Origin: Actinomycetota bacterium
Lineage (GTDB): Bacteria > Actinomycetota > UBA4738 > HRBIN12
Assembly (NCBI GenBank): GCA_046330185.1
Contig: JAXLTF010000018.1
Coordinates: 4,185 to 68,184 of the forward strand
Direction of reading: 5' to 3'
DNA: 64,000 bases
Program-made: the position numbers and the translations under genes
Notes under the pieces: model-generated
Database searches by the model: none
What the model was told of the DNA's origin: nothing
What the model saw: the letters and a program-made list of their open reading frames with translations, nothing else
Part shown: positions 1 to 64,000 of the stretch, piece by piece
Layout of the letters: every line of letters begins with the position of its first letter
Position numbering within the stretch: the first letter of the stretch is position 1

Positions 1-172
1 CGGCCTTGGTGTGGATGCGCAGAACGTCCTTGACGCCGTTCGCCTTCACCGCGACGATCCGCGTGACCCCGTTCGCGTCGAACACCTTGGTTCCGATGGC
101 GTCGTCTTCCACCAGCTTGCCGATCGGCACGAGCCCTGCCGGGGTGCTGACGAGGGCATCGTGGGGCTGGCA
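1..172 (-). mobile_element. Intein (N-terminal splicing region) inserted in nrdJ; partial
   Basis: After QCSA the protein reads CQPHDALVSTPAGLVPIGKLVEDDAIGTKVFDANGVTRIVAVKANGVKDVLRIHTKA instead of the conserved CF(I). This fits Hint block A (C-x-P-x-D-x-x-V-x-T-x-x-G-x-x-P-I-x-x-L) and a later G-x-K-x-V-x-x-I-x-T strand. Confidence 0.88.
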
Positions 173-628
173 CGCGCTGCACTGCTGCGGGGTGTCCGGC
201 ACGCCGACGTTGAACCACACGGGCGAGTTGAACGCGGCCTTCTGCGTGATGATCAGGTGCGTGAGCTCGTCGGCGAACACCTGCGCGTCGTGCTCGGTGG
301 CGAAGTAGCCGTTCCTCGTGCCCCAGCCACGGATGGTGTCGACGACCCGGCCGGCGAGCTGACGGACCGACGACTCGCGCTGCGGGGTGCCGAGCGAGCC
401 GCGGAAGTACTTCTGGGCCACGATGTTGGTGGCGTTCTGCGACCAGTCCTTCGGGAACTCGACGTCGCGCTGCTCGAAGGCGTTGCCGCCCTCCTTGTAG
501 TTCGGGATCACCGCGTCGCGGATCTCCCACTCCACGTCGTCGAAGGGGTGCCGCCCCTCGGTCGTGAAGGCTCGCTTGAAGGTGAGCCCCTCGCGGATCA
601 CCTCGACGTCGTCGTGCTTGGTCGCCAC
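1..628 (-). CDS. nrdJ: Class II (adenosylcobalamin-dependent) ribonucleotide reductase, 5' part; runs off the left edge and contains an intein
   Basis: Manual translation from GTG at 628 (AGGAG upstream) gives MATKHDDVEVIREGLTFKRAFTTEGRHPFDDVEWE...WSQNATNIVAQKYFRG...AAFNSPVWFNVG...QQCSA, an actinobacterial NrdJ N-terminus. It lies next to nrdR. Not in the supplied ORF track. Confidence 0.93.
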   Translation of the reverse strand, partial: MATKHDDVEVIREGLTFKRAFTTEGRHPFDDVEWEIRDAVIPNYKEGGNAFEQRDVEFPKDWSQNATNIVAQKYFRGSLGTPQRESSVRQLAGRVVDTIRGWGTRNGYFATEHDAQVFADELTHLIITQKAAFNSPVWFNVGVPDTPQQCSACQPHDALVSTPAGLVPIGKLVEDDAIGTKVFDANGVTRIVAVKANGVKDVLRIHTKA

Positions 629-685
629 CGGTGTGCTCCTCTCGCCCGTGGGGAAGCGATGATCCGCTTGAATCACAGGGGTGTG

Positions 686-714
686 ATTCTTGCCCCCACG
701 CGGAGGCGTGTCAA
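686..714 (-). promoter_or_regulatory. Sigma70-type promoter of nrdJ (TTGACA-17-AAGAAT)
   Basis: Perfect -35 at 709-714, 17-nt spacer, imperfect -10 at 686-691. Confidence 0.6.
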
Positions 715-722
715 GCGTCATC

Positions 723-738
723 CTCCAAGATATTGGGG
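723..738. promoter_or_regulatory. NrdR box 1 upstream of nrdJ
   Basis: CCCCAATATCTTGGAG on the minus strand resembles the acaCwAtATaTwGtg consensus. Paired with box 2, 33 bp start-to-start. Confidence 0.75.
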
Positions 739-755
739 GAACTGACCACCCACAC

Positions 756-771
756 CCACTACATCTTGTGG
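756..771. promoter_or_regulatory. NrdR box 2 upstream of nrdJ
   Basis: CCACTACATCTTGTGG, between nrdR and nrdJ. Confidence 0.8.
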
Positions 772-782
772 TGTGTGCCCGA

Positions 783-1256
783 CTAGGTACCCCGGCGCCG
801 AGCGGGCCGGCGCTCCTGCAGGTCCCCCAGCTCGCGCTCGAAGTCGGTGATCTCCTGGAAGTCCTTGTACACGCTCGCGAAGCGCATGTACGCCACCTGG
901 TCGAGCTTGGCGAGGCTCGCCAGGACCTCCAGGCCGACGCGCTGGGACGTCACCTCGGGACCCTTCCGCCGCAGGCGCTCCTCGACCCGGTCCACCACCC
1001 TGGCGACCTGCTCCCGGGTGACCGGCCGGTTCTTGATCGCCTTCTCGATCCCGGCGGCGACCTTCTGGCGATCGAAGGGCTCCATCTCGCCGTCCCGCTT
1101 GATCACCACCAGCCCCACGCCCTCGACGCGCTCGAAAGTCGTGAACCGGCGGCCACAGGCGGCGCACTCCCTGCGCCGACGGGTCGCCGCCCCGCCGTCG
1201 GCGGGTCGGGAATCGACGACCCGATCGTCGTCCGCGCCGCACCAGGGACATCGCAT
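783..1256 (-). CDS. nrdR: Transcriptional repressor NrdR
   Basis: MRCPWC...DRVVDSR...RRRRECAAC...RFTTFER zinc ribbon, ATP cone and VAYMRFASVYKDF. Confidence 0.98.
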   Translation of the reverse strand: MRCPWCGADDDRVVDSRPADGGAATRRRRECAACGRRFTTFERVEGVGLVVIKRDGEMEPFDRQKVAAGIEKAIKNRPVTREQVARVVDRVEERLRRKGPEVTSQRVGLEVLASLAKLDQVAYMRFASVYKDFQEITDFERELGDLQERRPARRRGT

Positions 1257-1265
1257 CGCGCTCGA

Positions 1266-1281
1266 CCACAAGATGTTGGGG
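1266..1281. promoter_or_regulatory. NrdR box directly upstream of nrdR (autoregulation)
   Basis: CCACAAGATGTTGGGG, 9 nt before the ATG and just downstream of a -10 TAGCGT (1290-1295, minus strand). Confidence 0.7.
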
Positions 1282-1315
1282 CCGCGCGCACGCTACGCCC
1301 GTCATCAGCGGCCCG

Positions 1316-1603
1316 TCAACCGAGCGATGGGACCCAGAGCGCCTGGCCGGGCACGATCGTCCCTGCCTCGACCCCGTTCCGCCGCCCGATCGCATCGACC
1401 AGCGGCCGGGGGTCGGAGCCGCCCGCGAAGCGCGTCGCGATCGACCAGACCGTATCGCCGGGTCGCACCACGTACATCGTTCGCGGGTGCGTCCCCTGCC
1501 GAGCCGGCGAGAACGCCCGCGAGACCGGTGCGCCGACCAACAGGCACGCCAGGATCGCGGCAACGGTGGCCGTTCCACGCCGACGAACGCGCGTCCTTCC
1601 CAT
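1316..1603 (-). CDS. Small membrane-anchored LysM protein (ChiZ/YneA-like SOS division inhibitor)
   Basis: Basic N-terminus, hydrophobic helix and LysM motif YVVRPGDTVWSIATRF...N......IVPGQALWVP. Divergent from lexA. Confidence 0.85.
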   Translation of the reverse strand: MGRTRVRRRGTATVAAILACLLVGAPVSRAFSPARQGTHPRTMYVVRPGDTVWSIATRFAGGSDPRPLVDAIGRRNGVEAGTIVPGQALWVPSLG

Positions 1604-1619
1604 CTCGATCACACCCTGC

Positions 1620-1635
1620 CCGAACACCTGTTCGG
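1620..1635. promoter_or_regulatory. LexA (SOS) box
   Basis: CCGAAC-ACCT-GTTCGG in the lexA/LysM intergenic region. Confidence 0.85.
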
Positions 1636-1649
1636 TGTCAAGGTCTCTA

Positions 1650-1665
1650 TCGAACATATGTTTGC
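1650..1665. promoter_or_regulatory. LexA (SOS) box
   Basis: TCGAAC-ATAT-GTTTGC in the lexA/LysM intergenic region. Confidence 0.8.
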
Positions 1666-1716
1666 CCTCCGCCGGTCCCCGTGCTACGGTCCCCTCGACC
1701 GAGGAGGCTAGGGACG

Positions 1717-2322
1717 ATGTCTGACATCACCGCACGCCAGCAGCGCATCCTGAGCTTCATCTCCCACACCGTCCGCGAGCGCGGCTACCCCCCCACCGTC
1801 CGCGAGATCGGCGAGGCCGTCGGCCTAACGTCCTCGAGCAGCGTCCACGCCCAGCTCGCGAACCTCGAGCGCATGGGCCTGCTGCACAAGGACCCCACCA
1901 AGCCCCGGGCCATGACGCTGGCGGCGCCCAAGGCCGACGGGATCGTGGTGCCCCTGGTGGGTCGGATCGCGGCCGGGACCCCGACCCTGGCCGAGGAGGA
2001 CGTCGAGAGCTACCTGACCGTCCCCAGCGGGTACGCGACCGATGCCCCGCACTTCGCGCTGAGGGTGGCAGGCGACTCCATGGTGCACGCCGGGATCCTG
2101 GACGGCGACGTGGTGGTGGTGCGCTCCCAGGACGCGGCGGACGACGGTGACATCGTCGCCGCGGTGCTGCCCGGGCCCGCCGGGGACGAGGCCACGGTCA
2201 AGCGGCTCGCCCACCGCGACGGCGAGGTGATGCTGATCCCGGAGAACCCGGCGATGGAGCCGTTCGCCATGACCGACGGTCGGATCGCCGGCAAGGTCGT
2301 CGCCGTCCTGCGCAGGCTCTGA
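1717..2322 (+). CDS. lexA: SOS repressor LexA
   Basis: MSDITARQQRILSFI...GYPPTVREIGEAVGLTSSSSVHAQL HTH, GRIAAG cleavage site, GDSM Ser and TVKRL Lys. Confidence 0.98.
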   Translation: MSDITARQQRILSFISHTVRERGYPPTVREIGEAVGLTSSSSVHAQLANLERMGLLHKDPTKPRAMTLAAPKADGIVVPLVGRIAAGTPTLAEEDVESYLTVPSGYATDAPHFALRVAGDSMVHAGILDGDVVVVRSQDAADDGDIVAAVLPGPAGDEATVKRLAHRDGEVMLIPENPAMEPFAMTDGRIAGKVVAVLRRL

Positions 2323-2398
2323 GCCCCTTCGGCTCGGGAACCGGCCCCGGGAGCTAAGCTCGGGCGTTCCGCCCACCCGGACCGAAGGAGACCGCTCG

Positions 2399-3394
2399 AT
2401 GCCGACCGCCCCCGGCACCAACCTCGAGGCGCAGATCCGCTCCCAGCCCGCCGAGCTCGAGCGGCTGGTCCGCTCCCCCAAGATGCGCGAGCAGATCCAC
2501 ACCGCCGCGGAGGGCCTGCACCGCGCCCGCCGGATCTGGCTCGTCGGCACCGGGACGAGCCTGCACGCCGCGGAGCTCGGCGCCGCCATGATCCAGCAGA
2601 CCGGGCGCTCGGCCGTCGCGGTCCCGTCGATGCAGTTCGTGGGGTGGGCGCCGGTGATCGGTCCGCAGGACGCGGTCGTCGTGATCACACACACGGCCGA
2701 GACCGCATACGCCCTCTCCACCCGTGCGCAGGCGTTCCTGGCGGGGCTCCAGCTCGTGACGATCACGCGCGAGGGCGCCGGGTTCCCGGAGGTGATCGAG
2801 ACCGTCGCGAAGGAGACCGCCGAGACCTACACGGTGAGCTACACGTCCGCGCTGCTCGCCCTCGCGGTCCTGGCGCGCGAGCTCGGCGCCGAGGGGTTCG
2901 AGGACGAGGTCCTCGTCCGCCTCCCGGCCGCCGTGGCCGACGCGATCGCCGACAGCGGCACCGACCGGATCGCGGCGCCCGAACGGGCCCTCGTGATCAC
3001 CGGCGCCGGGCCGGCATCGGTCACGGCGCGCGAGGGCGCGCTGAAGATCCGTGAGGGCGCGCGCGTGCTGGCCGAGGGCTACGACGCCGAGTACCTGCTC
3101 CACGGGTCGGCGGTCCCCCTCACGGTCCGGGACGGGATCGTCGTCCTGACCCCGCCCGACCACGAGGGGTTCATGCCGGCGCTCGCCCACGCCGCGGTCG
3201 ACGCGGGCGTGCCCGTGAACGGCCTCCACGAGCCGTCGGACCTCCCACCGCTCCTCGCGCAGATCCCCCTGACGGTGCGGCTCCAGCTCCTGGCTCTGCG
3301 TTTCGCCGTGGAGCGCGGGCAGGACCCGGACACCGTGATCGTCGGCCCGTGGGCGGACGCGGAGCTCTGGCGGATCGGCGCCCCCGGCCCCTAG
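2399..3394 (+). CDS. Double-SIS-domain sugar-phosphate isomerase/deaminase (GlmS C-terminal-like, no glutaminase domain)
   Basis: LVGTGTSLHAA and AREGALKIREG...AEGYDAEYLLHG motifs; AAGGAG RBS. Confidence 0.85.
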   Translation: MPTAPGTNLEAQIRSQPAELERLVRSPKMREQIHTAAEGLHRARRIWLVGTGTSLHAAELGAAMIQQTGRSAVAVPSMQFVGWAPVIGPQDAVVVITHTAETAYALSTRAQAFLAGLQLVTITREGAGFPEVIETVAKETAETYTVSYTSALLALAVLARELGAEGFEDEVLVRLPAAVADAIADSGTDRIAAPERALVITGAGPASVTAREGALKIREGARVLAEGYDAEYLLHGSAVPLTVRDGIVVLTPPDHEGFMPALAHAAVDAGVPVNGLHEPSDLPPLLAQIPLTVRLQLLALRFAVERGQDPDTVIVGPWADAELWRIGAPGP

Positions 3395-4702
3395 CCGGGC
3401 TCCCGCCACGACGAACGGCCGGAGCGCCGCGAGCTCCCGCAGGCCTACGCGCGCCCACACGCGTGTGCCCTCCGGTTCGGCCTCGGCGTTGATCACCTCG
3501 GCCTCCCGGTACAGCATCGCGACCAGGTCCCCTCGGTCCCACGGGACGAGGGCCTCCAGCTCGATCGGGGGGTTAGGGGTCGCATCGCCGATCGCCTCCA
3601 GCAGCCCCTGCACCCCCTCCCCCGTCAGCGCCGACACCGAGGCGGCGCCCGGGAACCGCCTGGCGAGCCGCGCACGCTCCGCGCCGCTCACGCGGTCGAT
3701 CTTGTTCAGCGCCAGCACCTCGGGCAGGGCGCCCGCGCCGATCTCGTCGAGCACCCGCCGGACCGCCTCCACCTGCTGGTCCAGTTGAGGGGACGCCGCG
3801 TCGGCGACGTGGACGACGAGCTCCGAAAGCGCGACCTCCTCGAGCGTCGAGCGGAACGCCTCGACCAGATCGTGCGGCAGCTTGGAGACGAACCCCACCG
3901 TGTCCGTCATCGTCGCCCGGCGGCCGTTCGGAAGGACGATCCGCCGTGTCGTCGGGTCGAGCGTCGCGAACAGCTGGTTCGCGACCACCACGTCCGAGCC
4001 CGTCAGCCGGTTCACCAGCGTCGACTTGCCCGCGTTCGTGTACCCCGCGATCGCGAGCTGCGGCACGTTCGATCGCTGGCGCCGGGCACGCTTCGTGTCG
4101 CGCGTCCGCTCGAGATCCTTGATGTCCCTGCGGAGCTTGGTGATCCGTCGCCGGATGTGCTGACGGTCGAGCTCGAGCTTCGTCTCGCCCGGTCCGCGGC
4201 GGGTCCCGACCCCCCCGCCCATCCGGCTCATCGCCTCGCCCCACCCCCGCAGGCGGGGGAGCAGGTAGTTGAGCTGCGCGAGCTCGACCTGCGCCTTGCC
4301 CTCGCGGGAGCGCGCGTGCAGCGCGAAGATGTCGAGGATCAGGGCGGTGCGGTCGATGACCTTCGCCTTCAGCCGCTCCTCGAGCGCGCGCAGGTGACCG
4401 GGGCTCAGCTCGTCGTCGAAGATCACCAGCTCGGCGGCCTCGCGGTGAAGGACCCGATGGATCTCCTCGATCTTCCCCTTGCCGACGAACGTCGCGGGGT
4501 CGGGCTCGGACCGGCTCTGCACGATCCTGGCGACCGGGTCCGCGCCCGCCGAGTCCGCCAGGGCCGCTAGCTCGTCCAGGTCGTCCTCGGAGATGCCCGG
4601 GCCGACGCCGACCAGGACCGCGCGTTCGAGCACGCGAGGACGCCACGTCGCCGAGAGCGGCGACTCCTGGGTGTTGACGGCCGAGGGGGTCGGGCGCGCC
4701 AC
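3391..4702 (-). CDS. hflX: Ribosome-splitting GTPase HflX; stop displaced by an apparent 1-nt insertion near 3402-3404
   Basis: GYTNAGKSTL, LFATLDPTTR, DTVGF and NKID G-motifs. Removing one G gives ...VAEPG* at a TAG overlapping the SIS stop (CTAG). Confidence 0.95.
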
Positions 4703-4703
4703 G

Positions 4704-5534
4704 TCAGGCCTGGGGATCGGCGGGCAGACCGAACTCCCGCAGCACGTCGTTCAGGACGATCTTCGCGTCGGTGGCGGCGCCTCGATACCCGACGATCAGG
4801 CCGCTCGGCAGGCCGTACGAGCCCGCCGGGAACGCCTTCTGCCGTACCCCCGGGATGACGATCGCGCCCGCCGGCACCGACCCTCGGTGCTCCACCGGCT
4901 CGCTACCGGTCACGTCGATCACGGGGGTGTTCCCGGTCAACACGACCCCGGCGCCTAGGACGGCCCGCGATCGCACGCGGACGCCCTCGACGATCACGCA
5001 GCGCGAGCCGATGAAGACGCCGTCCTCCACGATCACGGGCTCGGCCTGGACCGGCTCGAGCACGCCGCCGATCCCGACGCCGCCGGAGAGATGGACGTTC
5101 GCACCTATCTGCGCGCACGAACCGACCGTCGCCCACGTGTCGACCATGGTGCCGGGCCCGACCCAGGCGCCGATGTTCACGTAGCTCGGCATCAGGATCG
5201 CGCCCGGCGAGACGTACGAGCCGTACCGCGCCGTCGCCGGCGGCACCACCCGAACGCCGGCCTCGGCGTAGCCGTGCTTGAGCGGCAGCTTGTCGTGGTA
5301 CTCGAAGGGCCCGGCCTCGGTCGTCTCGAGCCCGCGCACCCGGAAGTACAGCAGGACCGCGCGCTTCACCCAGGCGTTCAGGGCCCAGCCGGCATCGGTC
5401 GGCTCGGCGACGCGGATCCGCCCCCGGTCGAGCAGGGCGATCGCCTCCTCGATCGCCCCGGCGTCGAGCTCGGCGTCGGGACGCGCGTAGCTCGCGTCGA
5501 TCCGCGCCGCGAGGTCCGCGTACGGTTCGCTCAC
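4704..5534 (-). CDS. dapD: Tetrahydrodipicolinate N-succinyltransferase (E. coli-type)
   Basis: MPSYVNIGAWVGPGTMVDTWATVGSCAQIG...HLSGGVGIGGVLEP; GTG overlaps the dapC stop. Confidence 0.95.
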   Translation of the reverse strand: MSEPYADLAARIDASYARPDAELDAGAIEEAIALLDRGRIRVAEPTDAGWALNAWVKRAVLLYFRVRGLETTEAGPFEYHDKLPLKHGYAEAGVRVVPPATARYGSYVSPGAILMPSYVNIGAWVGPGTMVDTWATVGSCAQIGANVHLSGGVGIGGVLEPVQAEPVIVEDGVFIGSRCVIVEGVRVRSRAVLGAGVVLTGNTPVIDVTGSEPVEHRGSVPAGAIVIPGVRQKAFPAGSYGLPSGLIVGYRGAATDAKIVLNDVLREFGLPADPQA

Positions 5535-6706
5535 ACCGCCACCGCCCGGTCGGGCAGCAGCGCGTCGAGGATCTCGACCGCGCGCTCGCAGTCCTCGAGC
5601 GACGGCACCATCGCCATCCTCACGTACCCCTCCCCCTCGGGACCGAAGAACGCCCCGGGGGCCACGACCACATCGTGCTCCAGCAGCTCCTCCGCCCACT
5701 CGGCGGACCCGCGACCGTCCGGAACCTCGACCCAGAGGTAGAACGTGCCCTCGCTGCCGGCGACCACGATCCCCTTGCGCGCGAACAGCTCCTTGAACCG
5801 TTCGCGCTTGCGCGCGTACCGTTCGCGGCCGCGCGCGACGTGCGCCTCGTCGTTCCATGCCGCGATCGACGCCCGCTGGACGAACGCCTGCGGCGTCACC
5901 CCCACCGCCGGACGCAGGCGTTGCATCGCCCCGATCAGCGTGGGATCGCCCGCGACGAAGCCCGATCGGTACCCGGTCATCGAGGAGCGCTTGCTGAGCG
6001 TGTGCAGGGCCAGGACGTTCGTCGGGTCTCCGGCCTGCAGGACCGATCCCGGCGGGGCCTCCCCGAACCACAGCTCCGAGTACGCCTCGTCCGATGCCAG
6101 CAGGAACCCGTGCTCGCGCGCCAGCTCCGCGGCGTTCGCCAGGAAGGACGGGGGGGCGACGGCGCCGGTCGGGTTGTTCGGGTAGTTCAGCCACAGCAGC
6201 GCCGTTCGATCCAGGTCCTCGCCCGAGAGCCCGGCCAGATCGGGCAGGAACCCCCGCTCGCGCGTGAGGGGAAGGCGACGGACCTCCGCCCCGGCGAACC
6301 GGGCGCCCCGCTCCGGCACCGGGTACCCGGGCGCCGTCACGAGCACGAGGTCGCGCCCGTCCTCGGGCCGCAGGACGGCCTGCGCCAGCGAGAACACGAC
6401 CTCCTTCGACCCCAGGGTGGGCAGGATCTCGGTGTCCGCGTCGAGCGCGACGTCGAAGCGCCGCCCGATCCAGCCCGCGATCGCCCGGCGCAGCTCGGGG
6501 AGCCCGGCCGCGCGCGGGTACGAGCTGACGGGCTCCACCGCGTCGATCAGCGCCTGGCGGATGAACGCGGGGGTCTCGTCACGAGGGTCGCCGACGCCGA
6601 AGTCGATCAGCGTCCGCCCCGAGGCGATCGCCTCGGCCTGCCGGCGATCGAGGGCCTCGAACGCGTACGGCACCGTCTCCTCGTACGCCCGCGACAGATC
6701 CATCAT
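5531..6706 (-). CDS. dapC: N-succinyldiaminopimelate aminotransferase (PLP class I/II)
   Basis: DFGVGDP, WLNYPNNPTG, SDEAYSE and TLSKRSSMTGYRSG. Located between dapE and dapD. Confidence 0.85.
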   Translation of the reverse strand: MMDLSRAYEETVPYAFEALDRRQAEAIASGRTLIDFGVGDPRDETPAFIRQALIDAVEPVSSYPRAAGLPELRRAIAGWIGRRFDVALDADTEILPTLGSKEVVFSLAQAVLRPEDGRDLVLVTAPGYPVPERGARFAGAEVRRLPLTRERGFLPDLAGLSGEDLDRTALLWLNYPNNPTGAVAPPSFLANAAELAREHGFLLASDEAYSELWFGEAPPGSVLQAGDPTNVLALHTLSKRSSMTGYRSGFVAGDPTLIGAMQRLRPAVGVTPQAFVQRASIAAWNDEAHVARGRERYARKRERFKELFARKGIVVAGSEGTFYLWVEVPDGRGSAEWAEELLEHDVVVAPGAFFGPEGEGYVRMAMVPSLEDCERAVEILDALLPDRAVAV

Positions 6707-7791
6707 CCGCCCTCCCCACCCGCCAGGAACGCGAGCAGTACCTCGGTGGCGTGGACCAGCGACGCCGCCTCGATCCGTTCGTCGTCCCGATGAGCGTACC
6801 CGGGGTCGCCGGGCCCGAAGTTCACCGCGTCCACCCCGGCGGCCGCGAGCTCCGCGACCGGCGTCCAGGCCTGCTTCGGGGCCGCCTCCAGGCCGCCCGC
6901 CCGCCGCAGCCGCTCGACGAGCGCGTTGCGGGTCGCGGCCGGCGCCGGAGCGGCGTTGCCGACGACCGCCACCTCGACCTGCGAGCCCACGAGGTCGCGC
7001 AGCTCCGCCTCGGCCTCCGCGGGCGTCCGTCCGGGGGCGTAGCGGAGGTTGACCGTGGCGACCACCACGTCGGGGACGACGTTGGACGCGATCCCCCCGG
7101 CGATCCGCGTGACGCTCACGACCTCGCGGAAGGTCAGGCCGTCGATGGTCACATCTCGGGGCCCGCGTTCGGCGATCGGGCGGAGCGCCTCCAGCGCGGC
7201 GTGCACGGCGTTCTCGCCCAGCCACGGCCGCGCCGCGTGCGCGGCCCGCCCGCGCACGGTCACGGTCGCGTTCAGGTTGCCGAGGCATCCGAGCTCGAGG
7301 CGGCCGTCCGTGGGCTCCATCACGATCGCGAGGTCGGCAGAGCGAACCTCGCTGCATCGCTCGAGGAACGGCGCCAGGGCGCTCTCGGGTGCCGGCAGCT
7401 CCTCGCGCCCGAAGAACAGCAGCCCGACGTCGATGTCGCTCGGCCGTCCGTCGGCCACCACCTGGGCCACCTCCAGGATCACCGCGAGGGCGCCCTTCAT
7501 GTCGGCGGCGCCGCGCCCCACGACGACATCGCCCTCCCTCCGACCGGGCAGGTTCCCGTTCGCGGGGACCGTGTCGACGTGGCCGACCAGGAGCACCAGA
7601 GGCGCCGAGGCGCGTCGCTCGCCCGGTAGGAAGCACCGCACGGCGTCCGCGTCGTCGATCAGCCGGAACGCGCCGCCGGGCACCCTCCGGGCCATGTGGT
7701 CCAGGATCGCCGCCTCGTTCCGGCTCTCCGAGGGCAGGTCCACGAGCTCCAGGGTCAACTCGCTCAGACGGGCGGCCAGGTCCGCGCTCAT
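6703..7791 (-). CDS. dapE: Succinyl-diaminopimelate desuccinylase (M20)
   Basis: GHVDTVP, GRGAADMKG, REE, MEPT, AAHAARPWLGENAVH and FGPGDPGYAHRDDE. Confidence 0.93.
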   Translation of the reverse strand: MSADLAARLSELTLELVDLPSESRNEAAILDHMARRVPGGAFRLIDDADAVRCFLPGERRASAPLVLLVGHVDTVPANGNLPGRREGDVVVGRGAADMKGALAVILEVAQVVADGRPSDIDVGLLFFGREELPAPESALAPFLERCSEVRSADLAIVMEPTDGRLELGCLGNLNATVTVRGRAAHAARPWLGENAVHAALEALRPIAERGPRDVTIDGLTFREVVSVTRIAGGIASNVVPDVVVATVNLRYAPGRTPAEAEAELRDLVGSQVEVAVVGNAAPAPAATRNALVERLRRAGGLEAAPKQAWTPVAELAAAGVDAVNFGPGDPGYAHRDDERIEAASLVHATEVLLAFLAGGEGG

Positions 7792-8657
7792 CGGGAGCCG
7801 CGCAGCCGCTCGGGATCCACCTCGCCCGAGAAGACCCTCGCCGCGGGGCCGAACAGCCGCACCGAGCCGTCCTCTCGACGCTCGATCGACAGCTCCCCGC
7901 CGGGGAAGGCCACGACGGTCGAGCGCGGCACCAGGCCGGCCTCGTTCGCCGCCACCGCGACGGCGCAGGCGCCGCTGCCGCACGCCATCGTCTCCCCCGA
8001 CCCGCGCTCCCACACGCGCGCCACGATCCGGTCGCCGCGCACCTGTGCGAACTCCACGTTCGTGCCCTCGGGGAAGCGCGGGTCGTGCTCCAACGCGGCA
8101 CCCACGTGGGCGACCTGCACCCGCTCGGGGTCGTCATCGAGGAACACCACCAGGTGCGGGTTGCCCATCGAAACCGCCGAGGCCTTCGCGACCCACCCGG
8201 GGCCGAGCTCGATCGGCTCGGCCAGGAACCTCTCCCACGCCGGCCCCCGCATCGGGATCGAGGCGAGCGTGAACGCCGGGGTCCCCATCTCGACCGCGAC
8301 GCCCGCGAGCCGCCCCTCCCGGACGTCGAGCTCCACGAGCTTCGTCCCCGCCCGCGTCCCGATCGGGAACGCCTCCCCGGGCGCGAGGCCCTCGTCGTAC
8401 AGGAGCGCCGCGACGCAGCGGATCCCGTTCCCGCACATCTCCGCTCGGCTGCCGTCCGCGTTCACGTAGTCCATGAAGAACGGCGCCGCGTCGGAGCCCT
8501 CGCCCGTCACGCGGATCACCCCGTCGGCGCCCACCCCGAAACGGCGGTCGCAGAGCGCGGCGATCTCGGCCGCCGTGAACGGCCGTTCGCCGCTGGGGTC
8601 GAGCACCAGCACGAAGTCGTTGCCCGTGCCCTGGTACTTCGCGAACCGAACCGTCAC
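7788..8657 (-). CDS. dapF: Diaminopimelate epimerase
   Basis: FAKYQGTGNDF, NADGSRAEMCGNGIRC, SMGNPH and ERGSGETMACGSGACA. Confidence 0.97.
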   Translation of the reverse strand: MTVRFAKYQGTGNDFVLVLDPSGERPFTAAEIAALCDRRFGVGADGVIRVTGEGSDAAPFFMDYVNADGSRAEMCGNGIRCVAALLYDEGLAPGEAFPIGTRAGTKLVELDVREGRLAGVAVEMGTPAFTLASIPMRGPAWERFLAEPIELGPGWVAKASAVSMGNPHLVVFLDDDPERVQVAHVGAALEHDPRFPEGTNVEFAQVRGDRIVARVWERGSGETMACGSGACAVAVAANEAGLVPRSTVVAFPGGELSIERREDGSVRLFGPAARVFSGEVDPERLRGSR

Positions 8658-9583
8658 CGCAGGCCTTCCTCCAGATGGTCGCCAACCCCGTCGGCCACGC
8701 CGATCGCCCCCTCGGGGCCGGCGTGGAACCACCGGATCCGGGGGTCGCGCCTGAACCACGCGAGCTGGCGCCGCGCCAGGTTCCGGGTCCGGCGGATCGT
8801 CGCGTGGACGGCCTCCTCGAGCGACGTCCGTCCCTCGAGGTGCGCGGCGAGCTCAGCGTAGCCGATGGCCTGCGACGAGGTGAGCCACCCGCCGAAGCCG
8901 CGCTCCATCAGCGCGCGCACCTCGTCCAGCCACCCGGCCCCGAGCATAGCCTCGACGCGACGCGCGATGCGCTCGCGCAGGACGTCGGGCGCCATCGTCA
9001 CCCCGGCCGCGCGCATCGCGTCGTAGGGGTAGCGCTCCCAGGCCGTGGCGAAGGTCGAGAAGGGACGCCCGGTGATCGCCGCGACCTCGAGCGCACGGAC
9101 CGTCCGGCGCAGGTTCGCCGGCTCGATCTTCCCAGCCGCGTCCGGATCGAGGTCGGCGAGGCGCCGGTACAGCGCGGAGGCCCCGACGAGCGCGCCTTCC
9201 GTCTCCAGGTCCACCCGGACCGCCGCGTCGGTCCCCGGGAACCGCAGCTCGTCCACCGCCGCCCGCAGGTAGAGGCCGGAGCCCCCCACCAGGAGAGCCC
9301 GGCGACGGCGCCGCGCGATCGCGGCGAGCGCCGCACGAACGTCCGCCTGGTACCGCGCGACGCTGTAGGGCTCCGAGGGCTCCACGACGTCCACCAGATG
9401 GTGGGGCACGGCCGCGCGCTCGGCGGCCGTCGGCTTCGCCGTTCCGACGTCCATCCCCCGGTACAGCAGCATCGAGTCCACCGAGACGATCTCGGCGCCC
9501 AGGCGGGGTGCGAGGTGCGATGCGAGGGACGTCTTCCCGACGGCGGTCGGCCCGACCAGCGCCAGCGGCCGAGGGTGGGGCAC
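8654..9583 (-). CDS. miaA: tRNA dimethylallyltransferase
   Basis: VGPTAVGKT, VSVDSMLLYRGMDVGTAKP, VGGSGLY and TRNLARRQLAWFR. Confidence 0.97.
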   Translation of the reverse strand: MPHPRPLALVGPTAVGKTSLASHLAPRLGAEIVSVDSMLLYRGMDVGTAKPTAAERAAVPHHLVDVVEPSEPYSVARYQADVRAALAAIARRRRRALLVGGSGLYLRAAVDELRFPGTDAAVRVDLETEGALVGASALYRRLADLDPDAAGKIEPANLRRTVRALEVAAITGRPFSTFATAWERYPYDAMRAAGVTMAPDVLRERIARRVEAMLGAGWLDEVRALMERGFGGWLTSSQAIGYAELAAHLEGRTSLEEAVHATIRRTRNLARRQLAWFRRDPRIRWFHAGPEGAIGVADGVGDHLEEGLR

Positions 9584-9594
9584 GGCGGGCCGCC

Positions 9595-10938
9595 TCAGAC
9601 GGCCACGGGCTCCGCGGCCGGTGCCAGCTCGCCCGTGAGGTGGTGAGCCGCGGCGTCGACGATCCTGGCGGCGGCGAAGGTCCCGGGCTCGAGGGCCACG
9701 CCGAGGTGGACGATCCTGTTCGTGCGGGTTCGCCCCTGCGCCCCGGGTCCGCGCTTGCCCTCGCCCTCGACGAGCACCTCGACGGTCGTTCCCAGCTGCT
9801 CGCGCGCACGCCCGAGCGAGATCCGCTCCTGCAACGCGACGAGCCGTTCGAACCGCTCCTGGACGATCCCCTTGGGGACCTGGTCCTCGAACGACGCGGC
9901 GCGCGTCCCGGGGCGCGGCGAGTACTGGAAGGTGTACGCCGAGTCGAAGCGGGCACGCCCGACCACGTCGAGCGTGTCGGCGAAGTCGTCCTCGGTCTCG
10001 CCGGGGAACCCGACGATCACGTCGGTCGAGACCCCGATCGAGGGGATCGCGTCCCGGATCCGCTCGAGCCAGCCGAGGTAGCGGTCGCGGCGGTACGACC
10101 GCCGCATCGCCCGCAGCACACGGTCCGACCCCGACTGGAGCGGGAAGTGGATGTGCTCGCAGACGGCGGGTGTCTCCGCCATCGCGTCGATCACGTCCGG
10201 GGTGAAGTCGTGTGGGTGCGGCGACGTGAAGCGCAGCCGGCGGAGCCCCTCGACCCGGCCGACCGCGCGCAGCAGATCGGCGAACAGCGGCCGGCGCGAG
10301 CTCCCGGGGACCGTCACGTCGCGCCCGTACGTGTTCACGTTCTGGCCGAGCAGCGTCACCTCGACCACGCCGCGGGCGACCAGGCCCTGGACCTCGGCCA
10401 GGATGTCGCCGATCGGACGCGACCGCTGCGGTCCGCGCACGAGCGGCACGATGCAGAACGTGCAAGCGTTGTCGCAGCCGGGCGCGATCGACACCCACGC
10501 CCGGAACGCGTCGTGTCGCGCGGCCGGCAGCGCGCCGGGGAAGACCTCCGTGTACTCCCGGACGTCCAGCTGCGGCCCATCCGTGGCCGACGCGCGCAGG
10601 AGCTCGACGAGCTGAGGGAGCGCGTGCGTGCCGATCACGACATCCACCCAGGGCGCCCGGTCCTGGATCGTCCCCCGGTCCTTCTGGGCGAGGCACCCGG
10701 CGACGACGATCCGGAGTCCGGGATCTCGTTCCTTCAGCGGCTTCAGGTGCCCCAGGTTGCCGTACAGCCGGTTGTCCGCGTTCTCGCGGATCGCGCACGT
10801 GTTGAAGACGACGACCCGCGCATCGCCCAGGTCCTGCGTCGGGGTCATCCCGTCGGCCATGAGCAGCCCGGCGATCCGCTCGGAGTCGTGCTGGTTCATC
10901 TGGCACCCGAAGGTGCGGATCAGGAAGCGGTCCGCCAT
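9595..10938 (-). CDS. miaB: tRNA-2-methylthio-N6-dimethylallyladenosine synthase
   Basis: TFGCQMNQHDSE, radical SAM GCDNACTFCIVP and C-terminal TRAM domain. Confidence 0.97.
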   Translation of the reverse strand: MADRFLIRTFGCQMNQHDSERIAGLLMADGMTPTQDLGDARVVVFNTCAIRENADNRLYGNLGHLKPLKERDPGLRIVVAGCLAQKDRGTIQDRAPWVDVVIGTHALPQLVELLRASATDGPQLDVREYTEVFPGALPAARHDAFRAWVSIAPGCDNACTFCIVPLVRGPQRSRPIGDILAEVQGLVARGVVEVTLLGQNVNTYGRDVTVPGSSRRPLFADLLRAVGRVEGLRRLRFTSPHPHDFTPDVIDAMAETPAVCEHIHFPLQSGSDRVLRAMRRSYRRDRYLGWLERIRDAIPSIGVSTDVIVGFPGETEDDFADTLDVVGRARFDSAYTFQYSPRPGTRAASFEDQVPKGIVQERFERLVALQERISLGRAREQLGTTVEVLVEGEGKRGPGAQGRTRTNRIVHLGVALEPGTFAAARIVDAAAHHLTGELAPAAEPVAV

Positions 10939-10974
10939 CGTGCCTCCGAGGCTACCCCGCGGCGCGGCGCGCTC

Positions 10975-12506
10975 CTACTTCGCGTACTCGACGGCGCGCG
11001 TTTCGCGCACCACCGTGATCTTGATCTGGCCGGGGTACTGGAGCTCCTCCTCCACCTGCTTCGCGATGTCGCGCGCGATCGTCTGAGCCTGGAGGTCGTC
11101 CACGTCCTCGGGCTGGACCATCACGCGGACCTCGCGGCCCGCCTGCATCGCGAACGTCTTGACGACGCCGGGCTGGGCGGTGCAGATCTCCTCGAGCCGC
11201 TCGAGCCGCTTCACGTAGGTCTCGAGGCTCTCGCGCCGCGCTCCCGGACGGCCGCCCGAGATCGAGTCGGCGATCTGGGCGAGCACCGCGTCGACCGAGT
11301 GCTGCTCGACCTCGCCGTGATGGGACTCGATGCAGTGGACGACCTCGGGGCTCTCCTTCAGGCGTCGCGCGATCTCGGCTCCGATGATCGCGTGCGACCC
11401 CTCGATCTCGTGGGTGACCGCCTTCCCGATGTCGTGAAGGAAGGCCCCACGCTTCGCGACCGTGGCGTCGACCCCGATCTCGGCGGCCAGGGCGCTCGCG
11501 ATGTGCGCCGACTCGACCAGGTGCTTCAGCACGTTCTGTCCGTACGACGTCCGGTACTGCAGCTGCCCGAGGAGCTTGACCAGGTCGGGATGGATGTCGG
11601 TGATCCCGACCTCGGCCACCGCGTCCTCCCCCGCCCGCCGGATCTGCTCCTCCAGGTCGCGGAGCGAACGCTCGTGGACCTCCTCGATCCTCGCCGGGTG
11701 GATCCGCCCGTCCGAGACCAGCTTCTCGAGCGTCATCCGGGCGGCCTCGCGACGCACGGGATCGAAGCTGGACAGGACGACGGCCTCCGGCGTGTCGTCG
11801 ATGATCAGGTTCACGCCCGTCGTCGCCTCGAAGGCCCGGATGTTGCGGCCCTCACGGCCGATGATGCGTCCCTTCATGTCCTCGGACGGGAGCGCGAAGA
11901 CCGACACCGTGGACTCGGCCGTCTGCTCGGAGGCGACACGCTGGATCGCGATCGTCACGATCTTGCGGGCCCGCTCCTCGCCCTCCTCGCGCGCCCGTTG
12001 CTCGATCTCGCGCACCTGCGCCATCGCCCCGCGTTTGGCCTCGTCCACCATCTGGGCGACCAGCTGGTCGCGGGCCTCGTGCGAGGTCATGCCCGCGATC
12101 TTCTCGAGCTCCGCGCGGTGGACCTCGGTCGCGCGCTCGAGCTGCTCCCGGACGAACTGGAGCTTCCGGTCACGTTCCTCGAGCTCGGTGGCGCGGTCCT
12201 CCACCGCCGACGCGCGCCGACGGAGCTCCTCCTCGGCCTGGGTCAGACGGACCTCGGCCCGCCCGACCTCCTCCCGGCGCAGGCGGACGTCCTCCTCGGC
12301 GTCGCGGCGCATCGCCCCGATCTCGTCCCTGACGTCCTGCAGGGAGCGCTTGACCGTGACGTCCGCCTCGCGTTCGGCGTCCAGCAGGAGCTTCGAGCCT
12401 TGGCCTCGACGCTCTGGGCGTTCGAGATCGCCATCGTCTTGCGCAGGTAGAACCCCGCGGCGATCCCCACCAGCAGGGCCGCGCAACCCACCAGCACCGG
12501 AACCAT
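10975..12506 (-). CDS. rny: Ribonuclease Y; apparent 1-nt deletion near 12395 separates the TM anchor from the rest
   Basis: KH ([14 protein letters not shown]) and HD (FLHDIGKA) domains. The N-terminal [25 protein letters not shown] lies in the adjacent frame behind a GGGAGG RBS. Confidence 0.95.
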
Positions 12507-12712
12507 CGTGCCTCCCAACCCATCGTCGTCGGGAGAGGGTTCCCGGGGATCATCCGAGGTTCACGCCTGGAGCGAGGGCGCGCGGGCGCGCGCGGTCAGC
12601 CGATGGCCCTCCGCGCTGGTGCTCGTGCTCCCTGGCTCGTCATCGGGTGGTCGGTCCTTGGCGTCTGGTCGGTGAACGTCGGGTGTCCGTGGAACGTCTC
12701 TCGTACCGAGCG

Positions 12713-12741
12713 ATGCTACGGCCGCGACCCGGCCGAGACAA
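12713..12741 (-). promoter_or_regulatory. Putative rny promoter (TTGTCT-17-TAGCAT)
   Basis: Canonical spacing; implies a 5' UTR of about 200 nt. Confidence 0.55.
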
Positions 12742-12770
12742 GGGTCCGGAAGGCTGAGGTTGCTCCCGGC

Positions 12771-13268
12771 TCAGTCGTCCCCGAGGGCGCCTCGGGGCTC
12801 CAGGACCCGCCGGGCCACCGCCCGCGACGTGCCGGGATCGTAGCCACGGCGCATCAGGAAACCCGCCAGCCGATGGAAGGCCGCGGCCTCGTCGAGACCC
12901 CGCAGGCGCCCGAGCCGGGACCGGGCGAGGCGCTCGGCACGACCCTCGGGATCGTCGTCCAGCTCGGCGAGCGTGGCCGCGACCAGATCCGGCGCCACCC
13001 CCTTGGCGGCCAGGGCCGACACGACCGCCCGCGTGCCCGAGCGCCGGCCCACGAGCTCGTGCCGGGCCAGCTGGCGCGCGAACTCGCGGTCGTCCACGAG
13101 GCCCACCGCCTCCAGGCGGACCAGCTCGGCGTCGACCTCCCCGGCCGGGAACCCCGCCTGCAGGAGCCGCCGCTCGAGCTCACGGCGGCTCCTGGCCCGG
13201 ACCGCTAGCAGCCCGAGGGCCCGCTCGTGGCAACCCTTGGGGTTGCGGGCCCTGGAGGCGGCGGGCAC
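12771..13268 (-). CDS. recX: Regulatory protein RecX
   Basis: ERALGLLAVRARSRRELERRL...LVDDREFA...FLMRRGY; directly downstream of recA. Confidence 0.93.
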   Translation of the reverse strand: MPAASRARNPKGCHERALGLLAVRARSRRELERRLLQAGFPAGEVDAELVRLEAVGLVDDREFARQLARHELVGRRSGTRAVVSALAAKGVAPDLVAATLAELDDDPEGRAERLARSRLGRLRGLDEAAAFHRLAGFLMRRGYDPGTSRAVARRVLEPRGALGDD

Positions 13269-13272
13269 CGCC

Positions 13273-14364
<1,092 letters not shown>

Positions 14365-14437
14365 CCCCGAAGCCTCCTTCTGGCCTCCCGGCCCGCCGGA
14401 GAGGAGGATCCGACGGCGCTCGTCGTTGCGTTCGGCG

Positions 14438-14459
14438 ACCCTAGCGGTCGGTGCTGACA
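14438..14459 (-). promoter_or_regulatory. RecA-NDp/PafBC-like promoter motif (TGTCAG-N10-TAGGGT)
   Basis: Fits the TGTC(G/A)G-N10-TA-N3-T pattern of the LexA-independent mycobacterial recA P1. Confidence 0.6.
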
Positions 14460-14498
14460 TAAGTTACACCCCTGTGATCCGCGGTCCCTCGGGGTCGA

Positions 14499-14527
14499 AC
14501 GGTACTCGAACGGGTGTTCGAGCGCAA
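14499..14527 (-). promoter_or_regulatory. LexA-repressed recA promoter: TTGCGC-17-TACCGT with an SOS box (14506-14521) in the spacer
   Basis: TCGAAC-GGGT-GTTCGA occupies 16 of the 17 spacer bases. Confidence 0.85.
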
Positions 14528-14545
14528 CGACCCCGCCGCTCCCGC

Positions 14546-15136
14546 TCAGCTCGACCCCGACAGCGGGAAGGTCCCGAGGGGCTCGTAGCGGGGCGCGGGG
14601 CTCCGGAGATGGCTGCGGAACAGCACGAGGCGCTCGACCGTGAAGGGCGTCGCCTCGATCGGCGTCGCCAGCAGGGCCGGATCGAGGCGGAGCGGCGGGT
14701 CCGAGCGGGCCACCGTCAGGTGCGCCGTGAAGGCCCGCTCCTCCCGCGGGACCTCCGCCGCGAGCGCTTCGTCCAGCGATCCCGCGATCGCCGCGAGCCG
14801 TCCCCGCGCGTCCTCCAGCCCCACCCACAGGACCCGGGTGCGCCCGGGCGACGGGAACGACCCTAGCGAGGTGAGCCGGGTGGGCGCGGTCGCGTGCGCC
14901 GCGGCGACCCCCGACACAGTCTCGGCCACCCACGGGACGAGCCGCGGCGGGGTCGATCCCAGGAACCTCATCGTCACGTGCCAGCTCCCGGCCGGGGCCC
15001 ACCGAGCCCGCGGGAAGGCGGAGCGGATCGGCGCCACGGCGCGCTCCACGACCCGCCTCGCCCCGTCCGGGATCTCGACCGCGACGAACAGACGCGCCGG
15101 CTTCGCCTCGGGGATAGCCGCACGGTCCCGCGTCAT
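14546..15136 (-). CDS. thpR: RNA 2',3'-cyclic phosphodiesterase (2H family)
   Basis: Two HxT motifs (WHVTMRFLG, AHLTVAR); between cinA and recA. Confidence 0.92.
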   Translation of the reverse strand: MTRDRAAIPEAKPARLFVAVEIPDGARRVVERAVAPIRSAFPRARWAPAGSWHVTMRFLGSTPPRLVPWVAETVSGVAAAHATAPTRLTSLGSFPSPGRTRVLWVGLEDARGRLAAIAGSLDEALAAEVPREERAFTAHLTVARSDPPLRLDPALLATPIEATPFTVERLVLFRSHLRSPAPRYEPLGTFPLSGSS

Positions 15137-15154
15137 GCGGAGCGACGCCCGCCC

Positions 15155-16420
15155 TCAGATCACCCGGTCGGACGTCGGCAGGGGACGGCCCTCGAGGTGC
15201 CGGCGGAGCAGATCCAGGGCCCCCTGCTCGGCCCACCTGCGCACGCGCTCGCGATCGCCGGTCGCCACGAAGGTCCGGGCGTGGTCGACGCCCTCGCCCG
15301 CCAACGCCAGCCAGACCGTCCCCGCGGGCGCGCCGCCGTGAGGCTCGGGACCGGCCGCCCCCGTGAGCGCGACCGCCAGATCGGCCGCGAAGATCCGCCG
15401 GGCGCCGGCGGCCATCTCCCGGGCGCACGCCTCGCTGACCACCCCGGGGCCCGCGATCGTCGCCGGCGTCACGCCCAGGACGTCGCGCTTCGCGTCCGCC
15501 GTGTACACGACCGCCGATCCGCGGAAGGCGTCCGAGGCGCCGGGGACCGACGTGATCCTGGCCGCGACGCTGCCGCCGGTGAGCGACTCCGCGAGCGCGA
15601 GCGAGCGGCCGCCGCCGCGGAGCAGTCGCAGCACGGCCTCCTCCAGCCGTTCATCCGCCGTGGTGAACACGAGGTCGCCCAGCCGCGCGACGACCTGGTC
15701 CATGAGGGGCGCCAACATCGCCTCGGCTAGATCGGCGTCGCTCGCCTTCGCGGTCAGGCGGATCTTGACCTCGCCCGCGTCCGCCAGGAACGCGACGCTC
15801 GGGTTCTCGGTGGCGGCGAACAGGTCGTCCAGGAGCTCGGCCACCCGCGACTCCCCGATCGCCGTGCAGCGCACCACGCGCGAGACCAGGGCGGCCCCCG
15901 AGCGCTCCGCGAGCTCGGGCAGGATCGTGCGCTCCATCATCTCGACCATCTCGGCCGGCACGCCGGCCACCGCGTAGATCCGGCCCCCTCCGGGAAGTTC
16001 CCCTGCGAGTCCCGGGGCGCTGCCCCGCTCGGGCCACAGCATCCGGAACCCCCGCGGCGCGTCGGCCTGCCGGAGGTTGTTCTCGGGCATCTCCCCGCGC
16101 CCGAAGCCCCCGAACCGCTCGCGGAGCCACGCCACGTACCCGGGGTCGCGCACGAGCGGGAGCCCCAGGAACAGCGCGATGGCCTCCCGCGTGACATCGT
16201 CCTGCGTCGGACCGAGCCCGCCGGTCACGAGGACCACGTCCGCCCGGCTCGCCGCGAGGCGAAGGCCGCCGACGATGCGCTCGATGTTGTCCCCGATCAC
16301 CTGGTGGTGGGTCACGTCCACGCCCACGGCGGCGAGCCGCTCGGACATCCAACGCGCGTTGGTGTTCGCGATCTGACCGAGCAGGATCTCTGTGCCGACC
16401 GCGACGATCTCGGCGCGCAC
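15155..16420 (-). CDS. cinA: Competence/damage-inducible CinA (MoCF domain plus PncC NMN deamidase)
   Basis: MRAEIVAVGTEILLGQIANTNA, TGGLGPTQDDVT and AESLTGG...PGAS. Confidence 0.96.
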   Translation of the reverse strand: MRAEIVAVGTEILLGQIANTNARWMSERLAAVGVDVTHHQVIGDNIERIVGGLRLAASRADVVLVTGGLGPTQDDVTREAIALFLGLPLVRDPGYVAWLRERFGGFGRGEMPENNLRQADAPRGFRMLWPERGSAPGLAGELPGGGRIYAVAGVPAEMVEMMERTILPELAERSGAALVSRVVRCTAIGESRVAELLDDLFAATENPSVAFLADAGEVKIRLTAKASDADLAEAMLAPLMDQVVARLGDLVFTTADERLEEAVLRLLRGGGRSLALAESLTGGSVAARITSVPGASDAFRGSAVVYTADAKRDVLGVTPATIAGPGVVSEACAREMAAGARRIFAADLAVALTGAAGPEPHGGAPAGTVWLALAGEGVDHARTFVATGDRERVRRWAEQGALDLLRRHLEGRPLPTSDRVI

Positions 16421-16426
16421 CGGGTC

Positions 16427-17146
16427 TCAGGCTCCCGAAGCGGAGCCGAACGTCCACCCGTCCGACCATGGAGCGCCGGGCGAGCCCGGGAACCCGTACG
16501 CGATCCCGTTCACGGTCAGCCGGAACGCGGCTCCGTCCTCGGCCTCCAGGGCGAGCGAGACCTCGGCGGTGAACGTTCGTGTCTCGCCGGCGGTGAGCTC
16601 GTACCGCGTACGCACGCCATCCGCGTCGGCCACGATCTCGACGTCGCGGATGGCCTCGACCACGGCGTCGATGCTCCGATCGGCGGGCTCCGGCGGCTCG
16701 GCGACGCTCGGCAACGACGCCGCCTCGGGCGTGGAGTGCCCCCGCGAGACCAGGCCGAACACGACCGCGACCAGCAGGGCGATCGCGGCGAGGATCACCA
16801 TCAGGCGCTGGTTGTCCCGGATCCGCGTGGCCGCGATCGCACGCTCGACCCTCCCCAGCTTGGCCGGGGGCGGCGGTGGGCCGGGGTCGTCGACGTGGCG
16901 CGCGTAGATCCCGACCACCTTCTCGGGATCCAGGCCCAGGTAGGCGGCGTACGTGCGCAGGGAGCCGCGGACGTAGACGTCACCCAGCAGCGCATCGAAG
17001 TCCTCGTCCTCCAGGGCCCGCAGGTGATCCACGCTGAGCTTCGTGTCGCGGCTGGCCGCGTCGCGGGTGACCCCGCGGTGCTCCCGCGCCTTGCGGAGCG
17101 CGGAGCCCAGCCCGATCAACGTGTCGTTCGAGGAACCTCCGGCCAT
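16427..17146 (-). CDS. RodZ-like HTH membrane protein
   Basis: XRE HTH (LRALEDEDF...YVRGSLRTYAAYLGLD), one TM segment and a C-terminal extracellular beta domain; in the usual ftsK-cinA position. Confidence 0.85.
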   Translation of the reverse strand: MAGGSSNDTLIGLGSALRKAREHRGVTRDAASRDTKLSVDHLRALEDEDFDALLGDVYVRGSLRTYAAYLGLDPEKVVGIYARHVDDPGPPPPPAKLGRVERAIAATRIRDNQRLMVILAAIALLVAVVFGLVSRGHSTPEAASLPSVAEPPEPADRSIDAVVEAIRDVEIVADADGVRTRYELTAGETRTFTAEVSLALEAEDGAAFRLTVNGIAYGFPGSPGAPWSDGWTFGSASGA

Positions 17147-17192
17147 GGGAACGCCGCGATGATAGCGCCGCCGCCCTCGCTAGACTCCCGCC

Positions 17193-17801
17193 GTGCCTCC
17201 CGAGGGGTCCGCGCGCGCCGTGCGCACGATCGCCGATGCTCGCGCGGCCCGAGGGGCGGGCAGCGCGCTCGGCGAGGGCCGCCGGGTCCTGCTGCGCCAC
17301 CCCGTTGCGGGAGATCGGCGGGAGTTCCTGGAGCGGAGCCGCGCCTCTCGCTCCCTGCACCGGCCCTGGGTCCATCCCCCCGAGGACGACCGGGCGTTCG
17401 CGACCTTCGTCCGCCGCGACCCCGACGGTCGATCCGAGCGGCTCCTCGTCTGCAGGCGCGAGGACGGAGCCATCGTCGGCGTCTACCACCTGTCCCAGAT
17501 CTTCTACGGGCCCCTGCGCAGCGCCTACCTCGGCTACTACGCGTTCACGCCCTACGCCGGACGCGGCTACATGAGCGAGGGGCTCGGCCTGGTCCTTCGG
17601 CACGCCTTCGGGCCGCTCGGGCTGCACCGGCTCGAGGCCAACATCCAGCCCGGCAACATCGCCTCGATCGCGCTGGTCCGCGGCGCGGGCTTCCGCCGCG
17701 AGGGCTTCTCCCCCAGGTACCTGAAGATCGGCGGTCGATGGCGCGACCACGAGCGCTGGGCGATCCTCGCCGAGGAGGTTTCGCGGCCCCGCCGGCGGTG
17801 A
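17193..17801 (+). CDS. RimJ/RimL-family GNAT acetyltransferase
   Basis: AYLGYY...YAGRGYMSEGL...LHRLEANIQPGNIASIALVRGAGFRREG...WRDHERWA; TAGACT 6 nt before the GTG. Confidence 0.9.
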   Translation: MPPEGSARAVRTIADARAARGAGSALGEGRRVLLRHPVAGDRREFLERSRASRSLHRPWVHPPEDDRAFATFVRRDPDGRSERLLVCRREDGAIVGVYHLSQIFYGPLRSAYLGYYAFTPYAGRGYMSEGLGLVLRHAFGPLGLHRLEANIQPGNIASIALVRGAGFRREGFSPRYLKIGGRWRDHERWAILAEEVSRPRRR

Positions 17802-17941
17802 GGCGGCCGTGAGGGGTCATCCGCCGTCGGCCCGGGGGTCGCCTTAGAGCGAAGGTAGCCGCGGCTTTTCAGCCTTTCGGCCGCTGCGGCGCGCCGACGG
17901 GGTGACATAGATTCCCCCGTGAGGGGGATGAGCGAGGACCG

Positions 17942-18346
17942 ATGGAGCGAGACGACACGCGCGAGCATCTGACGGCGAGGTGGACCGACCTCTCGCCCTT
18001 CTCGACGGCCCCGACGCCGGTGCACGTCCCGGACCTGCTCTCGGAGGGCCCCGTGCGGTTCCTGCTCCTGTCGGGGGACCTCGACGACGGTGGATGGGGG
18101 CTGATCGGAGCGTTCTGGCTCTCGATCGACAGCGGCCGGGGCGGCTTCATCCTGTCCCCCGAGGCGTTGTGGAACGGGAGCGAGATGGTCCGCAGCTTCC
18201 GAGGGGCCGTCGCCCGGGGTTGGACCGAGGAGGAGATCTACACCTACTGGCAGAGCCTGGTGGGCGTCGCCGGCGCGTACATGGTCGACCCCCAGCAACA
18301 CGCGGACAACCTGTTCCAGGTCGCCCGTCGCGTCGGCGCCGTCTGA
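17942..18346 (+). CDS. Hypothetical protein (134 aa, Trp-rich)
   Basis: Fills the GNAT-ftsK gap, has high-GC codon usage, a GAGGA RBS and an upstream TAGATT. No motif recognised. Confidence 0.7.
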   Translation: MERDDTREHLTARWTDLSPFSTAPTPVHVPDLLSEGPVRFLLLSGDLDDGGWGLIGAFWLSIDSGRGGFILSPEALWNGSEMVRSFRGAVARGWTEEEIYTYWQSLVGVAGAYMVDPQQHADNLFQVARRVGAV

Positions 18347-18373
18347 ACCGGGCCCGGGACGTCCCGGACGTCC

Positions 18374-20683
18374 TCAGGCGCTCCTGCGCTCCTCCCACTC
18401 GTCCCAGCTGATCAAGACGTCGCGGGCCTTCGAGCCCTGGGACGGCCCCACGATCCCCTGCTCCTCGAGGAGATCCATCAAGCGCCCCGCGCGGGCGAAC
18501 CCGACCTTCAGCTTGCGCTGCAACATCGACGTCGAGCCCAGCTGGGAGCGGATCACCAGCTCGGCCGCCTGGGCGAGCAGATCGTCGTCCGCCGAGCCCG
18601 AGCCGCCGCCGGCGAGCTCCGCCTCGGTCGGCGGCAGGCCGAGGCCCTCCACGTGCTGCTCGTAGATCACCTCGCGCTGCTCGCGGATGAAGGACGTGAC
18701 GTCGTGGATCTCCTGCTCCGTGACCCACGCGCCCTGCAGCCTCGCGGGCTTCGAGGCGCTCGCCGGCGCGAAGAGCATGTCGCCGTGGCCGACCAGCTTC
18801 TCGGCGCCGTTCATGTCCAAGATCACGCGCGAGTCGGCCTGGCTCGAGGTCATCAGTGCGATCCGTGAGGGGATGTTCGCCTTGATCAGCCCCGTGACGA
18901 CGTCGACCGACGGTCGCTGCGTCGCCACGACAAGGTGGATGCCGACCGCTCGGGCCATCTGGGCGATCCGGCAGATCGCGTCCTCGACGTCGCGGGGGGC
19001 GACCATCATCAGGTCCGCCAGCTCGTCGATCACCACGACGATGAAGGGCAGGTGCTCGTACCTGTCCTCCTGCCCGGGAGGGATCCGGAGCGTGCCCTCG
19101 GCCAGCCCGTCCTCGTAGCCGTCGATGTCGCGGACCCCCACCGTCGCCAGGAGCTCGTAGCGGAGCTCCATCTCGCGGACGATCCACTGAAGCGCCTCGG
19201 CCGCGCGCTTCGGATGCACGATCACCGGGGAGAGCAGGTGGGGCACCTCGGCGAAGTGGCTCAGCTCGACGCGCTTCGGGTCTACGAGGACCAACCGGAC
19301 GTCGTCGGGCGTGGTCCGCATCAGCAGCGACGTGATGAAGCAGTTGATGAGGCTCGACTTCCCGGCGCCGGTCGCGCCGGCGATCAGCACGTGCGGCATC
19401 GTCGCCAGGTTCACCATCTGCGCGCGCCCGTGGACGTCCTTGCCCAGCGCGACCTCCAGCGGATGTCGCGCGTCCCTGGCGGCGGGCGAGCGCAGGATGT
19501 CGCCCAGCATCACGAAGTCGCGGTGCTGGTTGGGGACCTCCACGCCGATCGCCGACTTCCCCGGGATCGGCGCGATGATCCGGACGTCGGGCGTAGCGAG
19601 CGCGTAGGCGATGTCGCTCGACAGCGAGAGCACCTTGTTCACCTTCGTGCCCGCCGCGATGTCGACCTCGTACATCGTCACGGTGGGGCCGCGATGCGAG
19701 CCGGTCACGCGGGCGTCCACCCCGAACGTCTGGAGCGTCCGCTCGAGCGCCTCCATCGTCTGCTCCTCGTGGCGGCCGTCCGCGGTGGACGCGGGCGCCT
19801 TGCGGAGCAGGTCCAGCGGGGGGAGCCGGTACGGTCCGCTCGAGGTCGCGATCGTCCGCGAGCCTCGGCGGCTCTGCCGGGCCGGGACGGGCTCGCCCGG
19901 CTCCGCCAGGTCCAGGACATGCTCGCCGGCGTCGGGCAGGATCACCACGTCCTCATCCGCACCCGGCTCGGTGAGCCCCATGCTCTCCAGGAACGCGTCG
20001 CGCCGGGTCCGCCAATCCAGCCGTGACGCCTTCGGGGCGGCCGGTTCCTGCTCCGGCTCGGGCGCCGTGCCGACCGGGTCGCGCTCCGCGCGGGACTCCC
20101 TGTACTCACGCACCCAGCCGGCGATCATCGACACGGGGGTGCCGCTGAAGATCAGGTAGCCGAGCACCGTGAGCCCCACGCACACGATCGCCGCGCCGAT
20201 CTCGGAGATCAGGTTGGACAGTGGGTACACGACGATCGCACCGACGTAGCCGGCCGCCGCCTGCAGCGTGGCCACGGGAGTCATCGGGCTCGGGTTGCCG
20301 TTGCCGAGCGAGACGAGCCCCAGGAGCCCGAGCCCCAGCACGCAGAACCCGATGAACATCCTCACGCGCTCCTCGCGCGCCAGGTCCCGTAGGAGCACGA
20401 CGCCCCAGTACACGCCCACGACCGGAGCCGCGTACGCGCCGATCCCGAACGCCGCCTTCAGGAGCCAGGCGATCCCGTCCCCGGCCGGCCCCGCGGCCTC
20501 GAACCACATCGACAGGACCGCGAGGAGCCCGAACACGACCAGGCCGATCCCGAGGGCGTCCCTCGCCCACGGGGACAGCACGGTCCGGACCGGGGTCTTC
20601 GGCGGCTTCTTCGGCGCCGGCTTGCGCTTGGCAGGACTCTTGCGCGACGCGGAGCGCCGCGACGGGGAAGTCTTCGTCGCCAT
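18374..20683 (-). CDS. ftsK: DNA translocase FtsK/SpoIIIE
   Basis: N-terminal 4TM, AGATGAGKS, VIDELADLMM, ATQRPSVDV and gamma domain (LQRKLKVGFARAGRLMD). Confidence 0.98.
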   Translation of the reverse strand: MATKTSPSRRSASRKSPAKRKPAPKKPPKTPVRTVLSPWARDALGIGLVVFGLLAVLSMWFEAAGPAGDGIAWLLKAAFGIGAYAAPVVGVYWGVVLLRDLAREERVRMFIGFCVLGLGLLGLVSLGNGNPSPMTPVATLQAAAGYVGAIVVYPLSNLISEIGAAIVCVGLTVLGYLIFSGTPVSMIAGWVREYRESRAERDPVGTAPEPEQEPAAPKASRLDWRTRRDAFLESMGLTEPGADEDVVILPDAGEHVLDLAEPGEPVPARQSRRGSRTIATSSGPYRLPPLDLLRKAPASTADGRHEEQTMEALERTLQTFGVDARVTGSHRGPTVTMYEVDIAAGTKVNKVLSLSSDIAYALATPDVRIIAPIPGKSAIGVEVPNQHRDFVMLGDILRSPAARDARHPLEVALGKDVHGRAQMVNLATMPHVLIAGATGAGKSSLINCFITSLLMRTTPDDVRLVLVDPKRVELSHFAEVPHLLSPVIVHPKRAAEALQWIVREMELRYELLATVGVRDIDGYEDGLAEGTLRIPPGQEDRYEHLPFIVVVIDELADLMMVAPRDVEDAICRIAQMARAVGIHLVVATQRPSVDVVTGLIKANIPSRIALMTSSQADSRVILDMNGAEKLVGHGDMLFAPASASKPARLQGAWVTEQEIHDVTSFIREQREVIYEQHVEGLGLPPTEAELAGGGSGSADDDLLAQAAELVIRSQLGSTSMLQRKLKVGFARAGRLMDLLEEQGIVGPSQGSKARDVLISWDEWEERRSA

Positions 20684-20746
20684 CGAGCCTCTAAGGATGA
20701 CGCCTGGGGGCCGCGAAGCAAGCAGCCGGGCCGGAACCGCCGGCGG

Positions 20747-22411
20747 TCAGACCTCCATGATGACGGGCAGGATCACGGGCTTGCGCTGGGTGACCTCGTA
20801 GAAGTACCGGCCGAGGACCCGGCGGACGGACTGCTGGACCGCGGACGGGTCGGTCACGTGCGCGCCGGCCGTCTCCTCGAGCGCCGCGAGCACGCGGGCG
20901 CGGCCCTCGTCCAAGATGTCGCCGGAGGTCTCGTCGTGGACGAAGCCGCGGTTCACGATGTCGGGGCCGGACACGACCGCGCCCGTCTGGGCGTCGACCG
21001 TGATCACGACGACCACGACACCGTCGCCGGCGAGCTTCCGCCGGTCGCGCAGCACCTGGCCGCCGACGTCGCCGATCCCCAGGCCGTCGACGAGCGTCAT
21101 CCCGGCCTCCACCTGGCCGACCTTCGCGACGGTCTCCCCCACCTCGACCACGTCGCCGTCCTCGCAGATCAGCACGCGCTCCTCGGGGATCCCGACCTCG
21201 ACCGCCAGGCGCGCGTGGTGCTGCAGGTGCCGGCGCTCGCCGTGCACCGGGATGAACCACCTCGGACGGACCAGCGAGAGCATCAGGCGGAGCTCCTCCT
21301 GGGCCGCGTGCCCGCTCGCGTGCACCGCGTCGGCCGGCACGTGGTACACGTCCGAGCCGGTCCGGTACAGGGCGTCGACCACCCGGTGGATCGCCGGCTC
21401 GTTCCCGGGGATCAGCGACGACGAGAGCACGACCGTGTCGCCGGGCCCGAGCTCGACCCACTTGTGCTCGCGCGCCGCCATCAGCGAGAGCGCCGAGTAC
21501 GGCTCGCCCTGGCTCCCCGTGCACGCGACGACCACCCGGCCCGGGTCGAGCGACTCGACCTCCTCGATCGTCACGACGTCCTGGTCGGCCACGTGCAGCA
21601 ACCCGAGCCGCCGAGCGGCCGCGACGGAGTTGAGCATCGACCGGCCGAGGAACGCGATCACGCGCTCGTTCGCGCGCGCGGCGTCGATCACCTGCTGGAT
21701 CCGGTGGATGTGGCTGGAGAAGCACGCGACGACGACGATCCGCGGCGCCCGCTCCACGATCTCTCGGAGCACGGGCCCGACGCTCCGTTCGCTCGTCGTG
21801 TACCCGGCCTCCTCGGCGTTCGTGGAGTCGGACAGCAGGACGTGGACGCCGCGGCCGCTCGCCTCCTCGGCCAGGCCGTGCAGGTCCGTGGGGCGACCGT
21901 CCAGCGGGGTCTGGTCGATCTTGAAGTCGCCGGTGTGAAGGATCGTCCCGTACGGCGTGTCGATCGCGACCGCCATCCCGTCGGGGATCGAGTGCGTGAC
22001 GCGCAGGAACCGCAGCGAGAACGGCCCGACGGAGGCGTCGCCGCCGGGCTCGACGACGCGGAGCTCGCAGCGATCCGCCACCCCGTGCTCCTCGAGCTTG
22101 CCCTTCAGCAGCTCCAGCGTGAAGGGGCTGCCGAGGATCGGGACGCCGGAGAGCTCCCGCAGCAGGTACGGCAGCGCGCCGATGTGGTCCTCGTGGCCGT
22201 GCGTGAGGACGACGCCCTCCACGCGGTCGAGGTTGCGTCGGACGTGGTCGAAGTCCGGCAGGACCAGATCGATCCCCGGCATGTCCGCGGACGGGAACGA
22301 GAGGCCGACGTCGACGATCAGGATCCGGCCCGCGAGCTCGACGCAGGCCATGTTGCGTCCGACCTCGCCGACCCCCCCGAGGAAGACGACGCGGATCGGG
22401 TCAGAGGAGAC
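20747..22411 (-). CDS. rnj: Ribonuclease J (start uncertain: first ATG at 22351, conserved sequence extends upstream)
   Basis: VVFLGGVGEVGRNM, LTHGHEDHIG, HTGDFK, GSQGEP and HASGHA. Confidence 0.95.
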   Translation of the reverse strand, partial: VSSDPIRVVFLGGVGEVGRNMACVELAGRILIVDVGLSFPSADMPGIDLVLPDFDHVRRNLDRVEGVVLTHGHEDHIGALPYLLRELSGVPILGSPFTLELLKGKLEEHGVADRCELRVVEPGGDASVGPFSLRFLRVTHSIPDGMAVAIDTPYGTILHTGDFKIDQTPLDGRPTDLHGLAEEASGRGVHVLLSDSTNAEEAGYTTSERSVGPVLREIVERAPRIVVVACFSSHIHRIQQVIDAARANERVIAFLGRSMLNSVAAARRLGLLHVADQDVVTIEEVESLDPGRVVVACTGSQGEPYSALSLMAAREHKWVELGPGDTVVLSSSLIPGNEPAIHRVVDALYRTGSDVYHVPADAVHASGHAAQEELRLMLSLVRPRWFIPVHGERRHLQHHARLAVEVGIPEERVLICEDGDVVEVGETVAKVGQVEAGMTLVDGLGIGDVGGQVLRDRRKLAGDGVVVVVITVDAQTGAVVSGPDIVNRGFVHDETSGDILDEGRARVLAALEETAGAHVTDPSAVQQSVRRVLGRYFYEVTQRKPVILPVIMEV

Positions 22412-23282
22412 CGGCGTCCTCCAGTGCTCGGCGGACCCGCTCGCGCTCCTCGGGGGTCGCGGGCACGAGCGGCAGCCGCGGCTCCCCCGCCGGGCGTCCG
22501 ACCATCTCCAGGGCGGCCTTCAGCGGGATCGGGTTGCTCGTGACGAACAGGGCGTTGTACAGCGGGGACAGCGACTCGTGGATCTTGCGCGCCGCCGCGA
22601 TGTCGCCCGTGTCGATCAGCTCGATCATCTGGCGGATCTGGGGCCCGACCAGGTGTCCGGCGACCGAGACCACGCCGACGGCGCCCAGGCAGACGTACCC
22701 GAACGTGGCCCAGTCGTCGCCGGAGTAGACCTCGAAGTCGGGCACCTCGGCGATCAGCCGGGAGATGCCCTGGAAGTCACCGGTGGAGTCCTTCACCGCG
22801 ACGATGTTCGGCGACTCCGCGAGACGCACCAGCGTGTCGTGCTCGATCCGCGTCGCGGTCCGCCCGGGGATGTTGTAGGCGATGATCGGTAGCTCCGTCG
22901 CTTCGGCCACGCGCTCGAAGTGCGCGATCAGGCCGCGCTGCGGCGGCTTGTTGTAGTACGGCGTCACGACCAGCAGCCCGTCGGCACCGGCGTCCTCCGC
23001 GGCCTGGGTGAGCTCGAGGGTCTCGGCGGTGGAGTACGTGCCGGTCCCGCAGATCACCCTCCCCCTGCCGCGGACGGCGTCCGCGACCGCCCGGAAGAGC
23101 TCCGCCTTCTCCTTGTGGGTGAGGGTGGGCGACTCGCCCGTCGAGCCCGACACGACGATCGCGTCCGAGCCGTGCTCGATCAGGTGAGACGCGAGCGCCT
23201 GAGCTCCATCGAGGTCGACGGCGTGATCGTCACGGAAGGGCGTCACCATCGCCGTCACGAGCGATCCGAACCTGCCGGCCAT
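22401..23282 (-). CDS. dapA: 4-hydroxy-tetrahydrodipicolinate synthase
   Basis: TAMVTPF, GSTGESPTL, TPYYNKP, YNIPGRT and AVKDS. Confidence 0.97.
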   Translation of the reverse strand: MAGRFGSLVTAMVTPFRDDHAVDLDGAQALASHLIEHGSDAIVVSGSTGESPTLTHKEKAELFRAVADAVRGRGRVICGTGTYSTAETLELTQAAEDAGADGLLVVTPYYNKPPQRGLIAHFERVAEATELPIIAYNIPGRTATRIEHDTLVRLAESPNIVAVKDSTGDFQGISRLIAEVPDFEVYSGDDWATFGYVCLGAVGVVSVAGHLVGPQIRQMIELIDTGDIAAARKIHESLSPLYNALFVTSNPIPLKAALEMVGRPAGEPRLPLVPATPEERERVRRALEDAGLL

Positions 23283-23337
23283 CCGTGCCTCCTTCGCCAC
23301 CGCGGCGGTGGGCGTGACCCGCCTATGCTAGCGGCCG

Positions 23338-23889
23338 ATGCCGCGCATCTACACGAAGACCGGGGACGACGGCACGGCCGGCCTGCTGTACGGCGGCCGG
23401 ATCCACAAGTCGGACCCGGTCGCCGACGCCTTCGGCACGACCGACGAGGCGGTCGCGGCGCTGGGTCTGGCCCGGGCGACGTGCGGCGACGGCGTGATGG
23501 CGAACACCCTGCTGGTGCTGCAGCGCGAGCTGTTCGTGGTGGGTGCGGATCTGGCCACGAACCCGGACGAGCGCGCCAAGCTGCATGCGGGGGTATCGCT
23601 CGTGGACGCGGCCATGACCCAGCGCCTCGAGCAGCAGATCGACGATCTGGTCGCCGAGCGCCCGCTGCCCGAGACGTTCGTGGTGCCCGGCGCGAACCCC
23701 GCGAGCGCGGCGATCGACGTCGCGCGGAGCGTGGTCCGTCGCGCCGAACGCCGCGTGGTGGAGCTCGAGGGCACCGGCCGGGCCGTCAACCCGGAGGTGC
23801 GGCGCTACCTGAACCGCCTCTCGGACCTGCTGTTCGTGCTGGCGCGCTGGCAGGCCGGCGAGAGCGAGCCCCCGAGCCGCGCCGATTGA
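23338..23889 (+). CDS. PduO-type corrinoid adenosyltransferase
   Basis: RIYTKTGDDGTAGL, FGTTDE, RRAERR and YLNRLSDLLFVLAR. Confidence 0.93.
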   Translation: MPRIYTKTGDDGTAGLLYGGRIHKSDPVADAFGTTDEAVAALGLARATCGDGVMANTLLVLQRELFVVGADLATNPDERAKLHAGVSLVDAAMTQRLEQQIDDLVAERPLPETFVVPGANPASAAIDVARSVVRRAERRVVELEGTGRAVNPEVRRYLNRLSDLLFVLARWQAGESEPPSRAD

Positions 23890-23896
23890 CGCCGCG

Positions 23897-24385
23897 TCAC
23901 CCCTGCCCCTCGGCGGGGACGGGGGCCATGCCGCCGTAGTTCTGGTCGCCGAACTCCAGGATCACCAGGCCGAGGGCCGCGACGTCGACCGGGTCGGCGA
24001 ACGCCACCCGGAACGTCGCCTGGTCCCCGTCCGGGATCGCCGCCGCGTCCGCGATCGTCGCGTCGACGCGCGCGTCCGCGCCCGTGATCAGGTATAGCGA
24101 CGGCGGGTCCAGCCGCTCCCCGGTCGCGTTCCTCACCTCGAGCGTGCCGGCCGCGTCCTCGTCCAGGGTCAGCTCCGCCGCGACGCCGCCGAAGTCGTAC
24201 CTGAACGCGCCGGGAACGAAGTCGACCGGGCCCTGATCGACGGTGGGCGGAGCGGACACGGGCGCCGTGGGGCCGGTGGCGGAGGCACCGCCGCCATCAC
24301 CGTCGCCGTCGTCGCCCGTGCACGCCGCAACGGCGAGGCATGCGACCAGCACGAGGACGGCGAGGGAACGGGTCCGGGGGTTCAC
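23897..24385 (-). CDS. Hypothetical lipoprotein
   Basis: Signal peptide with lipobox LAVAAC, Gly/Asp linker and a beta-rich domain; TATCAT upstream. Confidence 0.75.
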   Translation of the reverse strand: MNPRTRSLAVLVLVACLAVAACTGDDGDGDGGGASATGPTAPVSAPPTVDQGPVDFVPGAFRYDFGGVAAELTLDEDAAGTLEVRNATGERLDPPSLYLITGADARVDATIADAAAIPDGDQATFRVAFADPVDVAALGLVILEFGDQNYGGMAPVPAEGQG

Positions 24386-24425
24386 GGATGCGGCATGATA
24401 CGCGAACCGTGGGGCCCTCCGGTCG

Positions 24426-25067
24426 ATGAACGACGTCTACGAGCACGCCGGAGCGGCGTTCGTGCTGGGGTTCGCGCTGGGGGCCGCGCCCGGCCCCGTC
24501 CAGCTGCTGATCCTGTCCGAGACCGCCCGTCGGGGGTTCTACGGGGGGTTGCGGGTCATGCTGGGCGCGAACGGGACGCTGCTGGCGATCATGGTCGTGC
24601 TGGCGTTCGGGTTCTCGTCGCTCGCGCCCGGCGAGGGGCTGCTGCGCGCCCTGCGGATCGTCGGCGGCGGGTTCCTGGTCTACCTCGCGATCGCCGAGCT
24701 CCGGTCCGTGCGGAACGAGGCTCGGGTCGTGCCGACCGAGGACATCGAGCCGCAGACCCGCTCGATGGGTCCCACGCTCCGAGGCATCGTGTCCGTGATC
24801 CTGAACCCGGGCGCCTGGATCTTCTTCGCGACCACCGCATCCGCCGTGATCGCCGACGCCACCGACGACGGTGGGCGCGACGCCGCGATCGTCGCCGCGC
24901 TCGCCACCGCCGTGGGGGTCTCGTGCTCGGACCTCCTGCTCACCCTCGTGGGCAGCGGCGGACGGCGGCTCGTGGGCGATCGCGGGCTGCGCTGGATCCG
25001 CGGGGGCCTGTCCGTGGGCCTGGCTGCGATCGGCCTGGCGTTCATCTGGCAGGGCATCCGCCGGTAG
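24426..25067 (+). CDS. LysE/RhtB-family transporter
   Basis: APGP, GFYGG, GGGFLVYL and LNP motifs; about 6 TM segments. Confidence 0.88.
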   Translation: MNDVYEHAGAAFVLGFALGAAPGPVQLLILSETARRGFYGGLRVMLGANGTLLAIMVVLAFGFSSLAPGEGLLRALRIVGGGFLVYLAIAELRSVRNEARVVPTEDIEPQTRSMGPTLRGIVSVILNPGAWIFFATTASAVIADATDDGGRDAAIVAALATAVGVSCSDLLLTLVGSGGRRLVGDRGLRWIRGGLSVGLAAIGLAFIWQGIRR

Positions 25068-25090
25068 TCTGACTCAGACCGGTAAGGGCT

Positions 25091-25864
25091 TCACCCGGGC
25101 CACAGGATCGGCTCGAGGCCCATCGTGAGCCCCGGGCGCGATCCGACCGTCTTGATCGCGAGCAGCACGCCGGGCATGAACGAGCGGCGGTCCGTCGAGT
25201 CGTGCCGGATCGTGAGCGTCTCGCCGACGCCGCCCAGCAGGACCTCCTGGTGCGCGACGACGCTCGACAGCCGGACCGAATGCACCCGCACGCCGTCGAC
25301 GTCCGCCCCGCGGGCTCCGGGCACGCGCTCCGGCCCGGCCTCGGTTCGCGCGCCACCGCGGGCTCCCGCGATCCGCCGCGCCGTCGCCATCGCGGTGCCG
25401 GACGGGGCGTCGGGCTTGTCCTCGTGGTGAAGCTCGATCACCTCGGCCGAGGGCAGGTGCCGCGCCGCCTGCTCCGCGAACCGCATCATCAGCACGGCGC
25501 CGATCGCGAAGTTCGGAGCGATCACGACGCCGACCCGGTCCTGTTCGCCCCACGCGGGGTCGGCCTCGAAGCCCGACGTCCCCACGACGACGTGCACGCC
25601 GTGCTCGATCCCCCACGCGACGTGCTCGGGCGCGAAGACGGCCGAGGTGAAGTCGACCGAGACCTCCACGCCGGCCTCGAGCAGCGGGTCGAGCGTGTCG
25701 GTGAACACGACGTCGGACTCGAGGTCCAGGACGTCGGCGACCCGCTCCCCCGCGTGCGGGCGCGAGACCGCGGCGACGAGCTCGAGCTCGGGATCGGCGT
25801 CGACCGCCCTGCACACCTCGCGGCCCATGCGGCCGGTTGCGCCGACGACGCCGACCCGGATCAC
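25091..25864 (-). CDS. dapB: 4-hydroxy-tetrahydrodipicolinate reductase
   Basis: VGVVGATGRMG, VDFT, VVGTSG, APNFAIG and ELHHEDKPDAPSGTA. Confidence 0.97.
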   Translation of the reverse strand: MIRVGVVGATGRMGREVCRAVDADPELELVAAVSRPHAGERVADVLDLESDVVFTDTLDPLLEAGVEVSVDFTSAVFAPEHVAWGIEHGVHVVVGTSGFEADPAWGEQDRVGVVIAPNFAIGAVLMMRFAEQAARHLPSAEVIELHHEDKPDAPSGTAMATARRIAGARGGARTEAGPERVPGARGADVDGVRVHSVRLSSVVAHQEVLLGGVGETLTIRHDSTDRRSFMPGVLLAIKTVGSRPGLTMGLEPILWPG

Positions 25865-27135
25865 GCGACGGCCTCCTTGAAGGCGGACGTCGGGAACGGC
25901 CCCAGCACCGTCAGGGTCATCGGCTGCGACAGTACGCGGTGCGCGACCGCGTTCGCATCCTCGAGGGTCACGCGCTCGATCCGCTTGAGGGTCTGGTCCA
26001 CCGAGAGGATCTCGCCGTGCGCGATCTCCGACTTGCCCAGGCGCGACATCCGACCCCCGGGGTCCTCCAGCGACAGCACGAGCGAGCCCTTCACGTGACC
26101 CTTGGCCCGCTCGAACTCGTCGGGCTCCAGGCCGTCGGCGGCGACCTCCTCGAGCTGGCCACGCAGCAGGCCGATCACGTCGTCGGCCCGGGTCGGGGTC
26201 GTCCCCGCGTAGCACGTGAACACACCGGCCTCGGTGTACTGCGTGTGGTAGCTGTACACGGAGTACGCCAGGCCGCGCCGCTCGCGGATCTCCTGGAACA
26301 GCCGCGAGGACATCCCCCCGCCCACCGCCGCGTTCACGATCAGGAACGCGAACCGATCGGCGTCGCCTCGCGCCAGGCCGTTGGTCCCGTAGCAGATGTG
26401 CGCCTGCTCGGTCTTGCGGCGTCGGACGAGGCGGCGTCCCGACGGCACCGGAGCGTCCCCGCCCAAGCGCAGGTTCCAGACCGGAGGCTGCCCTTCACGG
26501 ACCATGCGCCCCGCCTCCATCCTCGAGCGGAGCATCCGGATCAGCTCGTCGTGGTCGACGTTGCCCGCCGCGGCGACGACGAAGTTCCCCGGCACGTAGT
26601 GCCTGCGGTAGAACCGGTGCACCGAGGCGCGCGTCGCCGCCTCGATCGTGCCGACGGTTCCCAGGATCGGGCGGCCGAGCGGGTGCTCGGGCCACAGCGC
26701 CTCGGTGAACACGTCGTGCACGACGTCCTCGGGCGAGTCATCGTGCATGTGGATCTCCTCGAGGATCACCTGGCGCTCGGCGTCGAGATCCGACGAGCGC
26801 AGCAGCGAGCGCTGAAGCATGTCGGCCAGGTGGTCGACCGCCATGCCCAGGTCGCGGTCGAGCACCCGCGCGTAGTAGCACGTGTACTCCTTCGCGGTGA
26901 ACGCGTTCACGTCGCCGCCGATCGCGTCGAAGGCCTGCGCGATGTCCTGAGCCGTGCGGGCCTTCGTCCCCTTGAACAGCAGGTGCTCCAGGAAGTGGCT
27001 CGAGCCGCTGATCGCGGGGGCCTCGTCGCGCGAGCCCGCCAGGACCCATACGCCGATCGACACCGAGCGGACGCTCGGCATCCGCTCCGTGACGACGCGC
27101 AGGCCCGAGGCGAACTCGGTGCGGCGGATCGGCAT
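25861..27135 (-). CDS. M16-family zinc peptidase
   Basis: SHFLEHLLFKGT (HxxEH) and NAFTAKEYT; canonical position after pnp. Confidence 0.95.
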   Translation of the reverse strand: MPIRRTEFASGLRVVTERMPSVRSVSIGVWVLAGSRDEAPAISGSSHFLEHLLFKGTKARTAQDIAQAFDAIGGDVNAFTAKEYTCYYARVLDRDLGMAVDHLADMLQRSLLRSSDLDAERQVILEEIHMHDDSPEDVVHDVFTEALWPEHPLGRPILGTVGTIEAATRASVHRFYRRHYVPGNFVVAAAGNVDHDELIRMLRSRMEAGRMVREGQPPVWNLRLGGDAPVPSGRRLVRRRKTEQAHICYGTNGLARGDADRFAFLIVNAAVGGGMSSRLFQEIRERRGLAYSVYSYHTQYTEAGVFTCYAGTTPTRADDVIGLLRGQLEEVAADGLEPDEFERAKGHVKGSLVLSLEDPGGRMSRLGKSEIAHGEILSVDQTLKRIERVTLEDANAVAHRVLSQPMTLTVLGPFPTSAFKEAVA

Positions 27136-27142
27136 GCGCGGG

Positions 27143-29464
27143 CTACTCGCCGCGAGGCCGGTCGCCGGAGCGCTGGTCGCGGAAGCGCTTGCCGCGCGGC
27201 CGGTCGCCACGACCCCCGCCGCCGTTGCCGCGGTTCCGGTCTCGGTCGCCGCGATCGTCTCGCGGACGGCGCTCACCGCCGCCCGCATCCGCGGCGCCCT
27301 CGGGCACCTCCCACTCCGGGCCGACGGGCTTCAGGCTGATCTTGCCCTGCGGGTCGATGTCCTCGACCAGGACCGTCAGCTTGTCGCCCTCCTTGACCGC
27401 CTCCTCGACGCTCGACAGGCGCTTGCCACGGCCTAGCTTCGAGATGTGGACCAGGCCGTCGCGCCCGGGGACGAGGTTCACGAACGCTCCGAAGGTGGTC
27501 GTCTTCACGACGGTGCCCTCGTACGTCTCGCCGACCAGGACCGGCCGCGGGTTCGCGATCTCGTCGATCATGCGCGCGGCCTCGTCCGCGCCCTCGGCGC
27601 CGACGGTCGAGCCGATGAAGACCGTCCCGTCGTCCTGGATGTCGATGTCGGCGCCGGTGAGCGCGATGATCTCGTTGATCCGCTTGCCCTTCGGCCCGAT
27701 CACCTCGCCGATCTTGTCGACCGGGATCTGGATCGAGATGATCCGCGGCGCCTTCGGGTTCACCTCGTCGCGCGGAGCGGGGAGCGCCTCCTCGATCACG
27801 TCGAGGATGATCAGCCGCGCGTCCCGCGCCTGCTTCAGCGCCCCCGCGAGCACCTCACCGGGCAGGCCGGTCACCTTCATGTCGAGCTGGATCGCGGTGA
27901 CGAACTCCCGCGTGCCGGCCACCTTGAAGTCCATGTCGCCAAGGGCGTCCTCGGCGCCGAGGATGTCCGTGAGCGTCACGAAGGTGTCGCCCTCGGCGAT
28001 CATCCCCATGGCGATGCCGGCGACCGGCGCCTTGATCGGCACGCCCGCATCCATCAGCGACAGGGTCGAGCCGCAGACGCTCGCCATCGAGGTCGAGCCG
28101 TTCGAGGACAGCACGTCGGAAACGAGGCGCAGCGCGTAGGGGAACTCGTCCTCCTTGGGAACCACCGGGACGAGTGCTCGCTCGGCGAGCGCCCCGTGGC
28201 CGATCTCACGACGCCGCGGCGATCCGACGCGGCCCGTCTCGCCCGTGGAGTAGGGCGGGAAGTTGTAGTGGTGCATGTATCGCTTCGTGTCTTCCAGGTC
28301 GAGCGTGTCGATCATCTGAGTCATCCGCAGCATCCCGAGCGTGGTCACGTTCAGGACCTGCGTGTCGCCCCGCTGGAACAGCGCCGAGCCGTGCGCCCGC
28401 TTGAGGACGCCGACCTCCGCCGAGAGCGGGCGGATTTCGGTGGCGGTGCGGCCGTCGAGCCGGATCCCCTCCTCGATCACGCGCCTGCGCATGACCTTCT
28501 TCTGCAGATCCTTCCAGGCCGGGCCGAACTCCTGCTGGCGCTCCAGGTAGGCCTCGGCCCCGAGGTGCTCGGCGAGGTGGAGCTTGGACTCCGCCTTCAG
28601 GCCGTCCAGCGCGGCCTCGCGCTCGGCCCTGTCGGGCACGATCGCACCCGACAGGCGCTCCTTCGCGAAGGCCGACAGGGCATCGAACAGGTCCTGCCCG
28701 TACAGGGGCCTCGGCTCGAACGGCTGCTCGGTGACCCCGGCCTCGGCCAGGAACTCCAGCTGGCGGCCGATCACCTCGTCGATCGCGCGCTTGGCGGCCT
28801 CGAGCCCGTCGGCGACGATCTCCTCGGTCGGCGCGGTGGCGCCGTCGGCGAGGAGCGCCCACGTCTCGTCGGGCGCCTCGCCCTCGATCATCAGGATGTC
28901 GACACCGCCCCCTTCGTTGCGCCGGCCCGCGACGACCACGTCGAACGTCGCCTCCCGGGTCTGCTGGAACGTCGGGTTCACGACCCACCCGCCGTCGATC
29001 AAGGCGACGCGGACCGCGCCGACCGGACCGTCGAACGGCAGCCCCGCGAGGCAGGTCGCGAGCGACGCACCGTTCATCGCGGGGATGTCGTACGGGTTCT
29101 CGCCGTCGAAGCCCAGGACGGTCACGACGACCTGGACCTCGTCACGGTAGCCGTCGCGGAACGTCGGGCGGAGCGGGCGGTCGATCAGCCGTGCGGTGAG
29201 GATCGCCGTCTCGGACGGACGGCCCTCGCGACGGAAGAAGCTGCCCGGGATCTTCCCCGCCGCGTACATGCGCTCCTCGACGTCGATCGTGAGCGGGAAG
29301 AAGTCGATCCCCTCGCGCGGGTTCGAGCTCACACAGGTGGCGAGGATCTGGGTCTCGCCGTAGGACACGACGGCGGCGCCGTCGGCGAGCGGGGCGAGCC
29401 TGCCCGACTCGAAGGACAGGGTCTGGCTCCCGAAGGTCCAGGACTTGCTCGTGGTGGTGGCCAT
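27143..29464 (-). CDS. pnp: Polyribonucleotide nucleotidyltransferase
   Basis: [36 protein letters not shown] and S1 domains. Confidence 0.99.
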
Positions 29465-29533
29465 CGGCCGGTTGCCTCCTTGGGCGTTGGCCGGACGCGC
29501 GCGCGCCCGGGCACGGTGGAGACGCCGGGTGTC

Positions 29534-29596
29534 GGCCGATTGTCAGTGGTGGGCCTCCGAGCACGCGGTTCGGGGGCTCGCTACTGATAACCGACC
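29534..29596 (-). promoter_or_regulatory. Long rpsO-pnp intergenic hairpin (probable RNase III site)
   Basis: GGUCGGUUAUCAGUAG pairs with CCACUGACAAUCGGCC (about 14 of 16 bp), with an inner stem. Confidence 0.65.
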
Positions 29597-29668
29597 TCGT
29601 CGTCGACGTCTCCCGGGAACGGGGCTCAGGTCGTTCGCATCCCTCCTTCGCGGGCCGTGCCGCGCCTC

Positions 29669-29938
29669 CTAGCGGCGGAGCCCGAGCTTCGCGATCAGGT
29701 CGCGGTAGCGCTCGATGTCCTCACGCTTGAGGTACTCGAGGAGGCGCCGGCGCCGGCCGACCATCTTCAGCAGACCGCGGCGGGAGGCGTGATCCTGCCT
29801 GTGGGTCTTCAGGTGCTCGGTCAGCTCGGCGATGCGCCTGGTCAGCACCGCGACCTGGACCTCGGCGGAGCCCGTGTCGCCCGCGGAGCGGGCATGCTCC
29901 TCGATGAGCTGGGTCTTGGCTTCCTTGGTGAGCGTCAT
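29669..29938 (-). CDS. rpsO: 30S ribosomal protein S15
   Basis: [13 protein letters not shown]...[29 protein letters not shown]. Confidence 0.99.
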
Positions 29939-29981
29939 GATCAGCAACCCAGGCTACCAGCGGCGATGCGGCTCCGACCGG

Positions 29982-31070
29982 TCAGTCCGGGACGGGATGG
30001 CCGTCCGAGACGATCCGGGCCGGCAGCAGCCTTCCGCGGATCCATCCGCCCGGGCTGACCGTGACCTCGGCGACCGCGGTCGTGGACCCCTCGTACGAGA
30101 ACACCGGCCAGACGAAGTTGCCGAGCCCCCAGAAGATCGGGCGGCCGTGGTAGCGGCTCATCGGCTGGAGCCGGTGGGAGTGGTGCCCGAAGATCGCGTC
30201 GGCGCCGGCGTCGATCATCCGGTGCCCCTCGCGGACCTGGTAGTCCCGAGGCTCGGTATCGAGCTCGACCCCCCAGTGGATGGTCACGATGACCAGGTCG
30301 GCGATCCTGTCGGCGTTGCGGATCGCACGCAGCTTCAGCCTGAGGCTGTGACCGGTCGCCGTCCCGGGCTCGTCGGGCCCCGCCGTCTGGTAGAGCGGGT
30401 CCAGCACCTCGCCGAACCCCACCACCGCGACCGTCCACCCGTTCAGGTCGAACACCGCGGGGCGCTCGGCCGCCAGCTCGTCGCGGCCGGCTCCAACGGG
30501 CTCGATACCCGCCTCACGGAGGTTGCGGATCGAGTCGAGCAGCCCGCGCGGACCCTGGTCGTACGCGTGGTTGTTCCCGAGGTTGGCGACCTCGACGCCC
30601 GCGTGCCGGGCGGCGGGGAGCGCGGCCGGGTCGCAGCGGAAGTTGAACTCCTTCGGGATCGGGGCGACGATGTCCGTCGACGGACACTCGTGGTTGATCA
30701 CGGTGAGGTCGTCCCGACGGAACAGCCCGTCCAGCCCCGACCACGCCCAGCGATAGCCCTGCGACCGGAACACGGGCAGGTAGGAGGGGTCGAGGCTGAC
30801 GTCACCAGTGCCGTGGATCAGGAGCGAGCCCTTCGGCGCGGGCGAGGGGGTCGGTGACGGCGGAGGGGGCGCGCCGGTGACGCCCGAGGGCCCCGTCCCG
30901 GTCGTCGGCCCCGACGCGCGCGCGACGTCCCCCGACGCGCTCCCGGTTCCCGATCCGTCGCCCCCCGTCATCGCGGATGCGGTGAGCATGCCCGCCGCTC
31001 CGACGAGCGCGATCAGGACCAGGAGCACCCAGAAGGGGAAGGGCGCCTTGCGGGCGTGGCGGCCGGTCAT
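29982..31070 (-). CDS. Membrane-anchored CapA-family metallophosphoesterase
   Basis: N-terminal TM, Gly/Thr/Pro linker, then GDV, INHE, LGNNHAYDQG, IHWG and GHHSH. ATGA overlap with the ribF stop. Confidence 0.9.
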   Translation of the reverse strand: MTGRHARKAPFPFWVLLVLIALVGAAGMLTASAMTGGDGSGTGSASGDVARASGPTTGTGPSGVTGAPPPPSPTPSPAPKGSLLIHGTGDVSLDPSYLPVFRSQGYRWAWSGLDGLFRRDDLTVINHECPSTDIVAPIPKEFNFRCDPAALPAARHAGVEVANLGNNHAYDQGPRGLLDSIRNLREAGIEPVGAGRDELAAERPAVFDLNGWTVAVVGFGEVLDPLYQTAGPDEPGTATGHSLRLKLRAIRNADRIADLVIVTIHWGVELDTEPRDYQVREGHRMIDAGADAIFGHHSHRLQPMSRYHGRPIFWGLGNFVWPVFSYEGSTTAVAEVTVSPGGWIRGRLLPARIVSDGHPVPD

Positions 31071-32021
31071 GGGAAGTCCCTTCGGATGGGCTGGGTGTCG
31101 GGAACGATCGCCCGCGTCCGCCGGACGTCGTCGGCGATCGCGGAGACCAGGTCGTCGACCGCATCGTACTTGACCTCGTCCCGCAGCCGGCCCCAGAACT
31201 CGATCGCGATCGGGCGTCCCCGCAGATCTCTCCCCTCGAAGTCCAGCAGGAACGCCTCGACGTGCAGCGGCTCCACCCCGAACGTCGGGTTCGTGCCCAC
31301 GTCGATCGCCGCCCGGTGCCGGGATCCGCCCAGCTCGGCCACGCCCGCGTAGATCCCCTGCCCGGGCAGCAGCAGGCGCGGCCACGTGCGCAGGTTGGCG
31401 GTCGGGAATCCAAGCCCCCCGCCCCCGCCCGTGACCCGAGACCACCTCGCCGTCGAGCGCGAACCGGCGCCCCAGCGCGACCTGCGGCCACGCGAGGTCG
31501 CCCGCGCCGAGCGCCTCACGCACCGACGACGACGAAACCGTCCTGCCGTCGATCTCGAGCAGGCCGACGCCCTCGGCGGTCAGGCCGTACGGCTCGCCGA
31601 TCACCGGCAGGGTCTGCACCGTTCCGAGGGCACGATGGCCGAACGTGAAGTTTGCTCCCATCACCGCGTGCACGGCGTGGACCCCTTCCACGAGCGTGTC
31701 CCGCACGAAGTCCTCGGCCAAGATCCGAGAGAACGCCGCCGTGAACGGGATCACGATCAGCACCTCGATCCCGGTGCCGGCGATCAGCGCGCCCTTGCGC
31801 TCGACCGTGGTCAGCAGGCGGGGTTCCTTGCCGGGCGTGAGCACCTCGCGGGGGTGACGGTCGAACGTGATCGCCACCGGGCTGGCGCCGCGCTCTCGCG
31901 CGGCCTCGACCGTCCGCGCGAGCACCGCGCGGTGCCCCAGGTGGACCCCGTCGAAGAAGCCGACCGTGACGACCGACGGACCATCATCCAGCGGCAGCGC
32001 GTCACCCGGCACGATCCGCAT
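31067..32021 (-). CDS. ribF: Bifunctional riboflavin kinase/FAD synthetase; +1 G in a G-run near 31425-31430
   Basis: GFFDGVHLGH and GANFTFG in frame 1; GLGFPTAN, VGTNPTF, HVEAFLL and LRDEVKY in frame 2. Confidence 0.95.
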
Positions 32022-32106
32022 GCGGCGCAGAGTACCGAACGTCCCGCGACGCACCCGTCCCGTCGATGCCCGGCCGGGGGACCCGCCGGAGTACCGTGAG
32101 GACCGC

Positions 32107-33027
32107 ATGACCGGGTCATGGTGGATGCGATCGGTGGCGCTCTCGGTGGCCATCGTGGTCGCGAGCGCGTGCGGAGGGCCGGGGGCCGGCCGACCCGTCA
32201 CGGCGCTCGGCGACGACGCGGTGTCGATCGGGTCGTTCGACTTCCCCGAGAGCACGCTGCTCGCCGAGCTGTACGCCCAGACGCTCGAGGGGCACGGGAT
32301 CGCCGTCGAGCGTCGGTTCGCGCTCGGGCCGCGCGAGCTCGTGCTGCCGGCGATGGAGCGCGGGCTGCTCGAGCTGGTCCCCGAGTACGTCGGAAGCGCC
32401 CTCGCGTTCCTCGGCGGCACGCCGACGCCGCAGACCGCCCCGACGCTCCTGCTCCTGCGCGGTCAGCTGGCCTCGCGCGGCCTGGCCGCCCTCGACCCGG
32501 CGCCCGCGCAGGACCAGAACGGGTTCGTCGTTACCGCCTCCACGGCAGAGCGCCTGGGCCTGCGGTCCCTGTCGGATCTGTCGAGGGTGGCCGGCGATCT
32601 CACGATGGGGGGGCCGCCCGAGTGTCCGACACGTCGCCTGTGCCTCCGCGGGCTCCAGGACATGTACGCGATCGGCTTCGGAGCGTTCATCCCCCTCGAC
32701 GCCGGAGGGCCGCTCACGCTCGAGGCCCTGCTCTCCGGCGCGATCGACGTCGGTCTGATGTTCACGACCGACGGCACGATCGAGCGACGCGGGCTCGTGC
32801 TGCTGACGGACGATCGCCACCTGCAGCCCGCCGAGAACGTCGTGCCCGTCACCCGGACGGACGTCCTGACGCGGTTCGGACCCGGGTTCGCCGAGGCGCT
32901 CGACGCCGTCGGGGCGGCGCTTGACACCCAGACGCTGCGCGGGCTGAACGCCGCGGTCCAGTCCGGCGGATCCCCCGCCGACATCGCCCGCACGTGGCTC
33001 GACGCCCACGGTCTGCGTACCGGCTAG
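32107..33027 (+). CDS. OpuAC/OsmF-type ABC substrate-binding lipoprotein (orphan)
   Basis: Lipobox VASAC, SIGSFDFPESTLLAELYAQ, VPEYVG, QDQNGFVV and DDRHLQPAENVVP. Confidence 0.9.
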   Translation: MTGSWWMRSVALSVAIVVASACGGPGAGRPVTALGDDAVSIGSFDFPESTLLAELYAQTLEGHGIAVERRFALGPRELVLPAMERGLLELVPEYVGSALAFLGGTPTPQTAPTLLLLRGQLASRGLAALDPAPAQDQNGFVVTASTAERLGLRSLSDLSRVAGDLTMGGPPECPTRRLCLRGLQDMYAIGFGAFIPLDAGGPLTLEALLSGAIDVGLMFTTDGTIERRGLVLLTDDRHLQPAENVVPVTRTDVLTRFGPGFAEALDAVGAALDTQTLRGLNAAVQSGGSPADIARTWLDAHGLRTG

Positions 33028-33040
33028 CATCGCCGCACTG

Positions 33041-34741
33041 ATGGACGCGATCGGGCGGCAGCAGGGCGGCACCGCGGACCCGGTCGCGACGACGCGCCAG
33101 GCGGCGCCGCGCCGAGGTCGGCGCCGGAGGCCGAGCGGAGAGGCCCCGCCGCTGCCCCGTGAGCTCGGCGGGTCCGGGAAGTTCCTGCTGCTGGTGATCG
33201 CGTACTTCGCCAGCGTGCTGCTGGGCGTGCTGCTCTTCTCGCCCTTCGAGCGGTTGTTCGAGAGCTGGGACGCGCAGCAGATGCGATGGCTGGCGTCGAT
33301 CCGGACCGACTGGCTGACCGACTGGGCCCTGGGGATCGGGCTGCTGGCATCGCGTTGGGCGATCCGGATCCTCCGGTGGGGGTCGATCGCGGGGCTCGTG
33401 GCCCTCCGGCGCTGGCGACAGCTGCTGGTCTTCGTGGGCGCGATCGTGGTCGTCGAGCTGGCCACGTACCAGACCAGCCTGTTCATCGCGCGGCCCCGGC
33501 CGCTCGGCATCGAGATCCTCGGCCCGTGGAGCGGGTTCGCGATGCCTGCACGCCCTCTCGCGGGGCTGGCCGTCACGCTCGTGGGGATCAGCTACTCGTT
33601 CATCCCGGCCGGCCGCATGCGGTACGGCTCCAAGTGGGTGATCGCGGTCCTGCTGGCGGTGCTGTCGCTGACGCACGTGTACCTCGCGGTCGATCAGCCG
33701 ACGAGCGCGGCCTTCGGCGCGATCTTCGGTTTCGCGGTCGGGCTGGTGGCGTTCCGATGGTTCGCGCCCAACGACGTCTACCCCGTGTCGTACACCAGGA
33801 GGAAGGCGGCGCACCTCGACGTGGGAGGACGTCGCGGGGAGGCGATCGTCCATGCGATCGAGGACCAGCTCGGGTTCCGGATCACGGAGGTCACCCCCGT
33901 CGGACTGGCCGGCTCCGGTGGATCGACCCCGCTGCGGTTGCGGGTGGAGGCTACCTCGGCCGACCCGCAGCGTTACCTCTTCGCGAAGCTCTACGCGAAG
34001 AGCCACGTCCGCGCCGACCGGTGGTACAAGCTCGGCCGCACGATCTTGTACGGACAGCTCGAGGACGAGACGCCCTTCCAGTCCGTGCGTCGCTTCGTCG
34101 AGTACGAGGACTACACGCTCCGTCTCATGGCCGATGACGGCCTGCCGGTGCCCCGGCCCTTCGGGATCGTGGAGATCACGCCCGAGCGGGAGTACATGAT
34201 CGTGATGGAGTTCTTCGAGGGCGCCGTGGAGCTCGGCGAGGCGGAGGTCTCCGAACACGTGATCGACGAGGGCCTGCAGCTGATCCGGCGGATGTGGGAC
34301 GTGGGGCTCGCCCACCGGGACGTGAAGCCCGCGAACCTCATGGTCCAAGACGGCGAGCTCCGGCTCATCGACGTGTTCTTCGTGCAGGTCCGGCCCTCGC
34401 CGTGGCGGCAGGCCGTCGACCTGGCGAACATGATGCTGGTGCTCGCGCTGCGCGCGGACGCGCAGCGCGTCTACGATCGCGCGCTCCGCTGGTTCACCCC
34501 GGATGAGATCGCGGAGGCGTTCGCGGCGGCGCGCGGCATCGCGAGCCCGACCCAGCTCCGGTCGATGTTGAAGCGGGACGGACGCGATCTGGTCGAGGAG
34601 TTCCGCGCGCTCGCGCCCCCGCGCGACCCGATCAGGATCCAGCGGTGGAGCCTGCGCCGGATCGGCCTCACGCTGGTCGTCGCGCTGGTGGTGCTGCTGG
34701 CCGTGTCGTTCTTGGCATCGAACTGGGAGGCCTTCGCGTGA
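33041..34741 (+). CDS. Membrane protein: degenerate PAP2-like domain, protein-kinase-like (RIO/Kdo/Hanks) domain and C-terminal TM
   Basis: GLAGSGGS loop, LFAKLY Lys, VMEFFEG hinge, HRDVKPAN catalytic loop and IDVF; N-terminal multi-TM region with RPRP. Confidence 0.85.
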   Translation: MDAIGRQQGGTADPVATTRQAAPRRGRRRRPSGEAPPLPRELGGSGKFLLLVIAYFASVLLGVLLFSPFERLFESWDAQQMRWLASIRTDWLTDWALGIGLLASRWAIRILRWGSIAGLVALRRWRQLLVFVGAIVVVELATYQTSLFIARPRPLGIEILGPWSGFAMPARPLAGLAVTLVGISYSFIPAGRMRYGSKWVIAVLLAVLSLTHVYLAVDQPTSAAFGAIFGFAVGLVAFRWFAPNDVYPVSYTRRKAAHLDVGGRRGEAIVHAIEDQLGFRITEVTPVGLAGSGGSTPLRLRVEATSADPQRYLFAKLYAKSHVRADRWYKLGRTILYGQLEDETPFQSVRRFVEYEDYTLRLMADDGLPVPRPFGIVEITPEREYMIVMEFFEGAVELGEAEVSEHVIDEGLQLIRRMWDVGLAHRDVKPANLMVQDGELRLIDVFFVQVRPSPWRQAVDLANMMLVLALRADAQRVYDRALRWFTPDEIAEAFAAARGIASPTQLRSMLKRDGRDLVEEFRALAPPRDPIRIQRWSLRRIGLTLVVALVVLLAVSFLASNWEAFA

Positions 34742-35312
34742 GACGGCGGCTCCCCTGGTGCTGCTGTGCGTCGTGGCGCTGGCGCCCGCCTGCTCGAGCA
34801 GCGCGTCGATGCTCCCTCCGTGCAACCGGCCCGACGACCGGACGCTCATCCTGATCGCGCAGGCCGTTCCGACCGCGACCAGGTTGCCTTGCATCACGGC
34901 GATCCCGGCGGGCTGGACGTTCGGCGGGGCGCTCGTCGAGTCCGACCTCGCTCGGATGTGGCTGGATTCGGACCTGGGCGGGATACATGCCGTGCAGATC
35001 GATCTGGTGGCGCGTTGCGACACGTCGGATGCCGTCGAGGTGCCCCCCGGTCCCGACGAGGGCGGCACGCGGGTGTTCCAGCTCCCCGTGACCCTCCCGC
35101 CCGGCTTCGTCGGCTCGCGCTTCGTCACGTTCCCGGGCGGCTGCGTCAGGACCGAGTACCGCTTCGCAGCCGACGCTCCCGCATCGCTGACGGTCGAGGC
35201 CGATGCGGCCGTCGGCCTGATCGCCCGCTCGGCCGTCGCGGTGGAGGTCGAGGACGCGTTCGGCCTCCCGCTCTGCGGGGCCGGCGTCGTCTGCGCCGGC
35301 GACGGCCCGTGA
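34738..35312 (+). CDS. Cys-rich lipoprotein; likely 1-C deletion at 34752-34755 (track ORF starts at 34758)
   Basis: Restoring one C gives MRRRLPLVLLCVVALAPAC (basic N-region plus lipobox) starting at a GTGA overlap with the kinase stop. Confidence 0.75.
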
Positions 35313-36043
35313 GCCCCCGCTCGTCGCGCCCGCCCGAGCCCCGCGCGCTCGCCGATCACCGGCGAGCGCTCTGGTACGCGGTCGGTCTGCTGGGCTCGCT
35401 CGTCTTCGTGCTCTTCGCGGTGGGACGCCACCCCACCGACGCCGCCCCGATGACCACGATCCCGTTCGTCGGCGAGCTCGACCAGGCGATGCACCGCTGG
35501 ATGGACGACGTCCGCGTCACGCCGCTCACGTGGCTGTTCCGGTTCCTGAACGTGCTCGGCGCCGGGATCGTCACGATCCCTATCCGGATCGTCGCGTCGG
35601 CGATCCTGGCCGTGCGGCGCCGCTGGCGCGCGCTGGCCGCGTTCCTGTTGACCTGGGTCGCGTCCGAGCTGATCCTGGGTTGGCTGAAGCCTTGGTTCCA
35701 TCGAGGACGTCCCGACGGGGCCCTGGTCGAGACGGTCGGCTTCTCGTTCCCCTCCGGCCATGCGGTCGCGGGCTCGGCGCTCGCCGTCGCGCTGGTGCTG
35801 GCGTTCATGCCGGCGGGCCACGAACGACGGGTGTGGGAGTGGATCGCCGCCGGGTTCGCGTTCATGATGGCGCTGTCGCGCGTTTACCTCGCCGCGCACT
35901 GGTTCTCGGACGTCGTCGCCGGAGTGCTGCTGGGCTCGGGCGTCGCGATCGGCTCGGCCGCCCTGGTCACCGAGATCCGCGACCTGGTCCGAGGGCCCGA
36001 CGGCGAGCCGTCGGGCGGGCGGGTCACGCCGGGGCCAGGATGA
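35309..36043 (+). CDS. PAP2-family phosphatase (intact catalytic motifs)
   Basis: KPWFHRGRP, SFPSGHA and SRVYLAAHWFSD; GTGA overlap with the upstream gene. Confidence 0.93.
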   Translation: MSPRSSRPPEPRALADHRRALWYAVGLLGSLVFVLFAVGRHPTDAAPMTTIPFVGELDQAMHRWMDDVRVTPLTWLFRFLNVLGAGIVTIPIRIVASAILAVRRRWRALAAFLLTWVASELILGWLKPWFHRGRPDGALVETVGFSFPSGHAVAGSALAVALVLAFMPAGHERRVWEWIAAGFAFMMALSRVYLAAHWFSDVVAGVLLGSGVAIGSAALVTEIRDLVRGPDGEPSGGRVTPGPG

Positions 36044-36881
36044 CCCGCGGCCGGCCCTTCGTGCCCTCGTCCTCGTAGATCCCGATCAGGGCCCCGTCCG
36101 GCCCGTGCACCGCGTACGGCCCCGCGATCGCGGCGGGGCCCAGGATCCGTCCGTGCCGGGCGGCCGCCGCCTCGTGCTCGTCCAGCTCCAGCCGTGGGAG
36201 GTGCCCGACGGCCCGCTCGAGCGGCAGGGGCAGCCCCGGCGCCTCCGGGGGCGTCGCCTCGTCCACGGTGAAGGGCCCGATCGCCGTGCGGCGCAGCGCG
36301 ATCAGGTGCGCCCCGCAGCCCAGGCGGTCGCCGACGTCGGCGGCCAGCACGCGCACGTAGGTCCCGCTCGAGCAGACCACCACGAAGTCGACGTCCCGGC
36401 CGTCGAACGCCTCCAGCCCGAACCGATCGACCCGGATGGGCCTGGCCTCCGCCTCGATCGGGACCCCGCGACGAGCCGCGTCGACGAGCTTGGTCCCCCC
36501 GACCTTGACGGCCGAGTACGCGGGCGGGCGCTGCAGGGACCCGCCCTCAAGCGCCGCCATCGCCGACCGGATCTCCTCCGTGCCCGCGTCGACCTCGACG
36601 GGGACACCCACCGGCTCGCCATCGGCGTCGAGCGTCGTCGTCCTCGCCCCCAGCCTCATCGTGCCCTCGTAGGTCTTGGAGAGGGACGCCAGGAACCGCA
36701 GCAGGCGCGTGGCGCGACCGACCCCGACCAGCAACAGGCCGGTCGCCATCGGATCGAGGGTGCCCGCGTGGCCGACCCTGCGTGTCCCGAGCGCCCGCCG
36801 GACCCGGTCGACGGCGTCGTGGGAGGTGATGCCGCCGGGCTTGTCGATCAGCAGCAGCCCGTCGATCGCGGGGGTGCTCAA
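36024..36881 (-). CDS. truB: tRNA pseudouridine(55) synthase
   Basis: DKPGGITSHD, GHAGTLDPMATG, QRPPAYSAVK and CSSGTYVR. Confidence 0.97.
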   Translation of the reverse strand: MSTPAIDGLLLIDKPGGITSHDAVDRVRRALGTRRVGHAGTLDPMATGLLLVGVGRATRLLRFLASLSKTYEGTMRLGARTTTLDADGEPVGVPVEVDAGTEEIRSAMAALEGGSLQRPPAYSAVKVGGTKLVDAARRGVPIEAEARPIRVDRFGLEAFDGRDVDFVVVCSSGTYVRVLAADVGDRLGCGAHLIALRRTAIGPFTVDEATPPEAPGLPLPLERAVGHLPRLELDEHEAAAARHGRILGPAAIAGPYAVHGPDGALIGIYEDEGTKGRPRVILAPA

Positions 36882-37879
36882 TGCTCGGCCGGCGCGCGCG
36901 ACCCCGGGGGGGTTCCGCGGAGGGCCCCGACCAGCCGCGCGATCGTCTCGGCCGGGCCGTGCTCGGACGTGTAACCGGCGGCGAGCCGATGCCCGCCGCC
37001 TCCGAACCGCGCCGCGACGCTGGCCAGGTCGTGGGCCCCGCGGGGGCGGACGCTGACCTTGAACCGTCCGTCCAGCGCTTCTTCACGACGGCCGCCACGT
37101 CGACGTCGCGGGCCGTCGGATCGCGTCGATCAGGTCGTCCGCGTCGCTCGGATGCACGCCGGCCGCGTCCAGGTCCGCCCGCATCAGGTGCGTCCAGACG
37201 AGGTCGCCGTCCATCTCGGTGGCGAGCCGCTCCATCGCGGTCGCCAGCATGCGCAGGTACGCGGCCGGATGATCTTCGTAGAGCGCCTGGGCGAGCGCCG
37301 CGTGGTCGAACAGGTGCTCGCGGAGGGCCGCCGATCCGCAACGTCTCCGGCGTCGTCGCCTCGTACTGGAACCGCCCCGTGTCGGTCACGAGGCCCGCGT
37401 AGAAGCAGGCCGCGGTCGCGTCGGGCATGGGTCCGCCGATCGCATCGATCGGCCGGAACACCACCTCGCACGTTGACGAGGCCGCCGGATCGACCAGCGG
37501 GATCAGTTCCCAGCCCGTCGTTCGAGCGGTGGTGGTCGATCCAGATCAGCTCCGCGGCCTTGGAGGCTGGCCCGCCCAGCCCGCCCAGCCGGTCGAACGA
37601 CGCGCAGTCGCAGGTGACCATCACGGCCGGCGCCGACGGGAACCTATGCAGGTCGACGAGCTCCTCAGAGCCGGGCAGGAAGCTCGCCCAGCGAGGGGGC
37701 TCGAGGGGCTCGTTGGGGTAGGAGCAGACCGTCTCGGTCCCGCGCGAGCGCAGGAACGCGGCCAGCCCGAGCATCGAGCCCAACGCATCCGCGTCCGGAT
37801 TCACGTGGCAAGCGAGCGCGACCGCGGGCGCGTGCATCAGTACGGACGCCGCCCGCCGGAGCGTGTCATCGATGGTCAT
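36878..37879 (-). pseudogene. nrnA: DHH/DHHA1 oligoribonuclease (NrnA) with about 4 frameshifts; probably sequencing artefact
   Basis: HVNPDADALGS, IDHH, GLVTDTGRF, FKVSVR and FGGGGHRLAAG are recovered only by switching frame near 37505, 37334, 37118 and 37082. Confidence 0.85.
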
Positions 37880-38228
37880 CGGAACGCTCCCCGTGGATCC
37901 CGGCGATCAACCGGTCGATCCGCTCCGCCGTCTCCGGCGACCGATCCTCCTCGAACTCGAGGTCCGGCAGGAACTTCAGCCGGACCTGCTCGCCGACCAC
38001 CGCACGCAGGTGCGGCTTGGCGGATCGGAGCCCGGCGGCCGTCGCACCCCGGGCGCGCTCGTCCCCGTAGGCCGTGTAGTACACCCACGCGTGACGGAGA
38101 TCGGCCGAGACCCTGACGCCCGTCACGGTCACGAACCCGATCCGAGGATCCTTGAGCTTCGGGATCTCCTCGGCGAGGACCTCGCGGACCTCCTCGCCCA
38201 CCCGGTCGGTTCGCGGTCCCCTCGGCAT
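37866..38228 (-). CDS. rbfA: Ribosome-binding factor A
   Basis: KDPRIGFVTVTGVRVSADLRHA...VRLKFLPDLEFEED. Confidence 0.97.
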   Translation of the reverse strand: MPRGPRTDRVGEEVREVLAEEIPKLKDPRIGFVTVTGVRVSADLRHAWVYYTAYGDERARGATAAGLRSAKPHLRAVVGEQVRLKFLPDLEFEEDRSPETAERIDRLIAGIHGERSDDHR

Positions 38229-38282
38229 GCGATCAGACTATCCACCCATCCTCCGCGCGTCGTCCGATCGTCGATCGTCCGG

Positions 38283-38579
38283 TCATCGATCGTCCGGCCC
38301 GAAGAACGACACCTGCCGGTCGATCACCTCGACCTCTACGAAGCGGTCGACGAACCGCTCGATCTCGGCGACCACCTTCCGGACGTGGAACGGCTCGCCG
38401 GCCACGGTCGCGACCGCGAGCTCGCAACGCTGCCAGAGGTCGTGATCGCCCACCTCGGCCACCGAGACGTTGAACGTCGAGCGCAGCCCGTTCGTCAGCG
38501 CCTTGACGACGTGGCGCTTCTGCTTGAGGGACCGGCATCCCGGGATGCGCAGGTCGAACCGTTCCAGCGCGACCAGCAT
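38283..38579 (-). CDS. DUF503/YlxP-family protein
   Basis: SLKQKR...FNVSVAEVGDHDLWQR; between infB and rbfA. Confidence 0.92.
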   Translation of the reverse strand: MLVALERFDLRIPGCRSLKQKRHVVKALTNGLRSTFNVSVAEVGDHDLWQRCELAVATVAGEPFHVRKVVAEIERFVDRFVEVEVIDRQVSFFGPDDR

Positions 38580-38583
38580 GGTC

Positions 38584-40686
38584 CTAGATCGAGCGGGCCA
38601 CCTCGCGGACCTCGAAGGCCTCGATCACGTCGCCTTCCTTGACGTCCTGGAAGTTCTCGATCCCGATCCCGCACTCGTAGCCCTGGGCCACCTCGCGCAC
38701 ATCGTCCTTGAAGCGCCGCAGGGACCCGACCCTCCCCTCGTAGACCACGATCCCGTCTCGGACCAGGCGCGCTCGAGCGTCGCGGATGATCGATCCCTGC
38801 GTGACGTAGCAGCCGGCCACCACGCCCAGGCGAGGGACCCGGAAGATCGCGCGGACCTCGGCCTGCCCCAGCTCGACCTCGTGCTCCTCCGGCTTGAGCA
38901 TCCCGGAGAGCGCCGCCTTGATGTCATCGATCGCGTCGTAGATCACGCGGTACAGGCGGATGTCGACCCCCTCGCGGTCGGACAGCTCGCGCGCCTTGAC
39001 GTCGGGACGGACGTTGAACCCGATCACGATCGCGTTGGACGTGAGGGCGAGCGAGACGTCGTCCCCCGTGATCGCCCCCGCCGCCGCACGCACGATGTTG
39101 ACCCGGACCTCGTCCTGCGGCAGCTTCAGCAGAGCGTCGGTGAGCGCGCCCAGCGAACCCTGCACGTCGGTCTTCACGATCAGGTTCAGCTCGGGGATCC
39201 CGGCGCGCTCCTGCTGCCGCAGCAGATCCGAGAGCGTCGGAGGGCGGGAGGTCACCTGCTCGGCCGCACGGGTTCGGGCCTCGCGGTCCGAGGCGATGTG
39301 GCGGGCCTCCCGTTCGTCGGCTACCTCACGGAAGTCGTCGCCCGAGGCCGGCACCGCGTTCCATCCGAGCACGACCACGGGCTTGGACAGCCCGGCCTCG
39401 GCGACGGGGTCGCCGTTCTCGTCCTGCATCGCGCGGACCTTCGCGTAGGCGGTGCCGGCGACGAGCGCGTCGCCGACCCCCAGGTTCCCGCGCTGCACCA
39501 GCACGGTCGCGACGGGCCCGCGGCCCCTGTCCAGGTGCGCCTCGATGACCGCGCCCCGCGACCGGCCGGTCGGCACCCCCTTCAGCTCCTCGAGATCGGC
39601 GACCAGCAGGATCGTCTCGAGCAGGGTGTCCAGGTTCGTCTTCTCCCGGGCCGAGACGTCGACGAACTCGTACGTGCCGCCCCACTCCGAGGGGACGATC
39701 CCCTTCTCGACCATCTGCTGGCGGACGCGCGCTGGATCGGCGTCCTCGCGATCGATCTTGTTGACCGCCACGACGATCGGCACGCCGGCCGCCTTCGCGT
39801 GGTCCAGCGCCTCGACCGTCTGCGGCATGACGCCGTCGTCCGCCGCGACGACCAAGACGACGACGTCGGTGATCTTCGCCCCCCGCGCTCGCATCGCGGT
39901 GAACGCCTCGTGGCCCGGCGTGTCGATGAACGTGATCTCGCGATCGCCGGCGTGGACCTGGTACGCCCCGATGTGCTGGGTGATGCCGCCGAACTCACCG
40001 GCGACCACGTCCGTCTCGCGGATCGAGTCCAGGAGCTTCGTCTTGCCGTGGTCGACGTGTCCCATCACGGTGACCACCGGCGGCCGCGGCACCAGGGCGG
40101 AGGGGTCGTCGGCCTCGAGCTCCTCAGCTTCCTCCTCTTCCTCGATCCCGACGATCTCGGCCGCGTAGCCCAGGTCGTCGGCGATCAGGGCGATCGCATC
40201 GTCCGACAGCGACGTCGTCGCCGTCGCCATCTCTCCGGCCATGAACAGGATCTTGACGATGTCCGCCGGGGGCCGGTCGAGCTTCTCGGCGATCGACTGA
40301 GGCGTCGATCCCCGCACGAACTGCATCCTCGGCAACGTGGGCTTGTGCGCCGCGGCGGCGGCGGGGGGCGCCGGGACGGGAGGGGCCGGGGCGGGCTCGG
40401 GGGCCGGCTCCTCCGCGGCCACGCCAGCCGCCGGCTCCGGCTTCGGCTCCTCCGCGGGCTTCGCCGGCTTCGGCTTGGGTCTGCGGGGGGCAGGCGGCGG
40501 CTCCAGGACCTCGCGGCGCTTCGGCGCGGCGCCCGTCGCCTTGCCACCCGAGGCCCTCAGGCGCGGGATCAGGTCCTCGGGGACGCTGGACGAGGCCGAC
40601 CGCCCGGTCGTGCCCATCTGTTCGAGCGCCCCCAGCAGCTCCTTGCTGGTGACCCCCAGCTCCTTCGCGAGCTCGTGAACCCTCAT
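38584..40686 (-). CDS. infB: Translation initiation factor IF-2
   Basis: [35 protein letters not shown] and NKID. Confidence 0.99.
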   Translation of the reverse strand: MRVHELAKELGVTSKELLGALEQMGTTGRSASSSVPEDLIPRLRASGGKATGAAPKRREVLEPPPAPRRPKPKPAKPAEEPKPEPAAGVAAEEPAPEPAPAPPVPAPPAAAAAHKPTLPRMQFVRGSTPQSIAEKLDRPPADIVKILFMAGEMATATTSLSDDAIALIADDLGYAAEIVGIEEEEEAEELEADDPSALVPRPPVVTVMGHVDHGKTKLLDSIRETDVVAGEFGGITQHIGAYQVHAGDREITFIDTPGHEAFTAMRARGAKITDVVVLVVAADDGVMPQTVEALDHAKAAGVPIVVAVNKIDREDADPARVRQQMVEKGIVPSEWGGTYEFVDVSAREKTNLDTLLETILLVADLEELKGVPTGRSRGAVIEAHLDRGRGPVATVLVQRGNLGVGDALVAGTAYAKVRAMQDENGDPVAEAGLSKPVVVLGWNAVPASGDDFREVADEREARHIASDREARTRAAEQVTSRPPTLSDLLRQQERAGIPELNLIVKTDVQGSLGALTDALLKLPQDEVRVNIVRAAAGAITGDDVSLALTSNAIVIGFNVRPDVKARELSDREGVDIRLYRVIYDAIDDIKAALSGMLKPEEHEVELGQAEVRAIFRVPRLGVVAGCYVTQGSIIRDARARLVRDGIVVYEGRVGSLRRFKDDVREVAQGYECGIGIENFQDVKEGDVIEAFEVREVARSI

Positions 40687-40958
40687 GCCCGTCCGATGTC
40701 CGCCTCGATCACGTCCCGTAGCCTACCCAGTTCATCGTGCACCCCAGCCGTTCGCAGCGCCCGCGCGAGCGCGCCCCGCGTCAACGCCCGCTCGACGCAG
40801 GACGTGTCGCGGTGCACGTAGGCGCCCCGCCCCGGCGCCGAGCCGGCCGGATCCGGCACGATCTCGCGCCCGCGCGCGACCAGGCGCAGCAGGGACGCCT
40901 TCGGCGCGCGGCCCCTGCAGCCCACGCAGGTGCGCTCGGGCGCGCCGCCGGGCGTCAC
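40683..40958 (-). CDS. YlxR/DUF448 RNA-binding protein
   Basis: PERTCVGCR...GRGAYVH...C; between nusA and infB. Confidence 0.92.
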
Positions 40959-40961
40959 GGG

Positions 40962-42207
40962 TCACTCCGAGGGCGCCTCGGCCACCTCGGGGAGGCTCGC
41001 GGGCGGCTCCGCCGCGACGTCGCCGGCCGGCTCGGGGACGTCTCCCGTCGGCGCCTCGGGCGCCGCCTCTGCCGCCGGCTCGGTCGGCGCCTCGGCCGGC
41101 GGGGCCTCCACCGGCGGTGCCTCGGGCGCCGGTGCGCGCTGCTCGTCCCCGAACTGCGTCTCGCTCTTGATGTCGATCCGCCAGCCCGTGAGCCGCGCCG
41201 CCAGGCGGGCGTTCTGCCCTTCCTTCCCGATCGCGAGCGAGAGCTGGTAGTCAGGCACGATCACGAGCGCGGTCGAGGTGTCCGGATCGATCCTCACCTC
41301 CTTGACCTTCGCCGGCTGCAGCGCGTTCGCCACGAACGTCGACGCGTCCGCGCCCCACGGCACGACGTCGATCTTCTCGCCGCGGAGCTCGTTGACGACC
41401 ATCCGCACGCGAGAGCCCTTCGGCCCCACGCACGCGCCGACGGGATCCACACCCGGCTCGTTCGACACGACGGCGATCTTCGAGCGATGCCCCGGCTCGC
41501 GAGCGACCGCCCTGATCTCGACGATCCCCTCCTCGATCTCGGGGACCTCCATCGCGAACAGCGCCTTCAGCAGCCCCGGGTGCGAGCGAGAGACGACGAT
41601 CACTGGGGCCCTTCGTGCCGCGGCGGACCTCCGTGATGTAGGCCTTCAGTCGCTCGCCGTGGCGGTAGGGCTCGGAGGGGACCTGCTCTGCCTGCGGGAG
41701 CAGGGCCTCGACCTTGCCCAGGTCCAGGAGCGTGTAGCGCCGTTCCTGCTGCTGCACGATCCCGGTGACGACGTCGCCCTCGCGGCCGGCGAACTCCTCG
41801 TAGGTCATCTCCCGTTCCGCATCGCGCAGCTTCTGGAAGATCACCTGCTTGGCGGTCTGCGCGCCGATCCTACCCTTGAACTCGTCGGTGACCTCGACCT
41901 CCTCTTCGCCCACGACCTTCATCTCGAGCAGCGGCGGGGCGGGCTCCTCACCCTCGGCCGTCTCGGGCGTCTCGACCTCGACCTCGACCTCCTCGAGCTG
42001 CTGCATCCACATCCGAAGGTCGCCCGTCTCGGGGTCGATCTGGGCTCGGAAGCCCACGAACTCGTCGTCGGCGGTCGGGTTCTCCTGCTTCCACCACGAC
42101 TTGTACGCGGAGGCCATCGCCTCCTCCAGGCCGGCGAGGATCGTCTCGAAGGCGATCCCCTTCTCGCGCTCCAGCTCGCGGAGCGCCGCGATCATCTCGG
42201 CGTTCAT
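40962..42207 (-). CDS. nusA: Transcription factor NusA; frameshift near 41604-41612
   Basis: N-terminal and S1 domains ([11 protein letters not shown]) in one frame; KH domains ([45 protein letters not shown]) in the next. Confidence 0.96.
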
Positions 42208-42668
42208 CTGCCGCTCCCCTTCAGTTCCGCCTCCCAGTCGACGACCGTGCGAGCGGACGCGACCTCGGCGTAGGGGACGCGCTGCTCCCCTCCCGATGCG
42301 GCGACCACGATCGCCTCGTCGTCGGCCGAGAGCAGCTCGCCCTCGTGGATCGTCGTCCCGGCGGCCCCGCGGACACGCAGGCGCACCGTGCGCCCGACCA
42401 CCCGGGCGAACTCGCTCGGACGCCTGAGCGCTCGCTCCAGCCCCGGCGACGACACCTCGAGCGCGTACGGGCCCGGCTCGAAGCCCTCCAGGTCCAGCCG
42501 GCGTGAGATGCGCTCCGAGAGCTCGGCGAGCGAGTCGAGGTCGACCCCGCCGTCGCGATCCACCACGACGTGCAGGACCCTCCGACCCGCCTCGCGACCG
42601 AACCGGACCTCCACGAGGTCCAGACCCGCGCCCTCGATCACCGGGCGTACCAGCGTCTCCGCCTCCAC
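42204..42668 (-). CDS. rimP: Ribosome maturation factor RimP
   Basis: GLDLVEV...VDRDGGVDLD...ISRRLD...YALEVSSPGLERAL. Confidence 0.96.
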   Translation of the reverse strand: MEAETLVRPVIEGAGLDLVEVRFGREAGRRVLHVVVDRDGGVDLDSLAELSERISRRLDLEGFEPGPYALEVSSPGLERALRRPSEFARVVGRTVRLRVRGAAGTTIHEGELLSADDEAIVVAASGGEQRVPYAEVASARTVVDWEAELKGSGR

Positions 42669-42687
42669 GGCCCGGTCACCCCTTCCG

Positions 42688-42714
42688 AACGAAAAGGTGG
42701 GCGCGAGCCCACCT
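42688..42714 (-). terminator. Terminator-like hairpin in the rimP-nusA leader
   Basis: AGGTGGGC-TCGC-GCCCACCT then TTTCGTT; -10 TATACT at 42746-42751 upstream. Confidence 0.7.
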
Positions 42715-42788
42715 CCGGCCATCCTCGGCTGCCTAGACAGGCGAGAGTATAGCCGTTCCCCGGCCAAGCGCGAGCTCCTGACCTGGGG

Positions 42789-43073
42789 TCAGAGGGCGCG
42801 CCGCTGTCCGTCCGGGGTGGCCCACTGATCGCGAGCCTGGATCCGCCGGCCGATCCTAGGATCGTCCCAGCCGTCGTGCGCCGCGATCCCCAGCCTGGCC
42901 GCCGCCTCCCGGGCGGTCTCCTCCGAGGCGTACACGTCGCGGACCCACAGACCCGACGCGTCGATCAGGAGCAGGTCCCACGTGTCCAGCCCCACGTGCT
43001 GGACGACGGCCTCGACCTGGGGTCGGAGCTTCACGAACTCCCGCAGCGACGGGTCGATCCGCAGGCGCGACAT
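42789..43073 (-). CDS. Hypothetical protein (94 aa)
   Basis: Fills the proS-rimP gap; TAGGCT 7 nt before the ATG (leaderless type). Confidence 0.7.
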   Translation of the reverse strand: MSRLRIDPSLREFVKLRPQVEAVVQHVGLDTWDLLLIDASGLWVRDVYASEETAREAAARLGIAAHDGWDDPRIGRRIQARDQWATPDGQRRAL

Positions 43074-43123
43074 CGACGGCAGCCTACGACGGCTCGAGGG
43101 GCGTTCGCGAGCCCCCGGCGCGT

Positions 43124-44830
43124 CTACGGAGCGGCGTCCAGCGCCTCCTGCGCGGCCTGCGCCGCCTCGAACAGCCCGGCCCGAGACCGCTCGCCCGTGG
43201 CCCTGGTCTTGAGGTCGACGGTGCCCGTCGCCACCCCGCGCTTGCCCACGACGACCTGGACCGGGTACCCGATCAGGTCGGCGTCGGCGAACTTGACACC
43301 CGCCGTCGCGTCGCGGTCGTCGATCACGACATCAACCCCACGGTTCCGGAGCTCGGCGTAGACACGCTCGGCCTCGGCGACCGAGGCATCGTCGTCGCGC
43401 GTGGCCACGATCACCACCACCTCGAACGGTGCCAGGCGCCTAAGCCAGATCATCCCGGCCTCGTCGTGCCGCTGCTCGATCGCGGCGGCGATGATCCTGG
43501 TGATCCCGATCCCGTAGCACCCCATCAGGTACGGCTTCTCGGAGCCGTCCTCATCGACGAACCTCGCCCCGAGCGGCTCCGAGTACTTCGTGCCCAGCTG
43601 GTAGATGTGGCTCAGCACGATCGAACGGCCGGTGCGGAGGGTGCCCCCGTCGATCGGGCACGGGTCGCCGTCGCGGAACCCGACCAGGTCCTCCCAACGA
43701 TCCACCCGGAAATCGCGATCGAAGTTCGCGCCCGTCACGTGCCGGTCCTTCGTGTTCGAGCCCGTCACCCAGTCCCGTCCGCCGCGGACGAGATGATCGG
43801 CGAAGACCGTGACGTCCGGACCGAGCCCCTGCGGCCCGACGTAGCCCTTCACGAACCCACGCTCCACGAAGTCCCCCTCTTCGAGCGCCCGTACCTTCTC
43901 GGGGAACACGAGCTTCTCGAGCTTGGTGACGTTCACCTCACGATCGCCCGGGACCAGGACGGCCGCTGTCGCGCCGCCGACGTCGAAGAGGATGCACTTG
44001 AGCGTCCGGGACGGCTCGACCCCCAGGAAGGCCGCAAGAGCCTCGATCGTCGGCGTATCCGGGGTGTCGATCTCGGTCAGGGGCTCGGTCCCGGGCCCGG
44101 CGGGCTCCGGCGCCGCCGGTCTCGCGGCCTCGGTGTCGGACAGGTAGTCGCCGTGCTCGCACTCGACGAACAGATCCTCCCCGACGTCGGAGCGGGCCAT
44201 GAACTCGTGGTTCACCCCGCCCCCGATCTGCCCGGGGTCGGCCTCCACGATCGCGACGTCCAGCCCGCACCGGGCGAAGATCCGTTCGTAGGCCTCGTAC
44301 ATGGTGCGGTACGAGGCCCGCATGCCCTCCTCATCCCGGTCGAACGAGTACGCGTCCTTCATGAGGAACTCCCGCACGCGAAGCAGCCCGTAGCGGGGGC
44401 GGAACTCGTCACGGTACTTCCACTCGATCTGGTACAGGTTGATGGGGAGGTCCCGATACGAGGGCAGGTCGCCGGCCACGAGCGGGGTCACGACCTCCTC
44501 CTGGGTGGGCCCGAGCACCAGGTCGCGATCGTGTCGGTCGGCGAGCTTGAAGAGGGTGTCCCCGTAGAGCTCGTACCGGCCGGTCGCCCTCCAGGGCTCG
44601 GCCGGCAACACGATCGGCATCCGCACCTCGATCGCGCCGGCCCCGTCCATCTCCTCGCGGACGATCGCCTCGATCTTGCGGATCGTACGGAGCCCCAGCG
44701 GAAGGAACGTGTAGACGCCCGCCATGACCTGGCGGATGAACCCGCCGCGGAGCAGGAGCCGGTGGCTCGCGATCTCCGCTTCGGCGGGATCTTCCCTCAG
44801 CGTCGGGACGAAGAGCCGTGACAGGCGCAT
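43124..44830 (-). CDS. proS: Proline--tRNA ligase (bacterial type with editing insertion)
   Basis: MRLSRLFVPTLRE, LGPTQEE, KYRDEFRPRYGLLRVREFLMKDAY and MGCYGIG. Confidence 0.98.
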   Translation of the reverse strand: MRLSRLFVPTLREDPAEAEIASHRLLLRGGFIRQVMAGVYTFLPLGLRTIRKIEAIVREEMDGAGAIEVRMPIVLPAEPWRATGRYELYGDTLFKLADRHDRDLVLGPTQEEVVTPLVAGDLPSYRDLPINLYQIEWKYRDEFRPRYGLLRVREFLMKDAYSFDRDEEGMRASYRTMYEAYERIFARCGLDVAIVEADPGQIGGGVNHEFMARSDVGEDLFVECEHGDYLSDTEAARPAAPEPAGPGTEPLTEIDTPDTPTIEALAAFLGVEPSRTLKCILFDVGGATAAVLVPGDREVNVTKLEKLVFPEKVRALEEGDFVERGFVKGYVGPQGLGPDVTVFADHLVRGGRDWVTGSNTKDRHVTGANFDRDFRVDRWEDLVGFRDGDPCPIDGGTLRTGRSIVLSHIYQLGTKYSEPLGARFVDEDGSEKPYLMGCYGIGITRIIAAAIEQRHDEAGMIWLRRLAPFEVVVIVATRDDDASVAEAERVYAELRNRGVDVVIDDRDATAGVKFADADLIGYPVQVVVGKRGVATGTVDLKTRATGERSRAGLFEAAQAAQEALDAAP

Positions 44831-44886
44831 GAGGTCCCACAGGATAGCGGGCCGCCGTGGAGCCCCCGGCGGATGCTCCGTCGTCG

Positions 44887-44916
44887 TTGACAGCCCGGTG
44901 GTGCGCGCGGGACCAT
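44887..44916 (+). promoter_or_regulatory. Putative trp promoter (TTGACA ... GACCAT)
   Basis: Perfect -35; imperfect -10 ending 9 nt before the leader ATG. Confidence 0.5.
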
Positions 44917-44925
44917 CGGGGCCGC

Positions 44926-44994
44926 ATGCGGACGGACGGGAGGATCTGGGTCTGGCCCGAGGGCTCGCCGAGCCCCGGGATGCCGCCGGCCTGA
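44926..44994 (+). CDS. trpL: Trp leader peptide MRTDGRIWVWPEGSPSPGMPPA
   Basis: 22-aa uORF with TGG-GTC-TGG, 80 nt upstream of trpE. Not in the ORF track. Confidence 0.75.
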   Translation: MRTDGRIWVWPEGSPSPGMPPA

Positions 44995-45047
44995 CACCCA
45001 TCGTCTGCGCCACCGCCGCCCCGGGCTCGCCCGGGGCGTTCGTCTGT
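44961..45047 (+). terminator. Attenuator: alternative 1:2, 2:3 and 3:4 stems
   Basis: 1:2 GGGCTC/GAGCCC (44961-44975); 2:3 CGAGCC..GGG/CCCGGCTCG (44969-44979 with 45021-45029); 3:4 CCCCGG/CCGGGG (45020-45036) followed by CGTTCGTCTGT. Confidence 0.65.
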
Positions 45048-45074
45048 CGGGATCGACGTCGGAAGGAGCAGGTC

Positions 45075-46595
45075 GTGGAGCCGCAGCTACAGGTCCATCC
45101 GGATCGCGGAGCGTTCGACGAGCTCGCCAGCGCATGGCCGGTCGCCCCGGTGTGGGCGGACCTGATCGCGGACGTCTCCACACCGGTCGGCCTGTTCCCC
45201 GCCCTCGCAGGCGACGGGCCGGGGATACTCCTCGAGTCCGTCGAGCGCTCCGAGCGCTGGGGACGCTACTCCTTCGTGGCGGGAGATCCGGCCGGGATCG
45301 TCGTGGTGGACGAGGACGGCGCCCGCCTGAGCGACGTCGTGCGCCCCCTGCCGGTCGACGAGCCCCCGCCGGGGACCGATCCTCGGACCGCCCTGACGGC
45401 GATCGCTCGATCCCTCCGGGGACCACGGCCGCCCGACCTGCCCCCGCTCACCGGCGGGCTGATGGGCTACCTCGCCTACGAGGCGGCGGCTCTGCTCGAC
45501 GACCATCCGGCGCCCGAGGCGGGGACGGCGCCGTGCCCGCCGATCGGCCTCCTGCTGGTCGATCGCGCGGTCGTCTTCGACCACTGGCGCCAGCGACTCG
45601 TCCTGGTGGCGCACGCGAGCGCCGGCGGATACGACGCGGCCGTGACCGCGCTGCACGACCTGGCGACCCGGATCGCGAGCGCGGAGGTCCCGTCGCTGGC
45701 GCCGGCCGTGGATGCGGTCGCGCCCCCCGACGAGGGCGAGGCCAACATGCCGGACGAGGGCTACCGCTGGACGGTCGAGGCCTTCAAGGAGCACATCCGG
45801 GCCGGCGACATCTTCCAGGGCGTGCCATCGCGACGGGTCGCGTTCCCGGCTCCGCAGGGCGGGTTCCCGATCTACCGCCGCCTGCGCGTCACGAACCCCG
45901 CTCCCTACATGTTCTTCGTGCGGATGCTGGGGATGGAGCTCGCCGGCTCCTCGCCCGAGCCGCTCGTGCGCGTCGAGGGCCGGCGGGTCTGGACCCGACC
46001 CATCGCGGGTACCCGTCCACGAGGCCGGACCGAGGTCCGCGACCGGCTCCTCGAGCACGAGCTGCTGGCCGACCCGAAGGAGCAGGCCGAGCACGCGATG
46101 CTGGTCGACCTGGCCCGCAACGACCTCGGGCGCGTCTGCGTCGCGGGGTCCGTACGCCCGACGGAGCTGATGGAGGTCGAGCGGTTCTCGAGGGTGATGC
46201 ACATCGTCTCGACGATCGAGGGCGAGCTGCGCGAGGATCTGCACCCGCTCGATGCGCTCGCCGCCACCTTCCCGGCCGGGACGGTGACCGGCGCCCCGAA
46301 GCACCGCGCGATGCAGCTGATCGCCGACCACGAGCCGACCGCCCGCGGTCCGTACGCGGGGGCGGTCGGCTACCTGACGTTCGCCGGCGACCTGGACTTC
46401 TGCATCACGATCCGCACGGCCGTCGTGGTGGACGGCGACGTGAGCGTGCAGACCGGCGCCGGCGTGGTGGCCGACTCCGATCCCCAGGCCGAGCTCGACG
46501 AGACCAAGAGCAAGGCGGCGGCGCTGCTCCCGGCCGTCGCGGCTCCGACCGCTGGGGACGCTACGCTCGGGGGATCCACGGAGGTGGGCCCGTGA
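45075..46595 (+). CDS. trpE: Anthranilate synthase component I
   Basis: LLES and NPAPYM feedback motifs, GSSPE, PIAGTRPRG, EHAMLVDLARNDLG; AAGGAG RBS and Trp leader. Confidence 0.9.
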   Translation: MEPQLQVHPDRGAFDELASAWPVAPVWADLIADVSTPVGLFPALAGDGPGILLESVERSERWGRYSFVAGDPAGIVVVDEDGARLSDVVRPLPVDEPPPGTDPRTALTAIARSLRGPRPPDLPPLTGGLMGYLAYEAAALLDDHPAPEAGTAPCPPIGLLLVDRAVVFDHWRQRLVLVAHASAGGYDAAVTALHDLATRIASAEVPSLAPAVDAVAPPDEGEANMPDEGYRWTVEAFKEHIRAGDIFQGVPSRRVAFPAPQGGFPIYRRLRVTNPAPYMFFVRMLGMELAGSSPEPLVRVEGRRVWTRPIAGTRPRGRTEVRDRLLEHELLADPKEQAEHAMLVDLARNDLGRVCVAGSVRPTELMEVERFSRVMHIVSTIEGELREDLHPLDALAATFPAGTVTGAPKHRAMQLIADHEPTARGPYAGAVGYLTFAGDLDFCITIRTAVVVDGDVSVQTGAGVVADSDPQAELDETKSKAAALLPAVAAPTAGDATLGGSTEVGP

Positions 46596-47158
46596 TCCTG
46601 GTCGTCGACCACTACGACTCGTTCGTGTACAACCTCGTGCAGCTCGTCGAGAGCCTGGGGCGCTCGACCGAGGTCGTGCGCAGCGACGCCGAGCCCGCGG
46701 AGACCCTCGTCGGACGCTCCCCCGAAGCCGTGCTCCTGTCTCCGGGACCCGGGAGGCCCGAGGACGCCGGCTGCTTCACGGAGCTGTTGCGGATCCTTCC
46801 CGCGCAGACGCCGGTCCTGGGGGTGTGCCTCGGCCACCAGGCGCTGGGCATCGCCTCCGGAGGCGCGGTCGTCCGCGGAACGCCGGTCCACGGCAAGGCC
46901 TCGCTCGTCCGCCACGACGGCCGGGGCATCCTGGAGGGCCTTAGCGACCCGTTCGAGGCAGGGCGGTACCACTCGCTCGTGGTCCAGCGCGACCGCTTGC
47001 CCGACGACCTGGAGCTCACCGCGTGGACCGAGGACGGCCTGGTGATGGCGACCCAGCATCGGACGCTCCCGCGGTTCGGCGTGCAGTTCCATCCCGAGTC
47101 GATCCTCACGCCGGAGGGCCCGCGGATCGTGGAGAACTTCCTGGCGCTGACGCGCTGA
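46592..47158 (+). CDS. trpG: Anthranilate synthase component II (glutamine amidotransferase)
   Basis: VDHYDSFVYNL, SPGPG, LGVCLGHQ, RYHSL and QFHPESI. Confidence 0.93.
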   Translation: MILVVDHYDSFVYNLVQLVESLGRSTEVVRSDAEPAETLVGRSPEAVLLSPGPGRPEDAGCFTELLRILPAQTPVLGVCLGHQALGIASGGAVVRGTPVHGKASLVRHDGRGILEGLSDPFEAGRYHSLVVQRDRLPDDLELTAWTEDGLVMATQHRTLPRFGVQFHPESILTPEGPRIVENFLALTR

Positions 47159-47187
47159 CGCGCTGAGGCGGCTACGGCGCTGAGGCG

Positions 47188-48189
47188 TTACGGCGCGGGA
47201 CAGCCCGGGCCGTAGGCGAACCCGGCGGAGTCGGGCCGGACGCGGCATGCGGCGGCGTTCACCGCGACGAAGGCCCCCGCCGGGATCGCCTTCAGCTCGT
47301 CCAGCAGGTCGTTCGTCCAGTGGCCGCTCACCTCGCCCTGGAAGTACCAATCGCTGCCGTTGTCCGCGACGATCATCCCGTAGCGCTTCATCGCCTCGAG
47401 GATCACGCGCGCATCCCGGCTGAACCCGCTCACGTCGAACCCGCGCTTCAACCGGAACCGGGCGCCCATCGGCGGGCACGAGGGGTCGTCCTGCCCGGCC
47501 TGGTGCCTGGCGGGCCACACGTACCGGCGCGACGTGCACGAGGCGGTGAACCGCAGCGCGTGGGCGATGCGTCCGTCGCGGACCTCGTCCCACCGCACCA
47601 GGCCGGGGAAGATCGGCAGCCCGGCCGCGTCGGCCGACGTCCATCCCGTCGGCCGCAGGTCGTTCGCCGCCGGGCCCGTGAGCGGGAAGATCGCGCCGCT
47701 CCCGGCGGTCGGGTCGCCCCCGTTCCACTCGGCGGCGTACAGCTCGAAGAGCACGCATGCGTCCCTATCGATCATCAGCGCGTGCCGGTCGGAGCCGCCC
47801 TCGATCCGGGTGTCGGGACCGAAGGGATAGGGCCCCGGATCGCTCTCGTCGCCGTACCAGAAGTCGATGCGGACGACGTCGTGGTTCGCGCCGACGACGT
47901 CGAAGGGCATCCCGTACGACGTCGGGCCGAAGTCCGGGTGCAGGCGCGTGGAGCCGGCATGCATCGCGCGTTTCCACGTGGCGCTCTTGCGGTGCACCGG
48001 GAGGCGCGATACGTCCATGTTCCAGACGTTGTCCGGCGGGAAGACGACGCACTCGGTCCCCGGCACCGGGGAGCGGGCGGCGGTGCGCGCGGGGGGAGCG
48101 GGGCGCTGGTTCGGGCCGGCAGCGGCCGCCGTTCCGGCGACGAGCATCCCGAGGGCGGCCGACGACGCCAGGAACGACCGCAGCCTCAT
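47188..48189 (-). CDS. Secreted hypothetical protein
   Basis: Signal peptide MRLRSFLASSAALGMLVAGTAAAA; globular, Trp/Asp/Gly-rich domain. Confidence 0.8.
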   Translation of the reverse strand: MRLRSFLASSAALGMLVAGTAAAAGPNQRPAPPARTAARSPVPGTECVVFPPDNVWNMDVSRLPVHRKSATWKRAMHAGSTRLHPDFGPTSYGMPFDVVGANHDVVRIDFWYGDESDPGPYPFGPDTRIEGGSDRHALMIDRDACVLFELYAAEWNGGDPTAGSGAIFPLTGPAANDLRPTGWTSADAAGLPIFPGLVRWDEVRDGRIAHALRFTASCTSRRYVWPARHQAGQDDPSCPPMGARFRLKRGFDVSGFSRDARVILEAMKRYGMIVADNGSDWYFQGEVSGHWTNDLLDELKAIPAGAFVAVNAAACRVRPDSAGFAYGPGCPAP

Positions 48190-48229
48190 GCCTGGCATCA
48201 TCGGCATCCGGCCGGCCGCCGGTTGAGCG

Positions 48230-49354
48230 TCAGGCGGGGACGTCCTCCGCCGGGACGTCCCCGGCCCCTGCCCCAGCGGCCGCCTTCTCGGCGGCCATCC
48301 GCCTGGCCTCCTCGACCAGCCTCGGCACGAACGAGGACTCGGGGATCTTGTCCACGACCTCGCCCTTCACGATCAGGAACCCCTGGCCCTTGCCGGCGGC
48401 GATCCCCAGGTCGGCCTCGCGCGCCTCGCCCGGGCCGTTCACCACGCAGCCCATCACTGCGACCCGGACCGGCTGCGTTATCCCCTCGCGCTCGAGCGCC
48501 TCGTTCACCTGCTTCGTGAGCCCGAGGACGTCCACCTCGGCGCGGCCGCACGAGGGGCACGCGACGAGATCGAGCCCGCGCCGCCTCAGACCCAGCGACT
48601 CGAGGATCTTCGTGCCGACCTTGACCTCCTCGACGGGGTCGTCCGTCAGCGAGACGCGGATCGTGTCGCCGATCCCCTCGGCCAGGAGCGCGCCGATCCC
48701 CACCGCGCTCTTGACGCCGCCCATCGGCATCGGCCCCGCCTCCGTGACCCCCAGGTGCAGCGGGTAGTCGCATGCGGCGGCCAGGCGCCGGTACGCCTCG
48801 ATCATCACGGTGGGGTTCGAGTGCTTCACCGAGATCTTGACGTCGGTGAAGTCCTCGTCCTCGAGGATCCGCGCCTCGTTCAACGCGGACTCCACCAGGG
48901 CATCCGGGGTGGGCGCGCCGTGCTTGGCGAGCAGTTCCTTCTCGAGCGAGCCGGCGTTCACCCCGATCCGGATCGGAACGCCGCGCGCCTTGGCCTCGCG
49001 GGCGATCAGCCGCACCTTGTCCTGGTACCGGATGTTGCCCGGGTTGATCCTGAGCCCCTGGATCCCCGCCTCGAGCGCGGCGATCGCGTACTTCCACTGG
49101 AAGTGGATGTCGGCCACGACGGGCACCGTCGACTTCGCGGCGATGGCGCCGAGCGCCTCGGCGTCCTCCCAGTGGGGGACCGCGACCCGGACGATGTCGA
49201 CGCCGGCCGCCACCAGGGAAGCGATCTGCTGCAGGGTGGCGTTGACGTCCGACGTCCTCGTCGTGGTCATCGACTGGACCGAGATCGGGGCGTCGCCGCC
49301 GATCGGCACGTTCCCCACCCTGATCCGCCGCGAGGGTCGCCGGGTGCTCAGCAT
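48230..49354 (-). CDS. ispG: HMBPP synthase
   Basis: [45 protein letters not shown] and [12 protein letters not shown]. Confidence 0.98.
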
Positions 49355-49453
49355 CTCCCCGACAGCCTATCGGGGGGGCAGGTTCCACCCCGTCCGGGTC
49401 GGCATCCCCCCACGCCCCCGGGAGCGGCATCCCCTCTCGCCCCGGCGCTGGCC

Positions 49454-50797
49454 TCACCCTTCGCCCTCTTGTGCCTTCGCCCCGGCGACGGGCAGGTCGA
49501 ACCTGAACACGCTGCCGGCCCCGGGCGCGCTCTCGGCGGTGATGTGTCCGCCGTGCGCCTCCACGACCGAGCGGGCGATCGCCAGCCCGATGCCCGTGCC
49601 CCCCTCCTCGCGCGATCGCGCCGGATCGGCACGGTAGAACCGCTCGAAGAGGCGCGGCAGGTGCTCCGGCGAGATCCCCACGCCCGTGTCCGCGACGCGC
49701 ACCTCCACCCAGCCGTCATGACGATCGGCCGTCACGGTCACGGACCCTCCACCCGGCGTGAACCTGACGGCGTTGTCCAGCAGGTTGAACAGGACCTGAT
49801 GGATGCGCTCGCGGTCGGCCTCGATCGCGGGGAGGCCGACCGGCACGTCGCTCGAGACCTCGACGCCTCGGTCGGAGCGCGCCACCTCGATCTCCGACAG
49901 CACCTGGGCGACCAGGGGCGCCAGCTCGATCTCCTCCCGCCGGAGCGGGAGCTCCCCGGACTCCAGCCGCGAGAGCTCCAGCAGCTGGTCGATCAGGCGG
50001 GACAGGCGTTCGGTCTGGGTGAGCATCACCTGCAGCGTCGCCGGGTCGGGCGCCTCGACGCCGTCGAGGACGTTCTCCAGGTGCGCACGGATCGCCGCGA
50101 TCGGCGTCTTGAGCTCGTGCGAGACGTTCGCGACCAGGTCTCGCCGGCTGCGCTCCAGGTTCTCGAGCTCGCCGCTCATCCGGTTGAACGCCGTCGCGAG
50201 CTGGCCCACCTCGTCCCGGCTGTGCGTGTGGACCCGCTGGCTGTAGTCGCCGACCTCCATCCGCTGCGCGGCGCGCGCCATGTCGCGCAGCGGCTGCGTC
50301 ATCCCGCGGGCCAGGTACCGCGCGACGACGAGCGCGATCCCCGACGCGAGCGCCCCGGCGACGAGCAGCTGCGGCAGGAACTCGAACAGGAACCGGGTCG
50401 AGGAGGCGACGAACCCGGGCTCGCGCCGGACGGCGTAGAAGGTGCCGCCGGCAACGTCGCGCAGGGGCACGGCGGCGTACTCGACCCCGTTCCCCGCGCC
50501 CACGTGCACCCCGCCCTCGAACGCCGGCGGCATCGGCAGCTCCGCCCCGATCCACGTGACCTCGTCGCCGACGATCGCCAGGAACGACGTCCTGCCGTCG
50601 GTCACGGGGTCCCGCTCCGCGCTGTGCGACTGCGCGAGCCGCAGGAGCTCGACGAGGTCGGCGTCTCGGAACGAGTTGCGCAGGGCGAACGCGAGGATGA
50701 AGTACACCAGGATGACGGTCATCCCGACGGCGAACACGATCGTCGAGCCGAGCTTCGCCCGGATGGTGGGGAGCCTCTCGAACGGCCGCGTGTTCAC
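49454..50797 (-). CDS. Two-component sensor histidine kinase (2 TM, HAMP, HisKA, HATPase)
   Basis: DEVGQLATAFNRM, ANVSHELKTP, NLLDNAVRF, DTGVGI and GGTGIGLAI. Confidence 0.95.
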   Translation of the reverse strand: MNTRPFERLPTIRAKLGSTIVFAVGMTVILVYFILAFALRNSFRDADLVELLRLAQSHSAERDPVTDGRTSFLAIVGDEVTWIGAELPMPPAFEGGVHVGAGNGVEYAAVPLRDVAGGTFYAVRREPGFVASSTRFLFEFLPQLLVAGALASGIALVVARYLARGMTQPLRDMARAAQRMEVGDYSQRVHTHSRDEVGQLATAFNRMSGELENLERSRRDLVANVSHELKTPIAAIRAHLENVLDGVEAPDPATLQVMLTQTERLSRLIDQLLELSRLESGELPLRREEIELAPLVAQVLSEIEVARSDRGVEVSSDVPVGLPAIEADRERIHQVLFNLLDNAVRFTPGGGSVTVTADRHDGWVEVRVADTGVGISPEHLPRLFERFYRADPARSREEGGTGIGLAIARSVVEAHGGHITAESAPGAGSVFRFDLPVAGAKAQEGEG

Positions 50798-51489
50798 GCC
50801 TGGTCCATGAACGCGTACCCCACGCCATGGACCGTGCGGATGAACCGGGGATCGTTCCCGTCCTCGCCGAGCTTCCGCCGGATCCGCGCGACGTGGGAAT
50901 CGACCACGCGACCCCCCGCGTAGTCCCGGTATCCCCAGACGCGGTCCATCAGCTGGTCGCGCGACAGCACGATGCCGGGATCGCGGGCCAGAGCGACGAG
51001 GAGCTCGAACTCGAGCGGGGTGAGCGCGACCTCTGAGCCGTCCACGGAGACGCGCCGGCGAGCGGGATCTATCCGGATCCCGGGCCGGTCGATCGGGCCC
51101 TCGTCGTGGACGGCCCGCATGCGCTCGATCCGGCGCAGGATCGCCTTGACGCGCACCACGAGCTCGCGGAGGCTGAACGGCTTCGTGAGGTAGTCGTCTG
51201 CCCCGACCGCGAAGCCGGCGACCTTGTCCGCCTCCTCGGTCCGCGCCGTGAGCATCAGCACCGGGGTCCATGCGGTCCGCTGGATGACCTTGCAGACCTC
51301 CAGGCCGTCCATCCCGGGCAGCATCAGATCCAGGACGACCAGGTCCGGGCGGTGCTCGGCGTGGAGCTGGATCGCCTGCGGTCCGTCGCCCGCGACGATC
51401 ACGCGGTACCCCTCCGCCTCCAGGCGCGCACGTACGGCCTCGGCGATCGCATCCTCGTCGTCCACGACGAGCACGGTCTGGTCGGGCAT
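50794..51489 (-). CDS. OmpR/PhoB-family response regulator
   Basis: LVVDDE, LDLMLPGMDG, GADDYLTKPFS and C-terminal winged helix (IRTVHGVGY). Confidence 0.96.
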   Translation of the reverse strand: MPDQTVLVVDDEDAIAEAVRARLEAEGYRVIVAGDGPQAIQLHAEHRPDLVVLDLMLPGMDGLEVCKVIQRTAWTPVLMLTARTEEADKVAGFAVGADDYLTKPFSLRELVVRVKAILRRIERMRAVHDEGPIDRPGIRIDPARRRVSVDGSEVALTPLEFELLVALARDPGIVLSRDQLMDRVWGYRDYAGGRVVDSHVARIRRKLGEDGNDPRFIRTVHGVGYAFMDQA

Positions 51490-51582
51490 CGCGTCATGGT
51501 ATCCGGGGAAGGCGCGCGGGTCGGACATGCCATGTGGCGAGATCGTGGAGGGCGGACCGCCCGCCGGGACCGCGGATCGGCG

Positions 51583-52701
51583 CTACGGGGCGATCGTGAT
51601 CGGCTTGGTGATGTCCAGGATGATCGTCGCCAGGACGAACACCACGAAGAACGCCATCACGGCGGCCGATACCGGGATCAGCTTGCGCATGTCGATCGTC
51701 CGTCCACGGGCCTTCTCGATCGCGAGGACCGCCAGGTGACCGCCGTCGAACGGCGGCAGCGGGAGCAGGTTGATCAGCCCGATGAACACCGTGACGAACG
51801 CCAGGAAGTACAGGACCGCGCCCCAGTCGCCCGCCGACCCGGTCTGCCCCACCGCCTGTCCGATCCCGACCACGCTCGTGGGATCGGACGGCGACCGCTG
51901 CTCGTCGGTGAACAGCAGCGAGAACACACGGCCGATCCCCTCCGGCCCGAAGATCCGGGTGATCTGATGCACCGAGGTCTCGATCGCGCGCCCGACCTCC
52001 TTCACCCCGCCGACGACCGCACCCACCACCCCCGGCTTGTCGTAGCCGAGCCTGATCCCGATCCTGCCGATCGTCTCGCCTCCGACGACGTCCTCCTGCG
52101 GCGTCATCGTGATCCGGAGCTCCCTCCCGTCGCGTTCGACCGTGAAGACGACCGGCTCCCCGACGTGATCGCTCGAGTACGCCAGCAGCCGATCGGGGGT
52201 GGGATCGGCCACATCGCCGACGCCGACGATCCTGTCGCCCGGCCGCAGCCCGGCCGCGGCCGCGGGCGAGGGCCGTCCGTTCTCGAGGGTCGTGTCCACC
52301 ACCCCGACGACCGGCACGGGGCTGCGCGGGTCGCCGAAGAAGAACAGCCACATCGCGAACAGCACCGCGGCCACGACGAAGTGCGAGCCCGGGCCCGACA
52401 GGATCACGACCGCCCGCTGCCAGATCGGCTTCGCGCCGTAGCTCCTCGGCAGGTCCTCGGGCGCCACCGGCTCGTAGGGGTTCATGCCAGCGATCTTCAC
52501 GTAGCCGCCGAGCGGCAACGCCTTGACCCCGTACTCGATCTCGCCGCGCCGGAACGACCAGAGGCGGGGACCGAACCCGACGAAGTACTCGAGCACCTGG
52601 AACCCCATCTTGCGCGCCGCCAGGTAGTGCCCCGCCTCGTGGATGAGGATGATGAACAGCAGGCCCGAGAAGAAGGCGACGATCGCGAGCGTGCCGGACA
52701 T
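51583..52701 (-). CDS. rseP: RIP/M50 membrane metalloprotease with PDZ domain
   Basis: IHEAGH, PLGGYVKIAGM and NLLPLPPFDGGH. Confidence 0.95.
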   Translation of the reverse strand: MSGTLAIVAFFSGLLFIILIHEAGHYLAARKMGFQVLEYFVGFGPRLWSFRRGEIEYGVKALPLGGYVKIAGMNPYEPVAPEDLPRSYGAKPIWQRAVVILSGPGSHFVVAAVLFAMWLFFFGDPRSPVPVVGVVDTTLENGRPSPAAAAGLRPGDRIVGVGDVADPTPDRLLAYSSDHVGEPVVFTVERDGRELRITMTPQEDVVGGETIGRIGIRLGYDKPGVVGAVVGGVKEVGRAIETSVHQITRIFGPEGIGRVFSLLFTDEQRSPSDPTSVVGIGQAVGQTGSAGDWGAVLYFLAFVTVFIGLINLLPLPPFDGGHLAVLAIEKARGRTIDMRKLIPVSAAVMAFFVVFVLATIILDITKPITIAP

Positions 52702-52705
52702 GGGG

Positions 52706-53863
52706 TCAGCTCGCCTCGGCGAGCTCCGCGGCGCGCTGGCGCGCCCACGCGTCGGCGCGCTCGATCTGGACGATGGACAGCAGGCCAGAAGGCTCGTGTT
52801 CGTCGACGGTCGTCTGCACGATCTCGACGATCCTCGTGAGCGGGATCTTCCCCTCCAGGAACGCCATCACCGCGACCTCGTTGGCGGCGTTCATCACGGC
52901 GGGGAAGGTCAGACCCAGCCCACCGACTCGGTAGGCCAGATCGACCGCCGGGAAGGCCTCGCGGTCGACCGGCTCGAACGTGAGCGGTCGCTCGGTGAGC
53001 GGGGCCGTGGCGACGCCCGAGGGCAGCCGCTCCGGCCAGGCGAGCGCGAGCTGGATGGGGAGACGCATGTCCGCTACAGCCATCTCGGCACGCATGCTGC
53101 CGTCCCTGAACTCCGCGATCGCGTGGACCAGGCCCTCGGGATGGATCAGGACGTGGATCTGCGAGTAGTCCAGGTCGAACAGGTAATGCGCCTCGATCAC
53201 CTCGAGGCCCTTGTTCATCAGGGTCGCCGAGTCGATCGTGATCTTCGGGCCCATCGCCCAGACCGGGTGCTGCAGGGCCTCCTTCACCGACGCCTTCGCG
53301 AGCTCCGAGTGCGTCCAGCCGCGGAACGGCCCGCCGGACCCGGTGATCACCACGCGCTTGAGGTCCTCCCGGCGTTCGCCGCGCAGCGCCATCGCGAGGG
53401 CCGCGTGCTCGGAGTCGACCGGGAGCAGCCGCTCCGGCTCCCCCTTGATCAGGTCGAGCACGAGCTCGCCGCCGACCACCAGGCTCTCCTTGTTCGCCAG
53501 GGCGAGCGTCTTGCCGCTCTGCAGCGTCGCGAGCGTGGGTCCGAGCCCGGCCGATCCCACCAGCGCGTTGACGACGAGGTCGGCGTCGGAGTCACGCGCG
53601 ATCTGCTCCGTGGCGTCGGGTCCGACGACCAGCTCCACGCCGCGGACCTGACCCAGACGCTGCCGAACCTCGTCGGCGGCCGACCGGTCCGCGATCGCCA
53701 CGGTCGGCGGGAGGAACTCGCGGATCTGACCCGCGAGGAGCTCCTGGTTCGCGCCCGCCGCCGAGAGCGCGGCGACGCGGAAGCGATCGGGGTTCCGGCG
53801 CACGACGTCCAGGACCTGCGTGCCGATCGAGCCAGTGGACCCCAGGAGGGCGAGCGACCTCAT
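52706..53863 (-). CDS. dxr: 1-deoxy-D-xylulose-5-phosphate reductoisomerase
   Basis: LLGSTGSIGTQ, LANKES, PVDSEH, HPVWAMGPKITIDSATLMNKGLE. Confidence 0.98.
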   Translation of the reverse strand: MRSLALLGSTGSIGTQVLDVVRRNPDRFRVAALSAAGANQELLAGQIREFLPPTVAIADRSAADEVRQRLGQVRGVELVVGPDATEQIARDSDADLVVNALVGSAGLGPTLATLQSGKTLALANKESLVVGGELVLDLIKGEPERLLPVDSEHAALAMALRGERREDLKRVVITGSGGPFRGWTHSELAKASVKEALQHPVWAMGPKITIDSATLMNKGLEVIEAHYLFDLDYSQIHVLIHPEGLVHAIAEFRDGSMRAEMAVADMRLPIQLALAWPERLPSGVATAPLTERPLTFEPVDREAFPAVDLAYRVGGLGLTFPAVMNAANEVAVMAFLEGKIPLTRIVEIVQTTVDEHEPSGLLSIVQIERADAWARQRAAELAEAS

Positions 53864-53909
53864 GGCGTCAAGGGTACCCCGGGCCACGATGAACCCGGCG
53901 AGCCGCCGG

Positions 53910-55535
53910 TCAGGCGAAGACCAACCGGAAGAACAGGAAGGCGGCCGGCGCCACGAACAACAGCGAGTCGATCCGGTCGAGCGCGCCACCGTGCCCCGGC
54001 AGCACGCTCCCCATGTCCTTGATCCCCAGATCGCGCTTGATCAACGACTCCGCGAGGTCCCCGAACGTCGCCGCGGCCGCCACCACGATCGCGAAGAAGA
54101 AGGACTCGATCTTCAGGCCCTCGAACGGGTCGATGAACGAGGGGACCAGCGCCACCGCGACGATGACCGTGACGAACGTCGCGCCGATCGTTCCCTCGAT
54201 CGACTTCTTGGGGCTGGTGTTCGGCGCCAGCGGCCGCTGGAAGAACGAGCCGCCCCAGACCGAGCCCACGAGGAACGCGGCCGTGTCGTAGATGAACGTG
54301 AGCCCGATCACCGCCACGACGAGCGCCTTGCCGTCGGCTCCCCCCGCGACGAGCGTCACGATCAGGTAGGACGCGAGCAACGGGATGTAGGCGACGTTCA
54401 TCACCGTCAGGCCGATGTTCTGCAGCGCCCCCTTCCGGTGCGTCGGCGGGACGGCCATGAACCACAGGAACGTCGCGATCACGCCGAGCGCGAACATCGC
54501 CAGGGCGCCGGCCTCTCCGTGCTCGTAGGCACCGGCGACGACTAGCGCCCCGGTCACCAGGCCGATGGCGGTGGCCGGCTGGTGGTGCGCCTTGACCATC
54601 GCGCCGAACAGCTCACCCTGGGCAACGAGGACGATGATCCCGGCGACGATCGCGAAGGCCCCCTTCCCGATCAGCAGGGACCCGAGGGCTATGCCGGCGA
54701 GCACGATCCCGGTCAGGAACGCCGCGGGGACGTCCCGCTCCCCCCCGGTGCCGCGGCGGTCGAGATCGGCTCCGACCTCGACCGATGTCGGCTCCTGCCA
54801 GCTGGGTCCGCCCAGACCCTCGGCGCCGACCATGACGGTGCGTCCGCTCTCTGGTTCCTCCAGGTCCGACAGGATGTCCTGCTCGACGCCGGCGATCTCG
54901 GACCCCTCGTCCGACCACTCGCCGTCCCCACCGCCGACCTCTCCCGTTCCCTCGTCGGTCTCGACCGAGCCCGCGAAGTGGGCGGCGGCGGCCTCGAGGT
55001 CCTCCTCGGTGGGCGCCTCCGCGAAGACGACCACGCCGTCGTCCTCGAGGTCGGACGCGGATCCCCGTTCGACCTCCTCGGCCCCCGCGACCACGACCGG
55101 CCCCGCGAGCTCGCCGAACAGGTCGCCCTGGTCCTCGTGAACCTCCGCGGCCGGGGCGACCTCCTGCTCCCCCACCGTGGCCTCCACCTCGGTCACCTCG
55201 ATCTCGGGGGATCCGCCGAGGATCTCGTCGATCGGCTCGAGGACACCGGTGTCGTACCAGGACTCATCGAGATCGGCCTCGTCCTCGCCGGCGATGGTGT
55301 CCGCCTCCACCGGCTCGGGCGCCTCCACCGGTTCGGCCCCCCCCGCGTCGCCGGGGTCCGGCGCGGCCGGGATCGGCTCCGGTTCCGGCTCGGCGTGGAC
55401 CGAGACGTGCTCCTCCTGGGGCGCGCCCGCGGGCGGGGCGGGCTCGTCGGCATCCCAGTCCACGTCGCGGATCGGGGCGAAGAACTTGTCGAGGTCCTCG
55501 AACAGGTCGTCGCCGGTCTTGTTGTCGTCGGCCAC
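53910..55535 (-). CDS. cdsA: Phosphatidate cytidylyltransferase with a long acidic N-terminal extension
   Basis: C-terminal CTP_transf_1 motifs (YDTAAF, SPKKSIEG, GDLAESLIKRDLGIKDMG..LPGHGGALDRIDS); GGAGG RBS before the GTG. Confidence 0.93.
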   Translation of the reverse strand: MADDNKTGDDLFEDLDKFFAPIRDVDWDADEPAPPAGAPQEEHVSVHAEPEPEPIPAAPDPGDAGGAEPVEAPEPVEADTIAGEDEADLDESWYDTGVLEPIDEILGGSPEIEVTEVEATVGEQEVAPAAEVHEDQGDLFGELAGPVVVAGAEEVERGSASDLEDDGVVVFAEAPTEEDLEAAAAHFAGSVETDEGTGEVGGGDGEWSDEGSEIAGVEQDILSDLEEPESGRTVMVGAEGLGGPSWQEPTSVEVGADLDRRGTGGERDVPAAFLTGIVLAGIALGSLLIGKGAFAIVAGIIVLVAQGELFGAMVKAHHQPATAIGLVTGALVVAGAYEHGEAGALAMFALGVIATFLWFMAVPPTHRKGALQNIGLTVMNVAYIPLLASYLIVTLVAGGADGKALVVAVIGLTFIYDTAAFLVGSVWGGSFFQRPLAPNTSPKKSIEGTIGATFVTVIVAVALVPSFIDPFEGLKIESFFFAIVVAAAATFGDLAESLIKRDLGIKDMGSVLPGHGGALDRIDSLLFVAPAAFLFFRLVFA

Positions 55536-55536
55536 G

Positions 55537-56097
55537 TCAGACCTCCATGAGCTCCTGCTCCTTGTGGCGTTGGATCTCGTCAACCTCCGCCACGTGCTGG
55601 TCGGTCAGCCTCTGGAGCTCCTTCTCGGCACGCTTCAGGTCATCTTCCGAGATGACGTGCTCATGCTCAAGCTTCTCCATCTCTTCCTTCGAATGCCGTC
55701 GCACGTTGCGAACGGCGACGCGCGCCTCCTCGGCGCGATGATGGACGGACCTCACGAGGTCCTTGCGCCGCTCCTCGGTGAGCGGCGGGAACGCCAGGCG
55801 GATCACGTTGCCGTCGTTCGAGGGCGTGATCCCGAGATCGCTCGTCTGGATCGCCTTCTCGATCGCGCCGATGGCGCCCTTGTCGAACGGGGTGATCATC
55901 AGCAGGCGCGGCTCGGGCACCGAGATCGACGTGAGCTGGTTCAGGGGCACCGTCGTGCCGTAGTAGTCGACGCTCACGCGGTTCAGCAGGGCGGGCGCGG
56001 CGCGGCCGGTCCGGATCGCGGCCAGGTCCTCCTTGAGGTGCGCGACGGCCTTGGCCATCTTCTCCGTCGCGTCTTTGAGGCTCGACTCGATCGTCAT
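55537..56097 (-). CDS. frr: Ribosome recycling factor
   Basis: IRTGRA, DYYGTTVPLNQL, NDGNVIRL, PPLTEERRK and VRNVRR. Confidence 0.99.
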   Translation of the reverse strand: MTIESSLKDATEKMAKAVAHLKEDLAAIRTGRAAPALLNRVSVDYYGTTVPLNQLTSISVPEPRLLMITPFDKGAIGAIEKAIQTSDLGITPSNDGNVIRLAFPPLTEERRKDLVRSVHHRAEEARVAVRNVRRHSKEEMEKLEHEHVISEDDLKRAEKELQRLTDQHVAEVDEIQRHKEQELMEV

Positions 56098-56114
56098 GAT
56101 CCCCCCGAGGCGCC

Positions 56115-56837
56115 CTAATGCACCAGCGTGCCGATCGGCTCCCCCGACACGGCCCGGCGGATGTTGCCTTCCTCACGGTAGTCGAACACGACGATGGGCA
56201 GTTCGTTCTCCATGCACAGGGAGATCGCCGTGGCGTCCATCACCGCGTATCCCTCCTTCAGCACATCCACGTAGGCGATCTGATCGAACCGGCTGGCCGA
56301 GGGGTCCTCGAGGGGGTCGGCCGTGTAGACGCCGTCGACCTTCGTGCCCTTGAGCAGCGCCTCGGCGCCGATCTCCAGCGCCCGCTGGGCGGCGCAGGTG
56401 TCGGTCGAGAAGAACGGGACGCCCAGCCCCGCGGCGAAGATCACGACCCGTCCCTTCTCGAGGTGCCGCCGGGCGCGCAGCGGGATGAACGGCTCGGCGA
56501 TCTGGGTCATCTGGATCGCCGTCTGGACCCGCGTGGGCACATGGATCTTCTCGAGCGCATCCTGGAGCGCGAGCGCGTTCATCACGGTCGCGAGCATGCC
56601 CATGTAGTCGGCCCGGTTGCGGTCGATCCCGGGGGCCTGGCGCCCTCGCCATATGTTGCCCCCGCCGACCACGACGGCGGTCTGCACGCCCAGATCGACC
56701 AGGTCCGCGAGCTGGCGCGCCAACAGCGCGGACGCATGGGTGTCGATCCCGTAGTCGCGGTCCGAAGGGGAGAACGCGTCGCCGGAGAGCTTCAGCAGGA
56801 CCCGCCCGTACGTGGGTCGTGCCGCCTCATCCGTCAT
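56115..56837 (-). CDS. pyrH: UMP kinase
   Basis: [33 protein letters not shown] and KVDGVY. Confidence 0.99.
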
Positions 56838-56842
56838 CCGCC

Positions 56843-57451
56843 TCAGCCCTCGTCCTCGCCCAGCTTGTAGCGGACGAAGCGCCGGACCGCAACCTTCTCC
56901 CCCACCTTGGCCGAGACCTCGTCCAGGAGCTGCTGGATCGACTTCGCGTCGTCCTTGACGTAGGGCTGGTCGAGCAGCGCGACGTCCGCGTAGAAGGACT
57001 CCAGCTTGTTCTCGACGATCATCGGGATCTTGTCCTCGGGCTTGCCCTGCTCGCGCATCTGCGCCTCGTACACGCGGCGCTCCGCGTCGATCACATCGGT
57101 CGGTACCTGATCCCGGCTCAGGTAGCGGGGCGCCGAGGGGCTCGCGATGTGCAGCGCGATGTCCTTCACCAGCTGCTTGAACTCCTCGGTGTTCGCCACG
57201 AAGTCCGTCTCGCTGTTGACCTCGACGAGCACTCCGACCGTGTTGTTGAAGTGGATGTAGGCGTCGATCCGGCCCTGGTCGGCCGCCCGCGAGGCGCGCT
57301 TCGCCACCTGCGCGAGCCCCTTCTCGCGGAGCAGCTCCACGGCGCGGTCGAAGTCGCCGTCGCCGTCGACGAGCGCCTGCTTGCAGGCCATCATGCCGGC
57401 GCCGGTCGCCTCACGCAGGCGCTTGACGTCCGCCGCGGTGACCTCGGCCAT
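56843..57451 (-). CDS. tsf: Elongation factor Ts (short form, 202 aa)
   Basis: [26 protein letters not shown] and [10 protein letters not shown]. Confidence 0.98.
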
Positions 57452-57453
57452 CG

Positions 57454-58356
57454 TCACCCCTCCTCGGCGGGCGCCGCGGCCGGCGGCGCGGTCTCGAGCT
57501 CGAAGTCCGGTTCGACCTCGGCCGGCGTCGCGGGGGCGTCGGGCTCGAACACGGTGCTCGCCGCGATCTCGGCGGCCACCTCGTGCGTCTCGACATCCTC
57601 GGTCACCTCGGAGGCGACGGCGGCGGCCACGGGCTCGGCCGGCTGCGCCGCCTGGGCCAGCATGTCGTCCTTCGCCAGGCCCCGCCCCTCGGCCAGCGCG
57701 TCGGCGATCACGCGGGTCACCAGGGTGACGGCCCGGATCGCGTCGTCGTTGCCCGGGATCGGGTAGTCGACCTCGTCGGGGTCGCAGTTCGTGTCGATGA
57801 TCGCGATCACCGGGATGCCCAACTTGCGGGCCTCCGTGACGGCGATGTGCTCCTTCTTCGTGTCGACGATGAAGACCGCGTCGGGCACGCGCTGCAGATC
57901 CTGGATCCCCCCGAGGTTGCGCTCGAGCTTCTCTCGCTCGTGGCGCAGGCGGATCGCCTCCTTCTTCGGGAGGAAGTCCATCGCGCCGCTGCGCTCCATC
58001 TCGCGTAGCTCGCGCAGCCGGCCGAGGCGCTTGGCGATCGTGGCGAAGTTCGTGAGCATGCCGCCCAGCCAGCGGTTGTTCACGAACGGCATGCCCACGC
58101 GGCCCGCCTGCTCGGCGACGACCTCCTGGGCCTGTTTCTTCGTTCCGACGAACTCGACGATGCCGCCCCTGCGGGCGAGGTCGCGCGCGAACGCGTACGC
58201 ACCCTCGAGGCCCTCCAGGGACTTCTCGAGGTCGATGATGTAGATCCCGGAACGCTCCCCGAAGAGGTACCGGGCCATCTTCGGGTTCCACCGACGGGTC
58301 TGGTGGCCGAAGTGAACGCCCGCCTCGAGGAGCTCCCGCCTGGTCACGACAGGCAC
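57454..58356 (-). CDS. rpsB: 30S ribosomal protein S2
   Basis: [29 protein letters not shown] and PGNDDAIRA. Confidence 0.99.
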
Positions 58357-58474
58357 GGGCGCTTCTCCTTCGCTCGGTTGTCTCCTCCGCGGAGATCCTC
58401 CCGCCGCCGGCCCGTTCCGGGACCCCGGCGATGCGGTCCCCCCGCGTGCGTGCTCGGCGCCAAGCGGCGCCGGC
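58357..58474 (-). promoter_or_regulatory. Structured rpsB 5' leader (probable S2 autoregulatory element)
   Basis: -10 TAGACT at 58481-58486; leader has GC stems (GGGGACC/GGTCCC) and GCGGAGGAGACAACC near the RBS. Confidence 0.5.
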
Positions 58475-58531
58475 CCGGCGAGTCTACCAGCGACCCTTCG
58501 GGCCACCGGACGGTCCGCCTCGGGCCCCGTC

Positions 58532-59473
58532 CTACCGGCGGCCCGCGCGCTCCCGCGGAGTCGGCTCCGGCACCTCGTCGGCCACGGACAGGTAGCGGAA
58601 CGCGAACGCCGCGAGCATCGCCGCATGGAGCAGGTTCACGACCAGGACCAGCGCCCAGGCCCCGGCCGAGGGGTTGACGCCGATGGCGTTGCCCGGCTTG
58701 CCGGGGGCCACGATGATCGCGATCGAGGGGATCACGTACAGGGCGGCCATCCCCAGGTTGCCGACGCCCGGCATCCGGGCGGCCCGCATGGATCGTGTCA
58801 GGCACTCCGGCAGGCTCCGGCGCTCGGCGACGGCGATCACCGGCGCGAACACGAACAGGTACACGCCCAGCACGAGCCCGCCCACCTGGATCAGGATCCC
58901 GAAGCCCGGGCCCAGGAGCGGGGCGAAGAAGCTCGACAGCGTGAGGAACGCGACGCCCAGCACGCTGGTCGCGATGGAGGTGGGGAGCGCGCGCAGCCCC
59001 TCCCGGAGGGCGGCGGCGGTGAGCCGGCCCGTGTCGAGCGCCTCGACTACCCCGGCGGTGAGCAGCGCGATCACGACGCCGCGGAACAGGACGAACGCCG
59101 TGATGCCGACGATGCCGCCGGAGAGCCCGAAGATGCTGGTGGCGAGCGTCGCGTCGAAGCTGGTGCCCAGGGGCGGCAGGGCGAGCGCGCTCACGAGCGA
59201 GGCGAACGGGCCCTGGTAGCCGAGCGCGACCAGCACCATCCAGAGCACGAGGAGCACGAGGAAGATCCCGATCACGAACGCGGGGATCCCGACGATCGTC
59301 GCGCAGCCGCGGGCGACCGACGTGCGGATCTTCGGCATCGCGCTGTCGGTCGTGGCCCGGGGCGCCAGGATCTGGTCCAGGAACCCGCGACGGCGTTGCG
59401 GCTCCGCCGGCGGCGGCGCGGGTCGGGCGTCGCGGAACCCTCCGCTCGGAGGCTTCTTCCGCCGCTTCGTCAT
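58532..59473 (-). CDS. Hypothetical multi-pass membrane protein
   Basis: Basic N-terminus and about 6 hydrophobic segments; ATGA overlap with the upstream gene. Confidence 0.85.
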
Positions 59474-60947
59474 GCGTCCTCACCGCCCTCGGAGGACGCG
59501 CCGACCGCGTCGGGATCCGGGTCGTCCTCCAAGAAGGCGGGGCCCATGCGTCCCCGGAGCCAGCGTCCCACCAGGACCAGAGCCAGGGCCAGGGGGACGG
59601 CGGCGGCCAGGTAGTTCAAGAGCAGGGCCGAGGGATCCGGCTCCGTGGGGCTGACGATCGAGACGAGCCGCCCGTCGGGATCGTGCTCGAACGCCACCAT
59701 GCCCGCGTGCCGGCCGCCGGTCACGCCGACGAGCAGATCCCCGGCCGGCGTCGGGTTGCGCAGCACCGCTCCTGGCTGCCCGCGCCGCCAGACGAGCCGT
59801 CCGTCGTCGAGCCCGATCGCCGCCAGGTCGCCTCCGACGGTCGCGACCAGGACGTGATCGCCCACCACGATCGCCGAGCTGCGCACGACGAGCTCGTTGA
59901 GCGCGAAGTCCCAGATCCGCGCGCCGGTGGCGCGGTCGATCCTGTACACCTGCCCCGCCGCGTCCACGACGACGACCGAATCCCCGGCAACGACCGGTAT
60001 CCCCACGAACGCCAGCCCGTTCACGCGCGCACCCCATCGTTCCGAGCCGTCCTCCAGATCGAAGGCCCGGACGGTCTGATCCGAGAACCCCGCGAAGAGC
60101 ACGCCGTCGGCGACGGACGGGGCCGAGCCGAAGACGGCCGAGCCCGCCACCTCGTGGCGCCACTCCACATCGCCCGTGGCGGAATCGAGGGCGACCAGCC
60201 TGGCCCGGGTCGTGCGGTTGCCCTCGACGGTCGCCACGACCTTCCCGTCCGCCACGGCGAGCGGGGCGGTCACCGGGCCGCCGGCGGCCTCGCTCCACGT
60301 CACCTCGCCGGTCGCGACGTCCACCGCGTACACGGTCCCGGTCCGGCCGGCCACGAACGCGGTGCCGTCGTGCACCGTCACACCCGTCCGGCTGACGGCG
60401 TCCAGCGCGACCGGTGCCTCCCACGCCGGGTCCCGCGTGTCCGCGTCGATCGCAACCAGGAACGAGGGGGGCGGCTCCCGGTCGTCTCCCGACGGCGAGG
60501 GCGAGTCGCTCGGCGTGGGGCTCGGCGTCGGCGGCCCCGTACCGAACCCCTCCGTGTACAGGATCAGCGTCCGGCCCCGCGCGTCGGCGGCCGCCGGGGC
60601 GATCGAGGGCCCGAATCGACGATCGACGCTCCAGGACACGGACCCGTCGGCGAGCGACACGCCCACCACCGCCCGCGGACCGACGGCCACGACGTGATCC
60701 CCGACCACGATCGGGGCGGACAGGCCGTACTGGCCCCCCGGGCCCGAGGTCGGCTGCTCGGCTCGCCACGCCGGCGCGTACGCCGGCGTGGGTCCCTCCG
60801 CGACCGCGCCCGTGTGCGCGGCGGAACCCTGCGTCTGGGACCAGCCGATGGCCGTCTGCGCGACGGCGGCGGGTGCGGCGGCGAGGATCGCCGCCGCACC
60901 GATGAGCGGGGCCCACCGGATTGCCCGGGGCGCGGCGCGCCCGGCAC
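59470..60947 (-). CDS. Secreted, C-terminally anchored PQQ-repeat beta-propeller protein; likely 1-nt deletion at 60927-60930
   Basis: Repeated 'YAVDVATGEVTW', 'ALDSATGDVEW', 'AFDLEDGSERW' units. The frame is open to a signal peptide and WSQTQGSAAHTG with no in-frame start; one extra C joins it to the GTG at 60947. Confidence 0.85.
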
Positions 60948-61072
60948 GGAGCGTCCCGGATGGTCGGAGGCGGCCAAGGCCGCGTCATCCTAGCGGCCAC
61001 GTCGAGGGGGTTGGCGAGCGAGGCTCACTCATGGATGGGAGGGGTCGAGGACGGCAGGGAGGGTCGGCGGGA

Positions 61073-61723
61073 TCAGGCTGGTAGGGGCCGACCGCGGTGC
61101 GGCGACGGACGGGTGGCGTGGACGAGCGGCCCGGGACCGCCGATCGCGATCGGCACCGCGGTCCCCGGGCCGGGCCCCAGCACCACGTACCGCGATCCCG
61201 GGGCGGGGGGCGACCCCTCGACCGGGTCGCCGATCGGGGCGAGCCACAACATCCCCACCAGGCTGAGCGGGCCCAGGTAGTCCAGCGGGTCGACGTACGC
61301 GCCGCCCAGGCGCACCCCGAAGTGCAGGTGCGCAGTCGTGGCCCCCGGGTGCCCGGACCCGGTGAGCCCGATGGGCTGGCCCGCGACGACGATGTCGTCG
61401 CGGGCCACGAGCAGCGCGGACAGGTACGAGCTGGTCGAGACGAGCCCGGCCCCGTGGTCGACGGAGACGAAGAGCTGGCCGGCTACGCGGCCGGCGAACG
61501 TCACCACCCCCGGCGCCGGGGCCACGGCAACCGTCCCCGGCGACGTCGCGACATCGATCCCTCGATGGCCGGCGCCGTACGGCGAGGCGGGCGGGTCGTA
61601 CGGCCGCACGATCGGGCCGCGTACCGGCCACGCCCAGGTCCCCGCGGCGACCGCGGGACCGGCGGCGGCGATGGGTCCCGCGCACAGACCCACGAGCAGC
61701 GCCATCGCGATCGTCCATCGCAT
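61073..61723 (-). CDS. Secreted M23-family peptidase
   Basis: Signal peptide, WAWPV, GHRGIDV, HLHFGVR and YVDPLDYL. Confidence 0.92.
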   Translation of the reverse strand: MRWTIAMALLVGLCAGPIAAAGPAVAAGTWAWPVRGPIVRPYDPPASPYGAGHRGIDVATSPGTVAVAPAPGVVTFAGRVAGQLFVSVDHGAGLVSTSSYLSALLVARDDIVVAGQPIGLTGSGHPGATTAHLHFGVRLGGAYVDPLDYLGPLSLVGMLWLAPIGDPVEGSPPAPGSRYVVLGPGPGTAVPIAIGGPGPLVHATRPSPHRGRPLPA

Positions 61724-61794
61724 GATGCGAACGCTAGGACGCGACGCGCCCGATGGCAGTGACGCGGCTCACGCCGCGGGGAGATACCCCCGGT

Positions 61795-62637
61795 TCAGTC
61801 GACCTCGCTGAGCTGTCCGCGCAGCCCGGCGACGGCCTTGGTGTGGATCTGGCACACCCGGGACTCCGTGACGCCCAGGATGTCGCCGATCTCCGCGAGG
61901 GTGAGCCCCTCGAAGTAGTACAGCGTGACCACGATCTTCTCGCGCTCGGACAAGGAGTTGATCGCGGCCGCCAACAGGCCCCGTGTTTCCTGGCTCTCGA
62001 CGCCATGGGTCGGGTCGAGGCCCCGGTCGGCCAGCGTGTCGATCAGCGAGACCTGATCGCCGCGGTCGCTCCCCACCGACACGAGCTCGTCCAGCGCCAG
62101 CACCGAGACGAACGAGATCTGGCTGACCACCTCGTGCAGCTCGGCGCGCGAGATGCCCAGGCGCTCGGCGAGCTCGGTCTCCGTCGGAGCGCGCTTGAGC
62201 ATCGACTCCAGGTCCGCGTGGGCCTTCTCGATCTCGCGGGCCTTGAACCGGACCGAGCGGGGCACCCAGTCCATCGCGCGGAGCTCGTCGATGATCGCGC
62301 CCTTGATCCGCGGGATCGCGTACGTCTCGAACTTGTTGCCGCGGCCGGGCTCGAACTTCTGCAGCGCGTCGATCAGGCCGAACATCCCGTAGCTCACCAG
62401 GTCCGCCTGCTCGACGCTCGCCGGCAGGCCGGTCGCGACGCGCGACGCCACGTACTTCACGAGCGGCGCGTAGTGGAGGATCAGCCGCTCGCGCGCCTCC
62501 TCGGATCCGCTGCCCTTGAACCCGTCCCACAGGCGCCCGAGCTCGTCGTCGACCGCGGGCGGGATCGTGACGGTCGAGGTCGGGGCCTTCGCCTTAGGGG
62601 CGGGTTTGCGGGCCGGCGCCTTCGTCGCTCTCGGCAT
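61795..62637 (-). CDS. whiG: FliA/WhiG-family (sigma-28) RNA polymerase sigma factor
   Basis: RLILHYAPLVKYVA, KFETYAIPRIKGAIIDELRAMDWVPRSVR and LGVTESRVCQIHTKAV. Confidence 0.93.
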   Translation of the reverse strand: MPRATKAPARKPAPKAKAPTSTVTIPPAVDDELGRLWDGFKGSGSEEARERLILHYAPLVKYVASRVATGLPASVEQADLVSYGMFGLIDALQKFEPGRGNKFETYAIPRIKGAIIDELRAMDWVPRSVRFKAREIEKAHADLESMLKRAPTETELAERLGISRAELHEVVSQISFVSVLALDELVSVGSDRGDQVSLIDTLADRGLDPTHGVESQETRGLLAAAINSLSEREKIVVTLYYFEGLTLAEIGDILGVTESRVCQIHTKAVAGLRGQLSEVD

Positions 62638-62639
62638 CC

Positions 62640-63602
62640 TCAGGCCCTCGGGTGGCTCCGCTCGTACGCCGCGAACGAACGCCCGCGGGACACGTGCGTG
62701 TACCGCTGCGTGGTGGCCACGCTGGCGTGGCCCAGGAGTTCCTGTACCGCTCGGATGTCGGCGCCTCCCTCCAGGAGATGGGTCGCGAACGAGTGCCGCA
62801 AGGTGTGCGGTGTGACCCGACGGCCGGGCAGCAAACGCTCCGCGTATTGTTCCACCATCGCCCTGATGTCGCGCCCTGATAAGGGCTTCCCCTTGCGATT
62901 GAAGAAGAACGTTCGATGGTCGTCCCCCGCCATCATCGGCCGGCCGGCGGACAGATAGGCGCAGACCGCGTCCACGGCGAAGTCCGAGAGCGGGAGGTCA
63001 CGCTCCTTGTCGCCCTTGCCGAGCACGTTCACGCGGCCGCGATCGAGGTCCACGCGGTCGAGCGTCAGCCCGGCGACCTCGCTCACGCGCAGGCCCGACC
63101 CGTACAAGAGCTCCAGGACCGCCCGGTCCCTCAGGCGGACGGCCCGCTCGACCGGATCCCCGTCGGTCGGCGCCGCCTCGGCGCCGGGCGCATGTCTTCC
63201 CGGGTCGCCGGGCGCCTCGGCCAGCGCCGCCGCCTCGGCCGGCCGCAGCACCGTCGGGAGCCGGTTGACCACCTTCGGCGAGCCGAGGACGGCGGCGGGA
63301 TCACCCGGCAGGCGGTCCGTGGCCACGCCCCACCGGTAGAAGGTCCGGATCGCGCCCACCCGCCGCGCGATCGAGGCACGCGCGTAGCCGAGGGTGTGCT
63401 GCTGAGCGAGGAACCGGCGCAGGAGCGGGTAGCTCGCCGACGCCAGCGATCCCCCGCCGCGCTCGAGGAACACCGCCAGCTGGGTGACGTCGCGCCGGTA
63501 CGCGACCACGGTGTGATCCGAGAGCCGGCGCTCGTGCGCCAGGTGGGCGGCGAACGCGTCGATCAGACGCGCGTCCGTCGGGGCAAGCTCCGGGGTGGCC
63601 AC
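62640..63602 (-). CDS. xerC: Tyrosine recombinase XerC-like
   Basis: RDRAVLELLYGSGLRVSE, GKGDKER, PHTLRHSFATHLL and VQELLGHASVATTQRYTHV. Confidence 0.93.
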   Translation of the reverse strand: MATPELAPTDARLIDAFAAHLAHERRLSDHTVVAYRRDVTQLAVFLERGGGSLASASYPLLRRFLAQQHTLGYARASIARRVGAIRTFYRWGVATDRLPGDPAAVLGSPKVVNRLPTVLRPAEAAALAEAPGDPGRHAPGAEAAPTDGDPVERAVRLRDRAVLELLYGSGLRVSEVAGLTLDRVDLDRGRVNVLGKGDKERDLPLSDFAVDAVCAYLSAGRPMMAGDDHRTFFFNRKGKPLSGRDIRAMVEQYAERLLPGRRVTPHTLRHSFATHLLEGGADIRAVQELLGHASVATTQRYTHVSRGRSFAAYERSHPRA

Positions 63603-63693
63603 GGGATCCTCTCGCTCGGTGGGGCCGAGGGGTCCCTTCGTACCAGCGCGGATGGGCGGGTGCAAGCGTGCGCGGCGGTCCTGGCGCCCGGGC

Positions 63694-64000
63694 TCAGCTC
63701 CCGATCGTCCGTTCGTAGCGGCCACCGACGCTACGGACGAGCCCGCGGAGCTCGAGGCCGATCAGCAGCGCGACCGCGTCGGGGATCGAACGCCCCAGCT
63801 GGCGAGCCACGATGTCCGGGAGGGCGCCATCGCCGAGCGCGTCCCAGGCCCGTCGTTCGTCGGGGCTCAGACCGGGCGGCGGCCGCGAGGAGACCCGGTC
63901 GGCCGCCGGGACGCGGATGCCCAGGTCCTCCAGCAGGTCGTCGGCCCCGCGGATCATCGTGGCGCCGTCGCGGATCATCGCGAGCGGCACCTCGGCGAGC
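63694..64000 (-). CDS. dprA: DNA-processing protein DprA, 3' end (partial)
   Basis: PLAMIRDGATMIRGADDLLEDLG plus C-terminal winged helix (LIGLELRGLV); upstream of xerC. Confidence 0.85.
   Translation of the reverse strand, partial: LAEVPLAMIRDGATMIRGADDLLEDLGIRVPAADRVSSRPPPGLSPDERRAWDALGDGALPDIVARQLGRSIPDAVALLIGLELRGLVRSVGGRYERTIGS

What the first reader, a model, noticed from the sequence alone, without database searches (positions are those of the whole stretch)
32107..36043. Four-gene cassette (binding lipoprotein, pseudo-PAP2/kinase, Cys-rich lipoprotein, active PAP2) splitting truB-ribF: candidate new membrane signalling system
Seen: four co-directional plus-strand genes with 13-nt spacing and two GTGA overlaps, set in an otherwise minus-strand array and separating truB from ribF. 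There is no ABC permease or ATPase for the OpuAC-type protein and no transcription factor. The cassette pairs a kinase ('writer') with an intact PAP2 ('eraser') and two surface lipoproteins. Known: OpuAC/OsmF proteins bind quaternary amines and osmolytes, PAP2 enzymes dephosphorylate lipid phosphates such as undecaprenyl-PP, and orphan binding proteins can feed membrane sensors. Inference: either a receptor-kinase-like pathway split into parts, or a ligand-controlled lipid kinase/phosphatase cycle that remodels the envelope under osmotic or other stress. I know of no described system with this composition.
Basis: partly seen in the sequence, partly recalled or inferred. Interest (0 to 1): 0.8.

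Follow-up and report, generated by a model that had tools for sequence, protein, structure and literature searches.

The report
Dead-phosphatase membrane kinase sensor operon
Four linked genes of an uncultured soil actinobacterium encode what looks like an undescribed receptor built from separate parts: a membrane kinase anchored by a catalytically dead lipid phosphatase, its split-off outer domain, a binding protein with no transporter, and a live lipid phosphatase.

Summary
Four co-directional plus-strand genes sit between ribF and truB: an OpuAC-type lipoprotein, a pseudo-PAP2/kinase membrane protein (KIN), a Cys-rich lipoprotein (LPP) and an intact PAP2. Spacing is 13 nt, then GTGA, then GTGA. 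The KIN/LPP overlap is broken in this assembly by a 1-nt shortfall in a C run.

The linkage is not chance. Among 88 KIN genes in 80 public loci, the close clade has OpuAC upstream in 40/44, LPP downstream in 45/47 and PAP2 next in 41/44. No OpuA-type permease was found in any locus.

In a paralogous clade the LPP domain is fused in frame behind KIN's last membrane helix (28/28). LPP is therefore the kinase's detached ectodomain.

KIN keeps all kinase catalytic motifs but lacks both PAP2 catalytic histidines. The binding protein keeps a strictly conserved but remodelled pocket, with two of four betaine-cage aromatics lost.

My best reading, at about 50%, is a receptor-like envelope-sensing kinase made of separate parts. 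A lipid kinase/flippase/phosphatase cycle remains possible, at about 25%. The held literature does not describe this module. The family is large but confined to uncultured Actinomycetota.

The parts
32092..32097 (+). TACCGT -10-like hexamer, 9 nt before the OpuAC start codon. Candidate promoter of a leaderless or near-leaderless operon transcript.
   Evidence: A TAC(G/C)GT hexamer lies 6-9 nt before the start codon in about 25 orthologous ribF-OpuAC intergenic regions. The generic sigma-70 scan found nothing in 31800-36300. Inference only.
32107..33027 (+). Gene 1: OpuAC-fold (cluster F) substrate-binding lipoprotein, 306 aa, with no transporter partner. Proposed co-receptor.
   Evidence: PF04069 E 4e-39; OsmF equivalog 89.6 bits against a cut-off of 400. 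The profile matches EgtUC, OpuBC, OpuCC and ProX structures at E 1e-33 to 1e-39. Pocket in 32 cassette copies: Y94 and F219 kept, Y341-equivalent changed to G/A/T/S, Y443-equivalent changed to E/D, R176 invariant, C173/C179 invariant. Found upstream of KIN in 40/44 clade-A and 14/30 clade-B loci.
33041..34741 (+). Gene 2: KIN, 566 aa. Layout: cytoplasmic N-tail, six-helix pseudo-PAP2 domain, cytoplasmic atypical kinase, C-terminal membrane helix.
   Evidence: More than 8000 homologues in the large protein collection. AF2 mean pLDDT 78.6.
33119..33160 (+). Conserved cytoplasmic N-terminal motif RRRRPSGEAPPLPR (R-x-P-[S/T]-G-x-x-P-x-L). Candidate phospho-acceptor or docking site.
   Evidence: Present in 88/88 KIN genes, with Ser in 72 and Thr in 16 and no other residue. 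Disordered in the AF2 model. Function inferred.
33170..33763 (+). Pseudo-PAP2 membrane domain (aa 44-241, six long helices). The RP of motif C1 is kept. C2 PSGH has become MPARP. The C3 nucleophile His has become Asp. Residue 212 is His in this copy, where the family has Arg.
   Evidence: Alignments A2 and A3, motif census. tblastn similarity to the partner PAP2 at 25-33% identity, E 1e-6 to 7e-19. Some homologues reach PF01569.
33818..34630 (+). Protein-kinase-like domain (about aa 260-530). G-loop GSGGSTP, beta3 Lys316 (FAKLY), HRDVKPAN, D444 (IDVF), and a very short activation segment.
   Evidence: Invariant K316, H425, R426, D427, K429, N432 and D444 in 41 sequences. Foldseek best matches are RIOK1/2/3, A. 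fulgidus Rio1 and PRPK/Bud32 (target TM up to 0.59), plus generic Ser/Thr kinases. By sequence, PDB matches cover only the catalytic loop.
34652..34720 (+). C-terminal membrane helix of KIN (aa 538-560), running in to out. In clade B it continues directly into the LPP domain.
   Evidence: AF2 helix 538-560. RWSLRR lies on the cytoplasmic side. Fused frames in L029, L030 and P0190.
34738..35312 (+). Gene 3: LPP, a Cys-rich lipoprotein and the detached ectodomain of KIN. The ancestral start is the GTG at 34738, overlapping the KIN stop. The frame is intact only from 34758, because one C is missing in the run at 34752-34755.
   Evidence: Lipobox Cys plus six conserved Cys. AF2 pLDDT 92.1. Only weak fold matches, TM 0.3-0.36, to Apa, PsbP, DcrB and MucB/RseB. 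644 clusters at 50% identity. Downstream of KIN in 45/47 clade-A loci and fused in frame in 28/28 clade-B loci.
35309..36043 (+). Gene 4: intact PAP2 lipid-phosphate phosphatase, 244 aa. Its start overlaps the LPP stop (GTGA), and its 3' end overlaps the truB 3' end by 20 nt.
   Evidence: PF01569 E 7e-19. Weak similarity to SepP (1e-10) and PgpB (2.8e-8). KPWFHRGRP, PSGH and SRVYLAAHWFSD read directly. Follows LPP in 41/44 clade-A loci.

Best explanation
The cassette is a conserved operon that encodes a transmembrane receptor-like kinase made of separate parts.

KIN has a cytoplasmic, catalytically competent RIO/Bud32-like kinase domain with a Ser/Thr-type HRDxKxxN loop. This domain is held between a six-helix PAP2 domain that has lost its catalytic histidines and a C-terminal membrane helix.

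The Cys-rich lipoprotein LPP is the ectodomain that this last helix carries in paralogous fused proteins. Here it has been split off and is lipid-anchored.

The OpuAC-fold lipoprotein has no transporter and is proposed to act as a ligand-binding co-receptor. Its pocket is conserved but non-canonical.

The intact PAP2, and in most relatives a convergent flippase-like gene, would set or respond to the outer-leaflet lipid phosphate that the dead PAP2 pocket may still bind.

In this model, signals on the outer face change kinase activity inside the cell. The output would be autophosphorylation, possibly at the invariant N-terminal RxP[S/T]G site, or phosphorylation of an unknown protein.

Shown here: gene order, conservation, fusions, motif status and predicted folds. 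Inferred: topology (by homology and the positive-inside rule), all interactions, the ligand and the substrate.
For: Conserved order. OpuAC-KIN-LPP-PAP2 lies between ribF and truB in at least 12 genera and two families. Over 88 KIN genes in 80 loci, clade A has OpuAC upstream in 40/44, LPP downstream in 45/47 and PAP2 after LPP in 41/44. Independent gene calls with Pfam agree.

Fusion. KIN and LPP are fused in frame in 28/28 clade-B loci. The fused sequences are clean, with a membrane helix followed by the Cys-rich domain (L029 in a 799-aa open frame, L030 in a 750-aa open frame, P0190 727 aa, P0265 735 aa).

Stand-alone core. Fused kinases often sit among unrelated neighbours, so the KIN+LPP core can function without a PAP2 next to it.

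Kinase. Catalytic residues are invariant, and HRD[IV]KPAN is the Ser/Thr-kinase form of the catalytic loop. The fold is nearest to RIO/Bud32 and eukaryotic-type protein kinases.

Pseudo-PAP2. Both catalytic His are lost family-wide, while the C1 and C3 Arg are mostly kept.

Binding protein. No OpuA-type permease was found in 80 loci. The single such permease in the own genome is on another contig beside its own binding protein. The cassette SBP pocket is strictly conserved but differs from the betaine cage. On the SBP tree, the label for partner-kinase clade needs 2 changes against 11 expected from shuffling, with 0 of 500 shuffles as low.

Operon structure. Gaps are tiny or overlapping, and no internal promoter or terminator signal exceeds chance.
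Against: - No experiment and no transcript data.
- No protein substrate, FHA protein, PP2C phosphatase or regulator is linked to the module.
- The nearest structural relatives, RIO and Bud32, act mainly as ATPases. The domain lacks a normal activation segment and substrate-binding lobe, so protein phosphorylation is not assured.
- Pkinase and all NCBIfam kinase models score below their cut-offs.
- The recurrent PAP2 and flippase-like neighbours (47/80 loci) fit a lipid-handling role equally well.
- The SBP tree signal may partly reflect species phylogeny.
- The LPP fold has no confident known relative.
Confidence: 0.5

Rival explanations
1. Lipid-phosphate cycle. The kinase phosphorylates a membrane lipid or lipid-linked head group (for example a polyprenol, polyprenyl phosphate or diacylglycerol) at the inner leaflet. 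A flippase-like protein moves it across the membrane, and the intact PAP2 dephosphorylates it outside. LPP and the binding protein would be accessory factors.
For: - PAP2 follows LPP in 41/44 clade-A loci.
- A PF03706 LPG_synthase_TM flippase-like gene lies next to the cassette in 47/80 loci.
- The kinase also hits the Kdo/WaaP and APH small-molecule kinase models weakly.
- It is welded to a lipid-phosphatase fold, and its C-lobe is minimal.
Against: - Only 5/28 fused-clade kinases have a PAP2 after them.
- In the window's genus the flippase-like gene is not at this site.
- The catalytic loop is the Ser/Thr-protein-kinase form HRDxKxxN.
- A Cys-rich ectodomain fused behind the kinase, plus an orphan binding protein, is a receptor layout that a metabolic kinase would not need.
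- The pseudo-PAP2 pocket faces outward, away from the kinase (topology by homology).
Confidence: 0.25
2. ATPase switch. Like RIO and Bud32, the kinase-like domain mainly hydrolyses ATP and acts as a conformational switch. It would regulate the neighbouring PAP2 and/or flippase-like protein through the pseudo-PAP2 domain, in a pseudoenzyme-enzyme pairing, with no downstream phosphorylation.
For: - The best fold matches are RIO kinases and PRPK/Bud32, and RIO1 is the only Pfam model above its cut-off.
- The pseudo-PAP2 domain is a paralogue of the partner PAP2.
- No linked substrate or phosphatase gene was found.
Against: - NCBIfam RIO and Bud32 models score far below their cut-offs.
- Many KIN-LPP fusions have no PAP2 or flippase-like gene nearby.
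- The invariant Ser/Thr in the N-terminal motif suggests a phospho-acceptor.
Confidence: 0.15
3. Incidental neighbours. The OpuAC protein is an ordinary ABC-transporter binding protein whose transporter lies elsewhere, and the four genes merely share an insertion site between ribF and truB.
For: The genome does encode one OpuA-type permease elsewhere. The genome is only 79% complete.
Against: - That permease has its own adjacent binding protein, which is very distant from the cassette SBP.
- SBP-KIN adjacency recurs in different genomic contexts: 14/30 clade-B loci lie outside ribF-truB.
- No permease was found in 80 loci.
- Genes overlap or nearly abut.
Confidence: 0.05

Closest known systems
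GlnH-GlnX-PknG nutrient-sensing pathway of Mycobacterium and Corynebacterium (PMC6069109, PMC9769921)
   Same: A transporter-type solute-binding lipoprotein with no transporter is encoded beside a membrane protein and a Ser/Thr kinase. It reports ligand occupancy across the membrane in Actinobacteria.
   Different: [quoted passage not shown]
- GlnX is a separate four-helix membrane protein, and PknG is a soluble Hanks kinase with rubredoxin and TPR domains.
- Here the kinase is fused to the membrane domain, which is a dead PAP2.
- Here there is an extra Cys-rich ectodomain and a live PAP2.
- There is no sequence relationship.
M. tuberculosis MviN (Rv3910): MurJ lipid II flippase, then cytoplasmic pseudokinase, then membrane helix, then extracellular domain (PMC12599244)
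   Same: The same overall layout: a polytopic lipid-handling membrane domain, a cytoplasmic kinase-fold domain with a shortened activation loop, one membrane helix, then an ectodomain. It is also an actinobacterial envelope protein.
   Different: - In MviN the membrane domain is the active part and the kinase fold is dead (VALT in place of VAIK, no HRD or DFG).
- Here the membrane domain is the dead enzyme, and the kinase keeps all catalytic residues.
- The membrane and ectodomain folds differ.
- MviN has no binding-protein or PAP2 partners.
RIO and Bud32/PRPK atypical kinases
   Same: These are the best structural matches to the kinase domain. They share a compact C-lobe with no normal activation segment. 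RIO1 is the only Pfam model above its cut-off (26.7 against 22 bits).
   Different: - RIO and Bud32 are soluble ribosome- or tRNA-associated ATPases with HxDLSxxN-type catalytic loops (from memory).
- KIN has HRD[IV]KPAN, is membrane-embedded, and scores far below the NCBIfam RIO and Bud32 cut-offs.
Membrane PAP2 lipid-phosphate phosphatases (PgpB, BcrC, SepP, LpxE/LpxT)
   Same: Gene 4 has the full KX6RP / PSGH / SRX5HX3D signature. The KIN N-domain shares the six-helix fold and the RP and Arg positions.
   Different: - The substrate of gene 4 is unknown, and it scores below every NCBIfam equivalog cut-off.
- The KIN domain lacks both catalytic His, so it cannot use the phospho-histidine mechanism.
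OpuBC/OpuCC/EgtUC/ProX quaternary-amine binding proteins, subcluster F-III (PMC9732360)
   Same: The same fold, with E 1e-33 to 1e-39 to these structures. The equivalents of F293, Y419 and R379 are kept.
   Different: - There is no transporter partner.
- The Y341 equivalent is a small residue, the Y443 equivalent is Glu/Asp, and the K242 equivalent is Phe.
- A family-specific Cys pair is present.
- The ligand is therefore probably not a classical betaine.

Membership tests
OpuAC / cluster F substrate-binding proteins (PF04069) | Profile match above the curated cut-off | tested here: met
   135.1 bits against a cut-off of 21.2, E 4e-39. The profile matches solved OpuBC, EgtUC and ProX structures.
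OpuAC / cluster F substrate-binding proteins (PF04069) | Aromatic cage for the trimethylammonium group (EgtUC F293, Y341, Y419, Y443 with N339; PMC9732360) | tested here: not met
   Only the F293 equivalent (Y94, 32/32) and the Y419 equivalent (F219, 32/32) are aromatic. The Y341 equivalent is G/A/T/S, and the Y443 equivalent is E/D in 32/32.
OpuAC / cluster F substrate-binding proteins (PF04069) | Encoded with, or fused to, an ABC permease and ATPase | tested here: not met
   None in the cassette, none in 80 related loci by tblastn with the own genome's permease, and none on the window's contig.
OsmF glycine betaine binding protein (NF049931 equivalog) | Score above the equivalog cut-off | tested here: not met
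   89.6 bits against a cut-off of 400.
PAP2 lipid-phosphate phosphatases (PF01569): gene 4 | Profile match and the three catalytic motifs KX6RP, PSGH and SRX5HX3D | tested here: met
   68.3 bits against a cut-off of 27.2. KPWFHRGRP, PSGH and SRVYLAAHWFSD are present in the translation.
PAP2 lipid-phosphate phosphatases (PF01569): N-domain of KIN | Homology to the PAP2 fold | tested here: met
   No PF01569 hit for the window copy at E<=0.1. However, there is tblastn similarity to the partner PAP2 (E 1e-6 to 7e-19), PF01569 hits in homologues, and six long helices in the AF2 model.
PAP2 lipid-phosphate phosphatases (PF01569): N-domain of KIN | Catalytic His of C2 (PSGH) and nucleophilic His of C3 | tested here: not met
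   The C2 His is Pro, and the C3 His is Asp (or another residue) across clades A, B and C.
Hanks-type Ser/Thr protein kinases (PF00069) | Profile match above the cut-off | tested here: not met
   21.6 bits against a cut-off of 31.7. Only the catalytic-loop region aligns.
Hanks-type Ser/Thr protein kinases (PF00069) | Catalytic residues: Gly-rich loop, beta3 Lys, HRDxKxxN, metal-binding Asp | tested here: met
   GSGGSTP, K316, H425-R426-D427-x-K429-x-x-N432 and D444 are invariant or nearly so.
Hanks-type Ser/Thr protein kinases (PF00069) | Activation segment ending in APE, and a full substrate-binding C-lobe | tested here: not met
   Only about 10 residues lie between IDVFF and PWRQAVDL, with no APE motif. 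The fold is nearest to RIO/Bud32.
RIO kinases (PF01163) | Profile match above the cut-off | tested here: met
   26.7 bits against a cut-off of 22, over aa 345-445 only. This is marginal.
RIO kinases (PF01163) | Equivalog-level identity to Rio1, Rio2 or Bud32 | tested here: not met
   18-24 bits against cut-offs of 125-480.
GlnH-GlnX-PknG system | GlnX-type four-helix membrane protein and soluble PknG (rubredoxin plus TPR) | tested here: not met
   Neither domain type was found in the cassette or its relatives by Pfam. This is an analogy of logic only.
MviN/MurJ-pseudokinase (ActPs3) | MurJ membrane domain and degraded VAIK/HRD/DFG motifs | tested here: not met
   The membrane domain is PAP2-like and the kinase motifs are intact. 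The MviN motifs were taken from PMC12599244.

The most novel reading that the evidence does not exclude
The dead PAP2 domain is a true receptor pocket for an outer-leaflet lipid phosphate or pyrophosphate, for example the polyprenyl-(di)phosphate carrier handled by the partner PAP2 and the flippase-like protein. Together with the detached Cys-rich ectodomain and the orphan binding protein, it would gate a cytoplasmic kinase. That would make this a pseudo-phosphatase receptor kinase, a type of bacterial transmembrane signalling protein not described so far.
Probability: 0.3. Interest if true: 0.85.

Novelty: new variant of a known kind. Interest (0 to 1): 0.68.

Why it matters
Which signals activate bacterial Ser/Thr-type kinases remains largely unknown. 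Very few cases are known where a transporter-type binding protein feeds a kinase; GlnH-GlnX-PknG is the main one.

This module adds a large, conserved family: more than 8000 kinase homologues and 644 ectodomain clusters. It is abundant in uncultured soil Actinomycetota. In it, a pseudo-enzyme membrane domain, a separable ectodomain and an orphan binding protein are wired to one kinase.

The natural split and fused forms give a ready-made test of which parts interact. If the dead PAP2 senses carrier-lipid phosphates, this would be a new way for cells to monitor envelope synthesis.

The value is tempered by the absence of any cultured carrier among the loci seen and by the lack of experimental data.

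Tried and rejected
1. LPP-PAP2 'fusions' (P0275, P0309). Their sequences are partly out-of-frame read-throughs of the overlapping genes, so they are not evidence.

2. P0286, a Hanks-kinase-LPP 'fusion'. A Hanks N-lobe joins a KIN C-lobe exactly at HRDIKPAN. This is probably a chimeric assembly and is not used.

3. Two apparent KIN-LPP fusions in clade A (L059, L069). L069 shows split HSPs that indicate frameshifts, and its kinase match stops short. L059 shows no split HSPs; I discount it by inference only, as a chance open frame or a lost stop codon, and I did not inspect it.

4. All-against-all clustering of stop-to-stop frames, to find further conserved neighbours. It collapsed into one giant cluster in this high-GC DNA. 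I replaced it with GC3-filtered ORFs and Pfam on four fused-clade loci, which showed no common cytoplasmic partner.

5. LPP fold assignment. Foldseek against the PDB gave only weak matches, with TM 0.3-0.36 and no E<=0.001.

6. Rfam scan of 29500-37500 found no RNA family. The sigma-70 and terminator scan was at chance level.

7. Literature. No paper in the held library joins PAP2, a RIO-like kinase and OpuAC in this way. The 'PAP2-PIK' module of Segetibacter (bioRxiv 10.64898/2026.09.18.752743) is a different, soluble kinase.

Full report
**Observation**

The window comes from a metagenome-assembled genome: 2.6 Mb, 63 contigs, 79% complete, about 71% G+C. Between ribF and truB, both on the minus strand, lie four plus-strand genes:

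- Gene 1, 32107-33027: an OpuAC-type lipoprotein.
- Gene 2, 33041-34741: a 566-aa membrane protein, here called KIN.
- Gene 3, 34758-35312 as an intact frame: a Cys-rich lipoprotein, here called LPP.
- Gene 4, 35309-36043: a PAP2 phosphatase.

Pfam and NCBIfam give the following. Gene 1 matches OpuAC at E 4e-39. KIN gets only weak kinase-family hits (RIO1 5e-6, APH, Pkinase, Kdo). LPP has no hit. Gene 4 matches PAP2 at E 7e-19.

The gap between genes 1 and 2 is 13 nt. The stop of gene 3 and the start of gene 4 share GTGA. A GTGA also sits on the KIN stop at 34738-34741, but the frame from that GTG (MRRRLP...) joins the LPP frame only if a fifth C is present in the run at 34752-34755.

In relatives, the LPP gene starts at a GTG or ATG that overlaps the kinase stop. 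Their proteins are 188-198 aa against 184 here.

ribF carries a second frameshift in a G/C run near 31404-31420 and is intact in same-genus relatives. Homopolymer errors in the assembly are the likely cause of both.

**Is the linkage more than chance?**

tblastn maps of 20 stretches from related genomes show the same order at the same site in at least 12 genera and two families: ribF, then OpuAC-KIN-LPP-PAP2, then truB.

A scan of one genome per species returned at least 556 KIN-encoding stretches. The best 80 all come from uncultured Actinomycetota, mostly soil MAGs. These 80 loci hold 88 KIN genes, which fall into three identity classes:

| Clade | Identity to window KIN | OpuAC upstream | LPP downstream | PAP2 after LPP |
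|---|---|---|---|---|
| A | at least 60% | 40/44 | 45/47 | 41/44 |
| B | 50-60% | 14/30 | 28/28, fused in frame | 5/28 |
| C | below 50% | 0/7 | 0/6 | 0/6 |

Clade C genes often lie between PAP2 and truB.

Independent gene calls with precomputed Pfam on a 1.1-Mb contig show the same set: OpuAC (299 aa), KIN (554 aa), an unannotated 192-aa protein whose start overlaps the KIN stop by 4 nt, and PAP2 (228 aa). These are followed by a convergent LPG_synthase_TM gene and truB.

**The lipoprotein is the kinase's ectodomain**

In clade B, the KIN frame runs on without a stop. It passes through the C-terminal membrane helix into a domain homologous to LPP, including the AQAVPSAT-LPC-PxGW motif and the terminal LCGAG-C (L029, L030, P0190).

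A search of 1.84 billion representative proteins with LPP found 644 clusters. Most are about 190-aa stand-alone proteins. Some are 727-735-aa proteins with PAP2-like, RIO-like and LPP regions in that order.

LPP homologues keep the lipobox Cys plus six further Cys. The AF2 model is confident (pLDDT 92.1), but it has no convincing structural relative. The best TM scores are 0.3-0.36, to Apa, PsbP, DcrB and MucB/RseB.

Fused kinases often sit among unrelated genes such as VWA, PfkB, dehydrogenases and a desaturase. KIN plus LPP is therefore the self-sufficient core of the module.

**The KIN protein**

The AF2 model (pLDDT 78.6) shows, in order:

- a disordered N-tail;
- six long helices (aa 44-241);
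- a kinase fold;
- a final helix (aa 538-560).

Positive residues lie on the N-tail, on the RRWRH loop and before the last helix. The N-domain is homologous to PgpB-type PAP2 enzymes. Both features place the kinase in the cytoplasm, and the PAP2-like pocket and the C-terminus outside. This topology is inferred, not shown.

The N-domain is a paralogue of the neighbouring PAP2, at 25-33% identity with E down to 7e-19. It has lost the catalytic apparatus across all three clades: PSGH has become PS-x-P, and the C3 nucleophile His has become Asp. The RP of C1 and the Arg of C3 are mostly kept. The window copy has His at that Arg position.

The kinase keeps GSGGSTP, Lys316, HRD[IV]KPAN and Asp444 invariantly. 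HRDxKxxN is the Ser/Thr-protein-kinase form of the catalytic loop; this rests on established Hanks subdomain VIb knowledge. The activation segment is only about 10 residues long. The nearest folds are RIO kinases and PRPK/Bud32, alongside generic protein kinases. Matches to solved structures by sequence cover only the catalytic loop.

All 88 KIN genes carry a cytoplasmic N-terminal motif R-x-P-[S/T]-G-x-x-P-x-L. The hydroxyl residue is Ser in 72 and Thr in 16, and is never anything else. I read this as a candidate phospho-acceptor or docking site, by inference only.

**The binding protein**

A profile of 32 cassette SBPs matches the solved EgtUC, OpuBC/OpuCC and ProX structures at E 1e-33 to 1e-39. 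I used the EgtUC pocket described in PMC9732360 (F293, N339, Y341, Y419, Y443, K242, R379). Against it, the cassette proteins show the following:

| EgtUC residue | Cassette equivalent | Frequency |
|---|---|---|
| F293 | Y94 | 32/32 |
| Y419 | F219 | 32/32 |
| R379 | R176 | 32/32 |
| Y341 | G/A/T/S | all 32 |
| Y443 | E/D | 32/32 |
| K242 | F (30) or Y (2) | 32/32 aromatic |

A family-specific Cys pair is also invariant. The pocket is thus under strong constraint but is not the classical betaine cage.

The own genome has one OpuA-type permease. It lies on another contig, beside a different and very distant binding protein. No such permease occurs in any of the 80 loci.

On an SBP tree, the proteins next to fused-clade kinases cluster together. 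Ten of twelve fall in one clade with 99% support. The label needs 2 changes against 11 expected from shuffling, and 0 of 500 shuffles were as low. This fits co-diversification with the partner kinase, though species phylogeny may contribute.

**Other partners and distribution**

A PF03706 flippase-like gene lies convergent after PAP2 in 47/80 loci. In the window's genus it is absent from this site. A 64% ortholog sits on contig C7, next to another PAP2-like gene.

In a sample of 301 genomes of the phylum, KIN occurs in 40. These are confined to six family codes, and one family carries at least four copies per genome.

**Regulatory signals**

No Rfam family was found, and no internal promoter or terminator signal exceeds chance. 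A conserved TAC(G/C)GT hexamer lies 6-9 nt before the SBP start codon in the window (32092-32097) and in about 25 orthologous loci. This suggests a leaderless operon transcript.

**Interpretation**

The evidence shows a conserved module whose core is a kinase with a separable ectodomain, that is, a receptor layout.

My best reading, at about 0.5, is an envelope-sensing receptor-like kinase made of separate parts. Outer-face inputs from LPP, the orphan binding protein and possibly the dead PAP2 pocket would control a cytoplasmic kinase.

A lipid kinase/flippase/phosphatase cycle (about 0.25) and a RIO-like ATPase switch acting on PAP2 (about 0.15) are not excluded. Incidental adjacency is unlikely (about 0.05).

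The nearest known systems are analogies, not relatives:

- GlnH-GlnX-PknG: a binding protein, a membrane protein and a kinase (PMC6069109, PMC9769921).
- MviN of M. tuberculosis: a polytopic domain, a kinase fold, a membrane helix and an ectodomain, with the live and dead roles reversed (PMC12599244).

I found no description of this module in the held literature.

Earlier notes from this scan describe the same module in other genomes and reach similar readings. I treated them as leads. I re-tested the fusion, flippase and dead-PAP2 claims here, and they are not independent evidence.

**Limits**

- There is no biochemistry.
- Topology and interactions are inferred.
- The 80 loci are the best-scoring subset of a larger set.

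Noticed in passing
window 31404-31420 (ribF, 31067-32021, minus strand): ribF is split into two frames at a G/C run: GHGRGRG, then a frame change, then LGFPTANL. It is intact in same-genus relatives L013 and L014. This is probably a homopolymer assembly error rather than a pseudogene.
   Followed up: partly
window 34738-34758: The ancestral LPP start, the GTG overlapping the KIN stop, is out of frame with the rest of LPP. One more C in the CCCC run at 34752-34755 would restore MRRRLPLVLLCVVALAPAC. Relatives have the uninterrupted form.
   Followed up: partly
window 33674-33676 (KIN residue 212): This copy has His where at least 90% of the family keeps the Arg of the PAP2 C3 motif. A same-genus homologue (P0002) has Arg.
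   Followed up: no
window 33119-33160: The N-terminal cytoplasmic motif R-x-P-[S/T]-G-x-x-P-x-L is present in 88/88 KIN genes (72 Ser, 16 Thr). It resembles a basophilic kinase site followed by a PxxP-like stretch.
   Followed up: partly
window 32022-32106: The 85-nt divergent ribF/OpuAC intergenic region has a TACCGT hexamer 9 nt before the OpuAC ATG. The hexamer is conserved as TAC(G/C)GT in about 25 orthologous loci. Similar TA...T hexamers abut the ribF start, suggesting that both genes are leaderless.
   Followed up: partly
window 29982-31070 (minus strand): A PGA_cap (CapA-like metallophosphatase) gene with a signal-anchor sits between ribF and rpsO. It is conserved at this position in many but not all relatives.
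   Followed up: no
own genome C7:15416-17121: A 64%-identical ortholog of the flippase-like LPG_synthase_TM gene flanks the cassette in 47/80 other loci. Here it lies on another contig, divergent from a second PAP2-like gene.
   Followed up: partly
own genome C56:149187-150803 (L031): A third-clade KIN paralogue, 48% identical. Its kinase motifs are intact and its PAP2-like region is more degraded. It has no OpuAC, LPP or PAP2 neighbours. In other genomes this clade often sits between PAP2 and truB.
   Followed up: partly
P0286 (metagenome protein, 438 aa): A canonical Hanks kinase N-lobe joins a KIN-type C-lobe plus LPP domain exactly at the shared HRDIKPAN motif. This is probably a chimeric contig. 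If real, it would be a natural domain swap.
   Followed up: no
own genome C62:31477-34657 (L113 4478-7657): The only OpuA-type ABC permease of the genome (602 aa) is followed by a 437-aa protein with a partial, highly divergent OpuAC domain. The 283-aa ORF upstream has no Pfam hit, so no ATPase was recognised there.
   Followed up: no

What the first reader, a model, noticed from the sequence alone, without database searches (positions are those of the whole stretch)
44887..45074. Unannotated ribosome-mediated Trp attenuator upstream of trpEG
Seen: TTGACA promoter, then a near-leaderless uORF MRTDGRIWVWPEGSPSPGMPPA*, with mutually exclusive stems. A ribosome stalled at the second TGG (44953-44955) would cover segment 1 (44961-44966) and free segment 2 (44969-44979) to pair with segment 3 (45021-45029), blocking the 3:4 hairpin. 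Translation to the stop at 44992 would cover segment 2 and allow 3:4 to form. Known: this is classical trp attenuation geometry; actinobacterial trp leaders typically have adjacent Trp codons. The split W-V-W sensor and weak U tract are unusual, so termination may need Rho or NusA. It also supports TrpE over PabB.
Basis: partly seen in the sequence, partly recalled or inferred. Interest (0 to 1): 0.65.

Follow-up and report, generated by a model that had tools for sequence, protein, structure and literature searches.

The report
Tryptophan-sensing leader before trpEG
A 22-codon mini-gene with two tryptophan codons, followed by a stop-transcription hairpin, lies in front of the first tryptophan-synthesis genes; it is conserved across a whole uncultured group of soil actinobacteria and most likely works as a classic ribosome-operated switch, so it is well supported but ordinary in kind.

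Summary

**What is in the window**
- The elements lie in this order between divergent proS and trpE-trpG: a TTGACA/GACCAT promoter, a near-leaderless ORF (44926-44994, MRTDGRIWVWPEGSPSPGMPPA*), a 1:2 hairpin directly after the Trp codons, a 2:3 alternative pairing, and a 9-bp GC hairpin (45017-45038) with a weak U tail.
- On its own the window sequence is not statistically remarkable.

**Comparative evidence**
- 76 distinct orthologous leaders keep the promoter, the start-codon spacing and W-x-W. The middle residue is W in 16, and each leader has 2-4 Trp codons.
- They also keep both hairpins, with compensatory changes.
- A blind DNA-pattern scan of about 185,000 species found about 60 true copies. 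Every copy with enough downstream sequence to check lies 62-130 nt upstream of trpE.
- A covariance model finds the leader in 216 of 294 species of this uncultured class. No trp-type copy appeared in a phylum-wide sample outside it.

**Mechanism and limits**
- Folding with a ribosome masked at the Trp codons gives the 2:3 antiterminator in 30 of 33 unbiased leaders. With the ribosome at the stop codon it does so in 1 of 33.
- No RNA or expression data could be obtained.

**Classification**
- It is not in Rfam. It is a new member of a known kind: classical trp attenuation, already known in Corynebacterium and Streptomyces.
- By-products: a sister W-F-F-Y leader before DAHP synthase, and a WWW subgroup that appears to use 1:3 pairing.

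The parts
43124..44830 (-). proS (proline-tRNA ligase), transcribed divergently. It bounds the 244-bp intergenic region, so the hairpin cannot be the terminator of an upstream + strand gene.
   Evidence: NF006625, 713.8 bits, above cut-off; ORF.
44887..44892 (+). -35 hexamer TTGACA.
   Evidence: TTGAC is invariant in alignment A1. It is TTGACG/A/T in 76 of 76 leaders, with a 17-18 nt spacer in 75 of them.
44911..44916 (+). -10 hexamer GACCAT, 9 nt before the ATG (leaderless or near-leaderless transcript, inferred).
   Evidence: A and AT of the hexamer are invariant in A1. The hexamer lies 6-10 nt from the start codon in 76 of 76 leaders. No transcription start site data.
44926..44994 (+). Leader ORF (trpL-like), 22 codons plus TGA: MRTDGRIWVWPEGSPSPGMPPA*.
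44947..44955 (+). Sensor codons TGG-GTC-TGG (W8-V9-W10).
   Evidence: TGG at both positions in 66 of 66 long-form leaders. The middle codon varies: V, W, S, R, A, F, I, L, T.
44956..44966 (+). Segment 1 (CCCG-A-GGGCTC), the 5' strand of the 1:2 hairpin. It starts directly after the second Trp codon.
   Evidence: compensatory changes; -18.7 kcal/mol.
44969..44979 (+). Segment 2 (CGAGCCCCGGG). It pairs with segment 1 or with segment 3.
   Evidence: Inverted repeats I14 and I5.
44995..45016 (+). C-rich, U-poor spacer between the leader stop and the terminator. It forms the interior of the 2:3 structure.
   Evidence: Family spacer composition is C 41%, G 30%, A 22%, T 7%.
45017..45029 (+). Segment 3: the terminator 5' arm CGCCCCGGG plus loop CTCG. 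The loop extends complementarity to segment 2.
   Evidence: (I5, I6).
45030..45038 (+). Segment 4: the terminator 3' arm CCCGGGGCG.
   Evidence: Stem-base and stem-top pairs covary across the family.
45039..45048 (+). Interrupted U-rich tail TTCGTCTGTC.
   Evidence: typical for the family. It fails the canonical terminator scan.
45061..45068 (+). Shine-Dalgarno GGAAGGAG of trpE. It lies 22 nt beyond the hairpin and is not sequestered by it.
45075..46595 (+). trpE (anthranilate synthase component I), GTG start.
   Evidence: Best NCBIfam hits are TrpE models: NF010086 486.6 bits and TIGR00564 475.7 bits, both below their cut-offs. The paralogs are PabB and isochorismate synthase.
46592..47158 (+). 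trpG (glutamine amidotransferase component II). Its start overlaps the trpE stop.
   Evidence: TIGR00566, 190.7 bits, above cut-off.

Best explanation
This is a classical ribosome-mediated transcription attenuator that makes trpE-trpG expression depend on charged tRNA-Trp.

**Proposed sequence of events**
1. Transcription starts at or a few bases before the leader AUG. A 70S ribosome translates the 22-codon leader.
2. With enough Trp-tRNA, the ribosome runs through codons 8 and 10 and on over segments 1 and 2 to the stop.
3. Segment 2 is then either covered by the ribosome or re-paired with segment 1. Segment 3 is free to pair with segment 4, and the GC hairpin with its U-rich tail stops RNA polymerase before trpE.
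4. When Trp-tRNA is scarce, the ribosome stalls with a TGG in its A site. It then covers or holds open the lower part of the 1:2 stem.
5. Segment 2 pairs with segment 3 (CGAGCCC-CGGG with CCC-GGGCTCG). The terminator cannot form, and transcription reads into trpEG.

**Shown here**
- Every sequence element and its conservation.
- The exclusive association of the leader with trpE.
- Compensatory changes in the 1:2 and 3:4 stems.
- Mutual exclusivity of the pairings, and computed folding states that depend on ribosome position.

**Inferred**
- The transcription start site, translation of the leader, and the stall itself.
- That the hairpin terminates transcription, possibly helped by NusG.
- The response to Trp.
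For: **Context**
- The leader lies between divergent proS and trpE-trpG.
- trpE is the only anthranilate synthase candidate in the genome.

**Conservation**
- 37 leaders anchored only on TrpE orthology share the -35, the -10, the ATG spacing, TGG-NNN-TGG, GGGCTC-NNN-GAGCCC and CCCCGGG...CCCGGGG.
- Among 76 distinct leaders, W-x-W is invariant, 16 are WWW, and each has 2-4 Trp codons in about 21. TGG fills 23-29% of three otherwise variable positions, including the unpaired loop codon.

**Independent search**
- A DNA pattern containing no trpE information gave 76 hits among about 185,000 species, of which about 60 are true leaders (sorted).
- All 38 new distinct leaders that could be checked lie 62-130 nt upstream of a TrpE ortholog.

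**Structure**
- On 37 leaders, the 1:2 plus 3:4 structure has 12 pairs with changes on both sides, reached by 0 of 500 shuffles.
- On 78 distinct leaders it is 91.3% paired, with 103 compensatory cells against 28.4 +/- 8.0 in shuffles.
- The terminator core and segment 2 never vary although the stem base and top covary freely. This is the signature of segments with more than one partner, also noted for Corynebacterium and Streptomyces trp attenuators (PMC1262725).

**Ribosome-position folding**
- Window: the 2:3 pairing forms with a ribosome at W1 or W2. With no ribosome, or with one at the stop codon, 1:2 forms and segment 3 is free.
- Family: segment 3 pairs with segment 2 in 30 of 33 anchored leaders when the ribosome is at W2, and in 1 of 33 when it is at the stop.

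**RNA-level conservation**
- Short-form leaders stop inside the 1:2 loop, yet they keep the segment 2 and CCGCGCG nucleotides untranslated. The conservation there is therefore at RNA level.

**Distribution**
- The model finds the leader in 216 of 294 species and 48 of 78 genera of the class, usually as a single strong copy per genome.
Against: - No experimental data.
- The window's fold is no better than shuffled sequence (z = +0.58).
- The U tract is weak: 4 T in the 10 nt counted from the CCGGGG core, longest run 2. It fails a canonical terminator scan.
- The 2:3 helix core never varies, so covariation neither supports nor refutes it.
- At equilibrium, a rival segment 1:segment 3 pairing is predicted in 28 of 70 leaders when the ribosome sits at the stop codon. 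Taken literally, this would be the wrong polarity. The model therefore relies on kinetics, with the local 1:2 hairpin forming first.
- Some relatives have lost the leader but kept the promoter, so it is dispensable.
Confidence: 0.85

Rival explanations
1. The Trp-codon sensor is the same, but the GC hairpin is not a self-sufficient intrinsic terminator. Termination or arrest would need a factor: NusG-stimulated termination at a suboptimal U tract, or Rho loading on the C-rich, G-poorer spacer. Alternatively, the hairpin acts mainly as a pause.
For: - The U tract is weak and interrupted in the window and in most of the family. The longest T run is 3 or less in 58 of 70 leaders.
- The canonical terminator scan gives no hit.
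- The spacer is 41% C and only 7% T.
- Mycobacterial RNA polymerase needs a U tract but tolerates imperfect ones, and NusG stimulates termination at them (PMC3993855).
Against: - Several orthologs do have good U tracts directly after the same hairpin, for example GGGGTTTTTTCG and CCTTTTTTGT. This points to intrinsic termination as the ancestral function.
- A ribosome stalled about 45 nt upstream would not block Rho loading on the spacer, so Rho alone gives no Trp dependence without the 2:3 switch.
Confidence: 0.3
2. Control is translational rather than transcriptional. Leader translation or the alternative folds would change trpE initiation, by re-initiation after the leader or by masking of the trpE ribosome-binding site.
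For: - Re-initiation after leader peptides has been proposed for Actinobacteria (PMC4833913).
- Small hairpins near the trpE Shine-Dalgarno sequence appear in the window's minimum-energy fold.
Against: - The conserved hairpin ends 22 nt before the Shine-Dalgarno sequence and does not include it.
- The leader stop lies 62-130 nt from the trpE start, which is far for re-initiation.
- The region between the hairpin and trpE is not conserved.
Confidence: 0.06
3. The small ORF encodes a functional or arrest peptide (TnaC-like sensing of free Trp, or a peTrpL-like peptide acting in trans), and the conserved GSxSPxxPR[VA] tail is the active part.
For: - The C-terminal half of the peptide is highly conserved in long-form leaders.
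- Leader peptides and released attenuator RNAs act in trans in Sinorhizobium (PMC7298713, PMC6614838).
Against: - Six of 37 anchored leaders stop before this tail yet keep the same nucleotides downstream.
- The second Ser is AGC in 65 of 66 leaders and Arg is CGC in 54 of 58. This fits RNA-level constraint, although two-step codon switches are rare anyway.
- Codons 2-7 are not conserved at all.
Confidence: 0.03
4. Chance: a random short ORF and a GC palindrome of the kind common in a 72% G+C genome, with no regulatory role.
For: Single-sequence statistics are unremarkable.
Against: - The leader is conserved across 216 species with compensatory changes.
- It is found exclusively upstream of trpE.
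- The Trp codons are invariant.
Confidence: 0.01

Closest known systems
Corynebacterium glutamicum trpL and Streptomyces (S. venezuelae, S. coelicolor) trp leaders: classical attenuators of Actinobacteria (PMC1262725; PMC4046766; PMC11802643)
   Same: - A short leader ORF with Trp codons upstream of the anthranilate synthase gene.
- A GC-rich terminator.
- An antiterminator and terminator built from conserved, partly self-complementary words used in several pairings.
- In Streptomyces, as here, only the trpE unit carries the leader.
   Different: - Those leaders have two or three adjacent Trp codons. Here the invariant pattern is W-x-W, with WWW in only about 20%.
- There is no detectable sequence relationship. 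The switch core differs: GCCCGG / CCCCGGGC / GCCCGGGG here, against gGCC-rGCy-GGCC there.
- The U tract is mostly weak.
- The lineage is an uncultured class known only from metagenome-assembled genomes.
Escherichia coli trp operon leader (Rfam Trp_leader RF00513)
   Same: - The four-segment logic: 1:2, 2:3, 3:4.
- The regulatory codons lie just before or within segment 1.
- The stop codon is placed so that a terminating ribosome prevents 2:3.
- The computed energies have the same ranking: the terminator is more stable than the local 1:2 hairpin, so the switch must be kinetic.
   Different: - No Rfam match even at E <= 10.
- The leader mRNA has no Shine-Dalgarno sequence (leaderless).
- The ORF runs through both segments 1 and 2 in most members.
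- The Trp codons are split.
Leaderless polycysteine short ORFs of mycobacteria (bioRxiv 10.1101/834739) and the C. glutamicum ilvB leader, which is translated without a ribosome-binding site (cited in PMC4046766)
   Same: - A leaderless short ORF as the first cistron.
- It senses one amino acid through its codons and controls downstream biosynthetic genes.
- An actinobacterial promoter placed directly before the AUG.
   Different: - The mycobacterial Cys ORFs lack an obvious terminator hairpin (PMC1262725).
- Here a conserved, covarying hairpin with alternative pairings is present.
C. glutamicum aroR leader (Phe-Tyr-Phe) upstream of aroF (Neshat et al. 2014, as reported in PMC11802643 and PMC4046766)
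   Same: It is the known counterpart of the W-F-F-Y leader found here in relatives, upstream of DAHP synthase.
   Different: - The leaders found here also contain Trp.
- They share promoter type, spacing, switch core and terminator core with the trp leader of the same genomes.
- They precede a type I-beta DAHP synthase.

Membership tests
Classical ribosome-mediated trp attenuator (mechanistic class) | A short translatable ORF in the 5' leader of a Trp biosynthesis operon, containing Trp codons as the only conserved sense codons. | tested here: met
   W-x-W is invariant, codons 2-7 vary, and the leader is always upstream of trpE.
Classical ribosome-mediated trp attenuator (mechanistic class) | A terminator hairpin (3:4) between the leader ORF and the first structural gene. 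| tested here: met
   A 9-bp GC stem of -21.2 kcal/mol. Stem base and top covary, for example AU:32, GU:21, GC:18, CG:3 at one pair.
Classical ribosome-mediated trp attenuator (mechanistic class) | A U-rich tract directly after the hairpin. | tested here: inconclusive
   The window has TTCGTCTGTC. The family is mostly weak, though some members have T5-T6.
Classical ribosome-mediated trp attenuator (mechanistic class) | An antiterminator pairing that is mutually exclusive with the terminator. | tested here: met
   - In the window, CGAGCCCCGGG pairs with CCCCGGGCTCG (10 of 11, repeat I5).
- The GCCCGG:CCGGGC core is pairable in 89-100% of sequences at each of its six pairs.
- There is no covariation because the core never varies.
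Classical ribosome-mediated trp attenuator (mechanistic class) | A 1:2 pairing whose 5' strand lies within reach of a ribosome stalled at the regulatory codons. | tested here: met
   Segment 1 starts directly after the second TGG. Searches show covariation; searches show the masked folds.
Classical ribosome-mediated trp attenuator (mechanistic class) | Read-through that rises on Trp or charged tRNA-Trp limitation and depends on the Trp codons. | not testable with these tools
Rfam Trp_leader (RF00513) or any other Rfam family (T-box, riboswitches) | A match to the covariance model. | tested here: not met
   No match at E <= 10 over 43500-46500 on either strand.
TnaC-type arrest-peptide / Rho-dependent attenuation | A conserved peptide needed for stalling at the stop codon, with a Rho loading site next to that stop codon. 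| tested here: not met
   The peptide tail is absent in the short-form leaders while the nucleotides are kept. The stop position varies between the 1:2 loop and about 10 nt after segment 2.
Anthranilate synthase component I (TrpE), as opposed to PabB or MenF | Best match to TrpE models, with other paralogs accounting for PabB and isochorismate synthase. | tested here: met
   - TrpE models score 486.6 and 475.7 bits against 345.3 for PabB. All are below the equivalog cut-offs.
- the C2 paralog passes the pabB cut-off, and the C62 paralog is an isochorismate synthase.

The most novel reading that the evidence does not exclude
One leaderless attenuator scaffold has been duplicated and re-coded within this phylum.

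- The trp leader (W-x-W or WWW, before trpE) and an aromatic leader (W-F-F-Y, before DAHP synthase) are collinear and about 50% identical.
- They share promoter type, the position of the first TGG at codon 8, the GCCCGG / CCCCGGGC / GCCCGGGG switch core and the terminator.
- Within the trp family, the antiterminator partner of segment 3 has switched between segment 2 (W-x-W leaders, including this window) and segment 1 plus loop (all 16 WWW leaders).

If so, sensor codons and switch wiring would be separately evolvable modules.
Probability: 0.45. Interest if true: 0.5.

Novelty: new member of a known kind. Interest (0 to 1): 0.33.

Why it matters
- **Regulation in an uncultured lineage.** It shows how the first committed step of Trp synthesis is probably regulated in a class-level lineage of soil and groundwater Actinomycetota with no cultured member. 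In this lineage trpEG is detached from the other trp genes, which carry no leader.
- **Annotation.** It fixes the annotation of the gene as trpE rather than pabB.
- **Material for Rfam.** The alignment and covariance model (78 distinct leaders held here, with matches in 216 species) could seed a new Rfam family.
- **A natural comparison set.** The set includes long and short leader ORFs, W-x-W against WWW, 2:3 against 1:3 antiterminators, and strong against weak U tracts. It could be used to study how attenuators are wired on leaderless mRNAs.
- **No change to the known mechanism.** It does not alter what is known about attenuation.

Tried and rejected
- **Single-sequence statistics.** The whole-leader fold is not better than shuffles. 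The sigma-70 and terminator consensus scans are empty. This approach was dropped in favour of comparison.
- **Rfam at a permissive threshold.** Nothing found.
- **Covariation test for the 2:3 helix, and for an alternative 1:3 helix, on the 37-leader alignment.** Neither exceeds the shuffles, because the cores never vary.
- **A helix closing the 5' end of the mRNA onto the 3' end of the leader ORF.**
  - Cognate duplexes are 1.4 kcal/mol better than non-cognate ones (0 of 5,000 permutations as good).
  - No fixed pairing register exists in the alignment.
  - The same test did not detect the terminator base, which served as the positive control. I therefore treat this as weak evidence.
- **Extension of the antiterminator by flanks.** Support is weak (p about 0.012).
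- **A cultured carrier.** The one named actinobacterial hit with a similar peptide (Salinilacustrithrix flava, L109) is a chance match inside a coding region. The Streptomyces, Dactylosporangium and non-actinobacterial hits are also chance matches.
- **A second Trp leader in the window's own genome.** There is none upstream of priA-trpC-trpB-trpA or of trpD. A promoter-plus-short-ORF scan finds only this one with Trp codons.
- **The aromatic leader in the window's own genome.** Neither it nor its DAHP synthase was found in this 79%-complete assembly.
Full report
**1. What is in the window**

The finding lies in a 244-bp intergenic region (44831-45074). On one side is proS on the minus strand (43124-44830; NF006625, 713.8 bits). 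On the other is a plus-strand pair: an anthranilate-synthase-I gene starting with GTG at 45075 (to 46595), and an amidotransferase gene overlapping its stop (46592-47158). Because proS is divergent, any hairpin in this region cannot be the terminator of an upstream gene on the same strand.

- TTGACA at 44887-44892.
- An ORF from ATG 44926 to TGA 44992-44994, encoding MRTDGRIWVWPEGSPSPGMPPA*.
- TGG codons at 44947-44949 and 44953-44955.
- GGGCTC (44961-44966) facing GAGCCC (44970-44975).
- CGAGCCCCGGG (44969-44979), complementary in 10 of 11 positions to CCCCGGGCTCG (45019-45029).
- A perfect 9-10 bp GC hairpin at 45017-45038, followed by TTCGTCTG (repeats I5, I6 and I14).

I add a -10 hexamer, GACCAT, at 44911-44916. 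It has an 18-nt spacer from the -35 and lies 9 nt from the ATG. This leaves no room for a Shine-Dalgarno sequence.

**2. Is the window alone convincing?**

No.
- The whole leader folds no better than dinucleotide shuffles (z = +0.58).
- Consensus scans find no sigma-70 promoter and no canonical terminator.
- Rfam has no match at E <= 10.

In a genome of about 72% G+C, GC palindromes and open frames are cheap. The case therefore rests on comparison with other genomes.

**3. Comparative evidence**

*Leaders anchored on TrpE orthology.*
- The window's genome is a 2.6-Mb assembly, 79% complete.
- TrpE orthologs (64-86% identical) occur in 48 of the 60 relatives searched, counting hits with E-values of 1e-147 or smaller.
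- I took the upstream DNA of these orthologs with no reference to the leader.
- 37 of them carry the same arrangement, and they align well (alignment A1).
- Invariant or nearly invariant columns are TTGAC, the A and AT of the -10, the start codon, TGG-NNN-TGG, GGGCTC-NNN-GAGCCCGG, a CGCG word near the leader stop, and CCCCGGG...CCCGGGG.
- Codons 2-7 of the leader ORF are not conserved.

*Blind pattern scan.*
- A DNA pattern containing no trpE information (TGGNNNTGGNNNNNGGGCTCNNNGAGCCCGG) was scanned over one genome for each of about 185,000 species. It gave 76 hits.
- About 60 of these have the TTGAC promoter, a short ORF and (in most) the hairpin. All of them are in records titled Actinomycetota or "uncultured Actinomycetes" metagenome-assembled genomes.
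- All 38 new distinct leaders that could be checked lie 62-130 nt upstream of a TrpE ortholog.
- The remaining hits are chance matches inside coding regions. They include the only cultured actinobacterium with a similar peptide.

*The Trp codons.*
- Among 76 distinct leaders, W-x-W is invariant.
- The middle residue is V, W or S (16 each), or R, A, F, I, L, T.
- Leaders hold 2 Trp codons (34 leaders), 3 (26) or 4 (16) in about 21 codons.
- TGG fills 23-29% of three otherwise variable positions. One of these is the codon in the unpaired loop of the 1:2 hairpin, where no pairing could explain it.

*The promoter.*
All 76 leaders have TTGAC(G/A/T), a -10 of the form (C/G)A(C/G)(A/C)AT in nearly all (with a 17-18 nt spacer in 75), and 6-10 nt from the -10 to the start codon. 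The leader mRNA is therefore leaderless or nearly so. This is inferred, since no start-site data exist.

*Distribution.*
- A covariance model of the transcript (R1) finds the leader in 216 of 294 species and 48 of 78 genera of the order, usually as a single strong hit per genome.
- The class-level search returned the same 294 genomes. The order is therefore the whole class.
- In an even sample of 401 genomes of the phylum, trp-type hits occur only inside this class.

**4. Structure**

*Terminated form (1:2 plus 3:4).*
- On A1 this form has 12 pairs with changes on both sides, and 0 of 500 shuffles reach the observed values.
- On the model-based alignment of 78 distinct leaders it is 91.3% paired. 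It has 103 compensatory cells against 28.4 +/- 8.0 in shuffles. All slid registers are far worse.
- The base and the top of the terminator stem covary freely. One pair, for example, is AU:32, GU:21, GC:18, CG:3.
- The seven core pairs never vary.
- An ordinary terminator stem has no reason to be invariant across a class. Invariance is expected if the same bases must also fit a second partner. Seliverstov et al. noted the same for the conserved complementary triples of Corynebacterium and Streptomyces trp attenuators (PMC1262725).

*Antiterminator (2:3).*
- The six core pairs GCCCGG:CCGGGC can form in 89-100% of sequences. Because they never vary, covariation says nothing either way.
- In the window and its genus, the terminator loop (CTCG, TTCC) extends the complementarity to 10-11 bp.

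*Peptide or RNA?*
Six anchored leaders end the ORF inside the 1:2 loop. They still keep segment 2 and the following CCGCGCG as untranslated RNA. The conserved "GSxSPxxPRV" tail therefore reflects RNA constraints, not a functional peptide.

**5. Mechanism by constrained folding**

*The window*. Energies are -18.7 kcal/mol for 1:2, -30.2 for the whole 2:3 region and -21.2 for 3:4. I folded the RNA as it exists before segment 4 emerges:
- Ribosome with either TGG in its A site (RNA masked to 12 nt beyond the first base of the codon): the minimum-energy structure is the 2:3 helix.
- No ribosome, or ribosome at the stop codon: 1:2 forms and segment 3 is unpaired.

*The family*.

| Ribosome position | Segment 3 pairs mainly with segment 2 |
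|---|---|
| At W2 | 30 of 33 anchored leaders; 50 of 70 overall |
| At the stop codon | 1 of 33 anchored leaders; 3 of 70 overall |

*A caveat.* At equilibrium, segment 1 can also pair with the 5' flank and arm of the terminator. This is predicted in 28 of 70 leaders for the stop-codon state. Taken literally, that is the wrong polarity. As in E. coli, the model therefore needs kinetics: the local 1:2 hairpin forms about 50 nt before segment 3 exists.

*The U tract.* It is weak throughout the family. The longest T run is 3 or less in 58 of 70 leaders, and the window is typical. Some members do have T5-T6 directly after the same hairpin. Mycobacterial RNA polymerase terminates at imperfect U tracts and is helped there by NusG (PMC3993855). 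Factor-aided termination is therefore a live sub-variant.

**6. Two wirings in one family (seen in relatives)**

| Leader type | Strongest partner of segment 3 | Median energies (kcal/mol) |
|---|---|---|
| All 16 WWW leaders | Segment 1 plus the loop (GGGCUCGUGG:CCACGAGCCC, 10 bp) | -23.1, against -14.4 for 2:3 |
| 43 of 54 W-x-W leaders, including the window | Segment 2 | -19.8, against -15.4 for 1:3 |

Two W-x-W leaders (L006, L114) have GCGG:CCGC where the WWW group has GUGG:CCAC, which is a compensatory pair of changes.

A common description fits both wirings. The stalled ribosome holds open the lower half of the 1:2 stem, which includes the second Trp codon and the next codon. One strand of the weakened upper half is then captured by segment 3. 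This is inference.

**7. Context in the genome**

- The other trp genes are elsewhere. priA-trpC-trpB-trpA-lgt lies on contig 61 and trpD on contig 58. Neither has a Trp leader.
- As in Sinorhizobium (PMC6614838), only the anthranilate synthase unit is attenuated.
- The two paralogs of the window protein are a PabB (TIGR00553, 349.5 bits, above cut-off) and an isochorismate synthase.
- Some relatives have lost the leader but kept the promoter (L014, L015, L029; L024 lacks both). Others have trpE inside other operons.

**8. Comparison with what is known**

- Classical trp attenuators were predicted for Corynebacterium and Streptomyces and studied experimentally in C. glutamicum and S. venezuelae (PMC1262725). 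C. glutamicum trpL has three consecutive Trp codons (PMC4046766).
- Leaderless sensor ORFs are known in Actinobacteria. Examples are the mycobacterial polycysteine ORFs (bioRxiv 10.1101/834739) and the C. glutamicum ilvB leader, which is translated without a ribosome-binding site (cited in PMC4046766).
- The element here works like these but is not a sequence relative of any curated family.
- It is a new member of a known kind. Its local peculiarities are the split W-x-W sensor, an ORF that runs through segments 1 and 2, a switch core made of self-complementary words, and a weak U tract.

**9. By-product: a sister leader**

- Weak R1 hits (35-51 bits) in relatives, and in two genomes of other classes, are a sister leader. 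Examples are MRYVGGDWFFYGGRGPA*, MDRFCGYWFFYGGPGPA* and MKTRSSWFGFFWGYYAPAAARLR*.
- It has the same kind of promoter, the first TGG at the same codon, the same switch and terminator core, and about 50% identity to the trp leader of the same genome.
- It lies about 9-60 nt upstream of the start of a DAHP synthase gene (NF006421, 476.9 bits).
- Its known counterpart is the C. glutamicum aroR (Phe-Tyr-Phe) leader before aroF (PMC11802643).
- It was not found in the window's own incomplete genome.

**10. Verdict**

- Confidence is about 0.85 that this is a Trp-codon-sensing, ribosome-mediated attenuator of trpEG.
- Confidence is about 0.6-0.7 in the specific 2:3 wiring and in intrinsic (possibly NusG-aided) termination.
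- Nothing here is surprising to a specialist. The value lies in annotation, in a candidate new RNA family, and in a natural set of variants.

Noticed in passing
L144, L145-L150, L152 (relatives); L172 and L173 (other classes of the phylum): A sister leaderless leader ORF rich in Trp, Phe and Tyr (for example MRYVGGDWFFYGGRGPA*). It has the same CCCCGGGC...GCCCGGGG terminator core and lies directly upstream of a DAHP synthase gene (NF006421, above cut-off). It is collinear with, and about 50% identical to, the trp leader of the same genome. It is probably an aromatic-amino-acid attenuator of the first shikimate-pathway step.
   Followed up: partly
Relatives, e.g. L056, L063, L065, L068, L072, L084, L096 (WWW leaders); L006, L114: All 16 WWW leaders have segment 1 plus the hairpin loop, not segment 2, as the best partner of the terminator 5' arm (GGGCUCGUGG:CCACGAGCCC). 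L006 and L114 show the compensatory version, GCGG:CCGC. Most W-x-W leaders, including the window, use 2:3. One family therefore seems to contain two antiterminator wirings.
   Followed up: partly
window 44841-44846 (minus strand TATCCT), 10 nt before the proS ATG at 44830: A conserved CCACAGGATA(C/G)CG word (TATCCT on the proS strand) lies about 10 nt before the proS start in several relatives too. This suggests that proS is also transcribed as a near-leaderless mRNA from a divergent promoter in the same intergenic region.
   Followed up: no
L014, L015, L024, L029 (relatives of the same family): The leader ORF and hairpins are absent. trpE follows directly with its own Shine-Dalgarno sequence, behind the retained TTGAC promoter in L014, L015 and L029 (no TTGAC is visible in L024). 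The attenuator has therefore been lost repeatedly or is dispensable.
   Followed up: no
G000 contig 61, about 94400-97930 (outside the window); contig 58, 3-869: The remaining trp genes are arranged as dnaE / priA-like (hisA/trpF type) - trpC - trpB - trpA - lgt. trpD lies alone next to a tRNA-like sequence. None has a Trp-codon leader.
   Followed up: partly
L002 (G000 contig 2) and L003 (G000 contig 62): The PabB paralog carries a C-terminal extension with a weak match to an aminodeoxychorismate-lyase-like model, so it may be a PabB-PabC fusion. The isochorismate synthase paralog was reported with one in-frame TGA, so it may be frameshifted or carry an assembly error.
   Followed up: no
whole lineage: The order-level and class-level searches return the same 294 species. 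The window therefore belongs to a class-level clade of Actinomycetota with a single order. It seems to be known only from soil, groundwater and sediment metagenome-assembled genomes of 1.3-5 Mb.
   Followed up: no
G289 (contigs 26 and 246) and G174 (contigs 114 and 115): These genomes each have two strong full-length trp leaders on different short contigs. This could be strain heterogeneity or contamination in the assemblies, or a real duplication of trpE.
   Followed up: no
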